A DNA stretch of 64,000 bases from Alphaproteobacteria bacterium (GTDB lineage: Bacteria > Pseudomonadota > Alphaproteobacteria > JAAXGF01), in contig CAUVXB020000001.1 of NCBI GenBank assembly GCA_963555825.3, forward strand, positions 256,001-320,000. The letters are read 5' to 3'. Positions 1 through 64,000 of the stretch are shown in pieces. The translations under genes and the position numbers were made by a program. The notes beneath the pieces were generated by a model. The model was not told the DNA's origin, searched no databases, and saw nothing but the letters and a program-made list of their open reading frames with translations. Positions within the stretch are counted from its first letter, which is position 1; each line of letters begins with the position of its first letter.

Positions 1-1264
1 GCCCGGCGGACAACCACGGGTACGCGGCCTCGACGTCGTGCAGGAACCGGGCGACATCGGCGTCGTCGATGTCGCCGCCGGGCAGCGGGCTGGACGCCGT
101 CCATGGCCCGCCGACGCCCGGCGTATAGGGTGCGAGCTTCGCCAGCGCCTGTTCGGCGAGCCGGCGGTAGGTCGTGATCTTGCCGCCGAACACCGAGAGC
201 AGCGGCGCGCCATCCTCGGGCGCCTCGATCTCGAGCCGGTAGTCGCGCGTCACCGCGGCCGGGTCGCCCGCGCCGTCGTCGAGCAACGGCCGCACCCCTG
301 CGTACGACCAGACGACGTCGTCCGCGCCGATCGGCCGCTCGAAGTATCGATTGACCGCCGCGCAAAGATAATCGATCTCGTCACTGTCGATATGTATGCC
401 GTTGGGGTCGCCGGCATAGGGCACGTCGGTCGTGCCGATCAGCGTGAAGTTTCCTTCGAAGGGCAGCGCAAAGGCCACCCGGCCGTCATCGTTCTGCAAG
501 ATATAGGCGTGATCGCCATCGTACAGCCGGGCGACCACGATATGGCTGCCCTTGACCAGGCGGGCCCGTAGCGCCGTCTCGGACGCGATCGACGAGTCGA
601 GAACCTTGTTGACCCACGGCCCCGCCGCGTTGACGAGGGTTCGCGCGCGCATGCTGCTTTCCTGACCCGTGATCGCGTCGCGCAGCACGACGATCCAGGC
701 ACCGCCGTCGCGCCGCGCTTGCGCGCAGCATGTGCGTGTCAGGATCATCGCGCCATGTTCGGCGGCGCCCAGCGCGTTGAGCACCACGAGGCGGCTGTCG
801 TCGACCCGGCAGTCGGTGTAGACGAAGCCCTTGCGCCGCTCATCCCGAAGCGGTTCGCCGGCCGGGTCGACCGTGAGATCGAGCCCGTGCGAGCCAGCAA
901 GGCGCCGCCGGCCGCCCAGACGGTCGTACAGGAACAGGCCTGCTCGAATCATCCACGCCGGGCGCAGCGACGCATCGTGCGGCAGGACGAACCGCAATGG
1001 GTGGACCAGATGCGGCGCGTTCTCGAGCAACACTTCGCGCTCGGCGAGTGCCTCGCGGACCAGCCGGAACTCGTAATGCTCGAGATAGCGCAGGCCGCCG
1101 TGGATCATCTTGCTGCTTGCCGATGAGGTGCCGCCGGCGAGGTCGCCCTGCTCGCACAGCACGACCGAAAGGCCGCGGCCGGCGGCGTCACGCGCGATGC
1201 CGGCGCCGTTGATGCCGCCGCCGATGACGAGCAGGTCGACGGTGTCGGGTGTCGCGTTATTCAT
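1..1264 (-). CDS. glpD: Aerobic FAD-dependent glycerol-3-phosphate dehydrogenase (3' end beyond window)
   Basis: Manual translation from ATG 1264: [66 protein letters not shown]; start overlaps the glpR stop. Confidence 0.93.
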
Positions 1265-2033
1265 CGATGCCGTCCGCCGTCGCCGCGACGTGGCAGGCGA
1301 CGCCTTGCGTCCTCATCAGCTCGTCGATCGCCCGCGGCACCGGCTGGTCGGTGAACAGTGCGTCGAGCTGGGCGAGGCTGCCGAGCTGGACCATGGCGTT
1401 ACGGCCGAACTTGCTGTGGTCGGTGGCCAGGAAGACGCGCCGCGAATGGGCGATGATCGCCTGCGCGACGCGCACCTCGCGGTAGTCGAAGTCGAGCAGC
1501 GTGCCGTCCGCGTCGATGCCCGAGATTCCGATGACGCCGATGTCGACGCGGAACTGGCTGACGAAGTCGATGGTCGCCTCGCCGATGATGCCGCCGTCCC
1601 GGCTGCGCACGGCGCCGCCCGCGACGATCACCTCGAAGTCGGGATTGGCGCCCAGGATCGACGCGACGTGGAGGTTGTTGGTGATGACCCGGAGGCCCTT
1701 GTGGCGGATAAGCGCCCGGGCGACCGCTTCGTTGGTCGTGCCGATGTTGATGAACAGCGAGGCGTTGTCGGGCACGTGACGGGCGAGCAGGCGGGCGATG
1801 CGCCGCTTGGCCTCGGGCCGCATGACCTTGCGTGTCGTGTAGTCGATGTTCTCGACGCTCGACGGCAGGCCGGCGCCGCCGTGAAAACGCGCCAGCAGGT
1901 TGCGCTCGCACAGCGCCTTGATGTCGCGCCGGATGGTCTGCGGCGAGACGTCGAAGCGCCGCGCCAGCGCGTCGATCGACGCGAAACCACGGCGCCGGAC
2001 GAGTTCGTGAATCTGTTCCTGGCGATCTTGCAT
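1257..2033 (-). CDS. glpR: DeoR/GlpR family transcriptional repressor
   Basis: 258 aa; DeoR HTH ([10 protein letters not shown]), [16 protein letters not shown]; directly upstream of glpD. Confidence 0.9.
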
Positions 2034-2228
2034 GCCGGCACGACTTGCAAATTACGACATAATCTATGGATTATATGGTCGAATATGATCATCATACCAG
2101 TCAATGCTGATCGTAAACGAATACATTTTCCATGTTCGTCGTGCATGGACATGGCATGGTGATTGCGCGATTATCGGACGAGCGTCTGCCCCGCGAAGAT
2201 GGCGCAGCATGACGTACGAGGCGGCGTG

Positions 2229-3284
2229 ATGATATTTCGGCAGTTTTTCGAACCGGTGTCGTCCAGCTATACGTACCTGCTCGCCGCGCGAAAGGGCGGC
2301 GAGGCGCTGCTCGTCGATCCGGTGCTCGAGCGCGTCGACCGCTACATCCGACTTCTCGACGAACTCGATCTCAAACTGGTCAAGGTGTTCGACACCCACG
2401 TTCACGCCGACCACATCACCGGCATGGGCGCGTTGCGCGACCGCACCAAATGCATCACGATCATGGGCGAGCAGAGCCCGGTCGACGTCGTCTCGGTGCG
2501 TGTCGGGGACGGCGATACGATCGAAATCGAAGGGCTCTCGCTCGAAGCCATGTACACACCGGGCCACACCATGGACTCCTACTGCCTGCGCATGGCCGAT
2601 CGGGTGTTCACCGGCGACACGCTTTTCATTCGCGGCACCGGGCGCACCGACTTCCAGGGCGGCAGCTCGCGCGACGCCTATGATTCGCTGTTCAACAAGC
2701 TCTTGACGCTGCCCGACGAGACGCTGGTCTACCCGGGGCACGACTACAAGGGCGACACGGTCAGCACTATCGGCGAGGAGCGGGCGCACAATCCGCGCCT
2801 TCAAGTCGGCTCGGCCGACGAATACGCCGCGATCATGGACAACTTGAACCTGCCGGACCCGAAGATGATGGACGTCGCAGTGCCGGCGAACGTCGCCATC
2901 GGCCGTGGCCAGGGCGTCGCGCGACACGCCGCCTGGGCCCTGACCGCCGATCAGGTCATGGACCAGTGCAACGGCGCCGATGTCGCTCTGGTCGATCTCC
3001 GTGACGCGTCCGAGCGTGTGGCTCACGGCGTCATCCCGGGCTCCGTCCACGCGCCCTATCCCGGGCTCGAACCGCTCATCAAGCCGGGCGGCATGCTGCG
3101 CGAGATGGTCGGAACGACGGGCCGCCGGCTGATCTATTACTGCGCCTTCGGCGAGCGCTCGGCGATGGCGGTCGAGAGTTCCCAGGAATGCGGTCTCGAC
3201 AACGTCTGCCACCTGATCGGCGGCATCGATGCCTGGCGCAAAGCGGGCGGGCCGATCGAGCAGCCCGGCGACGGCGCCGTCTGA
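2229..3284 (+). CDS. MBL-fold persulfide dioxygenase (ETHE1-like) fused to a rhodanese domain
   Basis: THVHADHITG, TPGHT, FTGDTL, YPGHDY motifs; C-terminal rhodanese loop YCAFGERS. Confidence 0.85.
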   Translation: MIFRQFFEPVSSSYTYLLAARKGGEALLVDPVLERVDRYIRLLDELDLKLVKVFDTHVHADHITGMGALRDRTKCITIMGEQSPVDVVSVRVGDGDTIEIEGLSLEAMYTPGHTMDSYCLRMADRVFTGDTLFIRGTGRTDFQGGSSRDAYDSLFNKLLTLPDETLVYPGHDYKGDTVSTIGEERAHNPRLQVGSADEYAAIMDNLNLPDPKMMDVAVPANVAIGRGQGVARHAAWALTADQVMDQCNGADVALVDLRDASERVAHGVIPGSVHAPYPGLEPLIKPGGMLREMVGTTGRRLIYYCAFGERSAMAVESSQECGLDNVCHLIGGIDAWRKAGGPIEQPGDGAV

Positions 3285-3309
3285 TCCTCGGTATGGTCGG
3301 CCTTCGCGG

Positions 3310-4689
3310 TTAGCTCACCACGATGAAGACCTGCGAATTGCCGCGCTGGATCTTGAGAACCAACCGTTTGCCGCCCGAGCCGAGGGCCTTCTTGAAGGAT
3401 TCGATGTCGCGGACGGCGTTGTGGTTGACTTCGACGATAACGTCGTTCTTACGCAGCCCAGTACGCCACGCAGGGCTGTTGGGCGCGACCTTGACGACCG
3501 CGACACCTTCGATCTTGCCGTAGAGTTTCGAAGTTTCCTGGATGGGTCCAAGCGTGGCGCCGGCGAGACGTTTGGCCACGCCTTCGCCCGAGACCCGCAA
3601 CTCCGGCGGCACCGCCGGTTCGAGTGATATTTTGCGCAGCAAGCCGTCGCGAAGTACGGTCAACTCGATCGTCTCGCCGGCCCGCATCAGGCCGACCACA
3701 TTACGCAGATGCGAGACATCGCGCACCGGATCGCCGTTGACGCTGACGACGATGTCGCCGGCCTCGAGGCCCGCCTTGCCGGCCGGCCCGTCGGGCGCGA
3801 CGCGGGTGATGATGGCGCCGGCGGTTTGCGCGACACCGAGCGCCTCGGCGAGGGCGGGGGTCATGTCCTGCCCCTGCACGCCGAGCCCACCGCGGCGCAC
3901 CTCGCCGTAGGTGACCAACTGGTCCATTATCTGCAGCGCCATGTTGGTTGGGATCGCGAAGCCGATGCCGACGTTGCCGCCGCTCGGCCCGATAATCGCC
4001 GTGTTGATGCCGATCAACTGGCCGTCGAGGGTGACCAGGGCGCCGCCCGAGTTGCCCGGATTGATCGATGCGTCGGTCTGGATGAAGTCCTCGATGCCCT
4101 CGATACCAAGCCCGCTGCGCCTCAGCGCGCTGACGATTCCCGAGGTGACTGTCTGGCCGATGCCGAAGGGATTGCCGATCGCCACCACGAAATCACCGAC
4201 CTCGAGGGCGTCCGAATCGCCCAAAGTCAGTGCGGTCAAGTTTTCGGCGGGAATTCTGAGCACCGCGATGTCGGTCGCCGGATCGGTGCCGACCAGTTCG
4301 GCAGTCAACTGGCGCCGGTCGCGCAGGGTGACGACGATCTGGTCCGCGTTGGCGATGACATGGTTGTTGGTCAGGACGTAGCCTTCCAGGGCATCGACGA
4401 TGACGCCCGAGCCGACGCTCTGTACCTTCTTTTCGCGCTGCAAGGGCGGCAGGTTGAAGAAACGGCGGAAGAAGGGGTCGGCCATCAGCGGGTTCTGCTT
4501 GACGCGCACCCGGCCGCGTGTCGCGATATTGACGACCGCCGGCGTGACCTGCTTGATCATCGGCGCGAGCGAGGGTAGCGGCTGTCCGTCGACGGCGATT
4601 GGCAGGCCGCCTTCCGCGCCGAACGGGGTGACGAAGCCGGCCACGGCGATAATACCCAGGACGATGACCGTCCTCAACGCCTGCAACAT
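3310..4689 (-). CDS. Do/DegQ family periplasmic serine endoprotease with two PDZ domains
   Basis: Signal-peptide-like N-terminus, TNNHV, TDIAV, QTDASINPGNSGG; ATG 4689 preferred over the longer ORF start. Confidence 0.92.
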   Translation of the reverse strand: MLQALRTVIVLGIIAVAGFVTPFGAEGGLPIAVDGQPLPSLAPMIKQVTPAVVNIATRGRVRVKQNPLMADPFFRRFFNLPPLQREKKVQSVGSGVIVDALEGYVLTNNHVIANADQIVVTLRDRRQLTAELVGTDPATDIAVLRIPAENLTALTLGDSDALEVGDFVVAIGNPFGIGQTVTSGIVSALRRSGLGIEGIEDFIQTDASINPGNSGGALVTLDGQLIGINTAIIGPSGGNVGIGFAIPTNMALQIMDQLVTYGEVRRGGLGVQGQDMTPALAEALGVAQTAGAIITRVAPDGPAGKAGLEAGDIVVSVNGDPVRDVSHLRNVVGLMRAGETIELTVLRDGLLRKISLEPAVPPELRVSGEGVAKRLAGATLGPIQETSKLYGKIEGVAVVKVAPNSPAWRTGLRKNDVIVEVNHNAVRDIESFKKALGSGGKRLVLKIQRGNSQVFIVVS

Positions 4690-4858
4690 ACCGGATGCTC
4701 CTTTACGCGCTTGGCCCCGATAGTGACGGGTTCGTGTCAGGGCCGATGATTGGGTCTGCTGTCTCCGCCCTTGCCGTGCCGGCATCTATAGATGAGTCGG
4801 ACCCGATTTCCTTGGACACAGAATTGGCTTAATCGAAGTGTCCAAGGAGGACCGGAAC

Positions 4859-5269
4859 ATGACCGACAATTTTGAGAACAAAGTTGCTGTTGATGGGCCT
4901 GTGGTAAACGAGGGCGAGCTTGGCTCGTCCACGTTTTCCCCGGGCCAGGTTTCGCCGGCAGGCCCGCTGGGACTTGGCCAGCGGTGGACGGTGACGCGCA
5001 AGCGTGAGGTTGCCCTGCGGCTTTTGCGTGGCGAGCCGGTGGAACTTTTGTCGCGGCAGTTGGGCGTGGAGATTTTCCGGCTCGAGCAGTGGCGTGAGAA
5101 GGCGATCGCCGGGATCGATGCCTCGCTCAAGGAACGCAAGGGCGATCCGGTGAAGGCGGAACTGGACATCGCCATGAAGCGGATCGGGGAGTTGATCATG
5201 CAGGTGGAACTGCTGGAGGCCAAGACGGAGACGTCCGGCCCTTTGGGGCGGCGGAGGTCGCGGCGATGA
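4859..5269 (+). CDS. IS OrfA (HTH + coiled coil)
   Basis: WTVTRKREVALRLLRGEPVELLSRQLGV HTH; ATGA overlap with OrfB. Confidence 0.85.
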   Translation: MTDNFENKVAVDGPVVNEGELGSSTFSPGQVSPAGPLGLGQRWTVTRKREVALRLLRGEPVELLSRQLGVEIFRLEQWREKAIAGIDASLKERKGDPVKAELDIAMKRIGELIMQVELLEAKTETSGPLGRRRSRR

Positions 5270-6177
5270 GTGCCGCCACCTCTCCCGGCACGGGTTTGGC
5301 CTACGGCCTCCAGCGGGTCTGTGCGGCCTGGGGTTTTGCCCGTTCCTCGTTCTACGCCATGAAATCCCGGCAGCAGGCCACCGCTGAGCGCCCACCAGCA
5401 AAGCGCCGGGGACCGAAGCCCTCGATCTCGGACGAGGCTCTGCTGGTGGCCATCGAGGCCGACCTGGAGGCATCCCCCTGGGAGGGCGAGGGACACCGCA
5501 AGGTCTGGGCTCGGCTTCGGGTCTGTCGTGGCATCCGTGTTTCCCGCAAGCGGGGGCTCCGGGTGATGCGCGAGAACAACCTGCTCTCGCCCCATCGCTG
5601 CCGCCGCCGTGGCGGAAATCCCCATGTCGGTGAGATCATCACCCATGCCCCCAACCTCATGTGGGGCACGGACGGCGTTCGGGTGTTCACGGTGGACGAC
5701 GGCTGGGGCTGGATATTCACCGCCATCGAGCATTGGAACGCCGAGTGCGTCGGCTGGCATGTGTGCAAGCGAGGCGACCGCTTCGCCGCCCTTCAGCCGA
5801 TCTCCATGGGGCTTGCGAGGCTGTATGCCTCGACCTCCGCCGGTGCGGCGCGGGGGCTGGCCTTGCGGATGGATCACGGCTCCCAGTATCTGTCGGACCA
5901 CTTCACCAACCAGATCAAGTTCTGGGGCATCCAGCCGTCCTACGCCTTCGTCGAACAGCCCCAGACCAACGGCGTCGCCGAGAGGTTCAATCGCACGCTC
6001 AAGGAACAGATCATCCATGGCCGCATCTACCGCAACATCGCGGAGCTGCGGAACGCCGTCCGCGGGTTCGTCGAACAGTACAATGCCCAGTGGATCGTGG
6101 AGAAGAACGGCTACCTGAGCCCCGCTCAAGCTCGTCAGGCGTGGCACACCGCGATGTCACTCAGGCCCGCCGCATGA
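5266..6177 (+). CDS. IS OrfB, integrase-core DDE transposase
   Basis: WGTDG...MDHGSQY...NGVAERFNRTLKE DDE motif. Confidence 0.92.
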   Translation: MSAATSPGTGLAYGLQRVCAAWGFARSSFYAMKSRQQATAERPPAKRRGPKPSISDEALLVAIEADLEASPWEGEGHRKVWARLRVCRGIRVSRKRGLRVMRENNLLSPHRCRRRGGNPHVGEIITHAPNLMWGTDGVRVFTVDDGWGWIFTAIEHWNAECVGWHVCKRGDRFAALQPISMGLARLYASTSAGAARGLALRMDHGSQYLSDHFTNQIKFWGIQPSYAFVEQPQTNGVAERFNRTLKEQIIHGRIYRNIAELRNAVRGFVEQYNAQWIVEKNGYLSPAQARQAWHTAMSLRPAA

Positions 6178-6219
6178 GACAAACTTGTGTCCAAGGAACC
6201 GGGTGCGATACACCGGCAT

Positions 6220-6672
6220 CTATAGATAGACCCGGTGCAACGCATCGGCCAGCCTGGGCGTGGTGTCGAGCTGGTCGATTTCCGCTGGCCATGCCCAACG
6301 GCGCGCGACACGCGTGTGGTCGAGCGTCAAACGCCCGGCGTCGTGGAGGTCGAACAATATCGGGCTGAGGCGGCGATAATTCTCTCGACCAGGCCGGCCG
6401 ACGTATAGGAAATCGCCCTGGATTGGCGGCCCGACGTCGTCCCGCGTCAATCCGAATGCCTCATTGATCATGGCATAGGCCTGTGCCGTGGACGCGCCAT
6501 CGCGCTCGCGGCGAAGTCCGTCCCACGGCGCGGTGTCCGCGTCCGCCGGCCGGAGCAAAAGGACTCGCCGATCATGCCTTATGAAGACCATCACGCTGTC
6601 GTTCTCCGCCAAGTTCCGCCTCCGGTTGACGCGCCCGTCCGCGGAGGGGCGGCGCGACGTCAACCCAATCAC
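6220..6672 (-). CDS. Degenerate NUDIX-fold protein
   Basis: VMVFIRHDRRVLLLR ... EAFGL ... WAWPAEIDQLDTTPRL resembles a NUDIX fold, but the Nudix box is degenerate; the stop lies inside the IS TSD. Confidence 0.5.
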   Translation of the reverse strand: MIGLTSRRPSADGRVNRRRNLAENDSVMVFIRHDRRVLLLRPADADTAPWDGLRRERDGASTAQAYAMINEAFGLTRDDVGPPIQGDFLYVGRPGRENYRRLSPILFDLHDAGRLTLDHTRVARRWAWPAEIDQLDTTPRLADALHRVYL

Positions 6673-6681
6673 TTCGGCGCG

Positions 6682-7131
6682 CTAGGTGCGCGGCCGTCGC
6701 TCCACGCCGCTCCGGCGCTGTTCGTCGCCGCGCCGCTCGCCCGCCGTTGGTTCATCGATTTGTCGGCGATCGATGCCTTCGCGACGATCGAGCACCAGCC
6801 CGCGACGCCGGCCGTTGCACTTGGGGAACCGATGATACTTGCGGGCATGGCGCTGCAGGAGCTCGCGGTAGCGCAGCGCGACATTCGTCGTCGCTTCACG
6901 CGTGTAGTGATCGAAGCGCTGCGTACACCGCCCTACACGCCCTTCCTTGTGATCCAAGACGACACTCCTGAGTGTATGCCCGCTGCCATCGGCGCGGCCG
7001 ATGAAGATCATCTGACCTTCCTCGTAGAGCGTGAAGACTCCCGATTGTTCGGGCAGGCTCTCGAGGTTCGCATGCGTGGCGCTGAACAGTTTTTCGCCAA
7101 GTGCCATGAATCGCGCTCCCACATTTCCCAC
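6682..7131 (-). CDS. Hypothetical protein, GIY-YIG-like N-terminus with DRR/ERR-repeat tail
   Basis: LPEQSGVFTLYEEGQMIFIGRA resembles P-x-x-GVY...YIG; tail DRREGIDRR..ERR..QRRSGVERR. Confidence 0.5.
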   Translation of the reverse strand: MGNVGARFMALGEKLFSATHANLESLPEQSGVFTLYEEGQMIFIGRADGSGHTLRSVVLDHKEGRVGRCTQRFDHYTREATTNVALRYRELLQRHARKYHRFPKCNGRRRGLVLDRREGIDRRQIDEPTAGERRGDEQRRSGVERRPRT

Positions 7132-7249
7132 ATTGTTACCCGCCGAACACCTAGCATAGGTGCGCGGTCAATTTAAAGCCCGACTTCGGCTCCGGCACAT
7201 GGCGCTCGTGGCGTCGCAGGGCAAGGCCGGGAAACGCCGCCGATTCGGT

Positions 7250-7277
7250 TTGACAAGCTAGGCCGCGCCCGTATATT
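7250..7277 (+). promoter_or_regulatory. Putative sigma70 promoter of rpsD
   Basis: TTGACA (7250-7255), 16-bp spacer, TATATT (7272-7277), about 50 bp upstream of the ATG. Confidence 0.55.
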
Positions 7278-7327
7278 ACGCGCTTCCGCGCGAGCACCGT
7301 ATTACCACTGTTTGGGACCGGTCCCGA

Positions 7328-7948
7328 ATGACCAAGCGTCTGTCGTCGAAGTACAAGATCTGCCGCCGCCTCAAGGTCAATCTTTGGGGGCGGCCGAAGA
7401 GCCCGACCAACCGCCGCGACTACGGTCCTGGCGAGCACGGCCAGCGGCGTGGCCGCAAGCCGTCGGATTTCGGTATCCAGCTGGCCGCCAAGCAGAAGCT
7501 GCGCGGCTACTACGGTAATATCACGGAACGTCAGTTCCGCCGCGTTTACGGTGAAGCGGTGCAGCGCCGCGGCGACACTGGCGAGAACCTGGTCGGTCTC
7601 CTGGAGCGCCGGCTCGACGCCGTGATCTACCGCATGAAGTTCGTCGCCACGGTGTTCGCGGCGCGCCAGTTCGTCAATCACGGCCATATTCTGGTCAATG
7701 GCAAGCGCGTCAATATTCCGAGCTACCGGGTCAGCGAGGGCGATGTCATCGAGATTCGCCCGCGGTCGCGCGAGCTTTCGTTCGTGCTCGAGGCAATCGA
7801 ACTGCCCGAGCGCGACGTGCCGGATTATATCGAGGTCGATTACGGCAAGATGCGCGGCACCTTCCTGCGCACGCCAGAGATCGCCGACGTGCCGTACCCG
7901 GTGCAGATGGAACCCAACCTGGTCATCGAGTACTACTCGTCACACTAA
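7328..7948 (+). CDS. rpsD: 30S ribosomal protein S4
   Basis: [15 protein letters not shown]...[12 protein letters not shown]...[22 protein letters not shown]...IEYYS. Confidence 0.98.
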
Positions 7949-8042
7949 ATTCGGCTCGTCACACTAAATTCGGCTCGTCACACTAAATTCGGCTCGTCAC
8001 ACTGAATTCGGCTCGTCACACTGAATTCGGCTCGTCACACTA
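7936..8042 (+). repeat. 19-bp tandem repeat (CTCGTCACACTRAATTCGG) x about 5.6 spanning the rpsD stop
   Basis: Units start at 7936, 7955, 7974 (TAAA variant), 7993, 8012 (TGAA variant), plus a partial unit at 8031. Confidence 0.97.
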
Positions 8043-8125
8043 GGATCGGCCGCTTCCGCCCGCCGGCGCATCAGGTTCAAGCATAAAGAAACTCCCGAAC
8101 CCGCTGGCAGCGGGCACTGTCGTCG

Positions 8126-8983
8126 TCAATCACCGCAGGATTTCAGTTCCCGGTTCGACGGCCTGAACGGTATGCGCTCGGCGGTCGAGATGATGTCGTC
8201 CGACGAAAGGCTGTCGACCGGAAAGTTGACCGCCTCGATGCATACCCGCGGGTGCAGAACGCCGTCCTCGACAATTACCGAAATGCCGTCGACCTGCGCC
8301 GATATCCGTTCGGCGAGCGGCGCGCATTCAGCCCATTGGGTGTCGTGGAGAATCAGGCAGAAGTCGTCGTCGGACAGGCGTGCCATGAGATCCGCGTCGC
8401 GCATAGTACGGCCCAAAATATTGGTAATTTCGCCAATCATTCGCTGCCGAGACTCGTAGCCTTGTGAGGCAGGAGTCCGCCCATTCTCTTCGACGTGTAT
8501 GAACAAAAGAGCGCCGGGCCGGTCGGCGCGTCGCGACCCGGCAAGCACTATGCGGAAGAAGTATCTGAAGCACGCTTCGTTGATCGATCCTGTCGCTTCG
8601 TCGAACCTGGGCCCTTCGAGCAGCTCGTCCTCGCGATTGAGCAGCCGTTTTGCGCTGCGCAGCCGGAGCTGGAGCTCGTATGCGTTGAACGGACGGGTGA
8701 GGTATTCGTCGGCGCCCGCCTCCAGCCCGGTCATCAGATGTTCCCTGTCGAATTTCGATGATGCCGCCTCGCCGTCGTTGTTCTCGTAGATGATCAGGTA
8801 GGTATAACGGTTGCGCTTGAGGTCGCGAATTCTGCGGCACAGTTCGGGACCCGATATGCCCGCGATGTTCCAGTCGGATATGACGACGCGAAATGGCTCG
8901 TCGCACACGCGCGCGAACGCCTCGGTGCCGGTCGACGCCGAAACCGTTCGGTGACCCCAGTTCGTAAGCTTTTTGGTCACCAC
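8126..8983 (-). CDS. Response regulator receiver + degenerate GGDEF domain protein
   Basis: VVISDWNIAGISGPELCRRIR, GLEAGADEYLTRPF; GGDEF position reads ARLSDDDF; start uncertain. Confidence 0.75.
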   Translation of the reverse strand: MVTKKLTNWGHRTVSASTGTEAFARVCDEPFRVVISDWNIAGISGPELCRRIRDLKRNRYTYLIIYENNDGEAASSKFDREHLMTGLEAGADEYLTRPFNAYELQLRLRSAKRLLNREDELLEGPRFDEATGSINEACFRYFFRIVLAGSRRADRPGALLFIHVEENGRTPASQGYESRQRMIGEITNILGRTMRDADLMARLSDDDFCLILHDTQWAECAPLAERISAQVDGISVIVEDGVLHPRVCIEAVNFPVDSLSSDDIISTAERIPFRPSNRELKSCGD

Positions 8984-9038
8984 CGCGATCGTGCTGGCCG
9001 ACCGCTTCGACCGGCGCTAGCGCCGTGCCCGGGAAGGC

Positions 9039-9191
9039 CTAAATCAGCCCCATCGCGGCGAGCGAGACGTGGCCCTTGCGGGCGACGATGAGGTGATCGT
9101 GCAGGCGCACGCCGAGCGCCTTGCCGGCGTCGCGGATTTCCTTGGTCATGTCGATGTCGGCTTGCGACGGCGCCGGATCGCCGCTCGGGTG
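9039..9191 (-). pseudogene. radC: radC 3' fragment, separated from its 5' part by an island
   Basis: [36 protein letters not shown] = JAB/MPN C-terminal half. Confidence 0.92.
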
Positions 9192-9257
9192 TACGCAAAC
9201 CACCGTGTCGCGGCCCTTCACAAAATTCTAGCCTTGTCGGAGCTATAACCGAATCTT

Positions 9258-11058
9258 GACGGGGCGGTAAAAAGTCGATTCCTCATGAGAGTCGGCTGGA
9301 TTATAATTGTGCATGTTTACTTTACGCGACCGACGGACTGGGGAATTGTTTGATCGCTGGTCCGATTTCGGGGACAAACGTCGGCGCCTGATGGAGCAAT
9401 CCTGGGCCGGGGTTTTTCGGAACCATCTGCTTGTCGAACTTCCGGTTGACGATCTTTGCCGTCACCTTGATGAACGCATGGGCCGACCATCGAAGGATCT
9501 ACACGTTGTCATCGGGGTCTTGCTTTTGCAGCAGCTGCACGATCTGAGCGATGCAGAGACCGTCGAGGCCCTGGCCTTCAATATGGCGTGGCACTATGCC
9601 TTGGACGTGCGCAGCGAAGCGGACAGCTATTTCTGTGAGAAAACCCTGCGCAACTATCGCCGTCTGTTTATCGAACAAGGTCTCGATGAATTGCTGTTCC
9701 GGTGTTTGACGGATCGGCTGGTGCAGGGGTTCTCTGTCGATACCAGCCACCAACGCATGGATTCGACGGCCCTTCGTTCGGCAATGCGGGCGCTGACACG
9801 ACTTGGTATCGTTGTTGAGAGCATCTCGAAGTTTGCCCGTGAGCTTGAGCGATATCATCCCGGTCTGCACGAGCAGATCAGCAAGGAGGTGATCCGCCGC
9901 TATGTCGATCGCGAGGGTAATGGCGCGTTCGCGAATACGGCGCCGAGTGTTTCAAAACGGCGCCTCGGCGAAGCGGGTCAGTATCTCCTAGCCCTGGTGC
10001 TGCAATTCCGTGACACGGCGGCGGCAAAGCTTTCCAGTTTTGCGATCCTGGAGAGGGTTCTGCGCGATCAGTTCGAGATCGTTGATGATGAGTATGGCGA
10101 TCGTGACGCAACGCGCGCCGCGATTCGAGATCCAAAGGATGTGCCGTGCGATACCGTCGGCAATCCGGCCGACCCGGACGCGAGCTACAACGCGCACAAG
10201 GGTCAAGGATACATGGCGCAGATCGTCGAAACCTATTGTGAAGATGTCAGTAACGAGGCGGTTGCCGCGACACCGGACCTCATCACCCACGTGGAGGTCC
10301 ACAAGATGACGGTGCATGACGGCCATCGCTTAGCCGATGCGCTGGATGATCTGAGCGAGCGCGCGCTGACGCCGGCGGTGATGCTGGGTGATTCACATTA
10401 CGGTTCCAGTGACAACATGGCTCTGACGCGCGAACAGAACATCAATCTCGTGGCGCCCGCACGACCGCCGAAAGGCGCCGTCTCGGGACGGTTGACGTTG
10501 GAGGATTTCACTCTCAACGAAGAAGGCTTGGTCTTGCGCTGTCCCAATAACGTCGAACCGGTTTCAGCCTCGCTCGCCAAAGCCAAGCTGCAGGCCCGTT
10601 TCGACCTCTCCATCTGCCAAAAATGTCCCGATATACTGCGATGTCCCGTGCAGGCGGCCAAGCGTGACGGCCAATTTTCCCGCTTTCAATATACCCCGGC
10701 CAGGGCTGCCAACCAAAAGCGCCGGCTTTATGAACAAAGCGATGCCTTCCGCAACGTCTACAGATGGCGGGCCGGCATAGAAGCGACCATGTCGCGATTA
10801 AAGTACCAGATGAACCTGGCTCACCTACGCATTCGCGGCATGCCGGCCATGCGCTACGTGGTCAATCTGCGTGCCCTCGGCCTCAATATCCGACGCTGCG
10901 CGGCAATCGCACCATAAAAAACGAAGCCAAGGAGAAGCCAAGGGTAGGTAATATCAGGTTTTATCCACCAGCAACGCGGAGACAGGCAAATATTCTTCAC
11001 CGAACCGCAAAGACCTGTACAAGCACGCCATCGGCCAACAACTTTTTACCGCCCCGTC
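9258..11058 (+). mobile_element. IS1182/IS5-like element (1801 bp)
   Basis: Perfect 18-bp IR GACGGGGCGGTAAAAAGT; 7-bp TSD GAATCTT at 9251-9257 and 11059-11065. Confidence 0.9.
9313..10917 (+). CDS. DDE transposase (IS1182/IS5-like)
   Basis: GRPS...LSDAE N-terminus; QRMDST, DPDAS, LGDSHYGS, YRWRAGIEATMSRLK; C-terminal Cys cluster. Confidence 0.88.
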   Translation: MFTLRDRRTGELFDRWSDFGDKRRRLMEQSWAGVFRNHLLVELPVDDLCRHLDERMGRPSKDLHVVIGVLLLQQLHDLSDAETVEALAFNMAWHYALDVRSEADSYFCEKTLRNYRRLFIEQGLDELLFRCLTDRLVQGFSVDTSHQRMDSTALRSAMRALTRLGIVVESISKFARELERYHPGLHEQISKEVIRRYVDREGNGAFANTAPSVSKRRLGEAGQYLLALVLQFRDTAAAKLSSFAILERVLRDQFEIVDDEYGDRDATRAAIRDPKDVPCDTVGNPADPDASYNAHKGQGYMAQIVETYCEDVSNEAVAATPDLITHVEVHKMTVHDGHRLADALDDLSERALTPAVMLGDSHYGSSDNMALTREQNINLVAPARPPKGAVSGRLTLEDFTLNEEGLVLRCPNNVEPVSASLAKAKLQARFDLSICQKCPDILRCPVQAAKRDGQFSRFQYTPARAANQKRRLYEQSDAFRNVYRWRAGIEATMSRLKYQMNLAHLRIRGMPAMRYVVNLRALGLNIRRCAAIAP

Positions 11059-11146
11059 GAATCTTGTGTACGGCGTTGAAATGAAGGCGGCGTATCCTGG
11101 TGATTGTTGATGTCACCACTTGAGCTAAGCCAAGGAAGGATACGCC

Positions 11147-12391
11147 ATGAAAGAGAATACCGTTGTTGCTTTTCAAAACCCATCTGATTTTCAGAAAGAT
11201 CCGTTGACGGAAGTCCTACAAGCTGGAGCTCGCGAGTTGTTGGCCCAAGCCGTTGAGGCCGAGGTCTCCGTGTTTTTGGGTAGCCATGCGGCGCTTGTTG
11301 ACGCCGCCGGCCGCCGCCGGGTTGTCCGCAATGGATATCTGCCGGAACGCTTCATCCAGACCGGGATCGGCCCGGTGAGCGTGCGCCAACCCCGTGTGCG
11401 GGACCGGGGGGACGGCGCCATCCGCTTCACGTCGGCGATCCTGCCGCGCTATCTGCGCCGCGCCAAGAGCCTGGAAGACCTTTTGCCATGGCTGTATCTG
11501 AAGGGCATTTCCACCGGCGACTTCGGGGAAGCCTTGGCGGCGCTCCTGGGGAGCTCCGCGCCGGGGCTTTCGGCCTCCACGATCACCCGGCTGAAAGAGG
11601 TCTGGGGGGTTGAGGCGGAGCGCTGGCAACGGCGCGACCTCACGGCCAAGCGCTACGTCTATTTCTGGGTGGACGGCATCTATTTCAGCGCCCGCATGGA
11701 GGAAGAGAAGCAGTGCATCCTGGTGATCGTCGGGGCCACGGACAAGGGACAGAAGGAACTGATCGCCATCGCCGACGGCTATCGCGAAAGTGAGCAGTCC
11801 TGGCTCGAAGTTCTGCTCGATCTCAAGCGGCGCGGCCTTGAAATGGGTCCGCAACTGGCGCTCGGCGACGGCGCGCTCGGCTTCTGGAAGGCGCTCCGCC
11901 AAGTCTACCCAGGCGCCCGCGAGCAACGCTGCTGGGTTCACAAGACGGGCAACGTCTTGAACAAGCTGCCCAAGGGTCTGCAAAAGAAAGCCAAGGGGCG
12001 CCTGCAAGACATCTGGATGGCCGAAACCAGGAAGGATGCCGAGAGCGCCTTCGACTTCTTCCTGGAAGCCTACGGGCCGAAGTACGACAAGGCCGCGGCC
12101 TGCCTGGCCAAGGACCGCGACGTCCTGCTGACGTTCTACGACTTCCCCGCCGAGCACTGGAAGCATGTACGCACGACCAACCCCATCGAGAGCACGTTCG
12201 CCACGGTTCGTCTGCGCACCTACCGGACCAAGGGCTGCCTGTCGCGCAAGACGGCGATGGCCATGGTCTTCAAACTATGCCAGTGCGCTCAGAGAAAATG
12301 GAGAAAACTCGATGGATCGAACCATCTCGCCGAGATCATTCGCGGCGTCAAATTCGTAGATGGAGAACGCCAGGATCGCGCCGCCGCATGA
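11147..12391 (+). CDS. IS256-family (mutator) transposase
   Basis: RNGY, LYLKGISTGD, WVDGIY, GDGALGFW, QRCWVHK, RTTNPIES. Confidence 0.95.
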   Translation: MKENTVVAFQNPSDFQKDPLTEVLQAGARELLAQAVEAEVSVFLGSHAALVDAAGRRRVVRNGYLPERFIQTGIGPVSVRQPRVRDRGDGAIRFTSAILPRYLRRAKSLEDLLPWLYLKGISTGDFGEALAALLGSSAPGLSASTITRLKEVWGVEAERWQRRDLTAKRYVYFWVDGIYFSARMEEEKQCILVIVGATDKGQKELIAIADGYRESEQSWLEVLLDLKRRGLEMGPQLALGDGALGFWKALRQVYPGAREQRCWVHKTGNVLNKLPKGLQKKAKGRLQDIWMAETRKDAESAFDFFLEAYGPKYDKAAACLAKDRDVLLTFYDFPAEHWKHVRTTNPIESTFATVRLRTYRTKGCLSRKTAMAMVFKLCQCAQRKWRKLDGSNHLAEIIRGVKFVDGERQDRAAA

Positions 12392-12548
12392 TCAGCCCAT
12401 ACACAACTTTTGACAATAGCTCGCCTTGTCGCACGGATACACTCGTGTGCACTAGTAGCCGCCGACTCTAGGCTTCTCTAAAGAGTGCGATTTGATTAAC
12501 TTCTGTGAACAGAAGTGAATTGCGTGATCATGCGTGAAGCCAGGAACT

Positions 12549-12570
12549 TGTAACCCGGAATGTAACCCGA
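12549..12570 (+). repeat. Putative integrase arm-type sites, left end of the radC island
   Basis: TGTAACCCGG-AA-TGTAACCCGA; a matching pair TGTAACCACGG-TGTAACCCGG lies at 18281-18301. Confidence 0.55.
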
Positions 12571-13346
12571 TGGCCAAGAAAATTCTGAAAACCATGCCAA
12601 AAGTTATGCTGGATGACATGGCGACACACATCGTTCCGTGGGGAAAACTACGGCGAGATTTTCTCGAGGGAGTAGGTTTTGCACAGGGACTAGAGCTAGA
12701 AACTCGCGAAAAAGGAGAAAGGCGGGCTGTCGAAGATGGTGTGAAAATAGGTCGTCGGCGCCGAAGGCAAAAACGAGATGCCAAGAACCTTCAGAAGAAA
12801 CCCGGGCTGTCCAAGCTCGACTTGGCGCAGGGGTCTGATCCCCCTTACACGTATTCCCCGTTTCGCACCCAAATCGATCAAGAATTGCTCTCTCTCGCTT
12901 TGGATTATGTCCGTGATCCTCCCCCCGTGATTCAAGACTCTTTGGAGAAAGAGATCGCTTCCACCACATTTGTCGAAGCTTGGGGGAAGTTCAGTTATGC
13001 GCTCGGGATCATCGACGCCAACTATATGGGTCACGGCGATGGGCTGTACAACGAGCGACGCGGTGGTCTGGGGCGCGGAGAATCGAGTAGTGACTGGCAC
13101 AAACAGTACTTCGTCGATTGGGTTTCAGCCTACATGAGCCGATTGCAGGCAGAGCGCGGGAATCCGCAAGGACACGACAGAGACTGGCGAAAACACGGTG
13201 AACGCGCATTTGTGGATTTTGTTACCAAGGTACTATCTGGCTCTGGCGAACAAGCAGCTCCGGAGGGGGATCCAACCTGGTTTAAGGAATTCATCAAAGT
13301 CGACGCGAAGAAGCCTGGATTGGGACCCGAGCTTAAGAAGACTTAC
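12570..13346 (+). pseudogene. Island cargo hypothetical protein truncated by IS1380
   Basis: Lower-GC ORF of about 260 aa that runs into the IS1380 left end at 13347; no family recognised. Confidence 0.6.
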
Positions 13347-14090
13347 CCCGCATTTCCCAAGTATCGTCGATATTCAGTGCGGCGAGAAGGCGATTCTGCT
13401 ATAAGAATCATGAAGTTGTAGCATACATGGAGCGGCGGATATGGCACACCCGATGGGTGAATCGAAACCGGGGTGCCTTCGGGTCGTTTTTGACCGTCGA
13501 TTGAAGCTTGAATTCCACGGTTCCAAGATCACCTCTGATGCCGGGTTGCTCGCCTACCGGGAGCTTGACGATGCCCTCGGCCTGACTGAGATGGCCGAGG
13601 GTGTTTTCCAGGATAGCCGTACCGGCAAGAACGGATGGCACGGCATGACGGGTCAGTTTCGCCAGTCCGTTTTCGGGCGCCTTGGCGGCTATGACGATGT
13701 GAACGACGCCGACCGTCTGGGACGCGATCCCGCCATGCGCTGGATTGTTGGCGGCAAGGCCATCGAAAGACAGGCCGCTTCCACCAGCCAGATGGGACGC
13801 TTCGAGACGGAGCTATTGGCCACCGACGAGAACGTTGAAGCCTTGGTCGACATGAACGGGGTGTGGATCGACAAGGTTCATGACCGCCATCCGCCGAAGA
13901 TGATCATTCTCGACATGGACAGCAGCGTCAGCCCGACCCATGGCGAACAAGAGGGAACAGCGTACAATGGTCACTTCGGCTGTACCTGCTAGCATCCGCT
14001 ATTCCTGTTCAACCAGTTCGGCGACTTGGAGAGATGTTCCCTGCGCCCCGGTAATGTTCACAGTGCCGACGGATGGCGGAATGTTCTGGA
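13347..14090 (+). mobile_element. IS1380-family element, 5' half only, with internal amber stop
   Basis: Identical to the left end of the 23871 copy (CCCGCATTTCCCAAG); TAG at 13990-13992; cut off by the IS at 14091. Confidence 0.92.
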
Positions 14091-15510
14091 TGAGTCGGAC
14101 CCGATTTCCTTGGACACAGAATTGGCTTAATCGAAGTGTCCAAGGAGGACCGGAACATGACCGACAATTTTGAGAACAAAGTTGCTGTTGATGGGCCTGT
14201 GGTAAACGAGGGCGAGCTTGGCTCGTCCACGTTTTCCCCGGGCCAGGTTTCGCCGGCAGGCCCGCTGGGACTTGGCCAGCGGTGGACGGTGACGCGCAAG
14301 CGTGAGGTTGCCCTGCGGCTTTTGCGTGGCGAGCCGGTGGAACTTTTGTCGCGGCAGTTGGGCGTGGAGATTTTCCGGCTCGAGCAGTGGCGTGAGAAGG
14401 CGATCGCCGGGATCGATGCCTCGCTCAAGGAACGCAAGGGCGATCCGGTGAAGGCGGAACTGGACATCGCCATGAAGCGGATCGGGGAGTTGATCATGCA
14501 GGTGGAACTGCTGGAGGCCAAGACGGAGACGTCCGGCCCTTTGGGGCGGCGGAGGTCGCGGCGATGAGTGCCGCCACCTCTCCCGGCACGGGTTTGGCCT
14601 ACGGCCTCCAGCGGGTCTGTGCGGCCTGGGGTTTTGCCCGTTCCTCGTTCTACGCCATGAAATCCCGGCAGCAGGCCACCGCTGAGCGCCCACCAGCAAA
14701 GCGCCGGGGACCGAAGCCCTCGATCTCGGACGAGGCTCTGCTGGTGGCCATCGAGGCCGACCTGGAGGCATCCCCCTGGGAGGGCGAGGGACACCGCAAG
14801 GTCTGGGCTCGGCTTCGGGTCTGTCGTGGCATCCGTGTTTCCCGCAAGCGGGGGCTCCGGGTGATGCGCGAGAACAACCTGCTCTCGCCCCATCGCTGCC
14901 GCCGCCGTGGCGGAAATCCCCATGTCGGTGAGATCATCACCCATGCCCCCAACCTCATGTGGGGCACGGACGGCGTTCGGGTGTTCACGGTGGACGACGG
15001 CTGGGGCTGGATATTCACCGCCATCGAGCATTGGAACGCCGAGTGCGTCGGCTGGCATGTGTGCAAGCGAGGCGACCGCTTCGCCGCCCTTCAGCCGATC
15101 TCCATGGGGCTTGCGAGGCTGTATGCCTCGACCTCCGCCGGTGCGGCGCGGGGGCTGGCCTTGCGGATGGATCACGGCTCCCAGTATCTGTCGGACCACT
15201 TCACCAACCAGATCAAGTTCTGGGGCATCCAGCCGTCCTACGCCTTCGTCGAACAGCCCCAGACCAACGGCGTCGCCGAGAGGTTCAATCGCACGCTCAA
15301 GGAACAGATCATCCATGGCCGCATCTACCGCAACATCGCGGAGCTGCGGAACGCCGTCCGCGGGTTCGTCGAACAGTACAATGCCCAGTGGATCGTGGAG
15401 AAGAACGGCTACCTGAGCCCCGCTCAAGCTCGTCAGGCGTGGCACACCGCGATGTCACTCAGGCCCGCCGCATGAGACAAACTTGTGTCCAAGGAACCGG
15501 GTGCGATACA
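14091..15510 (+). mobile_element. IS3/IS481-like element, copy 2 (no TSD)
   Basis: Same ends and ORFs as 4793-6212 (OrfA 14157-14567, OrfB 14564-15475); flanks are not duplicated. Confidence 0.93.
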
Positions 15511-15760
15511 AAACATCATACGACGAAGAGCTCGGACGCCACTGTTACATCTTTCAGCGTTTTGCCGATTGTCAATGGCGGAGCAAAAAGGGACCACCTC
15601 GGCGGTGTAAGAAGGGACCGCTTGGCGGCTGCGGGCTTGTCCCCGTAGTCCACGGGAGGGCCCCGCGCGCGACGCGGCGTGCCCTCAACAGGCTGACGCG
15701 GCGGCGCGCGCGGGAGGGACCTGTGGGCCCACGGGGTCAAGCGTGGGCTGGGTGGTCGGT

Positions 15761-16525
15761 TCAGTTAGCAGTCGGGGTTTGACGCCTGCGGCTCTGGTTG
15801 AGCCTGTAGCTGTCACCGTTCATCTCGAGGATGTTGACGTGGTGGGTGAGGCGATCGAGGAGCGCGCCGGTGAGGCGCTCGGAGCCGAACACCTCGGTCC
15901 ATTCGTCGAAGGGCAGATTGGTGGTGACCAGGGTCGAGCCCCGCTCGTAGCGTTGGCTGAACACCTCGAACAACAGCTCGGCGCCGGTCTTCGACAGCGG
16001 CACGAAGCCGAGTTCGTCGACGATCAGAAGCTTGTAGGTGGCGAGCTTCTTCTGGAACCTCAGCAGCTGCTTGTCATCGCGGGCCTCGATGAGTTCGTGG
16101 ACCAGCGCGGCGGCGGTGATGAAGCCGACCGAGAGGCCCTTCTGGCAGGCCGCCAGGCCGAGACCGAGGGCGATGTGGGTCTTGCCGGTCCCACTGTTGC
16201 CGAGCGCGATGAGGTTCTCGCGGCGCTCGATGTACTCGCAGCGGGCCAGCTCCAGGACCAGCGCCTTGTTGAGCGAGGGGATGACCTTGAAGTCGAAGCT
16301 GTCGAGGCTCTTGACCACGGGGAAGCGCGCCGCCTTGATGCGCCGCTCGACCATGCGGCGCTCGCGGTCGATCAGCTCGAGCTCGGCGAGTCTCAACAGG
16401 TAGCGGACGTGATCGACGCCTTCCGAGGCGCACTGCCGGGCGATCTTGTCGTACTCGCGCAGGAAGGTCGGCAGCTTCAGCGTCTTGAGGTGGTGGGCGA
16501 GCAGCACTTGCGGTGTGTCGGTCAT
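15761..16525 (-). CDS. istB: IS21 helper ATPase IstB
   Basis: Walker A GNSGTGKTH; LLIVDELGF; LLDRLTHH. Confidence 0.95.
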   Translation of the reverse strand: MTDTPQVLLAHHLKTLKLPTFLREYDKIARQCASEGVDHVRYLLRLAELELIDRERRMVERRIKAARFPVVKSLDSFDFKVIPSLNKALVLELARCEYIERRENLIALGNSGTGKTHIALGLGLAACQKGLSVGFITAAALVHELIEARDDKQLLRFQKKLATYKLLIVDELGFVPLSKTGAELLFEVFSQRYERGSTLVTTNLPFDEWTEVFGSERLTGALLDRLTHHVNILEMNGDSYRLNQSRRRQTPTAN

Positions 16526-18021
16526 GCGCCGAGCCCCGACAGCAGGCTCATGTACGACTTGGCGGACGTCATCGCGACCCGGGCGCGCGGCAGATACGGA
16601 TAGACGTCGAGGTTGAGCCTGGGCGGCCGCCGCTCGATGCGGCACAGTACCAGGTGCTTCACCGCATCAAAGCCGATTGCGCCGAGCCGCAGGGCGTCGC
16701 CGACCGCACCCTCGACCTCCTCGAGCCGGAAGGTCTCCAGTAGACGGAGCACCTGGACGTACTCGCGCTTGCCTGCCTTGCCCATACGAGCTTCGAGGAG
16801 CCGCCGCAGAGTGATGAAGGCCTCGGGCAGGTCCCAGCCCGCCAATGGCGCGGCCTGGTCGAGGGCGCCGATCTTCTGCTCGATCAAGGGCAGGTAATGC
16901 AGCGGGTCGAAGATCAGGTCCTCGCTGTCGTAGGACCGGCGGTGCCGGGCGATCACCTCGGCCCCGCAGCTGATCACCACCTCATCGACGTAGCCCCGGA
17001 TGAGCACCTCACGGTGGCCGTAGGCCACGGGCACGGAATAGTCGTTGCTGCGGTAACGCACCAGCGACAGCGAACTCGCCCGTCCAGGGCGCTTATCGCA
17101 GGCATCATAGGGAGCAGGCGGCAATGGCAAGAGAACTTGACGATCCCGCTCGAGACGCTCGCCGATGGTCTCCTTGTGGCCCCGCAGCCGCGCCGCCTGG
17201 CGCCGGCGGCACTGTTCGGCGAGAGCATCGTTGAGGGCCGCGAAGCTCTCGGCACGCGGGACGGGGACCAGGAAGTTCCGCCGGATGAAGCCGACCAGTC
17301 CCTCGACCTTGCCCTTGTCGTTGCCCTTGCCCGGCCGGCCGAACCTGTCCTCGAACAGATAGTGGGACTGAAGCTCCGTGAAGACGCGCGTTCGCTGCCG
17401 CTTCCCATCGCCCAGGATCCGGGCAACCGCCAGCTTGGTGTTGTCGTACAGGATGGATCGGGGGACGCCGCCGAAGAAGGCAAACGCCGCGTTGTGGCCA
17501 TCGCAGAATGCTTCGGTCGTCTCCGCCGGATAGGCCGCAACAAAGCAACCATCACTGTGGGGAAGGTCGAAGGCAAGGAAGTGGATCTTCCGTAACGCGC
17601 CGCCGATCACCGCCATCGCTTCGCCGAAGTCCGCCTGGGCGTGACCGGGGGAATGGGAGAGTGGCACGAACACCTCACGCGACCGAAGCCCCTGCTCACG
17701 AACGTAGTCCTTCACGATGGTGTAGCCGCCCGTGAAACCGTACTCGTCCCGGAGGCGGTCGAAGATGCGCTTCGCAGTGTGCCGTTGCTTGCGGTGGCTG
17801 GTCCGATCGTCTTCCAAGATCCGATCGATGATTCCCGTGAACGGACCCAGCTTTGGCCGCCTCGGCGGCGCGCTTCGGCGATACCCTGGCGGCACCGAGA
17901 ACGACAGCATCTTACGGACCGTCTTGCGGTCTACACCAAACACCCGCGAGGCCTCGCGGGTGCTCATCCCCTCGACATGACACGCCCGCCGAACCCGTGC
18001 GTACAACTCCACCCGATACAT
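16522..18021 (-). CDS. istA: IS21 transposase IstA
   Basis: QADFG, LYDN, KGKVEGLVG DDE motifs; ATG 18021 (MYRVELYARVRR). Confidence 0.95.
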   Translation of the reverse strand: MYRVELYARVRRACHVEGMSTREASRVFGVDRKTVRKMLSFSVPPGYRRSAPPRRPKLGPFTGIIDRILEDDRTSHRKQRHTAKRIFDRLRDEYGFTGGYTIVKDYVREQGLRSREVFVPLSHSPGHAQADFGEAMAVIGGALRKIHFLAFDLPHSDGCFVAAYPAETTEAFCDGHNAAFAFFGGVPRSILYDNTKLAVARILGDGKRQRTRVFTELQSHYLFEDRFGRPGKGNDKGKVEGLVGFIRRNFLVPVPRAESFAALNDALAEQCRRRQAARLRGHKETIGERLERDRQVLLPLPPAPYDACDKRPGRASSLSLVRYRSNDYSVPVAYGHREVLIRGYVDEVVISCGAEVIARHRRSYDSEDLIFDPLHYLPLIEQKIGALDQAAPLAGWDLPEAFITLRRLLEARMGKAGKREYVQVLRLLETFRLEEVEGAVGDALRLGAIGFDAVKHLVLCRIERRPPRLNLDVYPYLPRARVAMTSAKSYMSLLSGLGA

Positions 18022-18139
18022 CCCCCCCGCCTTCCAGTCAGAGCAACCCTGACAGAAGGCTATACGCGGTCCCATTTTGGTCCGCCGCAGCCGGATCGAC
18101 CGGCCGCTTCAGTGGGGGATTATTGCTCTGCCGTTCTCA

Positions 18140-18296
18140 AGTCGGATTGGTGTCGAAACTCGCCGGACACGCTAACGCCAACGTGACGCTCGGGCACTAT
18201 ACGCAAGCCGTGCGCGGGGGTATGGAAGCGGTTGAGGGATTGGCATTGGCGTACGAGGCAGCCGACGGTGCACCGCAACATGTAACCACGGTGTAA
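18140..18296 (+). pseudogene. C-terminal remnant of the island tyrosine recombinase
   Basis: VSKLAGHANANVTLGHYTQA = box II (GH...T..Y) of tyrosine integrases; 5' part removed at the IS21 end. Confidence 0.75.
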
Positions 18297-18307
18297 CCCG
18301 GCGTATC

Positions 18308-18895
18308 TCACGCGGCCAAAAACAGCGGTTCTTCGGGCTCTGGTTCACCGCTCGGGTGATTGTGCACCATGACGATCGCCGAGGCGCCGAGTTCGAGGGC
18401 GCGCTTGACGACCTCGCGCGGATAGACCGGCGTGTGGTCGACGGTGCCGGTCTGCTGTAGCTCGTCGGCGATCAGGATGTTCTTGTTGTTCAGGAAAAGG
18501 ACGCGGAACTGCTCGGTCTTGCCGTAGCCCATGGTCGCCCGACAGTACGCCAGCACCTTCTCCCAGGAACCCAGGATCGGCTTATCCATGACATCTTCAC
18601 GCATCAGCCTGAGCGCGGCGGCCTGGACCGACTTGAGCGTGACGATCACCGACTCTCCCGCGCCCGCCGTCTCGGCGAGACGTTCGGTGTCGGCGCTGAT
18701 CACCTCGGCGAAGCTGCCGAAGCGGTTCATCAGGGCCTTGGCGAGAGGCTTAACGTCGGCGCGTGGCCGCGCCATGAAGAGCAGAAGCTCGAGCAGTTCG
18801 TAATCCGCCAGGCCGTCGGCGCCGACCTTGAGGAAGCGCTCGCGCAGCCGCTTGCGGTGGCCGGTGTAATGGGGCTTTTCGGGCGCGGCGGCCAT
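18308..18895 (-). pseudogene. radC: radC 5' fragment with an island-derived tail
   Basis: [45 protein letters not shown], then non-Rad[13 protein letters not shown]. Confidence 0.92.
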
Positions 18896-18905
18896 CGCGG
18901 CGCGC

Positions 18906-19742
18906 TCAGTCGAACGGCGGCTGATGCTTGTCGGCCGGCGACAGGGTGAAGATCTCGTGGCCGGCCGCGGTGACCCCGATCGAATGCTCGAACTGTGCCG
19001 ACAGCGACCGGTCCTTGGTTACCGCCGTCCAGCCGTCGCTCAGAATTTTTACCTCGTAGCGGCCCAGATTGATCATCGGTTCGACGGTGAAAAACATGCC
19101 CTCGCGCAGCATCGGCCCTTCCCCGGGCCGGCCGTAGTGAACGATGTTGGGCGCGTCGTGGAACACGCGGCCCAGGCCGTGGCCACAGAAATCGCGCACC
19201 ACCGAGCAGCGCTCGGCCTCGGCGTAAATCTGGATGGCGTGGCCGATGTCGCCGACCGTGGCGCCGGGCTTGACCACGGCGATGCCGCGCAACATCGCTT
19301 CATAGGTCACGTCGATCAGGCGGCGCGCTTTGCGCGACACGTCGCCGATGTAGAACATACGGCTGGTATCGCCGTGCCAGCCATCGAGGATGACGGTGAC
19401 GTCGATGTTGACGACGTCGCCTTTCTGCAGGCGCTTGTCGCCAGGAATGCCGTGGCAGACGACGTGGTTGACCGACGTGCAGATCGATTTCGGAAAACCG
19501 CGGTAGCCGAGCGGTGCCGGTATCGCGTCGTGATCGAGGATGAATTCGTGGCACAGCCGGTCGAGCTCCCCGGTCGACACGCCGGGCACGACGAACGGAA
19601 TGATGTAGTCGAGCGCTTCGGCGCCAAGCCGCCCGGCGCGCCGCATGCTCTCGAAATCCTCGGGCCCGTACACGCGGATGCCTTCCGCCGTGCGCGTGCC
19701 GCTACCCGGTGCCGTTGCTCGCAGTTGCGACAATGACGTCAT
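18906..19742 (-). CDS. map: Type I methionine aminopeptidase
   Basis: [39 protein letters not shown]. Confidence 0.97.
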
Positions 19743-19751
19743 TATTTCGAT

Positions 19752-20468
19752 TTACCCCGCGCCGCCGGCGTTCAACTCGAGAGCGAGCGGCCGGTCGAGC
19801 TCGATTGCCTCGGTGGTCAGTTTACAACAATAACAAATCGCTTCAACGCCGGCTGCCAACGCCGCATCCAGCATTGTCGCGTAATTCGGGTCGATGTCGC
19901 CGGCGATGGCGAAGTCGTCGCAGTCCTCGCGCTGTACCAGATAAAACATCACCGCGCGCGCGCCGGCCGCCACCATGTCGCTCAACTCGACCAAGTGCTT
20001 GGCGCCGCGCGCGGTCACCGAATCGGGGAACTCGGCGCCGGCGGCGCGTTTGAGATGCACGTTCTTGACCTCGACGTAGCAGGGCGGTCGGTCATCGGCC
20101 TCGAGAAGCAAGTCGATGCGCGAGTTCTTGCCGTACTTGACCTCGCGCCGGATCCCGCCGTAGCCGGCCAACTCGCAGACGCGCCCGGCGGCGATCGCAT
20201 CGGCGACGATGCCGTTCGGGTGTGACGTGTTGATACCGACAAGGCCTTCGCCGATGCGTATCAGTTCCCAGCTATAGCGCAGCTTGCGTGCCGGGTTGCG
20301 CGCCGGCGACAGCCAGACCTCCGAGCCCGGCTCGGCGAGGCCGATCATGCTGCCCGGATTGGCGCAGTGGGCGGTCACCAACTCGCCGCCGTCGAGTTCG
20401 ACGTCGCTGAGGAAGCGCTTGTAGCGCCGGACCAGGCGACCGCGCAGCAGTGGATCGGGAAACTTCAT
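19752..20468 (-). CDS. sfsA: DNA/RNA nuclease SfsA
   Basis: RRYKRFL, AHCANPGSM, SRIDLLL, YVEVKNV, FPDSVTARGAKHL. Confidence 0.95.
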   Translation of the reverse strand: MKFPDPLLRGRLVRRYKRFLSDVELDGGELVTAHCANPGSMIGLAEPGSEVWLSPARNPARKLRYSWELIRIGEGLVGINTSHPNGIVADAIAAGRVCELAGYGGIRREVKYGKNSRIDLLLEADDRPPCYVEVKNVHLKRAAGAEFPDSVTARGAKHLVELSDMVAAGARAVMFYLVQREDCDDFAIAGDIDPNYATMLDAALAAGVEAICYCCKLTTEAIELDRPLALELNAGGAG

Positions 20469-20566
20469 GGCGATTACCTAGGTGGCGCGGCGAAGGCTGT
20501 CAATTGCCATCCGTCGGTCGGGCGGTCGGAATGGCCCGGCTTCGCTGCCGAGACGGCAAGCGTCGC

Positions 20567-21765
20567 CTAGGCCATCGGGACGAAGTCAAGGATGTTTTGC
20601 TGGAAGTAAGTCAGTGGGCTCTCGACATTGGGCGCCATCGGCCCGACGCGATACATTGGCGAGCGCATCGCCTTCTGCATCCGCTCGCAGATCCACATGT
20701 CCTCGATCATGAAATTGCCGGTGTCCATCGGGTGGACGTCGACCGAGCGGATCGTCTGGAACTCCATGTCGGCCGCCGCGTCGGCCTCGTGACCCGGCGT
20801 CGGGAACATCGCCTTGTACGACGTGGCGTGGTCATTCTCGGACGGCATAAGCCAAGAGCGTACGTCGACCCAGATCTTCTCGGGCGCGACCGGAATGATT
20901 CGGAAGGTTGCCCAGTAGACTGAGGTGCCCTGCACGCCCGAGTTGGGGAACAGCAGCCAGACGCTTGGCCCAGGTGACCCAGGGTCGATTCCGTCGATCG
21001 CCTTGAGGCCGCTTTCCCGGCGCGATTCGGGCTCGCCCGGGCCGAGCCAGACCCAGTGGTGTCCGACCCCGCCTCCCAGTCCTGGTTGTCGGGCGCCGGG
21101 CCCTTGAGCGTCTGGTCGTGCAGGTGCATCAGGTGATAGCCGTCCATGGCGTTTTCGGCGAACACCTTCCAATTGCACGCGATCTCGTAGCGCGTCGGCC
21201 GGGCCACGACCAGCTTGTCGACGTCGTGCGGCCAGGCGTGGTCGGGAATTTCGGCGAGCCAGTCGTCGAAGCATTCTTCGGGCTCGGCCTGGGGATTGAC
21301 GAAGACCATGCCACGGAACGTGCCGAGCGCCGCGGGGAAGAGGCAGATTTCGGACATGTCGAGATCGGCGAACAGCGTCTCGTGCTGGGGCACGCCGGCG
21401 AGTTGGCCTTCGAAATCATAGGACCAATGGTGATAGGGGCAGGTCAGCACCGCGCCGCTGCCGCCGTTGCCCTCGAGCAACTGGTTGCCGCGGTGCCGGC
21501 AGATGTTGTGGAACGCGCGCAGCGCACCGTCGCGCCCGCACAGCACGAACAGCGGATAACGCCCGACCTGAACGCAGCGGTAGTCGCCCGCCGACGGCGT
21601 GTCGGCGGTCATGCCGGCGAAGCTCCAGGCGCGGCCGAACAGCTCGGCCTGCTCGCGGTCGAACCAGGCTTGCGACGTGTAGGCCTCGGGCGGCAGAAGC
21701 TGTCGTGCGGTGGCGGGCTTTTCGAAGCGGCCTGCCGCGGGCGTCATCGGCGCCGGTTCGTTCAC
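20567..21765 (-). pseudogene. Rieske non-heme iron oxygenase alpha subunit, frameshifted near 21070
   Basis: CRHRG...CPYHHW and ENAMDGYHLMHLH in one frame; VGHHWVW...EDMWICERMQ continues in another frame after a G-run. Confidence 0.8.
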
Positions 21766-23870
21766 GCGATTTTCTCCTCCACGGCGTGTACTTGCGGCGA
21801 ATAACCCCTGATGAATTCGGCGAGTTCTTCGGCCTCGATCGGCCGGCTGATCAGGTAGCCCTGCGCCTCCTGGCAATGGCGGATGCGCAGGAATTCCATC
21901 TGCTCCTCGGTCTCGACGCCCTCGGCGATGACTTTGAGGCCAAGGCTGTGGCCGAGCTTGATGATCGCCTTGGTGATCGATCGGTCTTCGACGTTATTCT
22001 CGATACCGCGCATGAACGATTGATCGATCTTGAGCCGGTCGACCGGAAATTTCTTGAGATAGCTCATCGACGAGAAACCAGTACCGAAGTCGTCGATCGC
22101 CAGTTCGACGCCGATGGCGTGGAGCTTGTGGAGCGTCTCGATGACCGCCTCGACGCCCGACATGACCATGCCCTCGGTGATCTCCAGCTCGAGTAAATGG
22201 GGGTCGAAGCCAGTGTCGTCGAGAATGCCCGTTATCATGTCAACGACGTCGTGCCGCTTGAAGTCGGCGGGCGAAAGATTGACCGACATGCGCATGTCGG
22301 GCAGCCCGTCGTCGCGCCACGCCTTGCCTTGGCGGCAGGCTTCGCGCAAGACGATCTCGGTGATCCTGCCGATCAGGCGCGTCTGTTCGGCGACCGGGAT
22401 GAACTCGCCCGGCGAGATCATGCCGCGTTCCGGGTGATGCCAGCGTACCAGCGCCTCGACGCCGGCGATGCGCCCGGTCGCGATCTCGATCTGCGGCTGG
22501 TACGTCAGAAAAATCTGCCCCTCGGACTCGAGCGCTTCGCGGAGGTCGATCTCGAGCGTCTTACGCGCCTGAATCTCGGCGTTCATGTTCGGGTCGAACA
22601 AACGGTATTTGGCGCGGCCTTCCTGCTTCGCGCGGTAGAGCGCCTGATCGGCGTTCTTGAGCAGGTTGTCGGCGACGGTGCCGTCTTGGGGAAACACCGT
22701 AATGCCCACGCTGGTGCCGGTGTGGACCCGCTCATCGCCAAGATCGAAGGGCGTGGTCAGCGCCTCGACCATGCGCTCGGCGAGCACGGTGATGCCGCTG
22801 TCATCGACCAGGTTGGTCTGGATCACGGCGAACTCGTCGCCGCCCAGGCGGGCGACGGTGTCCGATTTGCGCAAGCACGCCTTGAGCCGTTCCGAGACCT
22901 GCTGAAGCAGCAGGTCGCCGGCCGGATGGCCGAGCGTGTCGTTGACGTCCTTGAAATGATCGAGGTCGAGGAAATGGACCGCGACCATGCGGTTGACGCG
23001 GCCGCCGGTATCGAGCGCCTCGGTCAAGCGCTCGTGGAACAGCGCGCGGTTGGGCAGTTGGGTCAAAGGATCGTGATGCGCGAGGTTGCGCAGCGCCTCT
23101 TCGGACTGCTGACGGTTCTCGGCCATGCGGTTGAAGGCGGCGGCGAGCCTGCCGAGTTCGTCGTCGGATTGGATCGCGATGCGGTGCTCGAGATTGCCTT
23201 GGCCGATGGCGTCGGTGCCCTCGGTCAGCGCCTCGATCGGCTTGACGATACCGCGTGTCAGCATGACCGCCGCGCCGGCGCCCATGACGACGCCGACGCC
23301 GGTCATGGCCAGGAGGAACCAGATCGCCGTAAAGGTCGAGAGATTGACCTTGTGGCCCGCCCAGACGCGCGCCGTCTCGATGTGTGGCGTGATGCGCAGC
23401 ACGAGATATCGCTTCAACTCGCTGTGCCGGTCGCTGATGCGCACGAGTAGGTCCTGCTTTCGGTCGATGAGATGCATGACCCCGGCACCTGCTGTCGACA
23501 ATGACGATATCCGGTCTCGAATGCCTTCGGCCCAGTCCCGCTCGTCGACCGTCGGCCCGGCAGCCAGGAATTTATTGATGAATGCGTTGAACTCGGTGCT
23601 GTGGCTCAGCACCTTCTTCCGGACCGCCGCGTCGGGTACGTCGAGATAGTCTTCGAATCCGCTGACGACGCCGTCGAAACTCGTGTCCATGCCAAGGACG
23701 GCAATCAGCTTCTCCTTGCTGACGCCGCCCGTTCGGTCGACCAGGTCGAGAATGCGTTTATCGATCGCGCTCTCGATGGCGCGCTGCGCCGATCTCAATG
23801 CCGCCGTCTCGGCTCGACTCCGATCGCTGACCACGATGATCTCGTCGCTCAACTGGTGCAGGACGGTAAA

Positions 23871-25512
23871 CCCGCATTTCCCAAGTATCGTCGATATTCA
23901 GTGCGGCGAGAAGGCGATTCTGCTATAAGAATCATGAAGTTGTAGCATACATGGAGCGGCGGATATGGCACACCCGATGGGTGAATCGAAACCGGGGTGC
24001 CTTCGGGTCGTTTTTGACCGTCGATTGAAGCTTGAATTCCACGGTTCCAAGATCACCTCTGATGCCGGGTTGCTCGCCTACCGGGAGCTTGACGATGCCC
24101 TCGGCCTGACTGAGATGGCCGAGGGTGTTTTCCAGGATAGCCGTACCGGCAAGAACGGATGGCACGGCATGACGGGTCAGTTTCGCCAGTCCGTTTTCGG
24201 GCGCCTTGGCGGCTATGACGATGTGAACGACGCCGACCGTCTGGGACGCGATCCCGCCATGCGCTGGATTGTTGGCGGCAAGGCCATCGAAAGACAGGCC
24301 GCTTCCACCAGCCAGATGGGACGCTTCGAGACGGAGCTATTGGCCACCGACGAGAACGTTGAAGCCTTGGTCGACATGAACGGGGTGTGGATCGACAAGG
24401 TTCATGACCGCCATCCGCCGAAGATGATCATTCTCGACATGGACAGCAGCGTCAGCCCGACCCATGGCGAACAAGAGGGAACAGCGTACAATGGTCACTT
24501 CGGCTGTACCTGCTACCATCCGCTATTCCTGTTCAACCAGTTCGGCGACTTGGAGAGATGTTCCCTGCGCCCCGGTAATGTTCACAGTGCCGACGGATGG
24601 CGGAATGTTCTGGAGCCGGTGGTGATGCGCTATAAGGAAAGGAAGGTGCGGCTGTATTTTCGTGGCGATGCCGCCTTCGCCTCACCGGAGATATACGAAT
24701 ATCTCGAAGCCGAGGGATTACTCTACGTCATCCGCCTCAAAGCGAACGCGATTCTCCAGCGGAACATTGCCCATCTGCTTACGCGACCTGTCGGTCGCCC
24801 GCCCGACCATGTTCGCCGTTTCCACGCCAGCTTCAGCTATCAGGCCGGATCGTGGAACAAGAAGCGCCGTGTCGTGGCCAAAGTGGAGTGGCACCCCGGC
24901 GAGCTGGTTCCTCGCGTCGGTTTCATCGTCACTAATCTGTCGCGCCCTACCAAGCGGGTGGTGGCGTTCTATAATCACCGTGGCACGGCGGAGCAGCACA
25001 TCAAGGAAGGCAAGAACGCCATCAACTGGACCCGTCTGTCATGTCGCAAGTTCCGCAACAATGCCGTTCGGCTCCAGCTTCACGCCCTGGCCTACAATCT
25101 GGGCAACTTCATGAGGACACTGGCTTTGCCGAAGGAGGTGGAGCACTGGTCGATGACGACGTTGCGCGACAAGCTGGTGAAGATCGGGGCCAAGGTTGTC
25201 CGACATGGCCGCTACGTTACGTTCCAATTGGCTGAGGTGGCGGTGCCGAGGGACCTGTTCCGGAAAATCCTGAGCTTGATTGATGATCTGCGACGAAGAC
25301 CCGCTCCGGCGTAGGCCGAGGGAATCGACGGCGAGGAGAAAGCGACAGGAGAGGTGTGTCTGGATGGCGAGAAAAATGACCGAGTGGCCTTCCAAGCGCG
25401 GGCCGATTACCAAAATCATGCCATCGGATGGCTGCATAGGGGATACAGTTTCCTTGGCGGTGGGAAAGTGGTACGATTTCCACGAATTTGGATGGTATAT
25501 GGGGAATGTCGG
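23871..25512 (+). mobile_element. IS1380-family element, intact copy (1642 bp)
   Basis: 5-bp TSD GTAAA; ends CCCGCATTTCCC / GGGGAATGTCGG. Confidence 0.95.
23965..25314 (+). CDS. IS1380-family transposase (449 aa, intact)
   Basis: ITSDAGLL, LDMDSS, RGDAAF, YNHRGTAEQHIKEGK. Confidence 0.95.
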   Translation: MAHPMGESKPGCLRVVFDRRLKLEFHGSKITSDAGLLAYRELDDALGLTEMAEGVFQDSRTGKNGWHGMTGQFRQSVFGRLGGYDDVNDADRLGRDPAMRWIVGGKAIERQAASTSQMGRFETELLATDENVEALVDMNGVWIDKVHDRHPPKMIILDMDSSVSPTHGEQEGTAYNGHFGCTCYHPLFLFNQFGDLERCSLRPGNVHSADGWRNVLEPVVMRYKERKVRLYFRGDAAFASPEIYEYLEAEGLLYVIRLKANAILQRNIAHLLTRPVGRPPDHVRRFHASFSYQAGSWNKKRRVVAKVEWHPGELVPRVGFIVTNLSRPTKRVVAFYNHRGTAEQHIKEGKNAINWTRLSCRKFRNNAVRLQLHALAYNLGNFMRTLALPKEVEHWSMTTLRDKLVKIGAKVVRHGRYVTFQLAEVAVPRDLFRKILSLIDDLRRRPAPA

Positions 25513-26101
25513 GTAAAGGACTTCAGGGCATCGTTGGCGAGCCGCCGCTGATCGGCGACGGTCGAGAGCCGCATATAGGTCGTCGCCGCGTTGGAGAACT
25601 CGAAGACCAGAGCCTTCAAGTGCTCGCGGTCGACGTCGCCGGCGTTGAGCGCATAGACGGTAGTCGCCCGCACGATTTCTTCCAGCCGCGCGTCCATGGT
25701 GGTGACGGCCTGCAGACTGACGTCGTCGACATACGCCAACTGGTTGACGCTATCCTCGATCCGTTTCGTGAGCATATAGGAGACCGCGCTGGTGCTGAAG
25801 AAAAGGAACAGCAGAAGCGAGATAACGAGCCATACGCGGTGTCCGATTCTAAGCTTCATACCCGGTCTCCCGAACCGTCACGCGCCAGTCGCCGGGCACA
25901 CGCCCGCACCATCTATTGCTCGATCAAAATAGCACGACTTCGACCCATTGAGCCAGACGAAGCCGTTTATGGCAACGGTTTGCGCCGCGGATCGGCGACG
26001 CCGGCCGTCTCGTGGTGGTCGGTTGCGATCGGTGATGATATATTTCTATAGTTCCGGAATAATCGTTGACACGATTGTCCGCATTGCCTATATCGTTGGC
26101 C

Positions 26102-26419
26102 ATGGATGTTGCCCAAGCTGCTCGTTGTCTCGAAAAACTCGGTCACCCGACGCGTCTCGAAATCGTACGTTTGCTGGTTCGCGCGGGGCTCGAAGGGTTG
26201 CCTGTCGGCGACGTGCGGAAGCACTTGGGCATCCCGGCATCGACGCTCTCGCACCATATCCTGCATCTGACCAGCGCCGGGCTGGTGCGCCAGCAGCGCG
26301 AGGGGCGGGTGCTGCGCTGCACGCCGAACTACCAGCTCATGGAGATGCTGGTCGGCATGCTGACCGAGGAATGTTGCGCTGGTATCGATCCGGTGGTGTC
26401 CAAGCGCCGCGCCGGTTGA
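26102..26419 (+). CDS. ArsR/SmtB family repressor
   Basis: LGHPTRLEIVRLL, ASTLSHH; C-terminal EECC Cys pair typical of one ArsR subtype. Confidence 0.88.
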   Translation: MDVAQAARCLEKLGHPTRLEIVRLLVRAGLEGLPVGDVRKHLGIPASTLSHHILHLTSAGLVRQQREGRVLRCTPNYQLMEMLVGMLTEECCAGIDPVVSKRRAG

Positions 26420-26504
26420 GAATGGCGGCCGAATTTTTTTGGAGTGATAATTCGATGATTATAGAAATGACGAGCCGGCTCAATGCACGGTGGAGGCCTG
26501 CGCG

Positions 26505-27545
26505 ATGACGGACTTTAGCTTGGCCGTACGGCGGCTCGATGGACGGCTCAGACGCATCGATCGGGTCATGTTGTTCACGGCCGCCAGCGTGGTACTCCTT
26601 GCGCTGGCCGCGCCCGATCAGCTTGTCCCCAGCGTCAATTTCGTCGCCGAGTCGCTGCTGTTCATCGCACCGTTCCTGATCGTTTCTGTCGCCGTTGCGG
26701 CCGGCGCCAAGGCGACCGGCGTGGACCGTCAGATCGCCATCGTGTTCGGCGGCAATCGGGGGACGGTGATCGTCGTTGCGGCCCTGTTCGGGGCGTTGTC
26801 GCCGTTCTGCTCCTGCGGCGTCGTACCGATCATCGCGGGTCTGCTAGGCGCCGGGGTGCCGCTCGCCCCGGTCATGGCGTTTTGGATCAGCTCACCCCTG
26901 ATGGACCCCGAGATGTTCATCTTGATGGCGCCGGTGCTCGGCCTCGAGTTCACGATCGCCAAGACACTGTCGGCAATCGCCATCGGCCTCGCCGCCGGTT
27001 TCGCGACCGAGGCGCTGGTTCGCCGCTCGGCCTTCGCCGACCCGCTCAAGGCCGGCGTCGGCTATGGCGGCTGCGCGACTGCGCCGACGGCGTCTGGCGT
27101 CGACCTCGTCTGGCGCTTCTGGCATCGGCCGGAGCGCCGTGCCCTGTTCGCCGGCGAAGCGCGCGCCACCGGCTGGTTCCTGTTCAAGTGGCTGACGCTG
27201 GCCTTCCTGTTGGAAAGCCTGATGGTCGCCTACATCCCGGCCGGCCACGTCGGCGCCTGGCTCGGTGGCGACAGCTGGTGGGCGATCCCGGCGAGCGTCG
27301 TGGTCGGCGTGCCGGCCTATCTCAACGGCTATGCCGCGATCCCGACCGTCTCGGCGCTGATCGACATGGGCATGGCGCCGGGCGCCGGCCTCGCCTTCAT
27401 GGTCGCCGGCGGCGTCACCAGCATCCCGGCCGCGATGGCCGTCTTCGCGCTGGTCCGCCGCGCCGTCTTCGCGTGGTACATCGCGCTCGGGCTGACCGGT
27501 TCGCTCGCCGTCGGCCTCGCCTATCAGGCGCTCGCCGGCGGCTGA
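26505..27545 (+). CDS. ArsP/DUF318-type permease
   Basis: Multi-TM; SPFCSCGVVP and SSPLMDPE motifs; follows arsR. Confidence 0.82.
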   Translation: MTDFSLAVRRLDGRLRRIDRVMLFTAASVVLLALAAPDQLVPSVNFVAESLLFIAPFLIVSVAVAAGAKATGVDRQIAIVFGGNRGTVIVVAALFGALSPFCSCGVVPIIAGLLGAGVPLAPVMAFWISSPLMDPEMFILMAPVLGLEFTIAKTLSAIAIGLAAGFATEALVRRSAFADPLKAGVGYGGCATAPTASGVDLVWRFWHRPERRALFAGEARATGWFLFKWLTLAFLLESLMVAYIPAGHVGAWLGGDSWWAIPASVVVGVPAYLNGYAAIPTVSALIDMGMAPGAGLAFMVAGGVTSIPAAMAVFALVRRAVFAWYIALGLTGSLAVGLAYQALAGG

Positions 27546-28964
27546 CCCTCGGTCGTCGGTCTGCCGTGCCGGCAGCGCGGCCAGGCGAAACGCCAGGAAA
27601 ATGCCGGCGATCATCACCGGGATGAAGCCGGCTTGGGCCCAGAATGCGACCGCCTCGGCGGTCGCGACGGACAGCGCCTGACCGGCGCCGAGGCCGTTGG
27701 CGACGACGCCGGCGAGCGCCGCGCCGGACGCCATGCCGACCATCTGGACGACCGGTGCGGCGGACGCCGTGACGTCCTCTTCGCCGGGCTCGGCCGCCGC
27801 CATGATGCGGCGCGTGACGAAGGCCCAGCAGGCGCCCATGCCACCGCCCATCAGCATGACGAACAGGGCCAGCAACGGCAGCGGTCCGACCGGCAGGGTG
27901 AACGCCATGCCGGCGACGGCGACCGTCGTCACGATCGGACCGATGCGGATCAGCCGGTCGGCCCAGACTGCCGACAGGTTGGCGACGATGAAGGCGACGG
28001 CGGTCCAGGCGAGTGCGTCGAGCAGCACGAAATAGCCGGTCTCCACCGGCGACGTGCCGTGCAGCGTCTGCATCAACAGCGGGCCGTAGACGAAGAACGA
28101 CATCGTCGAGACCGAGAGGCAGAGGATCAGCGCGAGCCCGGCGCCACGCGGCGTCGCCGGCGAGAACGGCCGGCTCGGCAGCAACCGGCGTGGGCTGCGC
28201 GCGTCGATCCGCAGCACGACGGCGAACAGGATCGCGGCACCGGCGATCAGCGCGCCGGGGAGGATGAGGCCGCCGGTCTGGTTGGCGAGCGCGATCGACA
28301 TGACGCCGGCGCCGATCAAGGCGAGGCGCAGCGCCGGCAGCGCCTCGGGCGTGGCCGGTGGCGGCGCGGCAGGCAGGACGAAGCGGATCGCCGCGATCAG
28401 CAGCGCCGCGGCGGGCACCATGACGACGAACGCCAGACGCCACAGGCCGAGATCGGCCAGCGCGCCGCCGACCATCGGGCCGATGAAGACCGCGATGCCG
28501 TACATCGCCGAGAACGCCGCGAAGACCTTCGGCCAGGTCGCCTGCGGGAACAGCGTTCGCACCATCATGTAGTTGAGCGCGACGATCAGGCCGCTGCCGG
28601 CGCCTTGCGCCGCGCGGCCGGCCAGCAGCACCGGCATGTTGGGCGCCAGCGCGCAGATCAGCGAGCCGGCGATGAAGATGGTGGCGGCCCAGGCGAAACC
28701 GCGCCGCGCGCGGAGATTGGCCTTGAGCGCTGCCGTGCCCGCCGCGCTGACCAGCGAGGCGACGATGTAGACCGTCGACGCCCAGCTGACCAGGGCAAGG
28801 CCGCCGATGTCGGCGACGACGGTCGGTACCGCCGTGGTGAAGATATAGGCGTTGTCGGTATAGAGCGAGACGCCGAGACACAGGAAGGCGAGGCTCGCCG
28901 CGTGGCGCGGCCCGGCGAGCGGATGCCAGCCGTCGATCGGTTTGGTGCTTGCCGCGATCGCCAT
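26892..28964 (-). CDS. MFS transporter (14-TM DHA2-like); the ORF runs on into the convergent permease gene
   Basis: About 470 hydrophobic aa (LLAGRAAQGAGSG, GPMVGGAL) ending near 27570, then about 215 aa antisense to the permease before the first stop. Confidence 0.75.
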   Translation of the reverse strand: MAIAASTKPIDGWHPLAGPRHAASLAFLCLGVSLYTDNAYIFTTAVPTVVADIGGLALVSWASTVYIVASLVSAAGTAALKANLRARRGFAWAATIFIAGSLICALAPNMPVLLAGRAAQGAGSGLIVALNYMMVRTLFPQATWPKVFAAFSAMYGIAVFIGPMVGGALADLGLWRLAFVVMVPAAALLIAAIRFVLPAAPPPATPEALPALRLALIGAGVMSIALANQTGGLILPGALIAGAAILFAVVLRIDARSPRRLLPSRPFSPATPRGAGLALILCLSVSTMSFFVYGPLLMQTLHGTSPVETGYFVLLDALAWTAVAFIVANLSAVWADRLIRIGPIVTTVAVAGMAFTLPVGPLPLLALFVMLMGGGMGACWAFVTRRIMAAAEPGEEDVTASAAPVVQMVGMASGAALAGVVANGLGAGQALSVATAEAVAFWAQAGFIPVMIAGIFLAFRLAALPARQTDDRGSAAGERLIGEADGERTGQPERDVPREDGAADQREDGHRGRDAGDAAGDHEGEAGARRHAHVDQRRDGRDRGIAVEIGRHADHDARRDRPPAVATEPGADVAGRDVGDHQAFQQEGQRQPLEQEPAGGARFAGEQGTALRPMPEAPDEVDARRRRRSRAAAIADAGLERVGEGRAANQRLGRETGGEADGDCRQCLGDRELEAEHRRHQDEHLGVHQG

Positions 28965-28996
28965 CGGCGCGCCCTCCTGAGACTTGCGCGTCGGGC

Positions 28997-29332
28997 CTAG
29001 GAGGCGATATCCGCGCGGTTGTCGTTCGCCGCGCCGCCAGCGATCAGTCTGTCAACCACCGAGACGATCTCGCCGCGGTGCAGGCCGATGTCGGCGAGAT
29101 TGCGGTCACTGAGCCGGTCGAGCTCGCGGATCGTATGGCGGCGCCGGTGCGACCGGCGGCGCCAGGCGGCGATCCGGGTGACCAGCCCGTCGACCCGGTC
29201 GACCGTCCGGCAGGCGGCCGCGCCGACCGGATGCTCCGCCGATAGGGGGGCCCCGGGGTCGTTATCGTTGGCGCCGTTGCGCATCCTGTGGGGCGTGACG
29301 GCGATGGTGAGAGCGTCGATGAGTGCATTCAT
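28997..29332 (-). CDS. DUF1127 domain protein
   Basis: WRRR...TIRELDRLSDRNLADIGLHRGEI signature; AAAGGAG RBS. Confidence 0.88.
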   Translation of the reverse strand: MNALIDALTIAVTPHRMRNGANDNDPGAPLSAEHPVGAAACRTVDRVDGLVTRIAAWRRRSHRRRHTIRELDRLSDRNLADIGLHRGEIVSVVDRLIAGGAANDNRADIAS

Positions 29333-29372
29333 TTTGGTCTCCTTTCGGCGCGGGGCTTGAAACCTTGATTAG

Positions 29373-29424
29373 CAAGTAATTACTTGATATATTATCTCGA
29401 ACCTTTTAGTCAAGTAAAAACTTG
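29373..29424. promoter_or_regulatory. Paired CAAG-N6-CTTG operators
   Basis: CAAGTAATTACTTG (29373-29386, perfect palindrome) and CAAGTAAAAACTTG (29411-29424) between divergent genes. Confidence 0.7.
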
Positions 29425-29434
29425 GTATATTGCG

Positions 29435-30115
29435 ATGGCACAAGCAACTGACACGAGCGCCGCGATGACCGATGACAGCGCCGAGAAGATTCTGTTCGCA
29501 CTCAAGACGCGCGGGCCGCAAACGGCGGGCGACCTCGCCGGCCGCCTCGGCATGACCGCCGAGGGCGCGCGCCAGCATCTCGCCAAGCTGGCATCGCGCG
29601 GCCTGGTCGACCACAGCGACGAACGCCGGGGTGTCGGCCGGCCGAAGCGTCACTGGGCGCTGACCGGCGCCGGGCACGCGCGTTTTCCCGACACCCATTC
29701 CGACCTCACGGTCGACCTCATCGGCGCGGTCCGCTCGCTGTTCGGCGATGATGGGCTCGACCGCCTGATCGCGCGCCGCGAGGAACGCCAGCTCGACGAC
29801 TACGGCGACGCCCTCGCGGGCGCCCGGAGCTTAAGCGACCGGGTCGCGCGTCTCGCCGAGCTACGCACGCGCGAGGGCTACATGGCGGCGTGGACCGAGG
29901 AGGCCGACGGCAGCTTCCTGCTGGTCGAGAACCACTGCCCGATCTGCGCCGCTGCGACCGTCTGCCAGGGCTTCTGCCGCTCCGAGCTGGATATCTTCCA
30001 GGCCGTCCTGGGCCCCGGTGCGCGCGTCGAACGCTCCGAGCATCTGCTCGCCGGCGCGCGCCGTTGTGCCTATCGCATCGAACCGGTCGGCCGAAACGGC
30101 GAAGCCGCCCGCTGA
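29435..30115 (+). CDS. SufR-like HTH transcriptional regulator
   Basis: N-terminal wHTH (GARQHLAKL, GVGRP); C-terminal ENHCPIC...CQGFCRSEL...RRCAY. Confidence 0.8.
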   Translation: MAQATDTSAAMTDDSAEKILFALKTRGPQTAGDLAGRLGMTAEGARQHLAKLASRGLVDHSDERRGVGRPKRHWALTGAGHARFPDTHSDLTVDLIGAVRSLFGDDGLDRLIARREERQLDDYGDALAGARSLSDRVARLAELRTREGYMAAWTEEADGSFLLVENHCPICAAATVCQGFCRSELDIFQAVLGPGARVERSEHLLAGARRCAYRIEPVGRNGEAAR

Positions 30116-30155
30116 CGCGGACGGCTTGCTCGTGTTTGGCGTATGAGGGAGGGGC

Positions 30156-30560
30156 TTACGCGGCGATATCGGTGACGTTGTCGTTGACCGTGGCGGGTCC
30201 GCCGGCTGACTTGGGTGTACCGCGGACGACACGCTCGGAACGGCGCGGCGTGCCGCCGGCGATCACCTCGTCGACCACCGAGACGATCTCGCCGCGGTGC
30301 AGGCCGATGTCGGCGAGCATGCGGTCGCTGAGCTTGTCGAGCTCGCGGATCGCGCGGCGGCGGGCCCGGTTGGCCCGCAGCTTGTCGAGCCCGTTGGCGA
30401 CCAGCCCGCCGAGGCCGTCGATTACCTTGTAGACGGTCGCGCTGAACGACAGATCGAGCCCCTCGTTGGCGAAGGCGATCATCGCGCGATTATCGTTCGC
30501 GGGGATCCGGCGGGAACGGTGAAGGAGCGTCAGGGCGTAGGCGTCGATGAGCGAGGACAT
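30156..30560 (-). CDS. DUF1127 domain protein (paralog of 28997-29332)
   Basis: RRRAIRELDKLSDRMLADIGLHRGEI; AAGGAG RBS. Confidence 0.88.
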   Translation of the reverse strand: MSSLIDAYALTLLHRSRRIPANDNRAMIAFANEGLDLSFSATVYKVIDGLGGLVANGLDKLRANRARRRAIRELDKLSDRMLADIGLHRGEIVSVVDEVIAGGTPRRSERVVRGTPKSAGGPATVNDNVTDIAA

Positions 30561-30712
30561 GGTCGTCTCCTTGGTCTCTATGATGAAGCCTGGCTTGAAC
30601 AGGCCTCATCCGGTTTCAATCTCTTTCTGTTTATGTATGTGGGGGTTTGCGCGATTATTGACAAACGACGATTCATCATGCGTTATATGAGAAATTCTAA
30701 GGTATATACGGC

Positions 30713-31612
30713 ATGGCCAGACGCCTTCCTCCGCTCAACGCGCTGCGCGCCTTCGAGGCTGCCGCGCGCCACCTGAGCTTCACCAAGGCGGCCGGCGAGC
30801 TGAGCGTCACGCCGGCCGCGGTGAGCCACCAAGTCAAGGCCCTCGAGGACTATTTCGGCATCCAGCTGTTCCGCCGCCTGACCCGCGCGCTGCTGCTCAC
30901 CGACGCCGGCCAGACGGCATTGCCGGCCTTGCGCGACGGCTTCGACAAGCTCGCCGAGGCGAGCGAGCGGCTGCGCGCGCATGATGCGCGCGGCATGCTC
31001 ACGGTCAGCGTCTCGCCGTCGTTCGCCGCCAAATGGCTGGTGCCGCGGCTCGACGACTTCCGGACCGTTCATCCCGACATCGACCTGCGCCTCGACGCCT
31101 CGGACACCATCGTCGATCTGGCGCGCGGCGAGGCCGATCTGTCGATCCGTTACGGGCCGGGCGGCTATCGCGACCTGCGCGTCGATCTGCTGTTCGAGGC
31201 CGAGGTCTTCCCGGTGTGCGCGCCCGGCCTGTGCGACGGGCAGCACCCCTTGCGCGAGCCCGCCGATCTACACCGGCACACGCTGCTGCACGTCGACTGG
31301 TCGGTGCAGGCGGAGACCTGGCCGGGCTGGCGCATGTGGCTGCTCGCGGCCGGCGCGGAGGGCGTCGACGCGACGCGCGGGCCGCGTTTCTCGCAGGAGA
31401 GCATGGCGGTCCAGTCGGCGGTCGACGGCCACGGCGTCGCGCTGACCTCGAGCGCGCTGGTGACCGACGACATCGCCGCCGGCCGATTGATTCGGCCCTT
31501 CGACCTCAGCCTGCCGCTCAGCTTCGGCTATTACCTGCTCGGCACCGAGGCGACCATCGACCACCCCAAGGTCGCCGCCTTCCGCGACTGGATTTTGGCG
31601 GCGGCGGGTTAG
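30713..31612 (+). CDS. LysR-family regulator, GcvA-like
   Basis: LPPLNALRAFEAAARHLSFTKAA...AVSHQVKALE; divergent from DUF1127. Confidence 0.92.
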   Translation: MARRLPPLNALRAFEAAARHLSFTKAAGELSVTPAAVSHQVKALEDYFGIQLFRRLTRALLLTDAGQTALPALRDGFDKLAEASERLRAHDARGMLTVSVSPSFAAKWLVPRLDDFRTVHPDIDLRLDASDTIVDLARGEADLSIRYGPGGYRDLRVDLLFEAEVFPVCAPGLCDGQHPLREPADLHRHTLLHVDWSVQAETWPGWRMWLLAAGAEGVDATRGPRFSQESMAVQSAVDGHGVALTSSALVTDDIAAGRLIRPFDLSLPLSFGYYLLGTEATIDHPKVAAFRDWILAAAG

Positions 31613-31844
31613 TCTGCCGGTTAGGGGTTCTGCCAAGGCGGCGGCCCAAACGCCCGCTCTTCAGCCGATCATGTCGCCTCGACACCCACCGGCAGACATC
31701 GGCGCAAGTCCATCGACGCTTTCGCTGCTTACTCAGAGCGGCCATTTATCGGCGACGCATCTGCTGGACGGTGCTACGATATTTGCGCGGTCTAGGAACT
31801 TCTCGGCCATAGCGACGTAAGGACGACCGTGGTCTGCATCCATG

Positions 31845-33499
31845 GGGTGCGAGTCTCGCATGGCAGTGATGTCTGCGGCTTGGTTCGTTGAGTTCAGGCA
31901 GCGATTGCCATGGCTGCTGCACGTGGACTGATGTTGTCGTTGGCCGGTGTGTCGGTTGCGCTGATCAGGGCCTTCCATGCCCGCTCGAAGCGGCCGGATT
32001 TGATCAGGGCGCGGAAGGTCAGAACAGCCTGTCCGCCGACGATCCGCCAGCGCATGCCGGAGCGCTTCATGCGCTGTGTCACCAGGGTCTTGTTGGCAGC
32101 TTCGACCACGCCTGAGCCGATGGCGATGCCCTCTTCCTTCAGGGCGTGGTAGCGCATGCGATGGCGATGCTTGCGGAAGAAGGCGAGTTCCCGCTCGGTC
32201 TCGGCCCGGTCCGGCGCAGCGGCGGCATCGCGAAGGTGGCGCAGCGCCCGGATCACCTTGGCGACGCCACGGGGATCGTGACGGAGGATCTCGCGGTACT
32301 TCTCGAACCAGCCGGGCGCCACGGCATGGTCGGACGCGGTTTGCAGATGTTCGCAAGCATGCCAGAAGTCGATCACCTCGGTTTCGGGCGACAGGGTCTC
32401 CAGGAAGGTCCAGTTGTCGGCGGCGCCATCGGCGATAGCGACGATCCCGATCTCGGGGCGTGCTCGCCTGATGTGTGCGACTTCGCTTGCAAGCTGCGCC
32501 TTCAGCGTGAGCTTGCCGCTCTCCGGCATGCGGCCGAGATAGAGGGTCTTCAGGCGCTTGCCCTCGGCGTCGTGGAAGGAGACCGTGCCGCAGGCAGCCT
32601 CGCGCCAGGAGGCCTTGGCGCGACCGTCCTCGCCGGGTCTCAGCGGCACCATGACGCCGTCGAGGGAGACCGAGGCGGTGGTCGCGTCCTGCGGGTATGC
32701 CCTCGGCCTCACGGATGCTGCCCAGCGTCTCCGGGCCGAGGCTCTCCCAGCATTCGTGCATGCTCAGGGTCAGGCGCTGCAGGGTGCTCACCGACGGCGT
32801 CATGGCGCCGGTCTTCGCAAAGAACGCCGCCGCTTCCCGGGCCGTGCAGTGACCCATCATCAGCAGACCGAGCTCGGCCGCCGGCCGCGTCAGGTAATCG
32901 TCGACGAGGCCCAGGCTCTCGTCGACCGGCACCGGCGATGCCCCGCTCGCGCCGCTGCGGTAACGCGCTCGCCGGTAGGTCACCGGACCGAGCGAGGTCA
33001 TGATCGTCTTCGGCGTCACCGCGACCCGGAACCAGCTCTGCCCGTCCCGCTCGATCCGGGAAGCGCCATCGTCCCGGTTCTCGATGACGGCGCCCATGAC
33101 ATCGCGAGCGAACTCGTTCGTGGCCTCACGCACCCGCAACTCGACCTCCTCGGGCGCCTCGGGGCGCGGCTCGGAACGAAGCTCCTCGCGACACAGTGCG
33201 AGCACCCGGGCGGCCGCCTCGACGACCCGAGGAGGCAGGCCGGAAAGATCGATGGACGAAGGCGCCGGAGGCGGGGATACTGCCATGGGAATGCTCCCGA
33301 TGTTGGGTTTCGAGACACGGCATCGTACCGCTTCTGGCGGTGCGGAGCGTTCCCACCTTCCCCTGCTCGACCCTGCCGTCGTGACAAAATCCTGCCTTGG
33401 AGCGGCCCATTGTCACGAATAGCCGATTTCGGCCGTTCGTCTCGACACAAAAAACGCACTAAATCAATGACTTAGATTTTCCATACCAGACCCACACCC
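31845..33499 (-). mobile_element. ISKra4/ISLre2-like element (1655 bp)
   Basis: IRs GGGTGCGAGTCTCGCATGG / CCATACCAGACCCACACCC; 8-bp TSD CATCCATG at 31837-31844 and 33500-33507. Confidence 0.88.
31894..33286 (-). pseudogene. ISKra4-like transposase with a frameshift near 32695
   Basis: VSLDG, ADGA, DFWHACEHL, IGSGVVEAANK..RMKRSGMRW; N- and C-halves lie in different frames at ATACCCGCAG. Confidence 0.82.
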
Positions 33500-33575
33500 C
33501 ATCCATGCCCTAAACCGCGGCCCGCCCGGGTGACACAGGCCGGATGATGGGCCATGAGGGTCTTCGTGGAGGTTT

Positions 33576-33740
33576 TTATGCGGATCCGCATAAGATGTTG
33601 TGATAACAAGACCCAAGAGGCGCAACCGGCTGATTCTCAAGGGGGTTATCGTCGCCGTATCTGCCGTTTTGACGGTAGGTTATAGGGACTGAAAACCGGG
33701 TTCCCGCATCTTATGCGGGCCCATCTAATCATTGTTAGAT
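33576..33740 (+). promoter_or_regulatory. Putative attI region of the integron
   Basis: Palindrome TTATGCGGATCCGCATAA (33576-33593), inverted copy CATCTTATGCGG (33707-33718), then ATCTAAT-CATT-G/TTAGAT with a GTTRRRY core at 33734-33740. Confidence 0.6.
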
Positions 33741-33760
33741 CTCACGGGACATTTCGAGAC

Positions 33761-36072
33761 ATGCCAGATGTAAATTTCGATGAGAAGCTCAAGCTAGTGG
33801 AGTTTGAGCTCCGAGCGCGAGTCGAATCGTACGTGTGGCAGCGTCTTTCGCGCCTAGGATGGACGTTGGGCATACTGGCGACGATTCTCGGTATTCTCGG
33901 CGTACCTACGGCGTTGAATCAAATTGAAGTATCGGTCGCAAGTGCCATCAAAGCGGAATTGAAAGAAGAAACCGAGGCACTGAAGGATCGAATTCAGAAG
34001 GATCTGGCGGGTCTCGCAATTGAGACTGAGAAGCTCCATCAAGAGGCGGAGAAAGGACGGACACTGCTGGCGCAGATCGCTTCTGACTCCGAGAAACTTC
34101 GTACCCTCCAGGAAAACTACGCCTCTCTTGAGCAGACGACCTCGGAACTCAGTGAGAGGATCAGGCAGACCCAGTTGGTGTCAGCGAAAGCAGCTAAGGA
34201 CACTGCTTCTCTCAAAAGCGACGTAACGGGCGCCGAGGGGATGTCCCGGTATTTGTTGAAACTTTGAATTAGGGTGGCGTTGCTTCCCCTGAGCCGTAGG
34301 CTCGGGGTGCTTAAACCAAGAAAGGAAGCAACACCATGAAGACGACTACCACATCCGCGACCGCGCTGGCCAGTGCGGCGAATGTTCACGCCCTTGTTAA
34401 AGAGGCCTTTGACGCGGTCGGGGCGAGCTTTGAGCGGTTCTGCCTGATGGCTGGCATTGAAAGCCTGACACAGATGCTGGGAGAAGACGTGGACACGCTT
34501 GCGGGTGGGCGATATGAGCACCGTCCAGACAAGCCTGGCTACCGATGGGGTCAGGCCAAGGCGCAGGTTGGGTTCCATGGGGGCAAGATCGAAGTTGATC
34601 GCCCGCGTGTCCGCAACAAGGCGACGGGTAAAGAGATGACGCTGCCGAGTTGGGAAGAGATTGCCGCTGGCGGCTTTCTCGATCAGTGGGCCGTGAACCT
34701 GATGGTGATGAACGTCGATTGTTCGGAGGCAGAAGCGCTGGATGGGGAAGTGCGACCCGACAATTTGGCCGGGCGGTGCGCCTGCCGGAAGCCCGGGTTC
34801 CGGCACAAGTTGGCAGCGGGCTTTCAAAGTCTGCGGTCTCACGTCGCTTCAAGGCCCTGACGCAGGCGCATTTCAATGATTGGATGGGGTCCGATCTGTC
34901 CGAGCACGACATCATTGCGATCCAGATCGACGGACTGCATCTGGACGATCGCCTATTGATGATCGGAGCCGTCGGCATTGACGTTTTGGGGGAAAAGCAC
35001 CCTCTGGGCGTCATTGAGGGGGCCACAGAGAACACCGCTACCGTGCAGGCCCTGCTCGATAACCTGATTGAGCGCGGCCTTGATCCGGAGGGCTGTTACC
35101 TCTTCATCGTGGACGGTGCCAAAGCGCTCACCAAGGCCATCCGGCGTACCTTCGGCGCAGACATCCCCATTCAGCGTTGCCAGATCCACAAGGCTCGCAA
35201 CATTACCGACAGGCTCGACCCGAAGCATCACGCAGCTGTGCGACGTGCTCTGAAGCAGGCATGGGAACTGGATGACGCCGACAAGGCTGAGCGCTTGATG
35301 CGCAATCTGGCGCGGAGGCTGGAGATGGAAGCGCCGGATGTGTCGAAATCGATCCTCGAAGGCATCGATGAAATCCTGACTGTCGTCAGACTTGGCCTTC
35401 CGTTGGAATTGCGGCGCTCACTGGCCAGTACCAACATCATTGAATCCATGAACAGCGTTATCCGCCGCGTCTGCCGAAATGTGAAGCGCTGGCGGGATGC
35501 AAAAATGGCCTTGCGCTGGACTTCCGCCGGGATGTTCGAAGCGCAGAAAGGCTTTCGCCGCATCAAAGCATACAAGCAACTGCCCATTCTCAAGCAAGCT
35601 CTCATCGATCACCGCGAAAAAGCCAAACTTGACCAGTTGAAGGACGCAGCATAACCTCCCATCAAGCAGCGCCGCTCAGGCGAGTTTCAACACAGACTGG
35701 GACATTCCCGGCGCCGAGGCAGAACCGGTTATTACAGAATGGAGCGGTAATGTCGCCGGTGATATGCTCGAAATTGGCGGCTCCAATTTTGGCGCGTCAC
35801 CCGGCAGGGTAACGATGTTCTGGATCGCTCACCCCTCGGCACCCTTCGTCCAGGATGATACGCTTTTCTCCGACGCGGTAGAGCTGGACGGGACAGACTC
35901 TGAAGTCTGGACGGATTCTGAAATTACGATACGTTACTCGGACGAAGTGAGAGAACGAGCAAGACAATGGGAAGCAGATCATGCCGGCGAGGAAACAAAT
36001 ATTATGGTAAGGATAACGACAGCCGACGGACGAAATGCTACCACGTCGGACCGACTTCCGGAGAGCCCCTAG
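33761..36072 (+). pseudogene. Integron cassette gene: TM + coiled coil + IPT/TIG-like domain (276 aa rebuilt), interrupted by IS256
   Basis: In-frame join VTGAE|AEPVITEW...GDMLEIGGSNFGASPGRV...WTDSEITI...VRITTADG; lower GC than the flanks. Confidence 0.8.
34237..35709 (+). mobile_element. IS256-family element with frameshifted transposase (34336-35654)
   Basis: 27-bp imperfect IR GGGGATGTCCCGGTATTTGTTGAAACT; 8-bp TSD GGCGCCGA; QIDG, VDGAKAL, QRCQIHK, STNIIES; 35-nt insert at 34717-34751. Confidence 0.9.
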
Positions 36073-36109
36073 GGTCAGTAGTTTAGCGTCGAATACTACA
36101 CCTATTCCG

Positions 36110-36166
36110 ATCTAACTTCTGGCTGAAGCCGACGCCGTGCCCGCGCGGCTGAGCCACACGTTCGTC
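36110..36166 (+). other. attC recombination site (57 bp)
   Basis: R'' ATCTAAC; arms TGGCTGAAGCCGACGC / GCGCGGCTGAGCCA with two extrahelical bases; R' GTTCGTC; R'' is complementary to GTTAGATC at the cassette start. Confidence 0.82.
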
Positions 36167-36425
36167 TTGCGAGCCTTCACGAACCGAGACTTGATTAGTT
36201 CCCGGTTGGCGGGGGGTACCAATAAGCTGAAGGTCCGCCTCGGGATTCGAAATCTCACGGCACTTCCGCATATGGCGAATCCCCGAAGCCGGGGCCACCG
36301 ACGAGTTGCTTCCGCTTTGCCCTCATGACCGGGTGTTCGGGTCCGCGCGGCATGTTTCGCGGATCAGATTTCAATCCGCGAGAGGCGACCCGTCGTCGCG
36401 GGCGGACGATGTCGATTGCTTCGCT

Positions 36426-38651
36426 TCAGCGCCGCGCCTTGCCTCGCCGCCCCTTGCCGCGGCCAGAACGCGGCGCCGGTCGGCGCGTCTTGCCGTCGGG
36501 TTCGCTGCCGCCCGAGATCAGCTCGAAGACCAGCCCGCCGGTGACGATCTCGGCCTCGCGCAGGCGCACCTCGACGGCGTCGCCCAGGCGCAGCACACGG
36601 TCGTCGCCGATCAGGCGCTGGTTGGCTTCGTCGTGGATGACGTCGCGCGCCAAGCTGCGCCTGGGCACGATGCCCTCGGCGCCGGTCTCGTCGAGCGCGA
36701 CGAACAGGCCGAAACGCGTGACGCCGACGATGCGGCCAGCGAACACGCCGCCGACGCGCTCGGCCATATAGGCCGCGGTGAAGCGCTCGACCGCGTCGCG
36801 CTCGGCGCCGGCGGCGCGGCGTTCTGTCACCGACAGATGTTCGCCAATCGCCTCGAAGCGGTCCTCGGCGCCCTCGGGCAGGCCGTCGGGACCGAGCTTT
36901 AAGCCGCCGATCATCGCGCGGTGGACCAGCAGGTCGGCGTAGCGCCGGATCGGCGAGGTGAAATGACTGTATCGCCTGAGACCGAGGCCGAAGTGGCCGA
37001 TGTTGCCCGGTTGGTAGGCGGCCTGCGACTGGCTGCGCAGGATCGCCAGATTGACGGCGGGGGCGTGCGGCAGATTCTCGACGCGGCGCAGCACCTCGGT
37101 GAAGTGGCTCGGGCTCGGCCGGTGGGTGTCGGCCAGGCGGTGGCCGAGGCTGGTCAGGAAGCCGCGCAGCTCGACCAGCTTCTCGGCGCTCGGCCGGTCG
37201 TGGACGCGGTACATGACCGGCGCGCGCAGCGCCTCGAGCGTCTCGGCGGCGGCGACGTTGGCGGCGATCATGAGTTCCTCGATCAACCGGTGGCTCATCA
37301 ACCGGGTCCGTGGCTTGATCTCGGCGACCTGGCCGTCGGCGTCGAGCACGATTTGGCGTTCGGGCAGATCGAGGTCGATCGTGCCGCGCTTCTCGCGCGC
37401 CCGGAGCAGCGCATCGAAGACGCCGTAGAGTGGCGCGATGACCGTCTCGACGAGCGCTGCGGTCGCCTCGTCGGGGTGGCCGTCATGCGCCGCCTGGACC
37501 TGTTGGTAGGTCAGGCGCGCCGCCGAGCGCATCAGGCCGCGCACCAAACGGTGGCGGGTTAGCGATCCGCCGCGGTCGATCCACAGGTGCATGGCGAGAC
37601 AGGGCCGCGGCTCGCCGGGCTTGAGCGAGCATAGCGTGTTCGACAATTCCTCGGGCAGCATCGGCACGACGCGGTCGGGCAGGTAGACCGAATTGCCACG
37701 CGCGAAGGCGGCGCGGTCGAGCGCGCTGCCCGGCCGCACGTAATGAGCGACGTCGGCGATCGCGACGATGGCGTGCCAGCCGCCTCGTCGTTCCGGGTCG
37801 GCCTGCGCCCAGACCGCGTCGTCGAAGTCGCGCGCGTCGGCGCCGTCGATGGTGACCAGGGGAATGTCGCGTATATCGTCGCGTCCGCCCGGCGTTTCGA
37901 CCGGCCGGGCGGCGGCCGCATCGGCCAGTGAGTCGGCCGGGAATTCGATCGGGATGTCGCGGCTGTGCAGTGCGATCAGGCCGATCGCGCGCGGGTCGCC
38001 GAGCGACGAGCCGAGCCGCTCGACGATCTTGCCCTGGGGCAGGCCGAGCCGGCCGCCGGGCAGCGCCTCGACGAGCACCAGCTCGCCCGGTTTGGCGCCG
38101 ATGGCATCGGTCATGGCGACGACGAACTCGGTCTTGACGCGGCGATCGGTCGGCTGCACCCGGCCTTCGCCGCCCTTGACGCGGTAGACGCCGAGCACGC
38201 GGCCCGTTTCGCGCGGCAGCCGGCGGATCGTGCGGCCCTCGTAGCGGTCGTTGCCCAGCTTGGTCAGCCGCGCGAGCACCCGATCGCCGATCGCGAGTCC
38301 GGATCGGCCGCGTTTCTCGGGCTGCATGATGACGTGCGGCGGTGCGCCTTCGCCGCGCCAGCCGACCGGCCGGGCGAGCGGCTCGCCATCGCCGTCGAGG
38401 CCGGTGATCTCGACGACGGATACCGGCGGCAGTCGCGACGTCGGGCTGAGCCGGCGGCCGCGGCCGCGATCGACCAGGCCATCGCGCTCGATCTCGCGCA
38501 GCATCTCCTTGAGCAACACGCGGTCGTTGCCGAGCAGGTTGAAGGCGCGCGCGATCTCGCGCTTGCCGACCGGGCCGGTGCTTTCTTCGATGAAGGCGAG
38601 CAGTTCGTCGCGGCTCGGCAGCTGCGTCAGCTTACGGAGCTTCTTAGCCAT
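36426..38651 (-). CDS. rnr: Ribonuclease R
   Basis: TIDGADARDFDDA, HFTSPIRRYADLLVHR, C-terminal S1 domain and basic tail. Confidence 0.96.
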   Translation of the reverse strand: MAKKLRKLTQLPSRDELLAFIEESTGPVGKREIARAFNLLGNDRVLLKEMLREIERDGLVDRGRGRRLSPTSRLPPVSVVEITGLDGDGEPLARPVGWRGEGAPPHVIMQPEKRGRSGLAIGDRVLARLTKLGNDRYEGRTIRRLPRETGRVLGVYRVKGGEGRVQPTDRRVKTEFVVAMTDAIGAKPGELVLVEALPGGRLGLPQGKIVERLGSSLGDPRAIGLIALHSRDIPIEFPADSLADAAAARPVETPGGRDDIRDIPLVTIDGADARDFDDAVWAQADPERRGGWHAIVAIADVAHYVRPGSALDRAAFARGNSVYLPDRVVPMLPEELSNTLCSLKPGEPRPCLAMHLWIDRGGSLTRHRLVRGLMRSAARLTYQQVQAAHDGHPDEATAALVETVIAPLYGVFDALLRAREKRGTIDLDLPERQIVLDADGQVAEIKPRTRLMSHRLIEELMIAANVAAAETLEALRAPVMYRVHDRPSAEKLVELRGFLTSLGHRLADTHRPSPSHFTEVLRRVENLPHAPAVNLAILRSQSQAAYQPGNIGHFGLGLRRYSHFTSPIRRYADLLVHRAMIGGLKLGPDGLPEGAEDRFEAIGEHLSVTERRAAGAERDAVERFTAAYMAERVGGVFAGRIVGVTRFGLFVALDETGAEGIVPRRSLARDVIHDEANQRLIGDDRVLRLGDAVEVRLREAEIVTGGLVFELISGGSEPDGKTRRPAPRSGRGKGRRGKARR

Positions 38652-38675
38652 CGCCGCCCCGTGACCCCGCGCCGC

Positions 38676-41270
38676 TCATTCGTTGGGCGCGGCGCTCTTC
38701 GACCGTTTGCGCGCCGGGGCCTTCTTCTTGCCGCCCGAGGAGCGGCGCCGGCCGCTCGGCGCCTTGCCGCGCTCGGCGAGCTGGGCGACCGCCTCTTCGA
38801 GCGTGATCTTCTCGGCGTCGGCGTCCTTGGGCAGCGGCGCGTTGATGCCGTCGTGCTGCAGATAGGGTCCGTAGCGGCCCGACTTGACGGTGACCGGTTT
38901 GCCACCCGTCGGGTGTGGCCCGATCTCGCGCAGCGGCGCCCGCGCACCGCGGCCCTTGGCGCCCTCGGCGAGCAGCGCGACGGCGCGGTTGAGCCCGACG
39001 GTCATCAAGTCGTCGTCGGGCGGCAGCGAGACGAAGGCGTCGCCGTGCTTCAGATACGGCCCGCGCCGGCCGATGCCGGCGATGATCGGCTCGCCGGTCT
39101 CGGGATGCGCGCCGACGTTGCGCGGCAGTGCAAGCAGCGCGATCGCCACCTCGAGGTCGACGTCGTCGGGTGATTGGCCCTTGGGCAGCGACGAGCGTTT
39201 CGGCTTTTCGGCGCCCTTCTCGGCTTCGCCGAGCTGGACGTAATGACCGTACGGCCCCTTGCGCAGCGAGACCGCGAGGCCGGTCGCCGGGTCGTCGCCC
39301 AGCGCGCGTGGCCCATTGTCGGCGCCGTTGCCGCCGTTGGTGCCGCCGGCGAGCGGCCGCGTGAAGCGGCAGTCGGGGTAGTTGGCGCAGCCGACGAAGG
39401 CGCCGAACTTGCCGAGCTTGAGGCTGAGACGCCCGTCGGCGCAGGACGGGCAGGCGCGCGGGTCTTGGTCGGAGCCCTCTTCCGTGGCGAAGATGTGCGG
39501 TCCAAGAATATTGTCGAGCGCGTCGAGCACCTCGGCGACGCGCAGGTCGCCGATGTCGTCGACCGCGACCTTGAAGGCGGTCCAGAAGTCGCGCAGCACA
39601 TCCTTCCAGTCGAGCCGGCCGTTGGAAATCTCGTCGAGCTGGTCCTCGAGCTGAGCGGTGAAGTCGTACTCGACATAGCGGGCGAAAAAACTTTCCAGGA
39701 AGACGGTGACCAGCCGGCCGCGGTCCTCGGGCACGAAGCGCTTGTTGATCAGCTGCACGTAGTCGCGGTCCTGCAGCACCGTGATGATCGAGGCATAGGT
39801 CGAAGGCCGGCCAATGCCGAGTTCCTCGAGCCGCTTGACCAAGGTCGCTTCGGTGAAGCGCGGCAGCGGCTCGGTGAAATGCTGCGCCGGCTCGACGTCG
39901 TTTCGCGCTAGCCGCTCGCCCTCGTTGACGTTCGGCAGCACGCGGCCTTCCTCGTCGCCCTTGGTGGCGTCGTCGCGGCCCTCCCGATAGACCTTGAGAT
40001 AGCCGTCGAACGCAATCACGGACCCAGTCGCGCGCAGCACGACTTGGCGGTCGGGCGAGGCAATGTCGACGGCGACCTGATCGAGCACCGCCGGCATCAT
40101 CTGGCAGGCGACGGCGCGCTTCCAGATCAGCTCGTAGAGGCGGCGCTGGTCGTCGTCGAGAAGGCGCCCGATGTCGGCCGGTCGGCGGTCGAAGCCGGTC
40201 GGCCGGATCGCCTCGTGTGCCTCTTGGGCGTTCTTGGCGCGCGCGCGGAAGCGGCGCGCCTCGTCAGGCAGATAATCGGCGCCATAGTCGCGGCCGATCA
40301 TGGCGCGACAGGCGTTGAGAGCCTCGCCAGCCAGGTTGACGCTATCGGTCCGCATATAGGTGATAAGGCCCGTCGTCTCGCCGTTGAGCGAGACGCCCTC
40401 GTAGAGCCGCTGCGCCACCTGCATGGTGCGCTTGGCGCCGAAGCCGAGCTTGCGCGCCGCCTCCTGCTGCAGCGTCGAGGTGGTGAACGGCGGCGGCGGA
40501 TTGCGCCGCGCCTGCTTACGCTCGACCGTGGCGACGGCGAAGTCGCGGCCCTCGATGGCGGCGACCGCGGCCTCGGCGGCGGCCTGGTCGGGCAGGCCGA
40601 ACTTGTCGAGTTTATCGCCGTTCAAATGAGTCAGACGGGCGGTCAGCGGCGCGCCCGCTGGCGTGCCGAAATCCGCATCGACGGTCCAGTACTCGCGCGG
40701 CTTGAACGCCTCGATCTCGAGCTCGCGGTCGCAGATCAGGCGCAGCGCGACCGATTGTACGCGGCCCGCCGAGCGGCTGCCCGGCAGCTTGCGCCACAAG
40801 ACGGGCGACAGGGTGAAACCGACCAGGTAGTCGAGCGCGCGGCGCGCCTGCTGGGCGTTGACCAGATCCATGTCGATATCGCGCGGCGCGTCCATCGCCG
40901 CGCGGATCGCGTCGCGCGTAATTTCGTGGAATGCCACGCGCTTGACCTCGACGCCGTTGAGTGCCTTGCGCTGGGCGAGTTCCTCGACGACGTGCCACGA
41001 AATCGCCTCGCCCTCGCGGTCGGGGTCGGTGGCGAGAAAGAGCCGCTCGGATGCCTTGACCGCACGGGTGATGGCGGCCAGGTGCTTGGCCGCGCGTGGG
41101 TCGGTCTGGTAGATCACCGAGAAGCCGTCCTCGGGCTTGACCGAGCCGTCCTTGGCCGGCAGGTCGCGGACATGGCCATAGCTCGCCAGCACCGTGAAGC
41201 CCGGCCCGAGGTAGCGCTCGATCGTCCGCGCCTTGGCGGGAGACTCGACCACGACTACGTTTGCGGTCAT
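38676..41270 (-). CDS. topA: DNA topoisomerase I
   Basis: VVESPAKA, ATDPDREGE, SAGRVQS, ITYMRTDS, zinc ribbon and Topo C-terminal repeats. Confidence 0.98.
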   Translation of the reverse strand: MTANVVVVESPAKARTIERYLGPGFTVLASYGHVRDLPAKDGSVKPEDGFSVIYQTDPRAAKHLAAITRAVKASERLFLATDPDREGEAISWHVVEELAQRKALNGVEVKRVAFHEITRDAIRAAMDAPRDIDMDLVNAQQARRALDYLVGFTLSPVLWRKLPGSRSAGRVQSVALRLICDRELEIEAFKPREYWTVDADFGTPAGAPLTARLTHLNGDKLDKFGLPDQAAAEAAVAAIEGRDFAVATVERKQARRNPPPPFTTSTLQQEAARKLGFGAKRTMQVAQRLYEGVSLNGETTGLITYMRTDSVNLAGEALNACRAMIGRDYGADYLPDEARRFRARAKNAQEAHEAIRPTGFDRRPADIGRLLDDDQRRLYELIWKRAVACQMMPAVLDQVAVDIASPDRQVVLRATGSVIAFDGYLKVYREGRDDATKGDEEGRVLPNVNEGERLARNDVEPAQHFTEPLPRFTEATLVKRLEELGIGRPSTYASIITVLQDRDYVQLINKRFVPEDRGRLVTVFLESFFARYVEYDFTAQLEDQLDEISNGRLDWKDVLRDFWTAFKVAVDDIGDLRVAEVLDALDNILGPHIFATEEGSDQDPRACPSCADGRLSLKLGKFGAFVGCANYPDCRFTRPLAGGTNGGNGADNGPRALGDDPATGLAVSLRKGPYGHYVQLGEAEKGAEKPKRSSLPKGQSPDDVDLEVAIALLALPRNVGAHPETGEPIIAGIGRRGPYLKHGDAFVSLPPDDDLMTVGLNRAVALLAEGAKGRGARAPLREIGPHPTGGKPVTVKSGRYGPYLQHDGINAPLPKDADAEKITLEEAVAQLAERGKAPSGRRRSSGGKKKAPARKRSKSAAPNE

Positions 41271-41303
41271 ATACTCAACTCAATCCTGATCAAAAATCTA
41301 TGC

Positions 41304-42437
41304 CTAAGGTTCTCTTAGAATTAAGGAAACCTGGCCACCTGAGTGGCGGTCGAGACGCCCTGCGAGTTCGAGCTCGAGGAGCACCGTCAATACCACGGAC
41401 GGTGTTACTTGGCATTGCCGGATGATTTCGTCAACCGTCACCGGCGTCGGACCGAGCTTTTCGAGCACATCGCGGCGCGCCGCATCCAGCGTCGCCTCGT
41501 CGACCGTCGCTTGCGGCGGCGTACCGAACACCGGGCCAGCGGGTTCGGCGACCGGGCGACCAAAACCGCTTTCCAGGACCTCGACGACATCGGCCGCGCT
41601 CTCGGTCAGGATGGCGCCTTGGCGGATCAGGTTGTTGCTGCCGCGGCAGCGCGGATCGAGCGGCGACCCGGGCACGGCGAACACGTCACGGCCCTGCTCG
41701 CCGGCGAGCTGGGCGGTGATCAACGAGCCCGAGCGCTGCGCTGCCTCGATCACCACGGTACCGAGCGCGACGCCCGCGATGACGCGGTTGCGGCGCGGGA
41801 AGTGGCGGCCCTGAGGTACGGTGCCGGGCGGCATTTCGGCGATGACGACGCCGCCCTCGGCGATGCGCGCGTGCAAATCCTCGTTCTCGGGCGGATAGAC
41901 GACATCGATGCTGCCGGCGACGACCGCGACCGTGCCGGTGGCAAGCGCGCCCTCGTGGGCGTTGGTGTCGATGCCGCGCGCCAACCCCGAGGCGACGACA
42001 TAGTCGGCGGCGCCGAGGTCGCCGGCGATCTGGCGGGCGAAACGGTTGCCACTCGCCGACGCGTTGCGCGCGCCGACGACGGCGACGATGCGCTTGTTCA
42101 GGAGATGACCGTGGCCGATCATCGAAAGCAGCGGCGGCGGATCGGCGATCGCGGCAAGCGGCCGCGGATAGTCGGGCTCGCCGAGCGCGATCAAGCGGGC
42201 GCCCGCCGCCCGCAAGGCGTCGACCTCGCGCTCGGCGGCGGCGCGCGAGCCAATGCGCAAGCTGCCCCGCCGGCCGCCGCGCCTGGCCAGATCGGGCAAG
42301 GCCCGGAGCGCGTCCTCGGCCGAGCCGAAGTGGCGCATCAGATCGAAGAAGGTGATCGGCCCAACGTTCTCACTACGGATCAGGCGCAACCAGGCGAGCC
42401 GCTCGGCGTCGGTCAGCTCGCGCCCTGTCTGAGCCAT
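41304..42437 (-). CDS. dprA: DNA-processing protein DprA
   Basis: VGARNAS, SGLARGID, FPRRNR, SGSLITA, AVPGSPLDPR. Confidence 0.96.
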   Translation of the reverse strand: MAQTGRELTDAERLAWLRLIRSENVGPITFFDLMRHFGSAEDALRALPDLARRGGRRGSLRIGSRAAAEREVDALRAAGARLIALGEPDYPRPLAAIADPPPLLSMIGHGHLLNKRIVAVVGARNASASGNRFARQIAGDLGAADYVVASGLARGIDTNAHEGALATGTVAVVAGSIDVVYPPENEDLHARIAEGGVVIAEMPPGTVPQGRHFPRRNRVIAGVALGTVVIEAAQRSGSLITAQLAGEQGRDVFAVPGSPLDPRCRGSNNLIRQGAILTESAADVVEVLESGFGRPVAEPAGPVFGTPPQATVDEATLDAARRDVLEKLGPTPVTVDEIIRQCQVTPSVVLTVLLELELAGRLDRHSGGQVSLILREP

Positions 42438-42491
42438 TTACGAAACCTTTAGCAGAATATTAACGATAGGTAATCTCCCGATGAGAGATGA

Positions 42492-43112
42492 TCAACTCTT
42501 GCCAAATTTGATCCTGGGCTCTTCGCCCTTGACCAATCGCCGGATGTTGGCGGTGTGTCGGGCGATGACGATAACGGCCAGAAAGGCGACCAGCTCGACA
42601 CGCTGTACGTCGGCGAACCAATAGGCGTAAAACGGGCTGGCGGCGAGCGCCACGACGCCGGCGAGCGACGAGATGCGAAACACCAGCGCCGCCGCGAGCC
42701 AGGTCAGGCAGGCGGACACGCCGACCGGCCAAGCGATGGCAAGCAGCACGCCGAGCGTCGTCGCGACGCCCTTGCCGCCGTGAAACTTGAGCCACACCGG
42801 GAACAGATGGCCGATGACCGAGCAGGCCGCGGCGATCACCGCCATGTCGGGTCCGAACATCGGCCAGGCGACCAGCACGACGGCCGCGCCCTTGCCCGAA
42901 TCGAGGACCACCGTCAACGCGGCGAGCGGCTTGCTGCCGGTGCGCAGCACGTTGGTCGCGCCGATGTTGCCCGAGCCAATTTTGCGGATGTCGCCGTGGC
43001 CCGCCAGCCTGGTCAGCACCAGGCCGAACGGGATCGAGCCAATCAGATAGGCGATCACGCCGCCGAGGTAGAGCGGCCAGGTGTATTCCAATCCGCCGAG
43101 CGGGTCGGGCAT
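42492..43112 (-). CDS. plsY: Glycerol-3-phosphate acyltransferase PlsY
   Basis: YLIGSIPFG, GSGNIGATN, FHGGKGVAT, RHTANIRRL. Confidence 0.96.
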   Translation of the reverse strand: MPDPLGGLEYTWPLYLGGVIAYLIGSIPFGLVLTRLAGHGDIRKIGSGNIGATNVLRTGSKPLAALTVVLDSGKGAAVVLVAWPMFGPDMAVIAAACSVIGHLFPVWLKFHGGKGVATTLGVLLAIAWPVGVSACLTWLAAALVFRISSLAGVVALAASPFYAYWFADVQRVELVAFLAVIVIARHTANIRRLVKGEEPRIKFGKS

Positions 43113-43115
43113 GGC

Positions 43116-44450
43116 TCAGCCGTCGAACCGGTAGACCGTGCGGCCGCCGACCACTGTCCGAAGTGCGCGACCCTGCACCGGTCGCTCGTCGAACGGCGAG
43201 TTCTTCGATTTCGAGTGGAAGGCGTCGACCTCGATCCGCCACGGCGTATCGAGGTCGAAGACGACAAGGTCGGCGGGCGCGCCCACAGCCAACCGACCGA
43301 CCTCGAGCCCGAGCAGCTCGGCGGGGCGCACGGTCATCGCGCGCAGCAGGTCCAGGAGGCCCAGGTGGCCGTTGTGATAAAGCTCGAGCGACAGCGGCAG
43401 CATTGTCTCGAGCCCGACGATGCCGTTGGCCGCATGGGCGAAGGGCAGGCGCTTGCTGTCCTGGTCGTGCGGCGCGTGGTCGGTCGCGATGGCGTCGATG
43501 GTGCCGTCGATCAGCCCCTCGACGATCGCCGCGCGGCTCGTCTCGTCGCGCAGCGGCGGCGCCATCTTGGCGAAGGTGCGATAATCGCCTATCTCGGTCT
43601 CGTTGAGTGCGAAGTGGTGCGGCGCCGCCTCGCAGGTGACCGGCAGGCCGCGCGCCTTGGCGCTGCGCACCGCGTCGACCGCCTCGGCTGTCGAGATATG
43701 GGCGACGTGATAGCGCCCTTGCGTGATGCCGACCAGGGCGATGTCGCGTTCGACGATGACCGTTTCGCTCGCGTTGGGGATGCCGGGCAGGCCGAGCCGC
43801 ATCGAGCTCTCGCCCTCGTTCATGCAGCCCGAGCCCGAGAGGTGCCGGTCCTCGGCGTGCTGGATGATGAGCACGTCGAAGGCGGTCGAATAGCTCAGCG
43901 CGCGGCGCATGACGAGGCTGTTGGAGATCGGCAGCCCGTCGTCCGAGAAGGCGACCGCGCCGGCCTCGCTCAACAGACCCATCTCGGTCAGTTGCTCGCC
44001 GCCGAGGCCTTTGGTCACCGCGGCGATCGAGTGGACCCGGACGATCGAGGTCTCGCGCGCGCGGCGTTCGATGAACTCGACCAGCGCGATGTCGTCGATC
44101 GCCGGGTCGGTGTTGGGCATGCAGGCCATAGTGGTGACGCCGCCGACCGCGGCGGCGCGGCTGCCGGTCGCCAGCGTCTCCTTGTGCTCGTGTCCGGGCT
44201 CGCGCAAGTGCACGTGCATGTCGACCAGACCCGGCGCCAGGCAATGGCCACCGCAATCGACCGTGTCGGTGCCCTCGGGCACGCCGTCGGCGAACAGCCC
44301 AGGCCCCGCCTCGACGATGCGGCGTCCCTCGGTCAACAGCGCGCCCGGCGCGTCGAGGTCGCTCGCCGGGTCCAGGAGCCGTGCGTTGATGTAGGCGACG
44401 CGACCGGGCGGCGGGGCCTTGGGGTCGGGCTGGGCGAGGAATTCGGGCAT
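43116..44450 (-). CDS. pyrC: Dihydroorotase
   Basis: DMHVHLREPG, MPNT, ATDHAPH, SKNSPF; follows pyrB. Confidence 0.93.
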   Translation of the reverse strand: MPEFLAQPDPKAPPPGRVAYINARLLDPASDLDAPGALLTEGRRIVEAGPGLFADGVPEGTDTVDCGGHCLAPGLVDMHVHLREPGHEHKETLATGSRAAAVGGVTTMACMPNTDPAIDDIALVEFIERRARETSIVRVHSIAAVTKGLGGEQLTEMGLLSEAGAVAFSDDGLPISNSLVMRRALSYSTAFDVLIIQHAEDRHLSGSGCMNEGESSMRLGLPGIPNASETVIVERDIALVGITQGRYHVAHISTAEAVDAVRSAKARGLPVTCEAAPHHFALNETEIGDYRTFAKMAPPLRDETSRAAIVEGLIDGTIDAIATDHAPHDQDSKRLPFAHAANGIVGLETMLPLSLELYHNGHLGLLDLLRAMTVRPAELLGLEVGRLAVGAPADLVVFDLDTPWRIEVDAFHSKSKNSPFDERPVQGRALRTVVGGRTVYRFDG

Positions 44451-44458
44451 TGCCGGCG

Positions 44459-45424
44459 CTACTCGTTGTGGTGCGGGTCGTCGGTGCCCGAACCGAGCAT
44501 CTCGAGGCAGGCCTGGCGCACCGCGACGCCCATCTCGACCTGGTCGAGCACGACCGTGCGCGTGATGTCGTCGGCCAGCGCGCTGTCGATCTCGACGCCG
44601 CGGTTCATCGGCCCGGGGTGCATGATCAACGCGTCGTCCTTGGCCAGCGCGAGCTTGTCGTAATCGAGGCCGTAGAAGTGGAAATACTCGCGCACCGAAG
44701 GCACGTAGCTGCCCTTCATGCGCTCGGTCTGCAGCCTGAGCATCATGATGATGTCGCAGCCGGCCAGGGCCTTGCGCATGTCGGTGTAGACCTCGACGCC
44801 GAGCCGATCGACGGCGACCGGCAACAGCGTCGGCGGCGCGACGAGCCGGACGTGCGCGCCCATCGTCGTCAGGAGGTGGATGTTCGAGCGCGCCACGCGG
44901 CTGTGCAGGATATCGCCGCAGATCGCCACGGTCAGCCCGGCGATGTTGCCGCGCCGGCGGCGGATCGTCAGCGCGTCCAAGAGCGCCTGGGTCGGGTGTT
45001 CGTGGCTGCCGTCGCCGGCGTTGATGACCGCGCAGTTGACCTTTTCGGACAACAGCTTGACCGCGCCGCTCTCGGGGTGGCGCACGACCAGGACGTCGGG
45101 GTGCATGGCGTTCAGCGTCATCGCCGTGTCGATCAGCGTCTCGCCCTTCTTGATCGCCGAGTCCGCGACCGACATGTTGATGACATCGGCGCCGAGCCGC
45201 TTGCCGGCGAGCTCGAACGAGGTGCGCGTGCGCGTCGAGCTTTCGAAGAACAGGTTGATCTGGGTGCGGCCGCGCAGCACGGCGGTCTTCTTGTCGGCGC
45301 GCCGGTTGAGCGCGACGTAGCCGTTGGCGCGGTCGAGCAGCAGGGTGATTTCGCCGGGCGACAGCCCCTCGATACCGAGAAGATGGCGGTGAGGATATTC
45401 GGCTATCGACGGTGCGGCAGTCAT
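44459..45424 (-). CDS. pyrB: Aspartate carbamoyltransferase catalytic subunit
   Basis: [31 protein letters not shown]; ATG 45424. Confidence 0.97.
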
Positions 45425-45636
45425 TAAAACGTGGTTATACGCGGCCACGGGCCACGACGGCAAGCGGTGCGAACGAAGATCGTCGGTAGGTTCGAAGTTT
45501 TACGACGTCCGAGCGACCTTTTTGTGACCGAGGCATACGCCGCGGCAAATTCGTATTTCGAATTTAGAAGAGGTGGTTCAGCCGCGTTGGATCACACCGG
45601 CTTGATGCTATTCGTTGTACGTACTACATATAATTC

Positions 45637-45918
45637 ATGATCAAGGGCTTCAAGTCGAAGGTGACGGAGGTACTTTTCAACGGCAGAAAGACGGCGAAGC
45701 ATCTGCGACCGATTGCCGAGTTCGCGCTGCGCAAGTCGGATATGATCGACTTTGCCGAGGTTCTCGATGACCTCTGTGTCCCGCCGCGTAACCGGCTCGA
45801 AGCGCTCAAGGGCGACCGCCAGTGGCAGCACAGCATCCGCATCAACGACCGGTGGCGGGTCTGCTTCGTCTGGCGCGACGATGGCGCCGACGACGTAGAG
45901 ATTGTCGACTACCACTGA
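45637..45918 (+). CDS. higB: HigB/RelE-family toxin
   Basis: PPRNRLEALKGDRQWQHSIRINDRWRVCF...VEIVDYH. Confidence 0.9.
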   Translation: MIKGFKSKVTEVLFNGRKTAKHLRPIAEFALRKSDMIDFAEVLDDLCVPPRNRLEALKGDRQWQHSIRINDRWRVCFVWRDDGADDVEIVDYH

Positions 45919-45932
45919 TGAGGGAGAACGTC

Positions 45933-46220
45933 ATGCGCATTAGGACATCGCCGGGAGATATCCTGCGGGAGGAATTCATGAAGCCGCTCGGCCTGAGCGG
46001 AAACGAGCTCGCCCGGCAGCTCAAGGTGCCGGCAAACCGGATCAACGACATCGTGCGCGACCGTCGCGAGATCAGCGCCGACACCGCGCTGCGACTGGCG
46101 CGCTACTTCGGCACGACCGCGCGCTTCTGGCTCAATGCCCAGGCTGCCTACGCCCTATCCAAGGCCGAGGCGGAGGTCGGCGACAAGATCGCGTCGCAGG
46201 TGCGGCCGCGCGCGGCGTGA
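45933..46220 (+). CDS. higA: HigA antitoxin (XRE HTH)
   Basis: SPGDILREEF...ISADTALRLARYFGTTARFWLNAQ. Confidence 0.92.
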   Translation: MRIRTSPGDILREEFMKPLGLSGNELARQLKVPANRINDIVRDRREISADTALRLARYFGTTARFWLNAQAAYALSKAEAEVGDKIASQVRPRAA

Positions 46221-46357
46221 TGTGCGGCCCGGCCGCGTCGACCCGCGAAAGCAGATGAGTCTGCTCGTACGCCATAAGAGATGACGAAACTCTCTCGAAT
46301 CGACGTGAAGTGTAGGGAGCGGTTCGCCGTCTACCCAGGTCACGGGAGGGATCGGCC

Positions 46358-48691
46358 ATGAAGGCCACTGACGTCGCACTCGCCGTATTGGTCGCCGCGA
46401 TCTGGGGCTTCGCATTCGTGGCGACCAAGATCGGCCTCGAAAGCTTCACGCCGACGCAACTGACTGCGATTCGATTCCTCGTCGCCTGTCTGCCGATCTT
46501 GTTCGTTGCGCGGCCGAGCGTCTCGTGGATGTGGTTGATCGGTATCGGGCTGGTCCTGTTTGCCGGGCAGTTCCTGCTTCTTTTCTTCGGCATGGTGCAT
46601 GGCATGCCGCCGGGCATTGCGTCGGTGACGATGCAGACGCAGGCGTTTTTCACGATTCTGATCGCGGCTCTGATACTGCGCGATGTCCCTACCGCCAAGC
46701 AGCTCGTGGGCATCGGCATATCCTTTGTGGGTCTCGTCCTGATCGGTCTTAGCGTTGGCGCCGATCTCACCTATCTGGGTCTCGGACTGACCCTAGGAGG
46801 GGCTTTGAGCTGGGCTGTTGGCAATGTGCTCGTCAAACGCATCGGCAACGTCGACATGCTGTCGCTGGTGGTCTGGGCGAGTCTCGTCCCGCCACTGCCC
46901 GTGCTCGCGGTCTCGGCGTTGATCGACGATCAGGCATCGCTGGTCACGGCGGTGGCGAACGCATCCTGGATGAGCATTTGGTCAGCCCTCTACTTGGTGA
47001 GTCGGACCCGATTTCCTTGGACACAGAATTGGCTTAATCGAAGTGTCCAAGGAGGACCGGAACATGACCGACAATTTTGAGAACAAAGTTGCTGTTGATG
47101 GGCCTGTGGTAAACGAGGGCGAGCTTGGCTCGTCCACGTTTTCCCCGGGCCAGGTTTCGCCGGCAGGCCCGCTGGGACTTGGCCAGCGGTGGACGGTGAC
47201 GCGCAAGCGTGAGGTTGCCCTGCGGCTTTTGCGTGGCGAGCCGGTGGAACTTTTGTCGCGGCAGTTGGGCGTGGAGATTTTCCGGCTCGAGCAGTGGCGT
47301 GAGAAGGCGATCGCCGGGATCGATGCCTCGCTCAAGGAACGCAAGGGCGATCCGGTGAAGGCGGAACTGGACATCGCCATGAAGCGGATCGGGGAGTTGA
47401 TCATGCAGGTGGAACTGCTGGAGGCCAAGACGGAGACGTCCGGCCCTTTGGGGCGGCGGAGGTCGCGGCGATGAGTGCCGCCACCTCTCCCGGCACGGGT
47501 TTGGCCTACGGCCTCCAGCGGGTCTGTGCGGCCTGGGGTTTTGCCCGTTCCTCGTTCTACGCCATGAAATCCCGGCAGCAGGCCACCGCTGAGCGCCCAC
47601 CAGCAAAGCGCCGGGGACCGAAGCCCTCGATCTCGGACGAGGCTCTGCTGGTGGCCATCGAGGCCGACCTGGAGGCATCCCCCTGGGAGGGCGAGGGACA
47701 CCGCAAGGTCTGGGCTCGGCTTCGGGTCTGTCGTGGCATCCGTGTTTCCCGCAAGCGGGGGCTCCGGGTGATGCGCGAGAACAACCTGCTCTCGCCCCAT
47801 CGCTGCCGCCGCCGTGGCGGAAATCCCCATGTCGGTGAGATCATCACCCATGCCCCCAACCTCATGTGGGGCACGGACGGCGTTCGGGTGTTCACGGTGG
47901 ACGACGGCTGGGGCTGGATATTCACCGCCATCGAGCATTGGAACGCCGAGTGCGTCGGCTGGCATGTGTGCAAGCGAGGCGACCGCTTCGCCGCCCTTCA
48001 GCCGATCTCCATGGGGCTTGCGAGGCTGTATGCCTCGACCTCCGCCGGTGCGGCGCGGGGGCTGGCCTTGCGGATGGATCACGGCTCCCAGTATCTGTCG
48101 GACCACTTCACCAACCAGATCAAGTTCTGGGGCATCCAGCCGTCCTACGCCTTCGTCGAACAGCCCCAGACCAACGGCGTCGCCGAGAGGTTCAATCGCA
48201 CGCTCAAGGAACAGATCATCCATGGCCGCATCTACCGCAACATCGCGGAGCTGCGGAACGCCGTCCGCGGGTTCGTCGAACAGTACAATGCCCAGTGGAT
48301 CGTGGAGAAGAACGGCTACCTGAGCCCCGCTCAAGCTCGTCAGGCGTGGCACACCGCGATGTCACTCAGGCCCGCCGCATGAGACAAACTTGTGTCCAAG
48401 GAACCGGGTGCGATACAAGCCCTCTACTTGGGCCTCGTTGCAACGGTCTTCGCCTATGCAATTTGGGGAAAACTGTTGCGCGATTACTCGACGGCGCTCG
48501 TCGTGCCCTTTGCGCTCTTGGCGCCCTGCACCGGGGCGGTCTTCTCGGCGATCGTATTCGGCGAGCGGTTCGGCATGTTGCGATCCGCCGGCATGGGCCT
48601 GATCCTCATCGGTTTGGCACTGACCGTCGTCTCGCCGAAAACGCTCGCTTTCGTACGAGCCGCCGTTCGGCGTCGCCGGTCTGGCCATTAA
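46358..48691 (+). pseudogene. EamA/DMT transporter (299 aa rebuilt) interrupted by an IS
   Basis: AIWGFAFV...; joins in frame across the TSD: WSALYL|GLVATVFAYAIW. Confidence 0.9.
46998..48417 (+). mobile_element. IS3/IS481-like element, copy 3
   Basis: Same ends and ORFs as copy 1 (OrfA 47064-47474, OrfB 47471-48382); 14-bp TSD AGCCCTCTACTTGG at 46984-46997 and 48418-48431. Confidence 0.93.
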
Positions 48692-48692
48692 A

Positions 48693-48723
48693 GTCGGCGC
48701 CGGGCGGGGTTCGCCGCGCCGAC
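48693..48723. terminator. Hairpin between convergent gene ends
   Basis: GTCGGCGC...GCGCCGAC stem between the EamA stop and the duplicated TPP-gene stop. Confidence 0.4.
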
Positions 48724-48729
48724 ATCGGT

Positions 48730-48899
48730 CTCACATATACCGCCCATACGCCGCCGGATCGATGCGTGCGGCGATCAGGGTGAAGCGCTCGGCGGCGAGC
48801 GCGGCCTCGACCGCGGCGCGGGTCGCGTCGCGCGACTCGACGACGATGCCGTGGCCGCCCATCGCCTGGGCGAGCGCGACCCAGTCGGTCTCGACGAAG
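48730..48899 (-). repeat. Diverged duplicate of the last ~165 bp of the TPP-enzyme gene (59134-59303)
   Basis: Same sequence with scattered substitutions; encodes ETDWVALAQAMGGHG...DPAAYGRYM*. Confidence 0.93.
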
Positions 48900-49009
48900 A
48901 GGCCAGGTCGCGATGCAAACTGCCGGTTGAGGACAGAACTCGCCCGCGACCGCGATATTTGCTACTCTACCGGTGCCCCCAAGTGGTGATCCGGAGAAAT
49001 CACACTTAG

Positions 49010-50651
49010 CCGACATTCCCCATATACCATCCAAATTCGTGGAAATCGTAGCACTTTCCCACCGCCAAGGGAACTGTATCCCCTATGCAGCCATCCGATG
49101 GCATGATTTTGGTAATCGGCCCGCGCTTGGAAGGCCACTCGGTCATTTTTCTCGCCATCCAGACACACCTCTCCTGTCGCTTTCTCCTCGCCGTCGATTC
49201 CCTCGGCCTACGCCGGAGCGGGTCTTCGTCGCAGATCATCAATCAAGCTCAGGATTTTCCGGAACAGGTCCCTCGGCACCGCCACCTCAGCCAATTGGAA
49301 CGTAACGTAGCGGCCATGTCGGACAACCTTGGCCCCGATCTTCACCAGCTTGTCGCGCAACGTCGTCATCGACCAGTGCTCCACCTCCTTCGGCAAAGCC
49401 AGTGTCCTCATGAAGTTGCCCAGATTGTAGGCCAGGGCGTGAAGCTGGAGCCGAACGGCATTGTTGCGGAACTTGCGACATGACAGACGGGTCCAGTTGA
49501 TGGCGTTCTTGCCTTCCTTGATGTGCTGCTCCGCCGTGCCACGGTGATTATAGAACGCCACCACCCGCTTGGTAGGGCGCGACAGATTAGTGACGATGAA
49601 ACCGACGCGAGGAACCAGCTCGCCGGGGTGCCACTCCACTTTGGCCACGACACGGCGCTTCTTGTTCCACGATCCGGCCTGATAGCTGAAGCTGGCGTGG
49701 AAACGGCGAACATGGTCGGGCGGGCGACCGACAGGTCGCGTAAGCAGATGGGCAATGTTCCGCTGGAGAATCGCGTTCGCTTTGAGGCGGATGACGTAGA
49801 GTAATCCCTCGGCTTCGAGATATTCGTATATCTCCGGTGAGGCGAAGGCGGCATCGCCACGAAAATACAGCCGCACCTTCCTTTCCTTATAGCGCATCAC
49901 CACCGGCTCCAGAACATTCCGCCATCCGTCGGCACTGTGAACATTACCGGGGCGCAGGGAACATCTCTCCAAGTCGCCGAACTGGTTGAACAGGAATAGC
50001 GGATGCTAGCAGGTACAGCCGAAGTGACCATTGTACGCTGTTCCCTCTTGTTCGCCATGGGTCGGGCTGACGCTGCTGTCCATGTCGAGAATGATCATCT
50101 TCGGCGGATGGCGGTCATGAACCTTGTCGATCCACACCCCGTTCATGTCGACCAAGGCTTCAACGTTCTCGTCGGTGGCCAATAGCTCCGTCTCGAAGCG
50201 TCCCATCTGGCTGGTGGAAGCGGCCTGTCTTTCGATGGCCTTGCCGCCAACAATCCAGCGCATGGCGGGATCGCGTCCCAGACGGTCGGCGTCGTTCACA
50301 TCGTCATAGCCGCCAAGGCGCCCGAAAACGGACTGGCGAAACTGACCCGTCATGCCGTGCCATCCGTTCTTGCCGGTACGGCTATCCTGGAAAACACCCT
50401 CGGCCATCTCAGTCAGGCCGAGGGCATCGTCAAGCTCCCGGTAGGCGAGCAACCCGGCATCAGAGGTGATCTTGGAACCGTGGAATTCAAGCTTCAATCG
50501 ACGGTCAAAAACGACCCGAAGGCACCCCGGTTTCGATTCACCCATCGGGTGTGCCATATCCGCCGCTCCATGTATGCTACAACTTCATGATTCTTATAGC
50601 AGAATCGCCTTCTCGCCGCACTGAATATCGACGATACTTGGGAAATGCGGG
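49010..50651 (-). mobile_element. IS1380-family element with internal amber stop
   Basis: 1642 bp; 5-bp TSD CTTAG; TAG at 50006-50008 splits the transposase (49208-50557). Confidence 0.94.
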
Positions 50652-51096
50652 CTTAGTAAACTGGCATATGGGAAATGTTGAAAAATTTTTGCCGGACTGC
50701 GTTTAAAAGGAGAGCGAAGATGGAGGATCATTCTCTATCAGGACAAACTTGGGTCATTTTTGCGCTGACTGCCGTGACGATAATCTTAGGCGCGGTTGTC
50801 TTTTACCTGTGGTTGCGAAGGCGCCGATTCACCCGGCAGAGGTATGCTTTTTTTGCGGCGTTGGCCATCGCATCAATTGTTTCGTTGGTGATAACCAGCA
50901 TTACTTCACAGAATCCTTGGTACGCCGTCGCATCAGTTCTCTCTTACTCATTCGGAATAACTAATCCACTTTCGGACTCTAATCATTGGGCAGAGAACGT
51001 TCTGGTATTAGTTATGGGGGTTGCGGGTTGTTATCTCATCTATAAGATATTTGCCATTTGGGATGGTGGGCAGACTGAGAGCGGCTACAAGTTAAG

Positions 51097-52738
51097 CCCG
51101 CATTTCCCAAGTATCGTCGATATTCAGTGCGGCGAGAAGGCGATTCTGCTATAAGAATCATGAAGTTGTAGCATACATGGAGCGGCGGATATGGCACACC
51201 CGATGGGTGAATCGAAACCGGGGTGCCTTCGGGTCGTTTTTGACCGTCGATTGAAGCTTGAATTCCACGGTTCCAAGATCACCTCTGATGCCGGGTTGCT
51301 CGCCTACCGGGAGCTTGACGATGCCCTCGGCCTGACTGAGATGGCCGAGGGTGTTTTCCAGGATAGCCGTACCGGCAAGAACGGATGGCACGGCATGACG
51401 GGTCAGTTTCGCCAGTCCGTTTTCGGGCGCCTTGGCGGCTATGACGATGTGAACGACGCCGACCGTCTGGGACGCGATCCCGCCATGCGCTGGATTGTTG
51501 GCGGCAAGGCCATCGAAAGACAGGCCGCTTCCACCAGCCAGATGGGACGCTTCGAGACGGAGCTATTGGCCACCGACGAGAACGTTGAAGCCTTGGTCGA
51601 CATGAACGGGGTGTGGATCGACAAGGTTCATGACCGCCATCCGCCGAAGATGATCATTCTCGACATGGACAGCAGCGTCAGCCCGACCCATGGCGAACAA
51701 GAGGGAACAGCGTACAATGGTCACTTCGGCTGTACCTGCTAGCATCCGCTATTCCTGTTCAACCAGTTCGGCGACTTGGAGAGATGTTCCCTGCGCCCCG
51801 GTAATGTTCACAGTGCCGACGGATGGCGGAATGTTCTGGAGCCGGTGGTGATGCGCTATAAGGAAAGGAAGGTGCGGCTGTATTTTCGTGGCGATGCCGC
51901 CTTCGCCTCACCGGAGATATACGAATATCTCGAAGCCGAGGGATTACTCTACGTCATCCGCCTCAAAGCGAACGCGATTCTCCAGCGGAACATTGCCCAT
52001 CTGCTTACGCGACCTGTCGGTCGCCCGCCCGACCATGTTCGCCGTTTCCACGCCAGCTTCAGCTATCAGGCCGGATCGTGGAACAAGAAGCGCCGTGTCG
52101 TGGCCAAAGTGGAGTGGCACCCCGGCGAGCTGGTTCCTCGCGTCGGTTTCATCGTCACTAATCTGTCGCGCCCTACCAAGCGGGTGGTGGCGTTCTATAA
52201 TCACCGTGGCACGGCGGAGCAGCACATCAAGGAAGGCAAGAACGCCATCAACTGGACCCGTCTGTCATGTCGCAAGTTCCGCAACAATGCCGTTCGGCTC
52301 CAGCTTCACGCCCTGGCCTACAATCTGGGCAACTTCATGAGGACACTGGCTTTGCCGAAGGAGGTGGAGCACTGGTCGATGACGACGTTGCGCGACAAGC
52401 TGGTGAAGATCGGGGCCAAGGTTGTCCGACATGGCCGCTACGTTACGTTCCAATTGGCTGAGGTGGCGGTGCCGAGGGACCTGTTCCGGAAAATCCTGAG
52501 CTTGATTGATGATCTGCGACGAAGACCCGCTCCGGCGTAGGCCGAGGGAATCGACGGCGAGGAGAAAGCGACAGGAGAGGTGTGTCTGGATGGCGAGAAA
52601 AATGACCGAGTGGCCTTCCAAGCGCGGGCCGATTACCAAAATCATGCCATCGGATGGCTGCATAGGGGATACAGTTCCCTTGGCGGTGGGAAAGTGGTAC
52701 GATTTCCACGAATTTGGATGGTATATGGGGAATGTCGG
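51097..52738 (+). mobile_element. IS1380-family element with internal amber stop, no TSD
   Basis: 1642 bp; TAG at 51740-51742; flanks TTAAG and TTTAT differ. Confidence 0.94.
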
Positions 52739-53264
52739 TTTATACAACATCAGCCAAATTTGGGAGGACTTGGGTGCCGAGGACCGAAGGGAAAAAATCA
52801 CATCCGCCCTCGTCGTTGGCAGATTTCTAGAAAGCAGTTATCGGCGCCAAACGTTAAAGGCATCGAAATATCAAGAACAGGCGAGTATACAAACAGACCA
52901 ATTAAAGGCAGAGTTCATGGCCTTGTCGGAAGCGGAGCGTGCGTATTTCATGGAAGGTATCGCTGTCCACATGGCCGCCCGAAATTACCCTAACCAAATT
53001 TCCGGGCGTGAGTTAAACAATACGATTGAACAGCTGTTAGAGACCATCCCAGAGGGTGTTCCAGCGAAAGATACAATCATTCAAATGGGCAACAGGGCGC
53101 CGTTGAGGATGCGAATTCAGGACAATCCCGATGGCCCGAACCTCTTGAAATTGAACATCCGTACTTATGGAGTTTTGGTGGATGACCCCAGCCGGCACGG
53201 GGCGTTCCAGTTCGCCCATAAGTCGTTTTTTGAATATCTCGTGGGGGCCTACTACGCTTCAAAG

Positions 53265-54449
53265 CTAGTGTCCCGATTCCGAAGTTCGCATGATTTTCGC
53301 CTGCTGTTCAGCGATTTCGATTGTTCGGAGGCAGAAGCGCTGGATGGCGCCGAGGATGTCATCGGCGGATTTGGTCCATTTGAAGGGTTTGGGGTTCTGG
53401 TTTGTCGTGTCGATGTAGTCGAGGATGGTGCGCTCCAACTCCTTGGTGGAGCGATGGACGCCGCGCCTGATCTGCTTGTCGGTCAGCAGCCCGAACCAGC
53501 GCTCGACCTGGTTCAGCCAGGAGGCGCTGGTGGGTGTGAAATGGGCCTGCCAGCGCGGCCGTTTGGCGAACCAGTCGCGGATCGCCTTGGTCTTGTGGGT
53601 CCCGTAGTTGTCCATGACGATGTGGATGTCGAGATCAGCAGGGACGTTCGCCTCGACGAGGTCGAGGAATTTGCGGAACTCTCGGGCCCGATGGCGCGGG
53701 AAACATTTGCCGATGATCTCTCCCGTGGCGATGTCGAGGGCCGCGAAGAGAGAGGTCGTGCCGTGGCGCTTGTAGTCGTGGCTGCGCCGCTCCGCCTGCC
53801 CGGGGCGCATCGGCAAGAGGGGCTGGGAACGGTCCAGGGCCTGGATCTGGCTCTTTTCGTCGACACAGAGAACCAGGGCACGATCCGGCGGCGCCAAATA
53901 CAGACCGACGATGTCGCGGACCTTCTCCACGAAGAAGGGATCGCTCGACAGCTTGAAGGTCTCCGAGCGATGCGGCTGCAAGCCGAAGGCCCGCCAGATG
54001 CGATGAATGGTCGAGGGCGCGTGGCCGCTCGCCCGCGCCATCGAGCGAAGGCTCCAATGGGTCGCGTCCGGCGGCGTCTCTTCCAGCGTCAGCCGGACCG
54101 CTTCCGCGATGGCGTCATCGCCGATTTGACGCGGCGCGCCGGGGCGGGGTTCGTCGTACAGACCGTCGAGGCCCTCCGCCGCATAGCGGCGACGCCACTT
54201 GCCCACGGTGTCCGCGCTCGCCTCGAGACGAACGGCGATCTCCTTGTTCTCCAACCCTTCCGCCGCCGCCAAGACGATCCGAGCCCGCCGCGCAAGCCCC
54301 TGCGACGTCTTGCGACGACGAGACAGCGCCTCCAATTCGGCGCGCTCGTCATCGCTCAAAGAGATCGTCACCGCCACTCTCGCCATCAATCGCGCCTCCT
54401 AAAAACAAATAGAGACATAATCATATCAATTTATCGATCAGGACACTAG
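53265..54449 (-). mobile_element. IS630-family element, single-ORF type (transposase 53265-54386)
   Basis: CTAG at both ends; IR CTAGTGTCCCGAT / ATCAGGACACTAG; [25 protein letters not shown]. Confidence 0.94.
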
Positions 54450-54757
54450 GGGTTAGCGACCCCGCGGCGGTCATCGCGAAGAACTATGGGTCGGCACCCT
54501 GTTTTGACACCATCCTCGAAAATCGAGAAATATTCTGGATGACGGCGGATATATTATTTGGCTCGTTTGCTGTGAAACACTCGACAATTACTGATGAGCT
54601 TATCTTCAGGCAGTTGGGAATCTCTGGTACATATGGAATATTGAGCAAATCAAGTCGACTGCCAATCTACGGTGTACTCATTAACTTTTTCTTGTCCGCT
54701 CTTGTTGAAGTAGGTAAGCATTCTCCTGATCCGGTAATTCGTTACATGCCTATATTA

Positions 54758-55932
54758 TACCAGTGAGCCTATGAAATCACCTTCATGATCCATGGATAGG
54801 CGCAGAGGGTTCGCATACGATCCGGTTCTGCGATGAGGTCGATCCATGCTTGGCAACAGGCGTCGATGATGGCCTCGGTGTCGTCGAGGACGCGGAGCGA
54901 TAGGAAGCGTTCGCGTAGGTAGAGCCAAACCCGCTCGACGGGGTTGAGTTCGGGACTGTAAGGCGGCAACAGCGCCAAGGTGACGTTGTCGGGGACGGTG
55001 AGGGCGCGCTCGTCGTGCCAACCGGCGCCGTCGCACATCATGACGGCGTGCGCATCCTGGTCCAGGGTATCGGCGAAGTGTGCGAGAAACAGGTCCATGA
55101 CCTTGGCGTTGACGCTCGGCATCACCAGGGTGACGTCGTCGCCGGTGTCCGGGCGCACGGCGGAGAAGATGTAGGCCCACTGGTAGCCGATTTGACGCGT
55201 CCCGGGGGCACGCTCGCCCCTGCGCCACCACCGGTGACACACCCGGCCCTTGTTGCCGACGCGCGCTTCATCCTGAAACCACAGCTGTAGGCGCTTGTCG
55301 GGATGCGCCGCGGCGGTCGCCTTCAGGATGTCGCGAAGCCCCCTTTTTTGAAGCGCTCCTGCGCTTCGGCGTCCCTTCGCGGGTGGCTCGGGCGCGCCTT
55401 CTGGCGGGAAAATCCCATCCGCCGTAGAACCCGGGTCATGCTCGAGGGGTGGTAGGTCTTGGCGAAGCGCTCCTCCAGCCAGCGGCACAGATCGGCCCGG
55501 GTCCAGGCGCAAACCCCGTCGCGCTCAGGCTCCGGCCCGGCGATGATGACCGCCGCCAGCGCCGCTTCCTCGTCTGCCGTCAGCCGCCGCGGCGAGTAGC
55601 CCTTTGGACGGTCGTGAAGCCCCTCCAATCCCTTTGCATTGTAACGAACAACCGCGTCGCGAAGCGTTTGGCGATCCATCCCCGCAAGCCGCGCGGCATC
55701 AGCCCGGGGCATCTCCTCCAAAGCATTCGCGATCCCATAGGCCCGCGCCGCCGCTCGACCGTACGATTCCACGCGAGCCCAGCGCCGAAGCTCCAAAGGC
55801 GTCAAATCATCCCGTATCTTGAGTGCTGATCCCATGACATCCCCCACATCTGGTGGGAGACCATAGAATCACAATCCGCCATCATCCGCCATCAATGAAT
55901 ATCCCGAGAGTCAATTCAGGCGCTCACTGGTA
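54758..55932 (-). mobile_element. IS630-family element, frameshift type, copy 1 (1175 bp; transposase 54769-55847)
   Basis: IR TACCAGTGAGC; TTA flanks; AAAAAAG slippery site joins the HTH ORF to the FQDEAR..DGAGWH..YSPELNPVE ORF. Confidence 0.93.
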
Positions 55933-55935
55933 TTA

Positions 55936-57110
55936 TACCAGTGAGCCTATGAAATCACCTTCATGATCCATGGATAGGCGCAGAGGGTTCGCATACGATC
56001 CGGTTCTGCGATGAGGTCGATCCATGCTTGGCAACAGGCGTCGATGATGGCCTCGGTGTCGTCGAGGACGCGGAGCGATAGGAAGCGTTCGCGTAGGTAG
56101 AGCCAAACCCGCTCGACGGGGTTGAGTTCGGGACTGTAAGGCGGCAACAGCGCCAAGGTGACGTTGTCGGGGACGGTGAGGGCGCGCTCGTCGTGCCAAC
56201 CGGCGCCGTCGCACATCATGACGGCGTGCGCATCCTGGTCCAGGGTATCGGCGAAGTGTGCGAGAAACAGGTCCATGACCTTGGCGTTGACGCTCGGCAT
56301 CACCAGGGTGACGTCGTCGCCGGTGTCCGGGCGCACGGCGGAGAAGATGTAGGCCCACTGGTAGCCGATTTGACGCGTCCCGGGGGCACGCTCGCCCCTG
56401 CGCCACCACCGGTGACACACCCGGCCCTTGTTGCCGACGCGCGCTTCATCCTGAAACCACAGCTGTAGGCGCTTGTCGGGATGCGCCGCGGCGGTCGCCT
56501 TCAGGATGTCGCGAAGCCCCCTTTTTTGAAGCGCTCCTGCGCTTCGGCGTCCCTTCGCGGGTGGCTCGGGCGCGCCTTCTGGCGGGAAAATCCCATCCGC
56601 CGTAGAACCCGGGTCATGCTCGAGGGGTGGTAGGTCTTGGCGAAGCGCTCCTCCAGCCAGCGGCACAGATCGGCCCGGGTCCAGGCGCAAACCCCGTCGC
56701 GCTCAGGCTCCGGCCCGGCGATGATGACCGCCGCCAGCGCCGCTTCCTCGTCTGCCGTCAGCCGCCGCGGCGAGTAGCCCTTTGGACGGTCGTGAAGCCC
56801 CTCCAATCCCTTTGCATTGTAACGAACAACCGCGTCGCGAAGCGTTTGGCGATCCATCCCCGCAAGCCGCGCGGCATCAGCCCGGGGCATCTCCTCCAAA
56901 GCATTCGCGATCCCATAGGCCCGCGCCGCCGCTCGACCGTACGATTCCACGCGAGCCCAGCGCCGAAGCTCCAAAGGCGTCAAATCATCCCGTATCTTGA
57001 GTGCTGATCCCATGACATCCCCCACATCTGGTGGGAGACCATAGAATCACAATCCGCCATCATCCGCCATCAATGAATATCCCGAGAGTCAATTCAGGCG
57101 CTCACTGGTA
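55936..57110 (-). mobile_element. IS630-family element copy 2, tandem to copy 1 (transposase 55947-57025)
   Basis: Same ends and ORFs as 54758-55932; separated from it only by TTA. Confidence 0.92.
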
Positions 57111-57251
57111 TTAGTTGCGCCGGTCATGGCGTTGCTTTTTATTACATGGGGAATTGAGATTAGTTCGGCGAAATTTTCTTTCCTTATGGAGCTAAATACA
57201 GCGTTCGTCATTGCTGTAGTTGGATGGATTATTGTAACGTTTCCTCTCTTA

Positions 57252-58426
57252 TACCAGTGAGCCTATGAAATCACCTTCATGATCCATGGATAGGCGCAGA
57301 GGGTTCGCATACGATCCGGTTCTGCGATGAGGTCGATCCATGCTTGGCAACAGGCGTCGATGATGGCCTCGGTGTCGTCGAGGACGCGGAGCGATAGGAA
57401 GCGTTCGCGTAGGTAGAGCCAAACCCGCTCGACGGGGTTGAGTTCGGGACTGTAAGGCGGCAACAGCGCCAAGGTGACGTTGTCGGGGACGGTGAGGGCG
57501 CGCTCGTCGTGCCAACCGGCGCCGTCGCACATCATGACGGCGTGCGCATCCTGGTCCAGGGTATCGGCGAAGTGTGCGAGAAACAGGTCCATGACCTTGG
57601 CGTTGACGCTCGGCATCACCAGGGTGACGTCGTCGCCGGTGTCCGGGCGCACGGCGGAGAAGATGTAGGCCCACTGGTAGCCGATTTGACGCGTCCCGGG
57701 GGCACGCTCGCCCCTGCGCCACCACCGGTGACACACCCGGCCCTTGTTGCCGACGCGCGCTTCATCCTGAAACCACAGCTGTAGGCGCTTGTCGGGATGC
57801 GCCGCGGCGGTCGCCTTCAGGATGTCGCGAAGCCCCCTTTTTTGAAGCGCTCCTGCGCTTCGGCGTCCCTTCGCGGGTGGCTCGGGCGCGCCTTCTGGCG
57901 GGAAAATCCCATCCGCCGTAGAACCCGGGTCATGCTCGAGGGGTGGTAGGTCTTGGCGAAGCGCTCCTCCAGCCAGCGGCACAGATCGGCCCGGGTCCAG
58001 GCGCAAACCCCGTCGCGCTCAGGCTCCGGCCCGGCGATGATGACCGCCGCCAGCGCCGCTTCCTCGTCTGCCGTCAGCCGCCGCGGCGAGTAGCCCTTTG
58101 GACGGTCGTGAAGCCCCTCCAATCCCTTTGCATTGTAACGAACAACCGCGTCGCGAAGCGTTTGGCGATCCATCCCCGCAAGCCGCGCGGCATCAGCCCG
58201 GGGCATCTCCTCCAAAGCATTCGCGATCCCATAGGCCCGCGCCGCCGCTCGACCGTACGATTCCACGCGAGCCCAGCGCCGAAGCTCCAAAGGCGTCAAA
58301 TCATCCCGTATCTTGAGTGCTGATCCCATGACATCCCCCACATCTGGTGGGAGACCATAGAATCACAATCCGCCATCATCCGCCATCAATGAATATCCCG
58401 AGAGTCAATTCAGGCGCTCACTGGTA
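57252..58426 (-). mobile_element. IS630-family element copy 3 (transposase 57263-58341)
   Basis: Same ends and ORFs; TTA at 57249-57251 and 58427-58429. Confidence 0.93.
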
Positions 58427-58777
58427 TTATACCTTGGGTTGGGAGTGAGAACGCTGCTCGTGAAAATGTTACTTGGGAGGTATTTGGTCCTTAAATATCT
58501 CAGTTCCGACCAAAGGAGCAGCTTTCGTCATGCGGCGGTTGTCGGTTTGAAAACTCAAGCGTCACCTATTCTTTTCCTTCTCGGAGGGCGTTCTTTGGAT
58601 AATGTGCTAGATCAATATATAAATCGCATACACTTGCCAACACCGGATGGTGATTTGGCGAAATAGGGCAGAACCACGATGGACCCGCTTCTCCCATTTT
58701 TCCTTGAACTACCAAAATTGCGGGGAGGAGTTATGGGGACATTTTACCCGATTACGGACATTTTCGTGTGTCCGCTA

Positions 58778-58897
58778 TGGCCGTCCCCCATTGCAGGAAA
58801 AGCGCGCGTCGTAACGCCGAGACTTCCGGATCGCGTGACCCAGCGGGGCACTCGGCGGCTGGGCATCTTTTCCGGCAATGATGATAGCCGGTTCTAA
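58778..58897 (+). pseudogene. N-terminal remnant of a REP-associated (RAYT, Y1) transposase
   Basis: ARVVTPRLPDRVTQRGTRRLGIFSGNDDSRF* resembles RAYT ARvvvPg.PHHVTQRGNRRq.iF..d.D. Confidence 0.55.
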
Positions 58898-58899
58898 AA

Positions 58900-59138
58900 G
58901 CCGACACGTTCTCGACGAGAAGACAGTCGGGCTGTTGGATCATCTCGAATAGAGCGATCAGTTCGCCATTTTCATGGTACAGCTGTATGATGTGTTCGCG
59001 CATCGCGTGATCATAGTCTGCGGTCATCGGCTTGGGTTTTCGACCGACAATCGCTGCCCACTCCGCATAGGCGGCACGCGTTAGTTCCCGCACCGCAGTG
59101 GCATCCGCCGGGCCAGCGCGCCTGACGGGCAGCCTCAC
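58900..59138 (-). pseudogene. GNAT acetyltransferase, 5' fragment
   Basis: VRRAGPADATAVRELTRAAY...GRKPKPMTADY...LLVENV, then homology ends before the acetyl-CoA motif; GTG start overlaps the TPP-gene stop. Confidence 0.7.
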
Positions 59139-60745
59139 ATATACCGCCCATACGCCGCCGGATCGATGCGCGCGGCGATCAGGGTGAAGCGATCGGCGGC
59201 GAGCGCGGCCTCGACCGCGGCGCGGGTCGCGTCGCGCGACTCGACGACGATGCCGTGGCCGCCCATCGCGGCGGCAAGCGCGACCCAGTCGGTCTCGCCG
59301 AAGGTGACACCGCGCTGCGGGTACTGCATGCGGTTCTGCTTGAGATCGATCAGCGAGAGCGTCGCGTCGACGAAGACGACGACGACGACCGGCATTTCGA
59401 GGTCGCGCAGCGTCGCCAGCTCGCCGAGCACCATCTCGAGCCCGGCATCGCCGGTGAAGCAGACGACCGGGCGCTCGGGCGCCGCGAGCTTGACGCCCAT
59501 GGCGAGCGGCAGCGCGCAGCCCATGGTGCAGAGCGCGGTCGACTGCAACAGCCCGCGTGGCGCATAACACGGCCAGGCGTGGCTCAGCAGGATGCGGTGG
59601 GCGCCCGAATCGACCGCGGCCACGGTGTCGCGCGGCATCGCCTCGCGCACCGCCTCGATCGCCGCCGCCGGCCCCCAGTCGCCGTCGTCGCGGAAGCTTT
59701 CGGCGATTGCGGCGCGGGCCCGGCCCGGCTCGCCGTCGGCCCAAGTCTCGCGCGGCGCGACGCCGTCGCCGAGCGCGGCGAGCCCGGCGCCGACATGGCC
59801 GACGAAGTTCATGCTGGCCTGGTGCATGTAATGGGTGTTGGCGACGGCGGCGATGTCGACGACATGCTTGTCGGGCGGCCACGGCGTGCGCCAACCCTTG
59901 CGCATCTCGATCGGGTCGTAGCCGGCGAGCACGACGAGGTCGCTGGCGTCGATCAGCGGCAGCAGCTCCTTGTCGGCGACCGGCGAGAGCCCGGCGCCGC
60001 CGAGCGCCAGCGGGTCGTCCTCGGGCAGCACGCCCTTGGCCTTGTAGGTGGTGATCAGCGGCACGCCGAAATCATGCGCGAAACTGGCCACTGCCGCCTC
60101 GGCACGGTGGTTGAGGACGTCGACGCCGGCGATCATCAGCGGCCGCTCGGCGGCGGCGAGCCAGCCGCGCGCGGTGTCCAGATCGGCGCCGGGGGCCGGC
60201 GCGGCGGGCGAGGGGGGCACGCGACGCACCGGCGCGGCGTCGGCCTGCGCGGCGTCGGCGAGACCGATCGGCATGTCGAGGTGGACCGGGCCGGGCCGGT
60301 CGTCGAGCGCGATGGCGACCGCCTTGTCGACCAGCGTGTCGACCGCGCCGTCGACCAGCGTCAGGCTCGCCTTGGTGACCGGGCGCAGCAGCGCGCCGTG
60401 GTCGAACACCTGGTGGGTGTAGTCGGCGGCGTCGACCGGGTCGACGCAACCGGTCAGGAAGATCAACGGCACCCGGTCCTGCCAGGCGTTGGCGACGGTG
60501 TTGACCGCATTGGCGACGCCGGGGCCGAGCGTCGCGACCAGCACGCCGGGCGCGCCGTCGATGTGCCACACCCCCTCGGCCATGAAGCCGGCGGGGTTCT
60601 CGTGCTTGGTCAGCACGAAGCGGATGCCGGCGCGGTCGAGCGCGTCGATCAGCGTGACGACCTCGCCGCCCGGGATGCCGAAGGCGTAGCGCACGCCGGC
60701 TTCGTGAAGCCGCCGGGCGACGATGTCGGAGGCGGAAACGGTCAT
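59135..60745 (-). CDS. Thiamine pyrophosphate-binding enzyme (acetolactate synthase-like)
   Basis: FGIPGGE, KHENPAGFMA, TLGPGVAN, PGPVHLD, GDAG TPP motif. Confidence 0.9.
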   Translation of the reverse strand: MTVSASDIVARRLHEAGVRYAFGIPGGEVVTLIDALDRAGIRFVLTKHENPAGFMAEGVWHIDGAPGVLVATLGPGVANAVNTVANAWQDRVPLIFLTGCVDPVDAADYTHQVFDHGALLRPVTKASLTLVDGAVDTLVDKAVAIALDDRPGPVHLDMPIGLADAAQADAAPVRRVPPSPAAPAPGADLDTARGWLAAAERPLMIAGVDVLNHRAEAAVASFAHDFGVPLITTYKAKGVLPEDDPLALGGAGLSPVADKELLPLIDASDLVVLAGYDPIEMRKGWRTPWPPDKHVVDIAAVANTHYMHQASMNFVGHVGAGLAALGDGVAPRETWADGEPGRARAAIAESFRDDGDWGPAAAIEAVREAMPRDTVAAVDSGAHRILLSHAWPCYAPRGLLQSTALCTMGCALPLAMGVKLAAPERPVVCFTGDAGLEMVLGELATLRDLEMPVVVVVFVDATLSLIDLKQNRMQYPQRGVTFGETDWVALAAAMGGHGIVVESRDATRAAVEAALAADRFTLIAARIDPAAYGRYM

Positions 60746-62037
60746 CAGACGAACCTCGATTTGAGCCGATGCCACGGCAGCACGACGGTGTTGGCCCAAT
60801 AGGTTCCGATACGCGCGAAGGGTGCGCGGGGCAGGGGGGTGATCGGCAACGCCATGGCGTCCTTGTCGCCGGCGATGATCATGCGCGCCAGCTCGCGGCC
60901 CAGCGCCGTCGCGGTCGGCACGCCGCGGCCCGAGAATCCGATGGCGGCGAACAACCCGGGCGCCAGTTCATGGACGCCGGGAAACTTGTACGGCGAATAA
61001 TCGATCATGCCCTGCCAATAATGCGTGAATTTGACCTCGCCGAGCGCCGGGAACAATTGCGCCAGTTCGACGCCCAGCACCGCTGAGACCTGCTCGGCGG
61101 ACTGATTGCCGCCGAGGCCGACATGGCCGCCGCTCACCAGCCGCCCGGCCTGGTCGAAGAAAAAGAAGAAATGCCGCAGGTGATAGCTTTCCTGAATGTT
61201 GTGATCGTGTGGCAGGACCGCGCGCCGGACTTCTTCGGGCAGCGGCTCGGTCGCGGCGCCGACGGCACGGATGATGTAGTAGGCGTCGTCCAGGCCCGGC
61301 CACAGACCGTGGCGGTGGGCGTTGGTCGCCATCAAGGCGGTCGCGGCGGTGACCGTGCCGCCCGGCGTCGTCACCCGCCAGCGCGCGCCGTCGCGGCCGA
61401 TCGCGGTGGCCGGTGATTTGGCGTGGATGACAGCGCCCGCCTTGAGCGCCGCGTTTGCCAGGCCCCGGCAATAAGCCAACGGGTTCAGGTGGCCGCCGTC
61501 GTCGAACACGATCGCCGACTTGAAGGCGTCCGAACCGACATAGTCGCGGATCTCGGCGCCCTCGACCCAACGCACGTTCTTACCGCGCCGCATCCACTGT
61601 TCCGCCTTGGCCTTGTGTTGGGCGACGAATTTGTCCTTGCGCACGACACTGATCATGCCGTTTTGCACGGCCTCGCAGGAGATCTGGTGGTCACGGATGA
61701 GCGAGAAGACGAGATCGGCTGCCTGCGCCTGCATGTCGTTGACGCGTTCACCGCGTTCCGCACCGAAACGGGCGGTGATGTGGTCGGGTTCCTGCCAGGC
61801 CCACTCGGGCACGCAGTGGCCGTTGTTGCGGCCCGAGCCGCCGAAGCCCGGCTGCTCGGCCTCGACGACGACGACCGAGCGCCCTGCTTCGGCGAGATGC
61901 AGCGCCGCCGAGAGCCCGCAATAGCCGGCGCCGATGATCACGACGTCGGCGCTGACGCTTTCCTTGAGCGGTGGTGTCGGTGGCGCTGCCGGCGCCGTCT
62001 TTGCCCACAGCGCCGGTTCGAGGGGCGGCGGCTTCAT
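60745..62037 (-). CDS. FAD-dependent oxidoreductase (DadA/DAO family)
   Basis: IIGAGYCGLSAA, GGSGRNNG, GFSGRGV; ATG 62037 overlaps the upstream stop. Confidence 0.9.
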   Translation of the reverse strand: MKPPPLEPALWAKTAPAAPPTPPLKESVSADVVIIGAGYCGLSAALHLAEAGRSVVVVEAEQPGFGGSGRNNGHCVPEWAWQEPDHITARFGAERGERVNDMQAQAADLVFSLIRDHQISCEAVQNGMISVVRKDKFVAQHKAKAEQWMRRGKNVRWVEGAEIRDYVGSDAFKSAIVFDDGGHLNPLAYCRGLANAALKAGAVIHAKSPATAIGRDGARWRVTTPGGTVTAATALMATNAHRHGLWPGLDDAYYIIRAVGAATEPLPEEVRRAVLPHDHNIQESYHLRHFFFFFDQAGRLVSGGHVGLGGNQSAEQVSAVLGVELAQLFPALGEVKFTHYWQGMIDYSPYKFPGVHELAPGLFAAIGFSGRGVPTATALGRELARMIIAGDKDAMALPITPLPRAPFARIGTYWANTVVLPWHRLKSRFV

Positions 62038-63437
62038 CGTGGCCGATTGTGCATCAGCTTGACGTAACCGTCGCGTGTCTGCGGCAGCTTGCGGCCCAGG
62101 ATGCGCGAGGCGACCATGGTGCGCAAAACCTGCGCCGTGCCGCCGCCGATCGTGAACATGCGCGCGTCGCGCACCATGCGCTCGAGCGGGTTGTTGCGCG
62201 AATAGCCGGCGGCGCCGAAGAGCTGCAGCGCGTCGTTGGTCACCGCGATGGCGGTCTCGGAGGTGAATATCTTGGCCTGTGCCGCCTCGGTGGCGTCGGG
62301 GAAGCCCTCGCCGGCGCCCTGGGCCGCCTTGTAGACCAGCGCGCGGGACGCCGCGAGGCGCGTGCTCATGTCGGCCAACATCCACTGCAGGCCCTGGAAC
62401 TCGGCGATCGGCCGGCCGAACTGCTCGCGCTCCTGGACGTAAGACAGCGCCATCTGGTAGGCGCCCTCGGCGATGCCGAGCGACACCGTCGCGGCGCCGA
62501 CGCGTTGCGCGTTGTAGGCGTTCATCAGGGCGCCGAAGCTATGGCGCAAGCCGCCGGGCGGCACCACCACCATGTCCTCGGCGACCTCGAGGTCGTCGAA
62601 GATGATCTCGGTCTCGGGGATGCCGCGCAGGCCCATGGCCGGCTCGCGCGTGCCGATGATCAGGCCGGGATGCGCGTCCAACAGATTCAGTACGGCGTAG
62701 TGATCGGGCGAATGGCGCGGGAAGCGCCAGTGGGTCCGGCTCTTGTGTGCGGCGCCGAAGTGAGCGCGCAGCCGTCGCCTGACGGTCGTCGGCGAGAGCT
62801 TGATACTGTTTTCCTTAATCACGTCGGCGACGGTGACCGCAGCACTTTGCGGCCCGGCCGCCTGCTTCGGGTCGCGCACGACGATGAAGGCGCCGATGCC
62901 CTGCTCCTGGTCGAATTCGTCGAACACGCGGGCGAAGATCATGTGCAGGCGCGAGACGCCGCCGCCGGTGATCCAGTGCTTCTTGCCGTTGAGCACCCAG
63001 CGGTCGCCGCGGTGTTCGGCGCGTGTCGTCATCTCGGTCGCCGCCGAGCCGGCGTCGGGCTCGGTGATGCAGATCGCCGGCTTGTCGCCGGCCAGCACCA
63101 ATTTGGCGGCGAGCTTCTTCTGCTTCTCCGAGCCATAGGCCATGATCGCGCCGATCGCGCCCATGTTGCCCTCGACGACGATGCGCGCCGTGACGCCGCA
63201 GACCTTGGCCATCTCCTCGATGACCAGCACGACATCGAAATAGGAGAGCCCGGCGCCGCCGTATTTCTTGGCCACGGTCATGCCCATGAAGCCGGCGCGG
63301 GTCAACGCGGCGACGTTGTCCCACGGGTAGGCCTCGGTGCGGTCGACCTCGGCCGCGCGCGGCGCGATTTCCGATTCGGCCAGCGCGCCGGCGCGTTCCT
63401 TGAGCTTTACTTGAGCGGGTGTCAGGGTCGCGCTCAT
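62034..63437 (-). CDS. Acyl-CoA dehydrogenase family, 3-sulfinopropanoyl-CoA desulfinase-like, with in-frame insert
   Basis: YPWDNV, LVLAGDKPAICITEP, WITGGGVSRLH, AYNAQRVGA, MFTIGGGTAQ (no catalytic Glu), KLPQTRDGY, as recalled for AcdA desulfinases. Confidence 0.82.
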   Translation of the reverse strand: MSATLTPAQVKLKERAGALAESEIAPRAAEVDRTEAYPWDNVAALTRAGFMGMTVAKKYGGAGLSYFDVVLVIEEMAKVCGVTARIVVEGNMGAIGAIMAYGSEKQKKLAAKLVLAGDKPAICITEPDAGSAATEMTTRAEHRGDRWVLNGKKHWITGGGVSRLHMIFARVFDEFDQEQGIGAFIVVRDPKQAAGPQSAAVTVADVIKENSIKLSPTTVRRRLRAHFGAAHKSRTHWRFPRHSPDHYAVLNLLDAHPGLIIGTREPAMGLRGIPETEIIFDDLEVAEDMVVVPPGGLRHSFGALMNAYNAQRVGAATVSLGIAEGAYQMALSYVQEREQFGRPIAEFQGLQWMLADMSTRLAASRALVYKAAQGAGEGFPDATEAAQAKIFTSETAIAVTNDALQLFGAAGYSRNNPLERMVRDARMFTIGGGTAQVLRTMVASRILGRKLPQTRDGYVKLMHNRPR

Positions 63438-63483
63438 CAGGGCCTCTCCTTAAGTCGCTTGCGCTGGCCGGCAGCCGATATGC

Positions 63484-63783
63484 TCACGCCGCGTGGGGCT
63501 CGACCTCGGCCTTCAGCCGATCGCCGGCCTCGATCTTAGCGACCTCGAGTTCGTAATTGGTCTGGAGATTAAGCCAGAATTGCTCCTCCATACGGAAAAA
63601 CATGCCGAGCCGCAACGCCGTATCGGCGGTGATGGCGCGCTTGCCGTGAACGATCTCGTTGATCCGCCGGGCTGGCACGCTGATGCTCTTGGCCAGGCGG
63701 TACTGGCTGATGCTCATCGGCTTGAGGAAGTCCTCGAGCAGAATTTCTCCGGGGTGAACCGGTGCGAATTTCCGGCCGATCAT
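63484..63783 (-). CDS. higA: HigA antitoxin
   Basis: PVHPGEILLEDF...RRINEIVHGKRAITADTALRL...FWLNLQ. Confidence 0.93.
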   Translation of the reverse strand: MIGRKFAPVHPGEILLEDFLKPMSISQYRLAKSISVPARRINEIVHGKRAITADTALRLGMFFRMEEQFWLNLQTNYELEVAKIEAGDRLKAEVEPHAA

Positions 63784-63799
63784 CGTTGCCCTCCTTGGC

Positions 63800-64000
63800 T
63801 CAATGGTAATTCGCGATCTCGACGTCGTAGGCGTCGCCCGCGCGCCATTTGAAACAGATCCGCCACTGGCGATTGATGCGGACACTGTACTGGCCGGCCC
63901 GGTCGCCCGAAAGACGTTCGAGGTGGTTGCCCGGCGGCACGCGCAGCGTCTCGATCCGGTTCGCCGCGTGAATCTGCAAGAGCTTCCTGTGCGCCTGACG
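63800..64000 (-). CDS. higB: HigB toxin (5' end beyond window)
   Basis: Manual translation: LRVPPGNHLERLSGDRAGQYSVRINRQWRICFKW...VEIANYH*. Confidence 0.9.
   Translation of the reverse strand, partial: RQAHRKLLQIHAANRIETLRVPPGNHLERLSGDRAGQYSVRINRQWRICFKWRAGDAYDVEIANYH

Follow-up and report, generated by a model that had tools for sequence, protein, structure and literature searches.

A probable chromosomal-integron relic, interrupted by two insertion sequences, in a sponge-associated alphaproteobacterium

The stretch of DNA considered here (64,000 nucleotides, which we call the window) belongs to a 6-Mb genome from a sponge-associated, Rhodospirillales-like lineage; its TopA is 61-64% identical to those of Rhodospirillales-type genomes, which bears out the alphaproteobacterial host named in an earlier reading made from the letters alone (below, the sequence-only reading). 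Within the window, the gene gcvA ends at 31612 and adjoins the truncated side of what was once a recombinase gene, and from there a series of features runs downstream (Table 1): the decayed gene, a junction, a single open reading frame and a folded recombination site, with two insertion sequences (IS) sitting among them. GC content is 0.54 in this island versus 0.65 in the genome. The 64-kb window is devoid of tRNA genes, so a tRNA-linked island, which we had considered, was ruled out.

Table 1. Features of the locus, in window coordinates
Feature	Position	Strand	Description and evidence
intI pseudogene, left piece	31692-31844	+	Box II to just past the catalytic residue; translations, TIGR02249, tblastn
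IS1, ISKra4-family IS	31845-33499 (1655 bp)	- (transposase)	NF033572, 137.9 bits; inserted in intI
intI pseudogene, right piece	33508-33548	+	IntI-type tail ALNRGPPG at 33508, TGA at 33531-33, then HRPDD
Putative attI-side region	33549-33736	+	Presumed attI function; ends in GTT crossover triplet 33734-36
Gene cassette	33735-36160	+	945 bp without IS2; one ORF
Cassette ORF, 276 aa	33761-34236 and 35718-36072	+	Continuous with IS2 removed
IS2, IS256-family IS	34237-35709	+	NF033543, 189.8 bits; inside the cassette ORF
attC site	36110-36166 (57 nt)	+	R'' ATCTAAC, R' GTTCGTC; three covariance models

How far can one trust a locus that becomes legible only when two IS have been taken out of it? 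Each is bounded by an exact 8-bp target duplication (CATCCATG at 31837-44 and 33500-07 for IS1; GGCGCCGA at 34229-36 and 35710-17 for IS2), and contigs without them exist. IS2 is skipped exactly by contigs in all four runs, and in three of the four each flank measures 31 letters or more. For IS1, run X2 has such contigs, with a shorter flank of 33 letters, and X7 gives weaker evidence, with a shorter flank of 22 letters. Because of these duplications and contigs, we can say that IS-free alleles occur in nature and that removing the IS in silico mirrors a natural state; the sequence-only reading had rightly supposed that two IS hide the element. IS elements are abundant throughout the genome, which carries about 40 near-identical copies of IS1 elsewhere.

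With IS1 removed, the recombinase remnant amounts to the last ~60 codons of intI. The 5' ~80% of the gene, everything upstream of the left piece, is missing, and with it the part that encodes the IntI-specific extra domain between the conserved patches. In the left piece, which ends ...ELLGHSDVRTTVVCIH at 31844, the frame shifts near 31773, a TAG follows at 31793-95, and a Cys codon (31835-37) takes the position of the IntI catalytic Tyr; in the right piece, the HRPDD that follows the TGA aligns with ..SPLD of IntI. A frameshift, two in-frame stops, a substituted catalytic residue and an IS insertion leave the gene with neither its Tyr nor an open frame.

Can so short and so damaged a piece be told apart from XerC or XerD, the comparison on which the sequence-only reading had staked its claim of a decayed IntI C-terminus with an HxLNRGP tail? 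On the evidence of three kinds of comparison, it can. The top 17 phmmer matches to the remnant are all IntI, C-terminal HMMs score it at 44.9 bits for IntI versus 30.5 for XerD, and the tail motif H.LN[RKQ]G occurs in 11 of 27 IntI and in 0 of 62 other recombinases (29 XerD, 29 recombinases of this genome and 4 others, all without it). In tblastn, HSPs for 28 of 28 correctly extracted IntI start at 31769-31778, and in all 28 the alignment runs through the IS1 junction without a change of frame, at 46-59% identity (L038, 38%); similarity to IntI begins at about 31752-31769 and is weak upstream of 31752. The XerD profile (TIGR02225) and PF00589 do not list the remnant at E<=10 (the genome's own Xer genes, which lie elsewhere, reach 321.9, 227.9 and 212.1 bits with TIGR02225), and we rejected a XerC/XerD identity on this silence and on an XerD C-terminal HMM score 14 bits lower. 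The IntI profile TIGR02249 matches the window at 31775-31873 with 19.5 bits (E 0.0019, profile positions 277-308 only), far under its curated cut-off of 265 bits because the gene is a 5'-truncated pseudogene. These comparisons support a remnant of the IntI type, rather than of XerC/D or a generic recombinase.

Downstream of the remnant, the cassette starts at the junction GTTAGATC (33734-33741). The sequence-only reading had pointed to a GTTAGAT core about 177 bp after the remnant; the core is there, and it is the spacing that needs correcting, to 200 nt from the TGA or 185 nt from the end of IntI similarity at 33548. GTTAGAT occurs once per strand in the window, precisely at the cassette start and at attC (50 times in the genome, both strands), and its chance expectation in the 225 nt that separate the remnant from the ORF lies between 0.001 (genome rate) and 0.011 (island composition). 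An inverted repeat, ATCTAA (33723-28) and TTAGAT (33735-40), flanks the junction, and a 12-nt inverted repeat lies at 33586-97 and 33707-18; no promoter-like site was found in 33500-33800. To judge from its place and these repeats, the region 33549-33736 may have acted as attI.

The cassette has the economy one associates with such elements: a single ORF, little flanking DNA and a terminal attC. As the sequence-only reading had it, the ORF follows closely on the core, its ATG (33761) lying 20 nt past GTTAGAT and being preceded by just 26 nt of cassette, and attC begins 37 nt past the stop. The intact 276-aa protein (P0001) is present in other samples, and we found one relative, P0002 (335 aa, 48% identical). 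No loci with P0001 or P0002 turned up in genome contigs and metagenome contigs, no relatives of the protein among 60 related genomes, and no relative with an intact version of the integron in any of these three sets. The protein belongs to no family in Pfam, NCBIfam or PADLOC (sub-threshold coiled-coil noise only), and the gene is unrelated to any resistance gene. A long N-terminal helical region and a beta-rich C-terminal domain are predicted; the AlphaFold model, made without an alignment, has a pLDDT of 67 and is therefore too weak for a fold search, and Atlas gave scores <0.9, with only a weak TIG-domain lead.

The attC site, the only one at the locus, ties the end of the cassette to its beginning. 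Its GATCTAAC (36109-36116) is the exact reverse complement, over 8 bases, of 33734-33741, and the complementarity between R'' and the first bases of the cassette, noticed on first reading, is thus real. R'' (ATCTAAC) fits RYYYAAC at 7 of 7 positions. The integrated R' (GTTCGTC) has the GTT of GTTRRRY and two of the four positions that follow; in the circular form, where R' is completed by the cassette's own first bases, it would become GTTAGAT, a 7/7 fit that is fully complementary to R'', and the two R boxes would then be consensus boxes that pair. In the L-box stem, the 5' arm carries an extra base and GAC contains a bulged A, with an extrahelical base on the R''-L'' arm and unpaired spacers; cmsearch alignments put both the extra base and the A of GAC at the model's unpaired positions and show one A-G mismatch. 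Of the 57 positions, 39 are the same as in a 60-nt attC from genome G505, a site that scores 70.4 bits with a model (R3) untrained on it.

Covariance support for the site depends on the model. R1, a home-made model from 23 sites beside bona fide IntI, gives 31.6 bits in the window (E 2.4e-5; the next match has 14.9 bits) and makes 36110-36166 its sole match in 6 Mb (E 0.0023); it is a specific model, for on control loci 65 of its 65 matches (15-54.7 bits, 11 loci outside training) fall on the cassette side and the expected strand. R2, also home-made and built without the two G505 sites, scores the site at 18.0 bits (window E 0.049); because its MAFFT loop alignment was poor, this low score mixes two effects, which the third home-made model, R3 (78 sites), was built to separate. 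R3 gives 17.5 bits (E 0.075 in the window), and neither R2 nor R3 is significant genome-wide. In all three models the site is the window's top match, full-length and with equal coordinates for R2 and R3; in the covariance check proposed for the sequence-only reading, the site passes with R1 and does so only weakly with the other two, a mixed result. Crude structural criteria find just 9 equally good sites in the genome, against a background of ~8 per 12 Mb of strand. Hairpin folding energy, unremarkable here (z about -1.5), was dropped as evidence. A crude attC finder that allows at most one mismatch in R' did not pick up the site because that box is non-consensus. Rfam has no attC family, and its sole match within 31000-37000 is a sub-threshold permuted tmRNA inside IS1; in blastn against 72,556 plasmids the attC region gave chance-level matches only (best E 0.2, none with at least 80% query cover).

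What, then, was this locus? We think it very likely the relic of a chromosomal integron whose integrase is co-oriented with the cassette. Its history might have begun when an IntI-type recombinase joined a circular cassette, through the folded attC, to an attI just 3' of intI, a reaction that would have left a hybrid junction, G|TTAGATC, at the cassette start and a hybrid R', GTT|CGTC, at its end. The platform has since decayed: the 5' ~80% of intI is lost, and the rest has acquired the frameshift, the two stops and the Cys in place of the catalytic Tyr; an ISKra4-family IS interrupts what is left of intI, and the cassette ORF of this strain is interrupted by an IS256-family IS. The element is dead, because the 6-Mb genome has no intact IntI: the capture and shuffling of genes are over, and the cassette is therefore frozen in place. 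The sequence-only reading had proposed an integron; all the features on which it drew are present, and that interpretation is supported, the remnant grouping with IntI rather than XerC/D and the host being alphaproteobacterial; neither of the outcomes it had named as fatal came about.

It had also read intI as co-oriented with the cassette, the "inverted integrase" arrangement, and the remnant, ORF and attC do all lie on the plus strand, so that the layout is not the classical divergent one (in our control loci, 65 of 65 attC matches are on the strand opposite intI). Could this co-orientation be secondary, a divergent intI having been inverted or rearranged, for instance by IS, as it lost its 5' part? 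The genome is certainly full of IS, the breakpoint of intI beside gcvA is unexplained, and the arrays with R1 sites in other Pseudomonadota (8 of the 11 loci outside training) are all classical. But the 185 nt from 33548, where intI ends, to the junction at 33734 are continuous, low in GC like the cassette and free of any IS scar or repeat, and a native group with just this layout is described in the pertinent passages of PMC3575428 and PMC3607928; we hold a secondary rearrangement to be unlikely.

Less likely still is that an integrase supplied in trans put a solitary cassette into a secondary GTT site, next to an unrelated recombinase remnant. IntI can use secondary sites (according to a passage in Cury 2016, PMC4889954), there is just one attC, and GTTCGTC, which would have been the original attI core, is a poor match to the consensus. 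Against this, the remnant is of the IntI type and only some 200 nt separate it from the junction, the ATCTAA/TTAGAT inverted repeat surrounds that junction as in the simple site of an attI, and no other IntI (TIGR02249) or attC (R1) is found elsewhere in the 6-Mb genome. That there never was an integron, only a Xer-like or phage-type integrase pseudogene in a degraded island and a chance GC-rich hairpin after an ORF, would accommodate the weak R2 and R3 scores, the ordinary hairpin energy and a remnant of only about 60 codons, but we find it scarcely credible when ~1.2 kb of DNA, counted without the IS, brings together several independent features: an IntI-specific tail, a covariance match that tops the window and has the expected place and strand, an R'' that is complementary to the cassette start over 8 bases, and 39 of 57 positions identical to those of a bona fide attC, with structural sites expected at only ~8 per 12 Mb of strand.

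Why should a dead integron matter? Its value is evolutionary rather than functional, the cassette gene having no assigned function. The near-absence of integrons from Alphaproteobacteria was termed "extremely puzzling" in a remark of Cury 2016 (PMC4889954), and their total absence was still cited by Ghaly 2022 (PMC9668308). In our own counts, an IntI above the TIGR02249 curated cut-off occurs in 1 out of 401 alphaproteobacterial genomes versus 84 of 401 in a phylum sample that itself takes in Alphaproteobacteria, and an attC-like match at E<=0.01 in 4 of 151 sampled genomes. The locus offers a concrete case of an integron that would have reached an alphaproteobacterial chromosome and then decayed stepwise. 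Its truncation and point defects are common to all samples and its IS insertions are polymorphic between samples, a pattern that supports the picture of a class which receives integrons without keeping them. We are attracted by the broader form of this picture, without being quite persuaded of it: Alphaproteobacteria may acquire chromosomal integrons (here of the co-oriented, "inverted" type) and lose them by decay, leaving relics that surveys may systematically overlook because IS, together with attC and IntI scores below threshold, conceal them. On that view, the class would lack integrons almost entirely through a failure to maintain them, not a failure to receive them. Counting such relics calls for IS-tolerant, six-frame searches.

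A CALIN has by definition at least two attC sites; the single attC here is no cluster, and both integrase and cassette are split by IS, because of which standard pipelines would probably miss this element. The likeness to degenerate integrons and CALIN, as far as the relevant section of Cury 2016 (PMC4889954) describes them, lies in a decayed integrase beside an attC-bearing cassette with IS inside the element; that section reports that 15 of 279 CALIN had an intI pseudogene nearby and that a quarter of integrons contained IS. The attC itself resembles attC-aadA7, as the sequence-only reading had claimed of the 57-bp site: both have TCTAAC in R'', a spacer of 5 nt and an extra base in the L-box, and they share the motif CGCGGCT and the 12-mer AAGCCGACGCCG, which is printed in the attC oligonucleotides of PMC2811028. 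The site differs in its shorter loop, in an extra base that is G and not C (top strand) with an adjacent A-G mismatch, and in an R' that is non-consensus in the integrated state.

The element is of a known kind, and integrons, though extremely rare in Alphaproteobacteria, have been reported there before. Such integrons (Sphingobium, Agrobacterium) share with ours the presence of an integron component in a class poor in them, and differ in being complete and, in the passages concerned, read as recent acquisitions, where ours is a decayed relic. With 6 complete integrons from the class counted in the survey part of IntegronFinder 2.0 (PMC9024848), which calls integron components "extremely rare" there, the view that integrons are essentially absent stands as to rarity and is out of date as to absence. 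In layout, the closest known counterparts are the native integrons with a co-oriented intI, the "inverted integrase group" (e.g., Treponema), in the descriptions given by PMC3575428 and PMC3607928: intI, attI side and cassette follow one another on one strand, with attC after a single, promoterless-looking ORF. The difference is an alphaproteobacterial host, one cassette and a truncated intI pseudogene, of which ~60 codons are left, so that the likeness is one of layout.

The locus is a real, dead integron relic with one cassette, and it lies in a low-GC island (GC 0.52–0.55 between gcvA and rnr against 0.65 for the genome) that is interrupted by two insertion sequences, one of the ISKra4 family (IS1) within what is left of intI and one of the IS256 family (IS2) within the cassette's open reading frame.

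Features of the low-GC island, in window positions
Feature	Position	Strand	Remarks
gcvA	30713–31612		Left border of island; NF008352, 363.6 bits
intI remnant			One frameshift; TAG 31793–31795; TGA 33531–33533; IS1 insertion
IS1, ISKra4 family	31845–33499		
IS2, IS256 family	34237–35709		27-nt terminal inverted repeats
attC	36110–36166	+	Starts 37 nt after stop codon
rnr	36426–38651		Right border of island

About 40 other genomic copies of IS1, at least 99.3% identical, give alignments that stop exactly at its tabulated ends, and an exact 8-bp duplication (CATCCATG) stands on both sides; GGCGCCGA stands on both sides of IS2, which has four or five close copies elsewhere in the genome. Natural populations are polymorphic for both insertions. 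Logan contigs from all four sequencing runs examined (three studies) skip IS2 exactly, joining 34228 to 35710, with at least 31 letters on each side in three of the four, and Logan contigs skip IS1 (31836 joined to 33500) in run X2, with a short side of 33 letters, and in run X7, with a short side of 22 letters, below the tool's own acceptance bar. The proliferation of insertion sequences is massive genome-wide (besides the ISKra4-family copies, there are some 45 distant IS256-type copies, 66–68% identical to IS2), as is typical for a host-restricted symbiont. The IS2 copy in the cassette carries 35 extra bases (34717–34751), absent from high-depth contigs of all four runs (34716 joined to 34752), and these break up its transposase over two frames (ORFs 34336–34860 and 34650–35654); the IS1 copy carries one extra base at 32693 relative to the contigs of the four runs, and this fits a transposase split over two frames (31733–33286 and 31894–32712).

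Is what remains of the integrase IntI, or is it one of the Xer recombinases? With IS1 removed, YDI and, further on, ELLGHSDVRTT are in a single frame that reaches the junction and continues beyond it as ALNRGPPG, a TGA, and HRPDD. The decayed IntI C-terminus with an HxLNRGP-type tail proposed by the sequence-only reading is there. Upstream, ATHLLDG lies in a different frame, which implies a frameshift near 31773; a Cys codon (31835–31837) stands at the place of the catalytic Tyr, and the 5′ ~80% of intI is missing. All four runs show T>C at 31762. The left piece matches the IntI profile TIGR02249 at 19.5 bits (E 0.0019, profile positions 277–308; the cut-off is 265 bits), and neither the XerD profile TIGR02225 nor PF00589 matches the remnant at E ≤ 10. 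Thirty loci in other Pseudomonadota exceeded that IntI cut-off, and the 28 correctly extracted were used for tblastn; all 28 align over the IS1 junction in one frame, across 26–39 residues and at 46–59% identity, locus L038 alone being at 38%. The read-through (59 residues, each break written as X) scored 26.5–44.4 bits against 27 IntI versus 18.2–29.7 bits against 29 XerD, at most 27.6 bits against three class-level Xer-like proteins, and at most 23.0 bits against the genome's own recombinases, only 3 of 29 of which it matched. Eleven of 27 IntI have the tail H.LN[RKQ]G, against none of 29 XerD, 29 own-genome recombinases, or 4 others; H.LNRG is found seven times in the six-frame genome, and the six occurrences outside the remnant all belong to a single repeated sequence, present in several copies and seemingly a mobile element. 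The best 17 matches of the read-through are all IntI, and with models limited to the ~80 C-terminal residues the scores are 44.9 bits for IntI versus 30.5 for XerD (a comparison of the remaining C-terminal part, the part encoding the IntI-specific extra domain being gone), so that the remnant groups with IntI and not with XerC/D.

GATCTAAC (36109–36116) is, over eight bases, the exact reverse complement of GTTAGATC (33734–33741), as had been claimed for R″, an outer box of the attC, and the cassette's first bases, and as predicted if the cassette had been a free circle that was integrated at G|TT; in such a circle R′, the other outer box, would read GTTAGAT, with full consensus fit and full pairing with R″. 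GTTAGAT and its complement occur once each in the window, at those two places, and the chance expectation of GTTAGAT in the 225-nt gap is 0.001–0.011. The junction is on intI's strand, 185–200 nt past its end and not ~177 bp as first estimated, and has an inverted repeat around it (ATCTAA, 33723–33728; TTAGAT, 33735–33740). A terminator-like hairpin lies downstream of intI, and no sigma-70-like promoter was detected in 33500–33800. Between intI and the junction, a perfect 18-nt palindrome (33576–33593) overlaps a 12-nt inverted repeat (CCGCATAAGATG / CATCTTATGCGG, 33586–33597 / 33707–33718, 109 nt apart); these may be protein-binding sites.

The attC, with boxes ATCTAAC (R″) and GTTCGTC (R′), a stem whose 5′ arm has an extra base, and a bulged A in GAC, sits where the cassette must end. 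Because Rfam has no attC family, we built covariance models of our own: R1 from 23 aligned short sites of nine genomes, R2 without the two sites of genome G505 and on a poorer alignment, and R3 from 78 sites of 17 genomes, G505 left out. A crude structural finder, applied to the neighbourhoods of bona fide intI genes (20 loci), gave 83 candidates upstream of intI and 6 downstream, and R1 on 11 untrained loci gave 65 matches at E ≤ 1 (15–54.7 bits), all of them on the side of the cassettes and on the opposite strand to intI. How did these models score the site? R1, whose training included a G505 site identical to it at 39 of 57 positions, gave 31.6 bits (E 2.4e-5 in the window, runner-up 14.9 bits) and had it as the sole genome-wide match at E ≤ 10 (E 0.0023), with 36 of the 65 held-out sites scoring lower. 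By the other two it was not significant genome-wide: R2 gave a window score of 18.0 bits (E 0.049) and did not return it among its genome-wide matches, and R3, which scored the held-out G505 sites at 70.4 and 45.4 bits, gave 17.5 bits (E 0.075; sole window match at E ≤ 1). All three models place their top full-length window match here, at the same coordinates and strand. On profile score the site ranks as a weak-to-middling attC, and its folding energy by itself is unremarkable. Under model-free criteria nine genomic sites are equally good (~8 background sites per 12 Mb of strand), and by chance the 100 nt that follow the ORF would hold roughly 7e-5 of them.

The intI remnant, the ORF, and the attC are all on the + strand, which bears out the co-orientation, with the attI side 3′ of intI, that had been noticed beforehand. 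The "inverted integrase group" has this layout as the relevant passages of PMC3575428 and PMC3607928 describe it, and our classical control loci have the reverse (65 of 65 attC opposite intI); a secondary inversion is a less likely origin for it.

With IS2 removed, the cassette frame is continuous from the ATG at 33761 to 36072 (276 aa). A phmmer search, exhaustive over 1.84 billion representatives, returned two proteins: P0001 (276 aa), identical across the 117-residue query and different from the window at residue 2, and P0002 (335 aa, 48% identical). The P0001 cluster has nine members, the contigs of which reach 850 kb, and takes in a 168-aa truncated form on this genome's own 2.41-Mb contig; together with the IS2-free contigs it implies that the intact gene is present in other samples. 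Two runs show C>T at 33764 (residue 2), and some contigs of three runs have a TTT insertion after 33891. The protein belongs to no known family in Pfam, NCBIfam, or PADLOC; a single-sequence structure model (pLDDT 67) predicts long helices in the N-terminal part and a C-terminal domain rich in beta structure. An IPT/TIG-like fold is no more than a weak lead.

The host is alphaproteobacterial, as supposed: the window's TopA is 61–64% identical to that of Rhodospirillales, Rhodospirillaceae, and other alphaproteobacterial genomes, and nearly all of the 80 loci listed carry alphaproteobacterial names (two have other labels). The locus is present in runs from sponge metagenomes and in those of two coded organisms. 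One of 401 class genomes has IntI above the curated cut-off, against 84 of 401 in a phylum sample that includes genomes of this class; R1 has matches at E ≤ 0.01 in 4 of 151 class genomes, this one among them. The genome has no intact IntI (0 of 77 profile matches above cut-off, best 79 bits). The one class genome with IntI above the cut-off, G147, has an intI pseudogene (335 bits, two TGA) and an attC-like site (36.9 bits, classical orientation) on the same ~3-kb contig (C41), and two further attC-like sites (51.9 and 46.9 bits) on small contigs C43 and C37; these may belong to a genuine integron or come from contamination in binning. Single attC-like matches in two more class genomes (G015:C112:1500–1547, 37.7 bits; G006:C1:4387595–4387666, 31.6 bits), with no IntI similarity within 1.5 kb, may be solo cassettes or chance.

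That integrons are essentially absent from Alphaproteobacteria agrees with the survey counts of Cury 2016, with 0 integron, In0, or CALIN (the survey classes) among 243 genomes (PMC4889954), and not with the six complete integrons, in Sphingobium and Agrobacterium, that the IntegronFinder 2.0 text terms extremely rare (PMC9024848); a statement in Ghaly 2022 still has them "entirely absent" (PMC9668308). By title or abstract, none of the papers found reports the remains of an integron in an alphaproteobacterium from a sponge. Integrons in decay, carrying intI pseudogenes and insertion sequences, are already known elsewhere, and the relic is a further case of this known phenomenon, in a class where cases are very rare.
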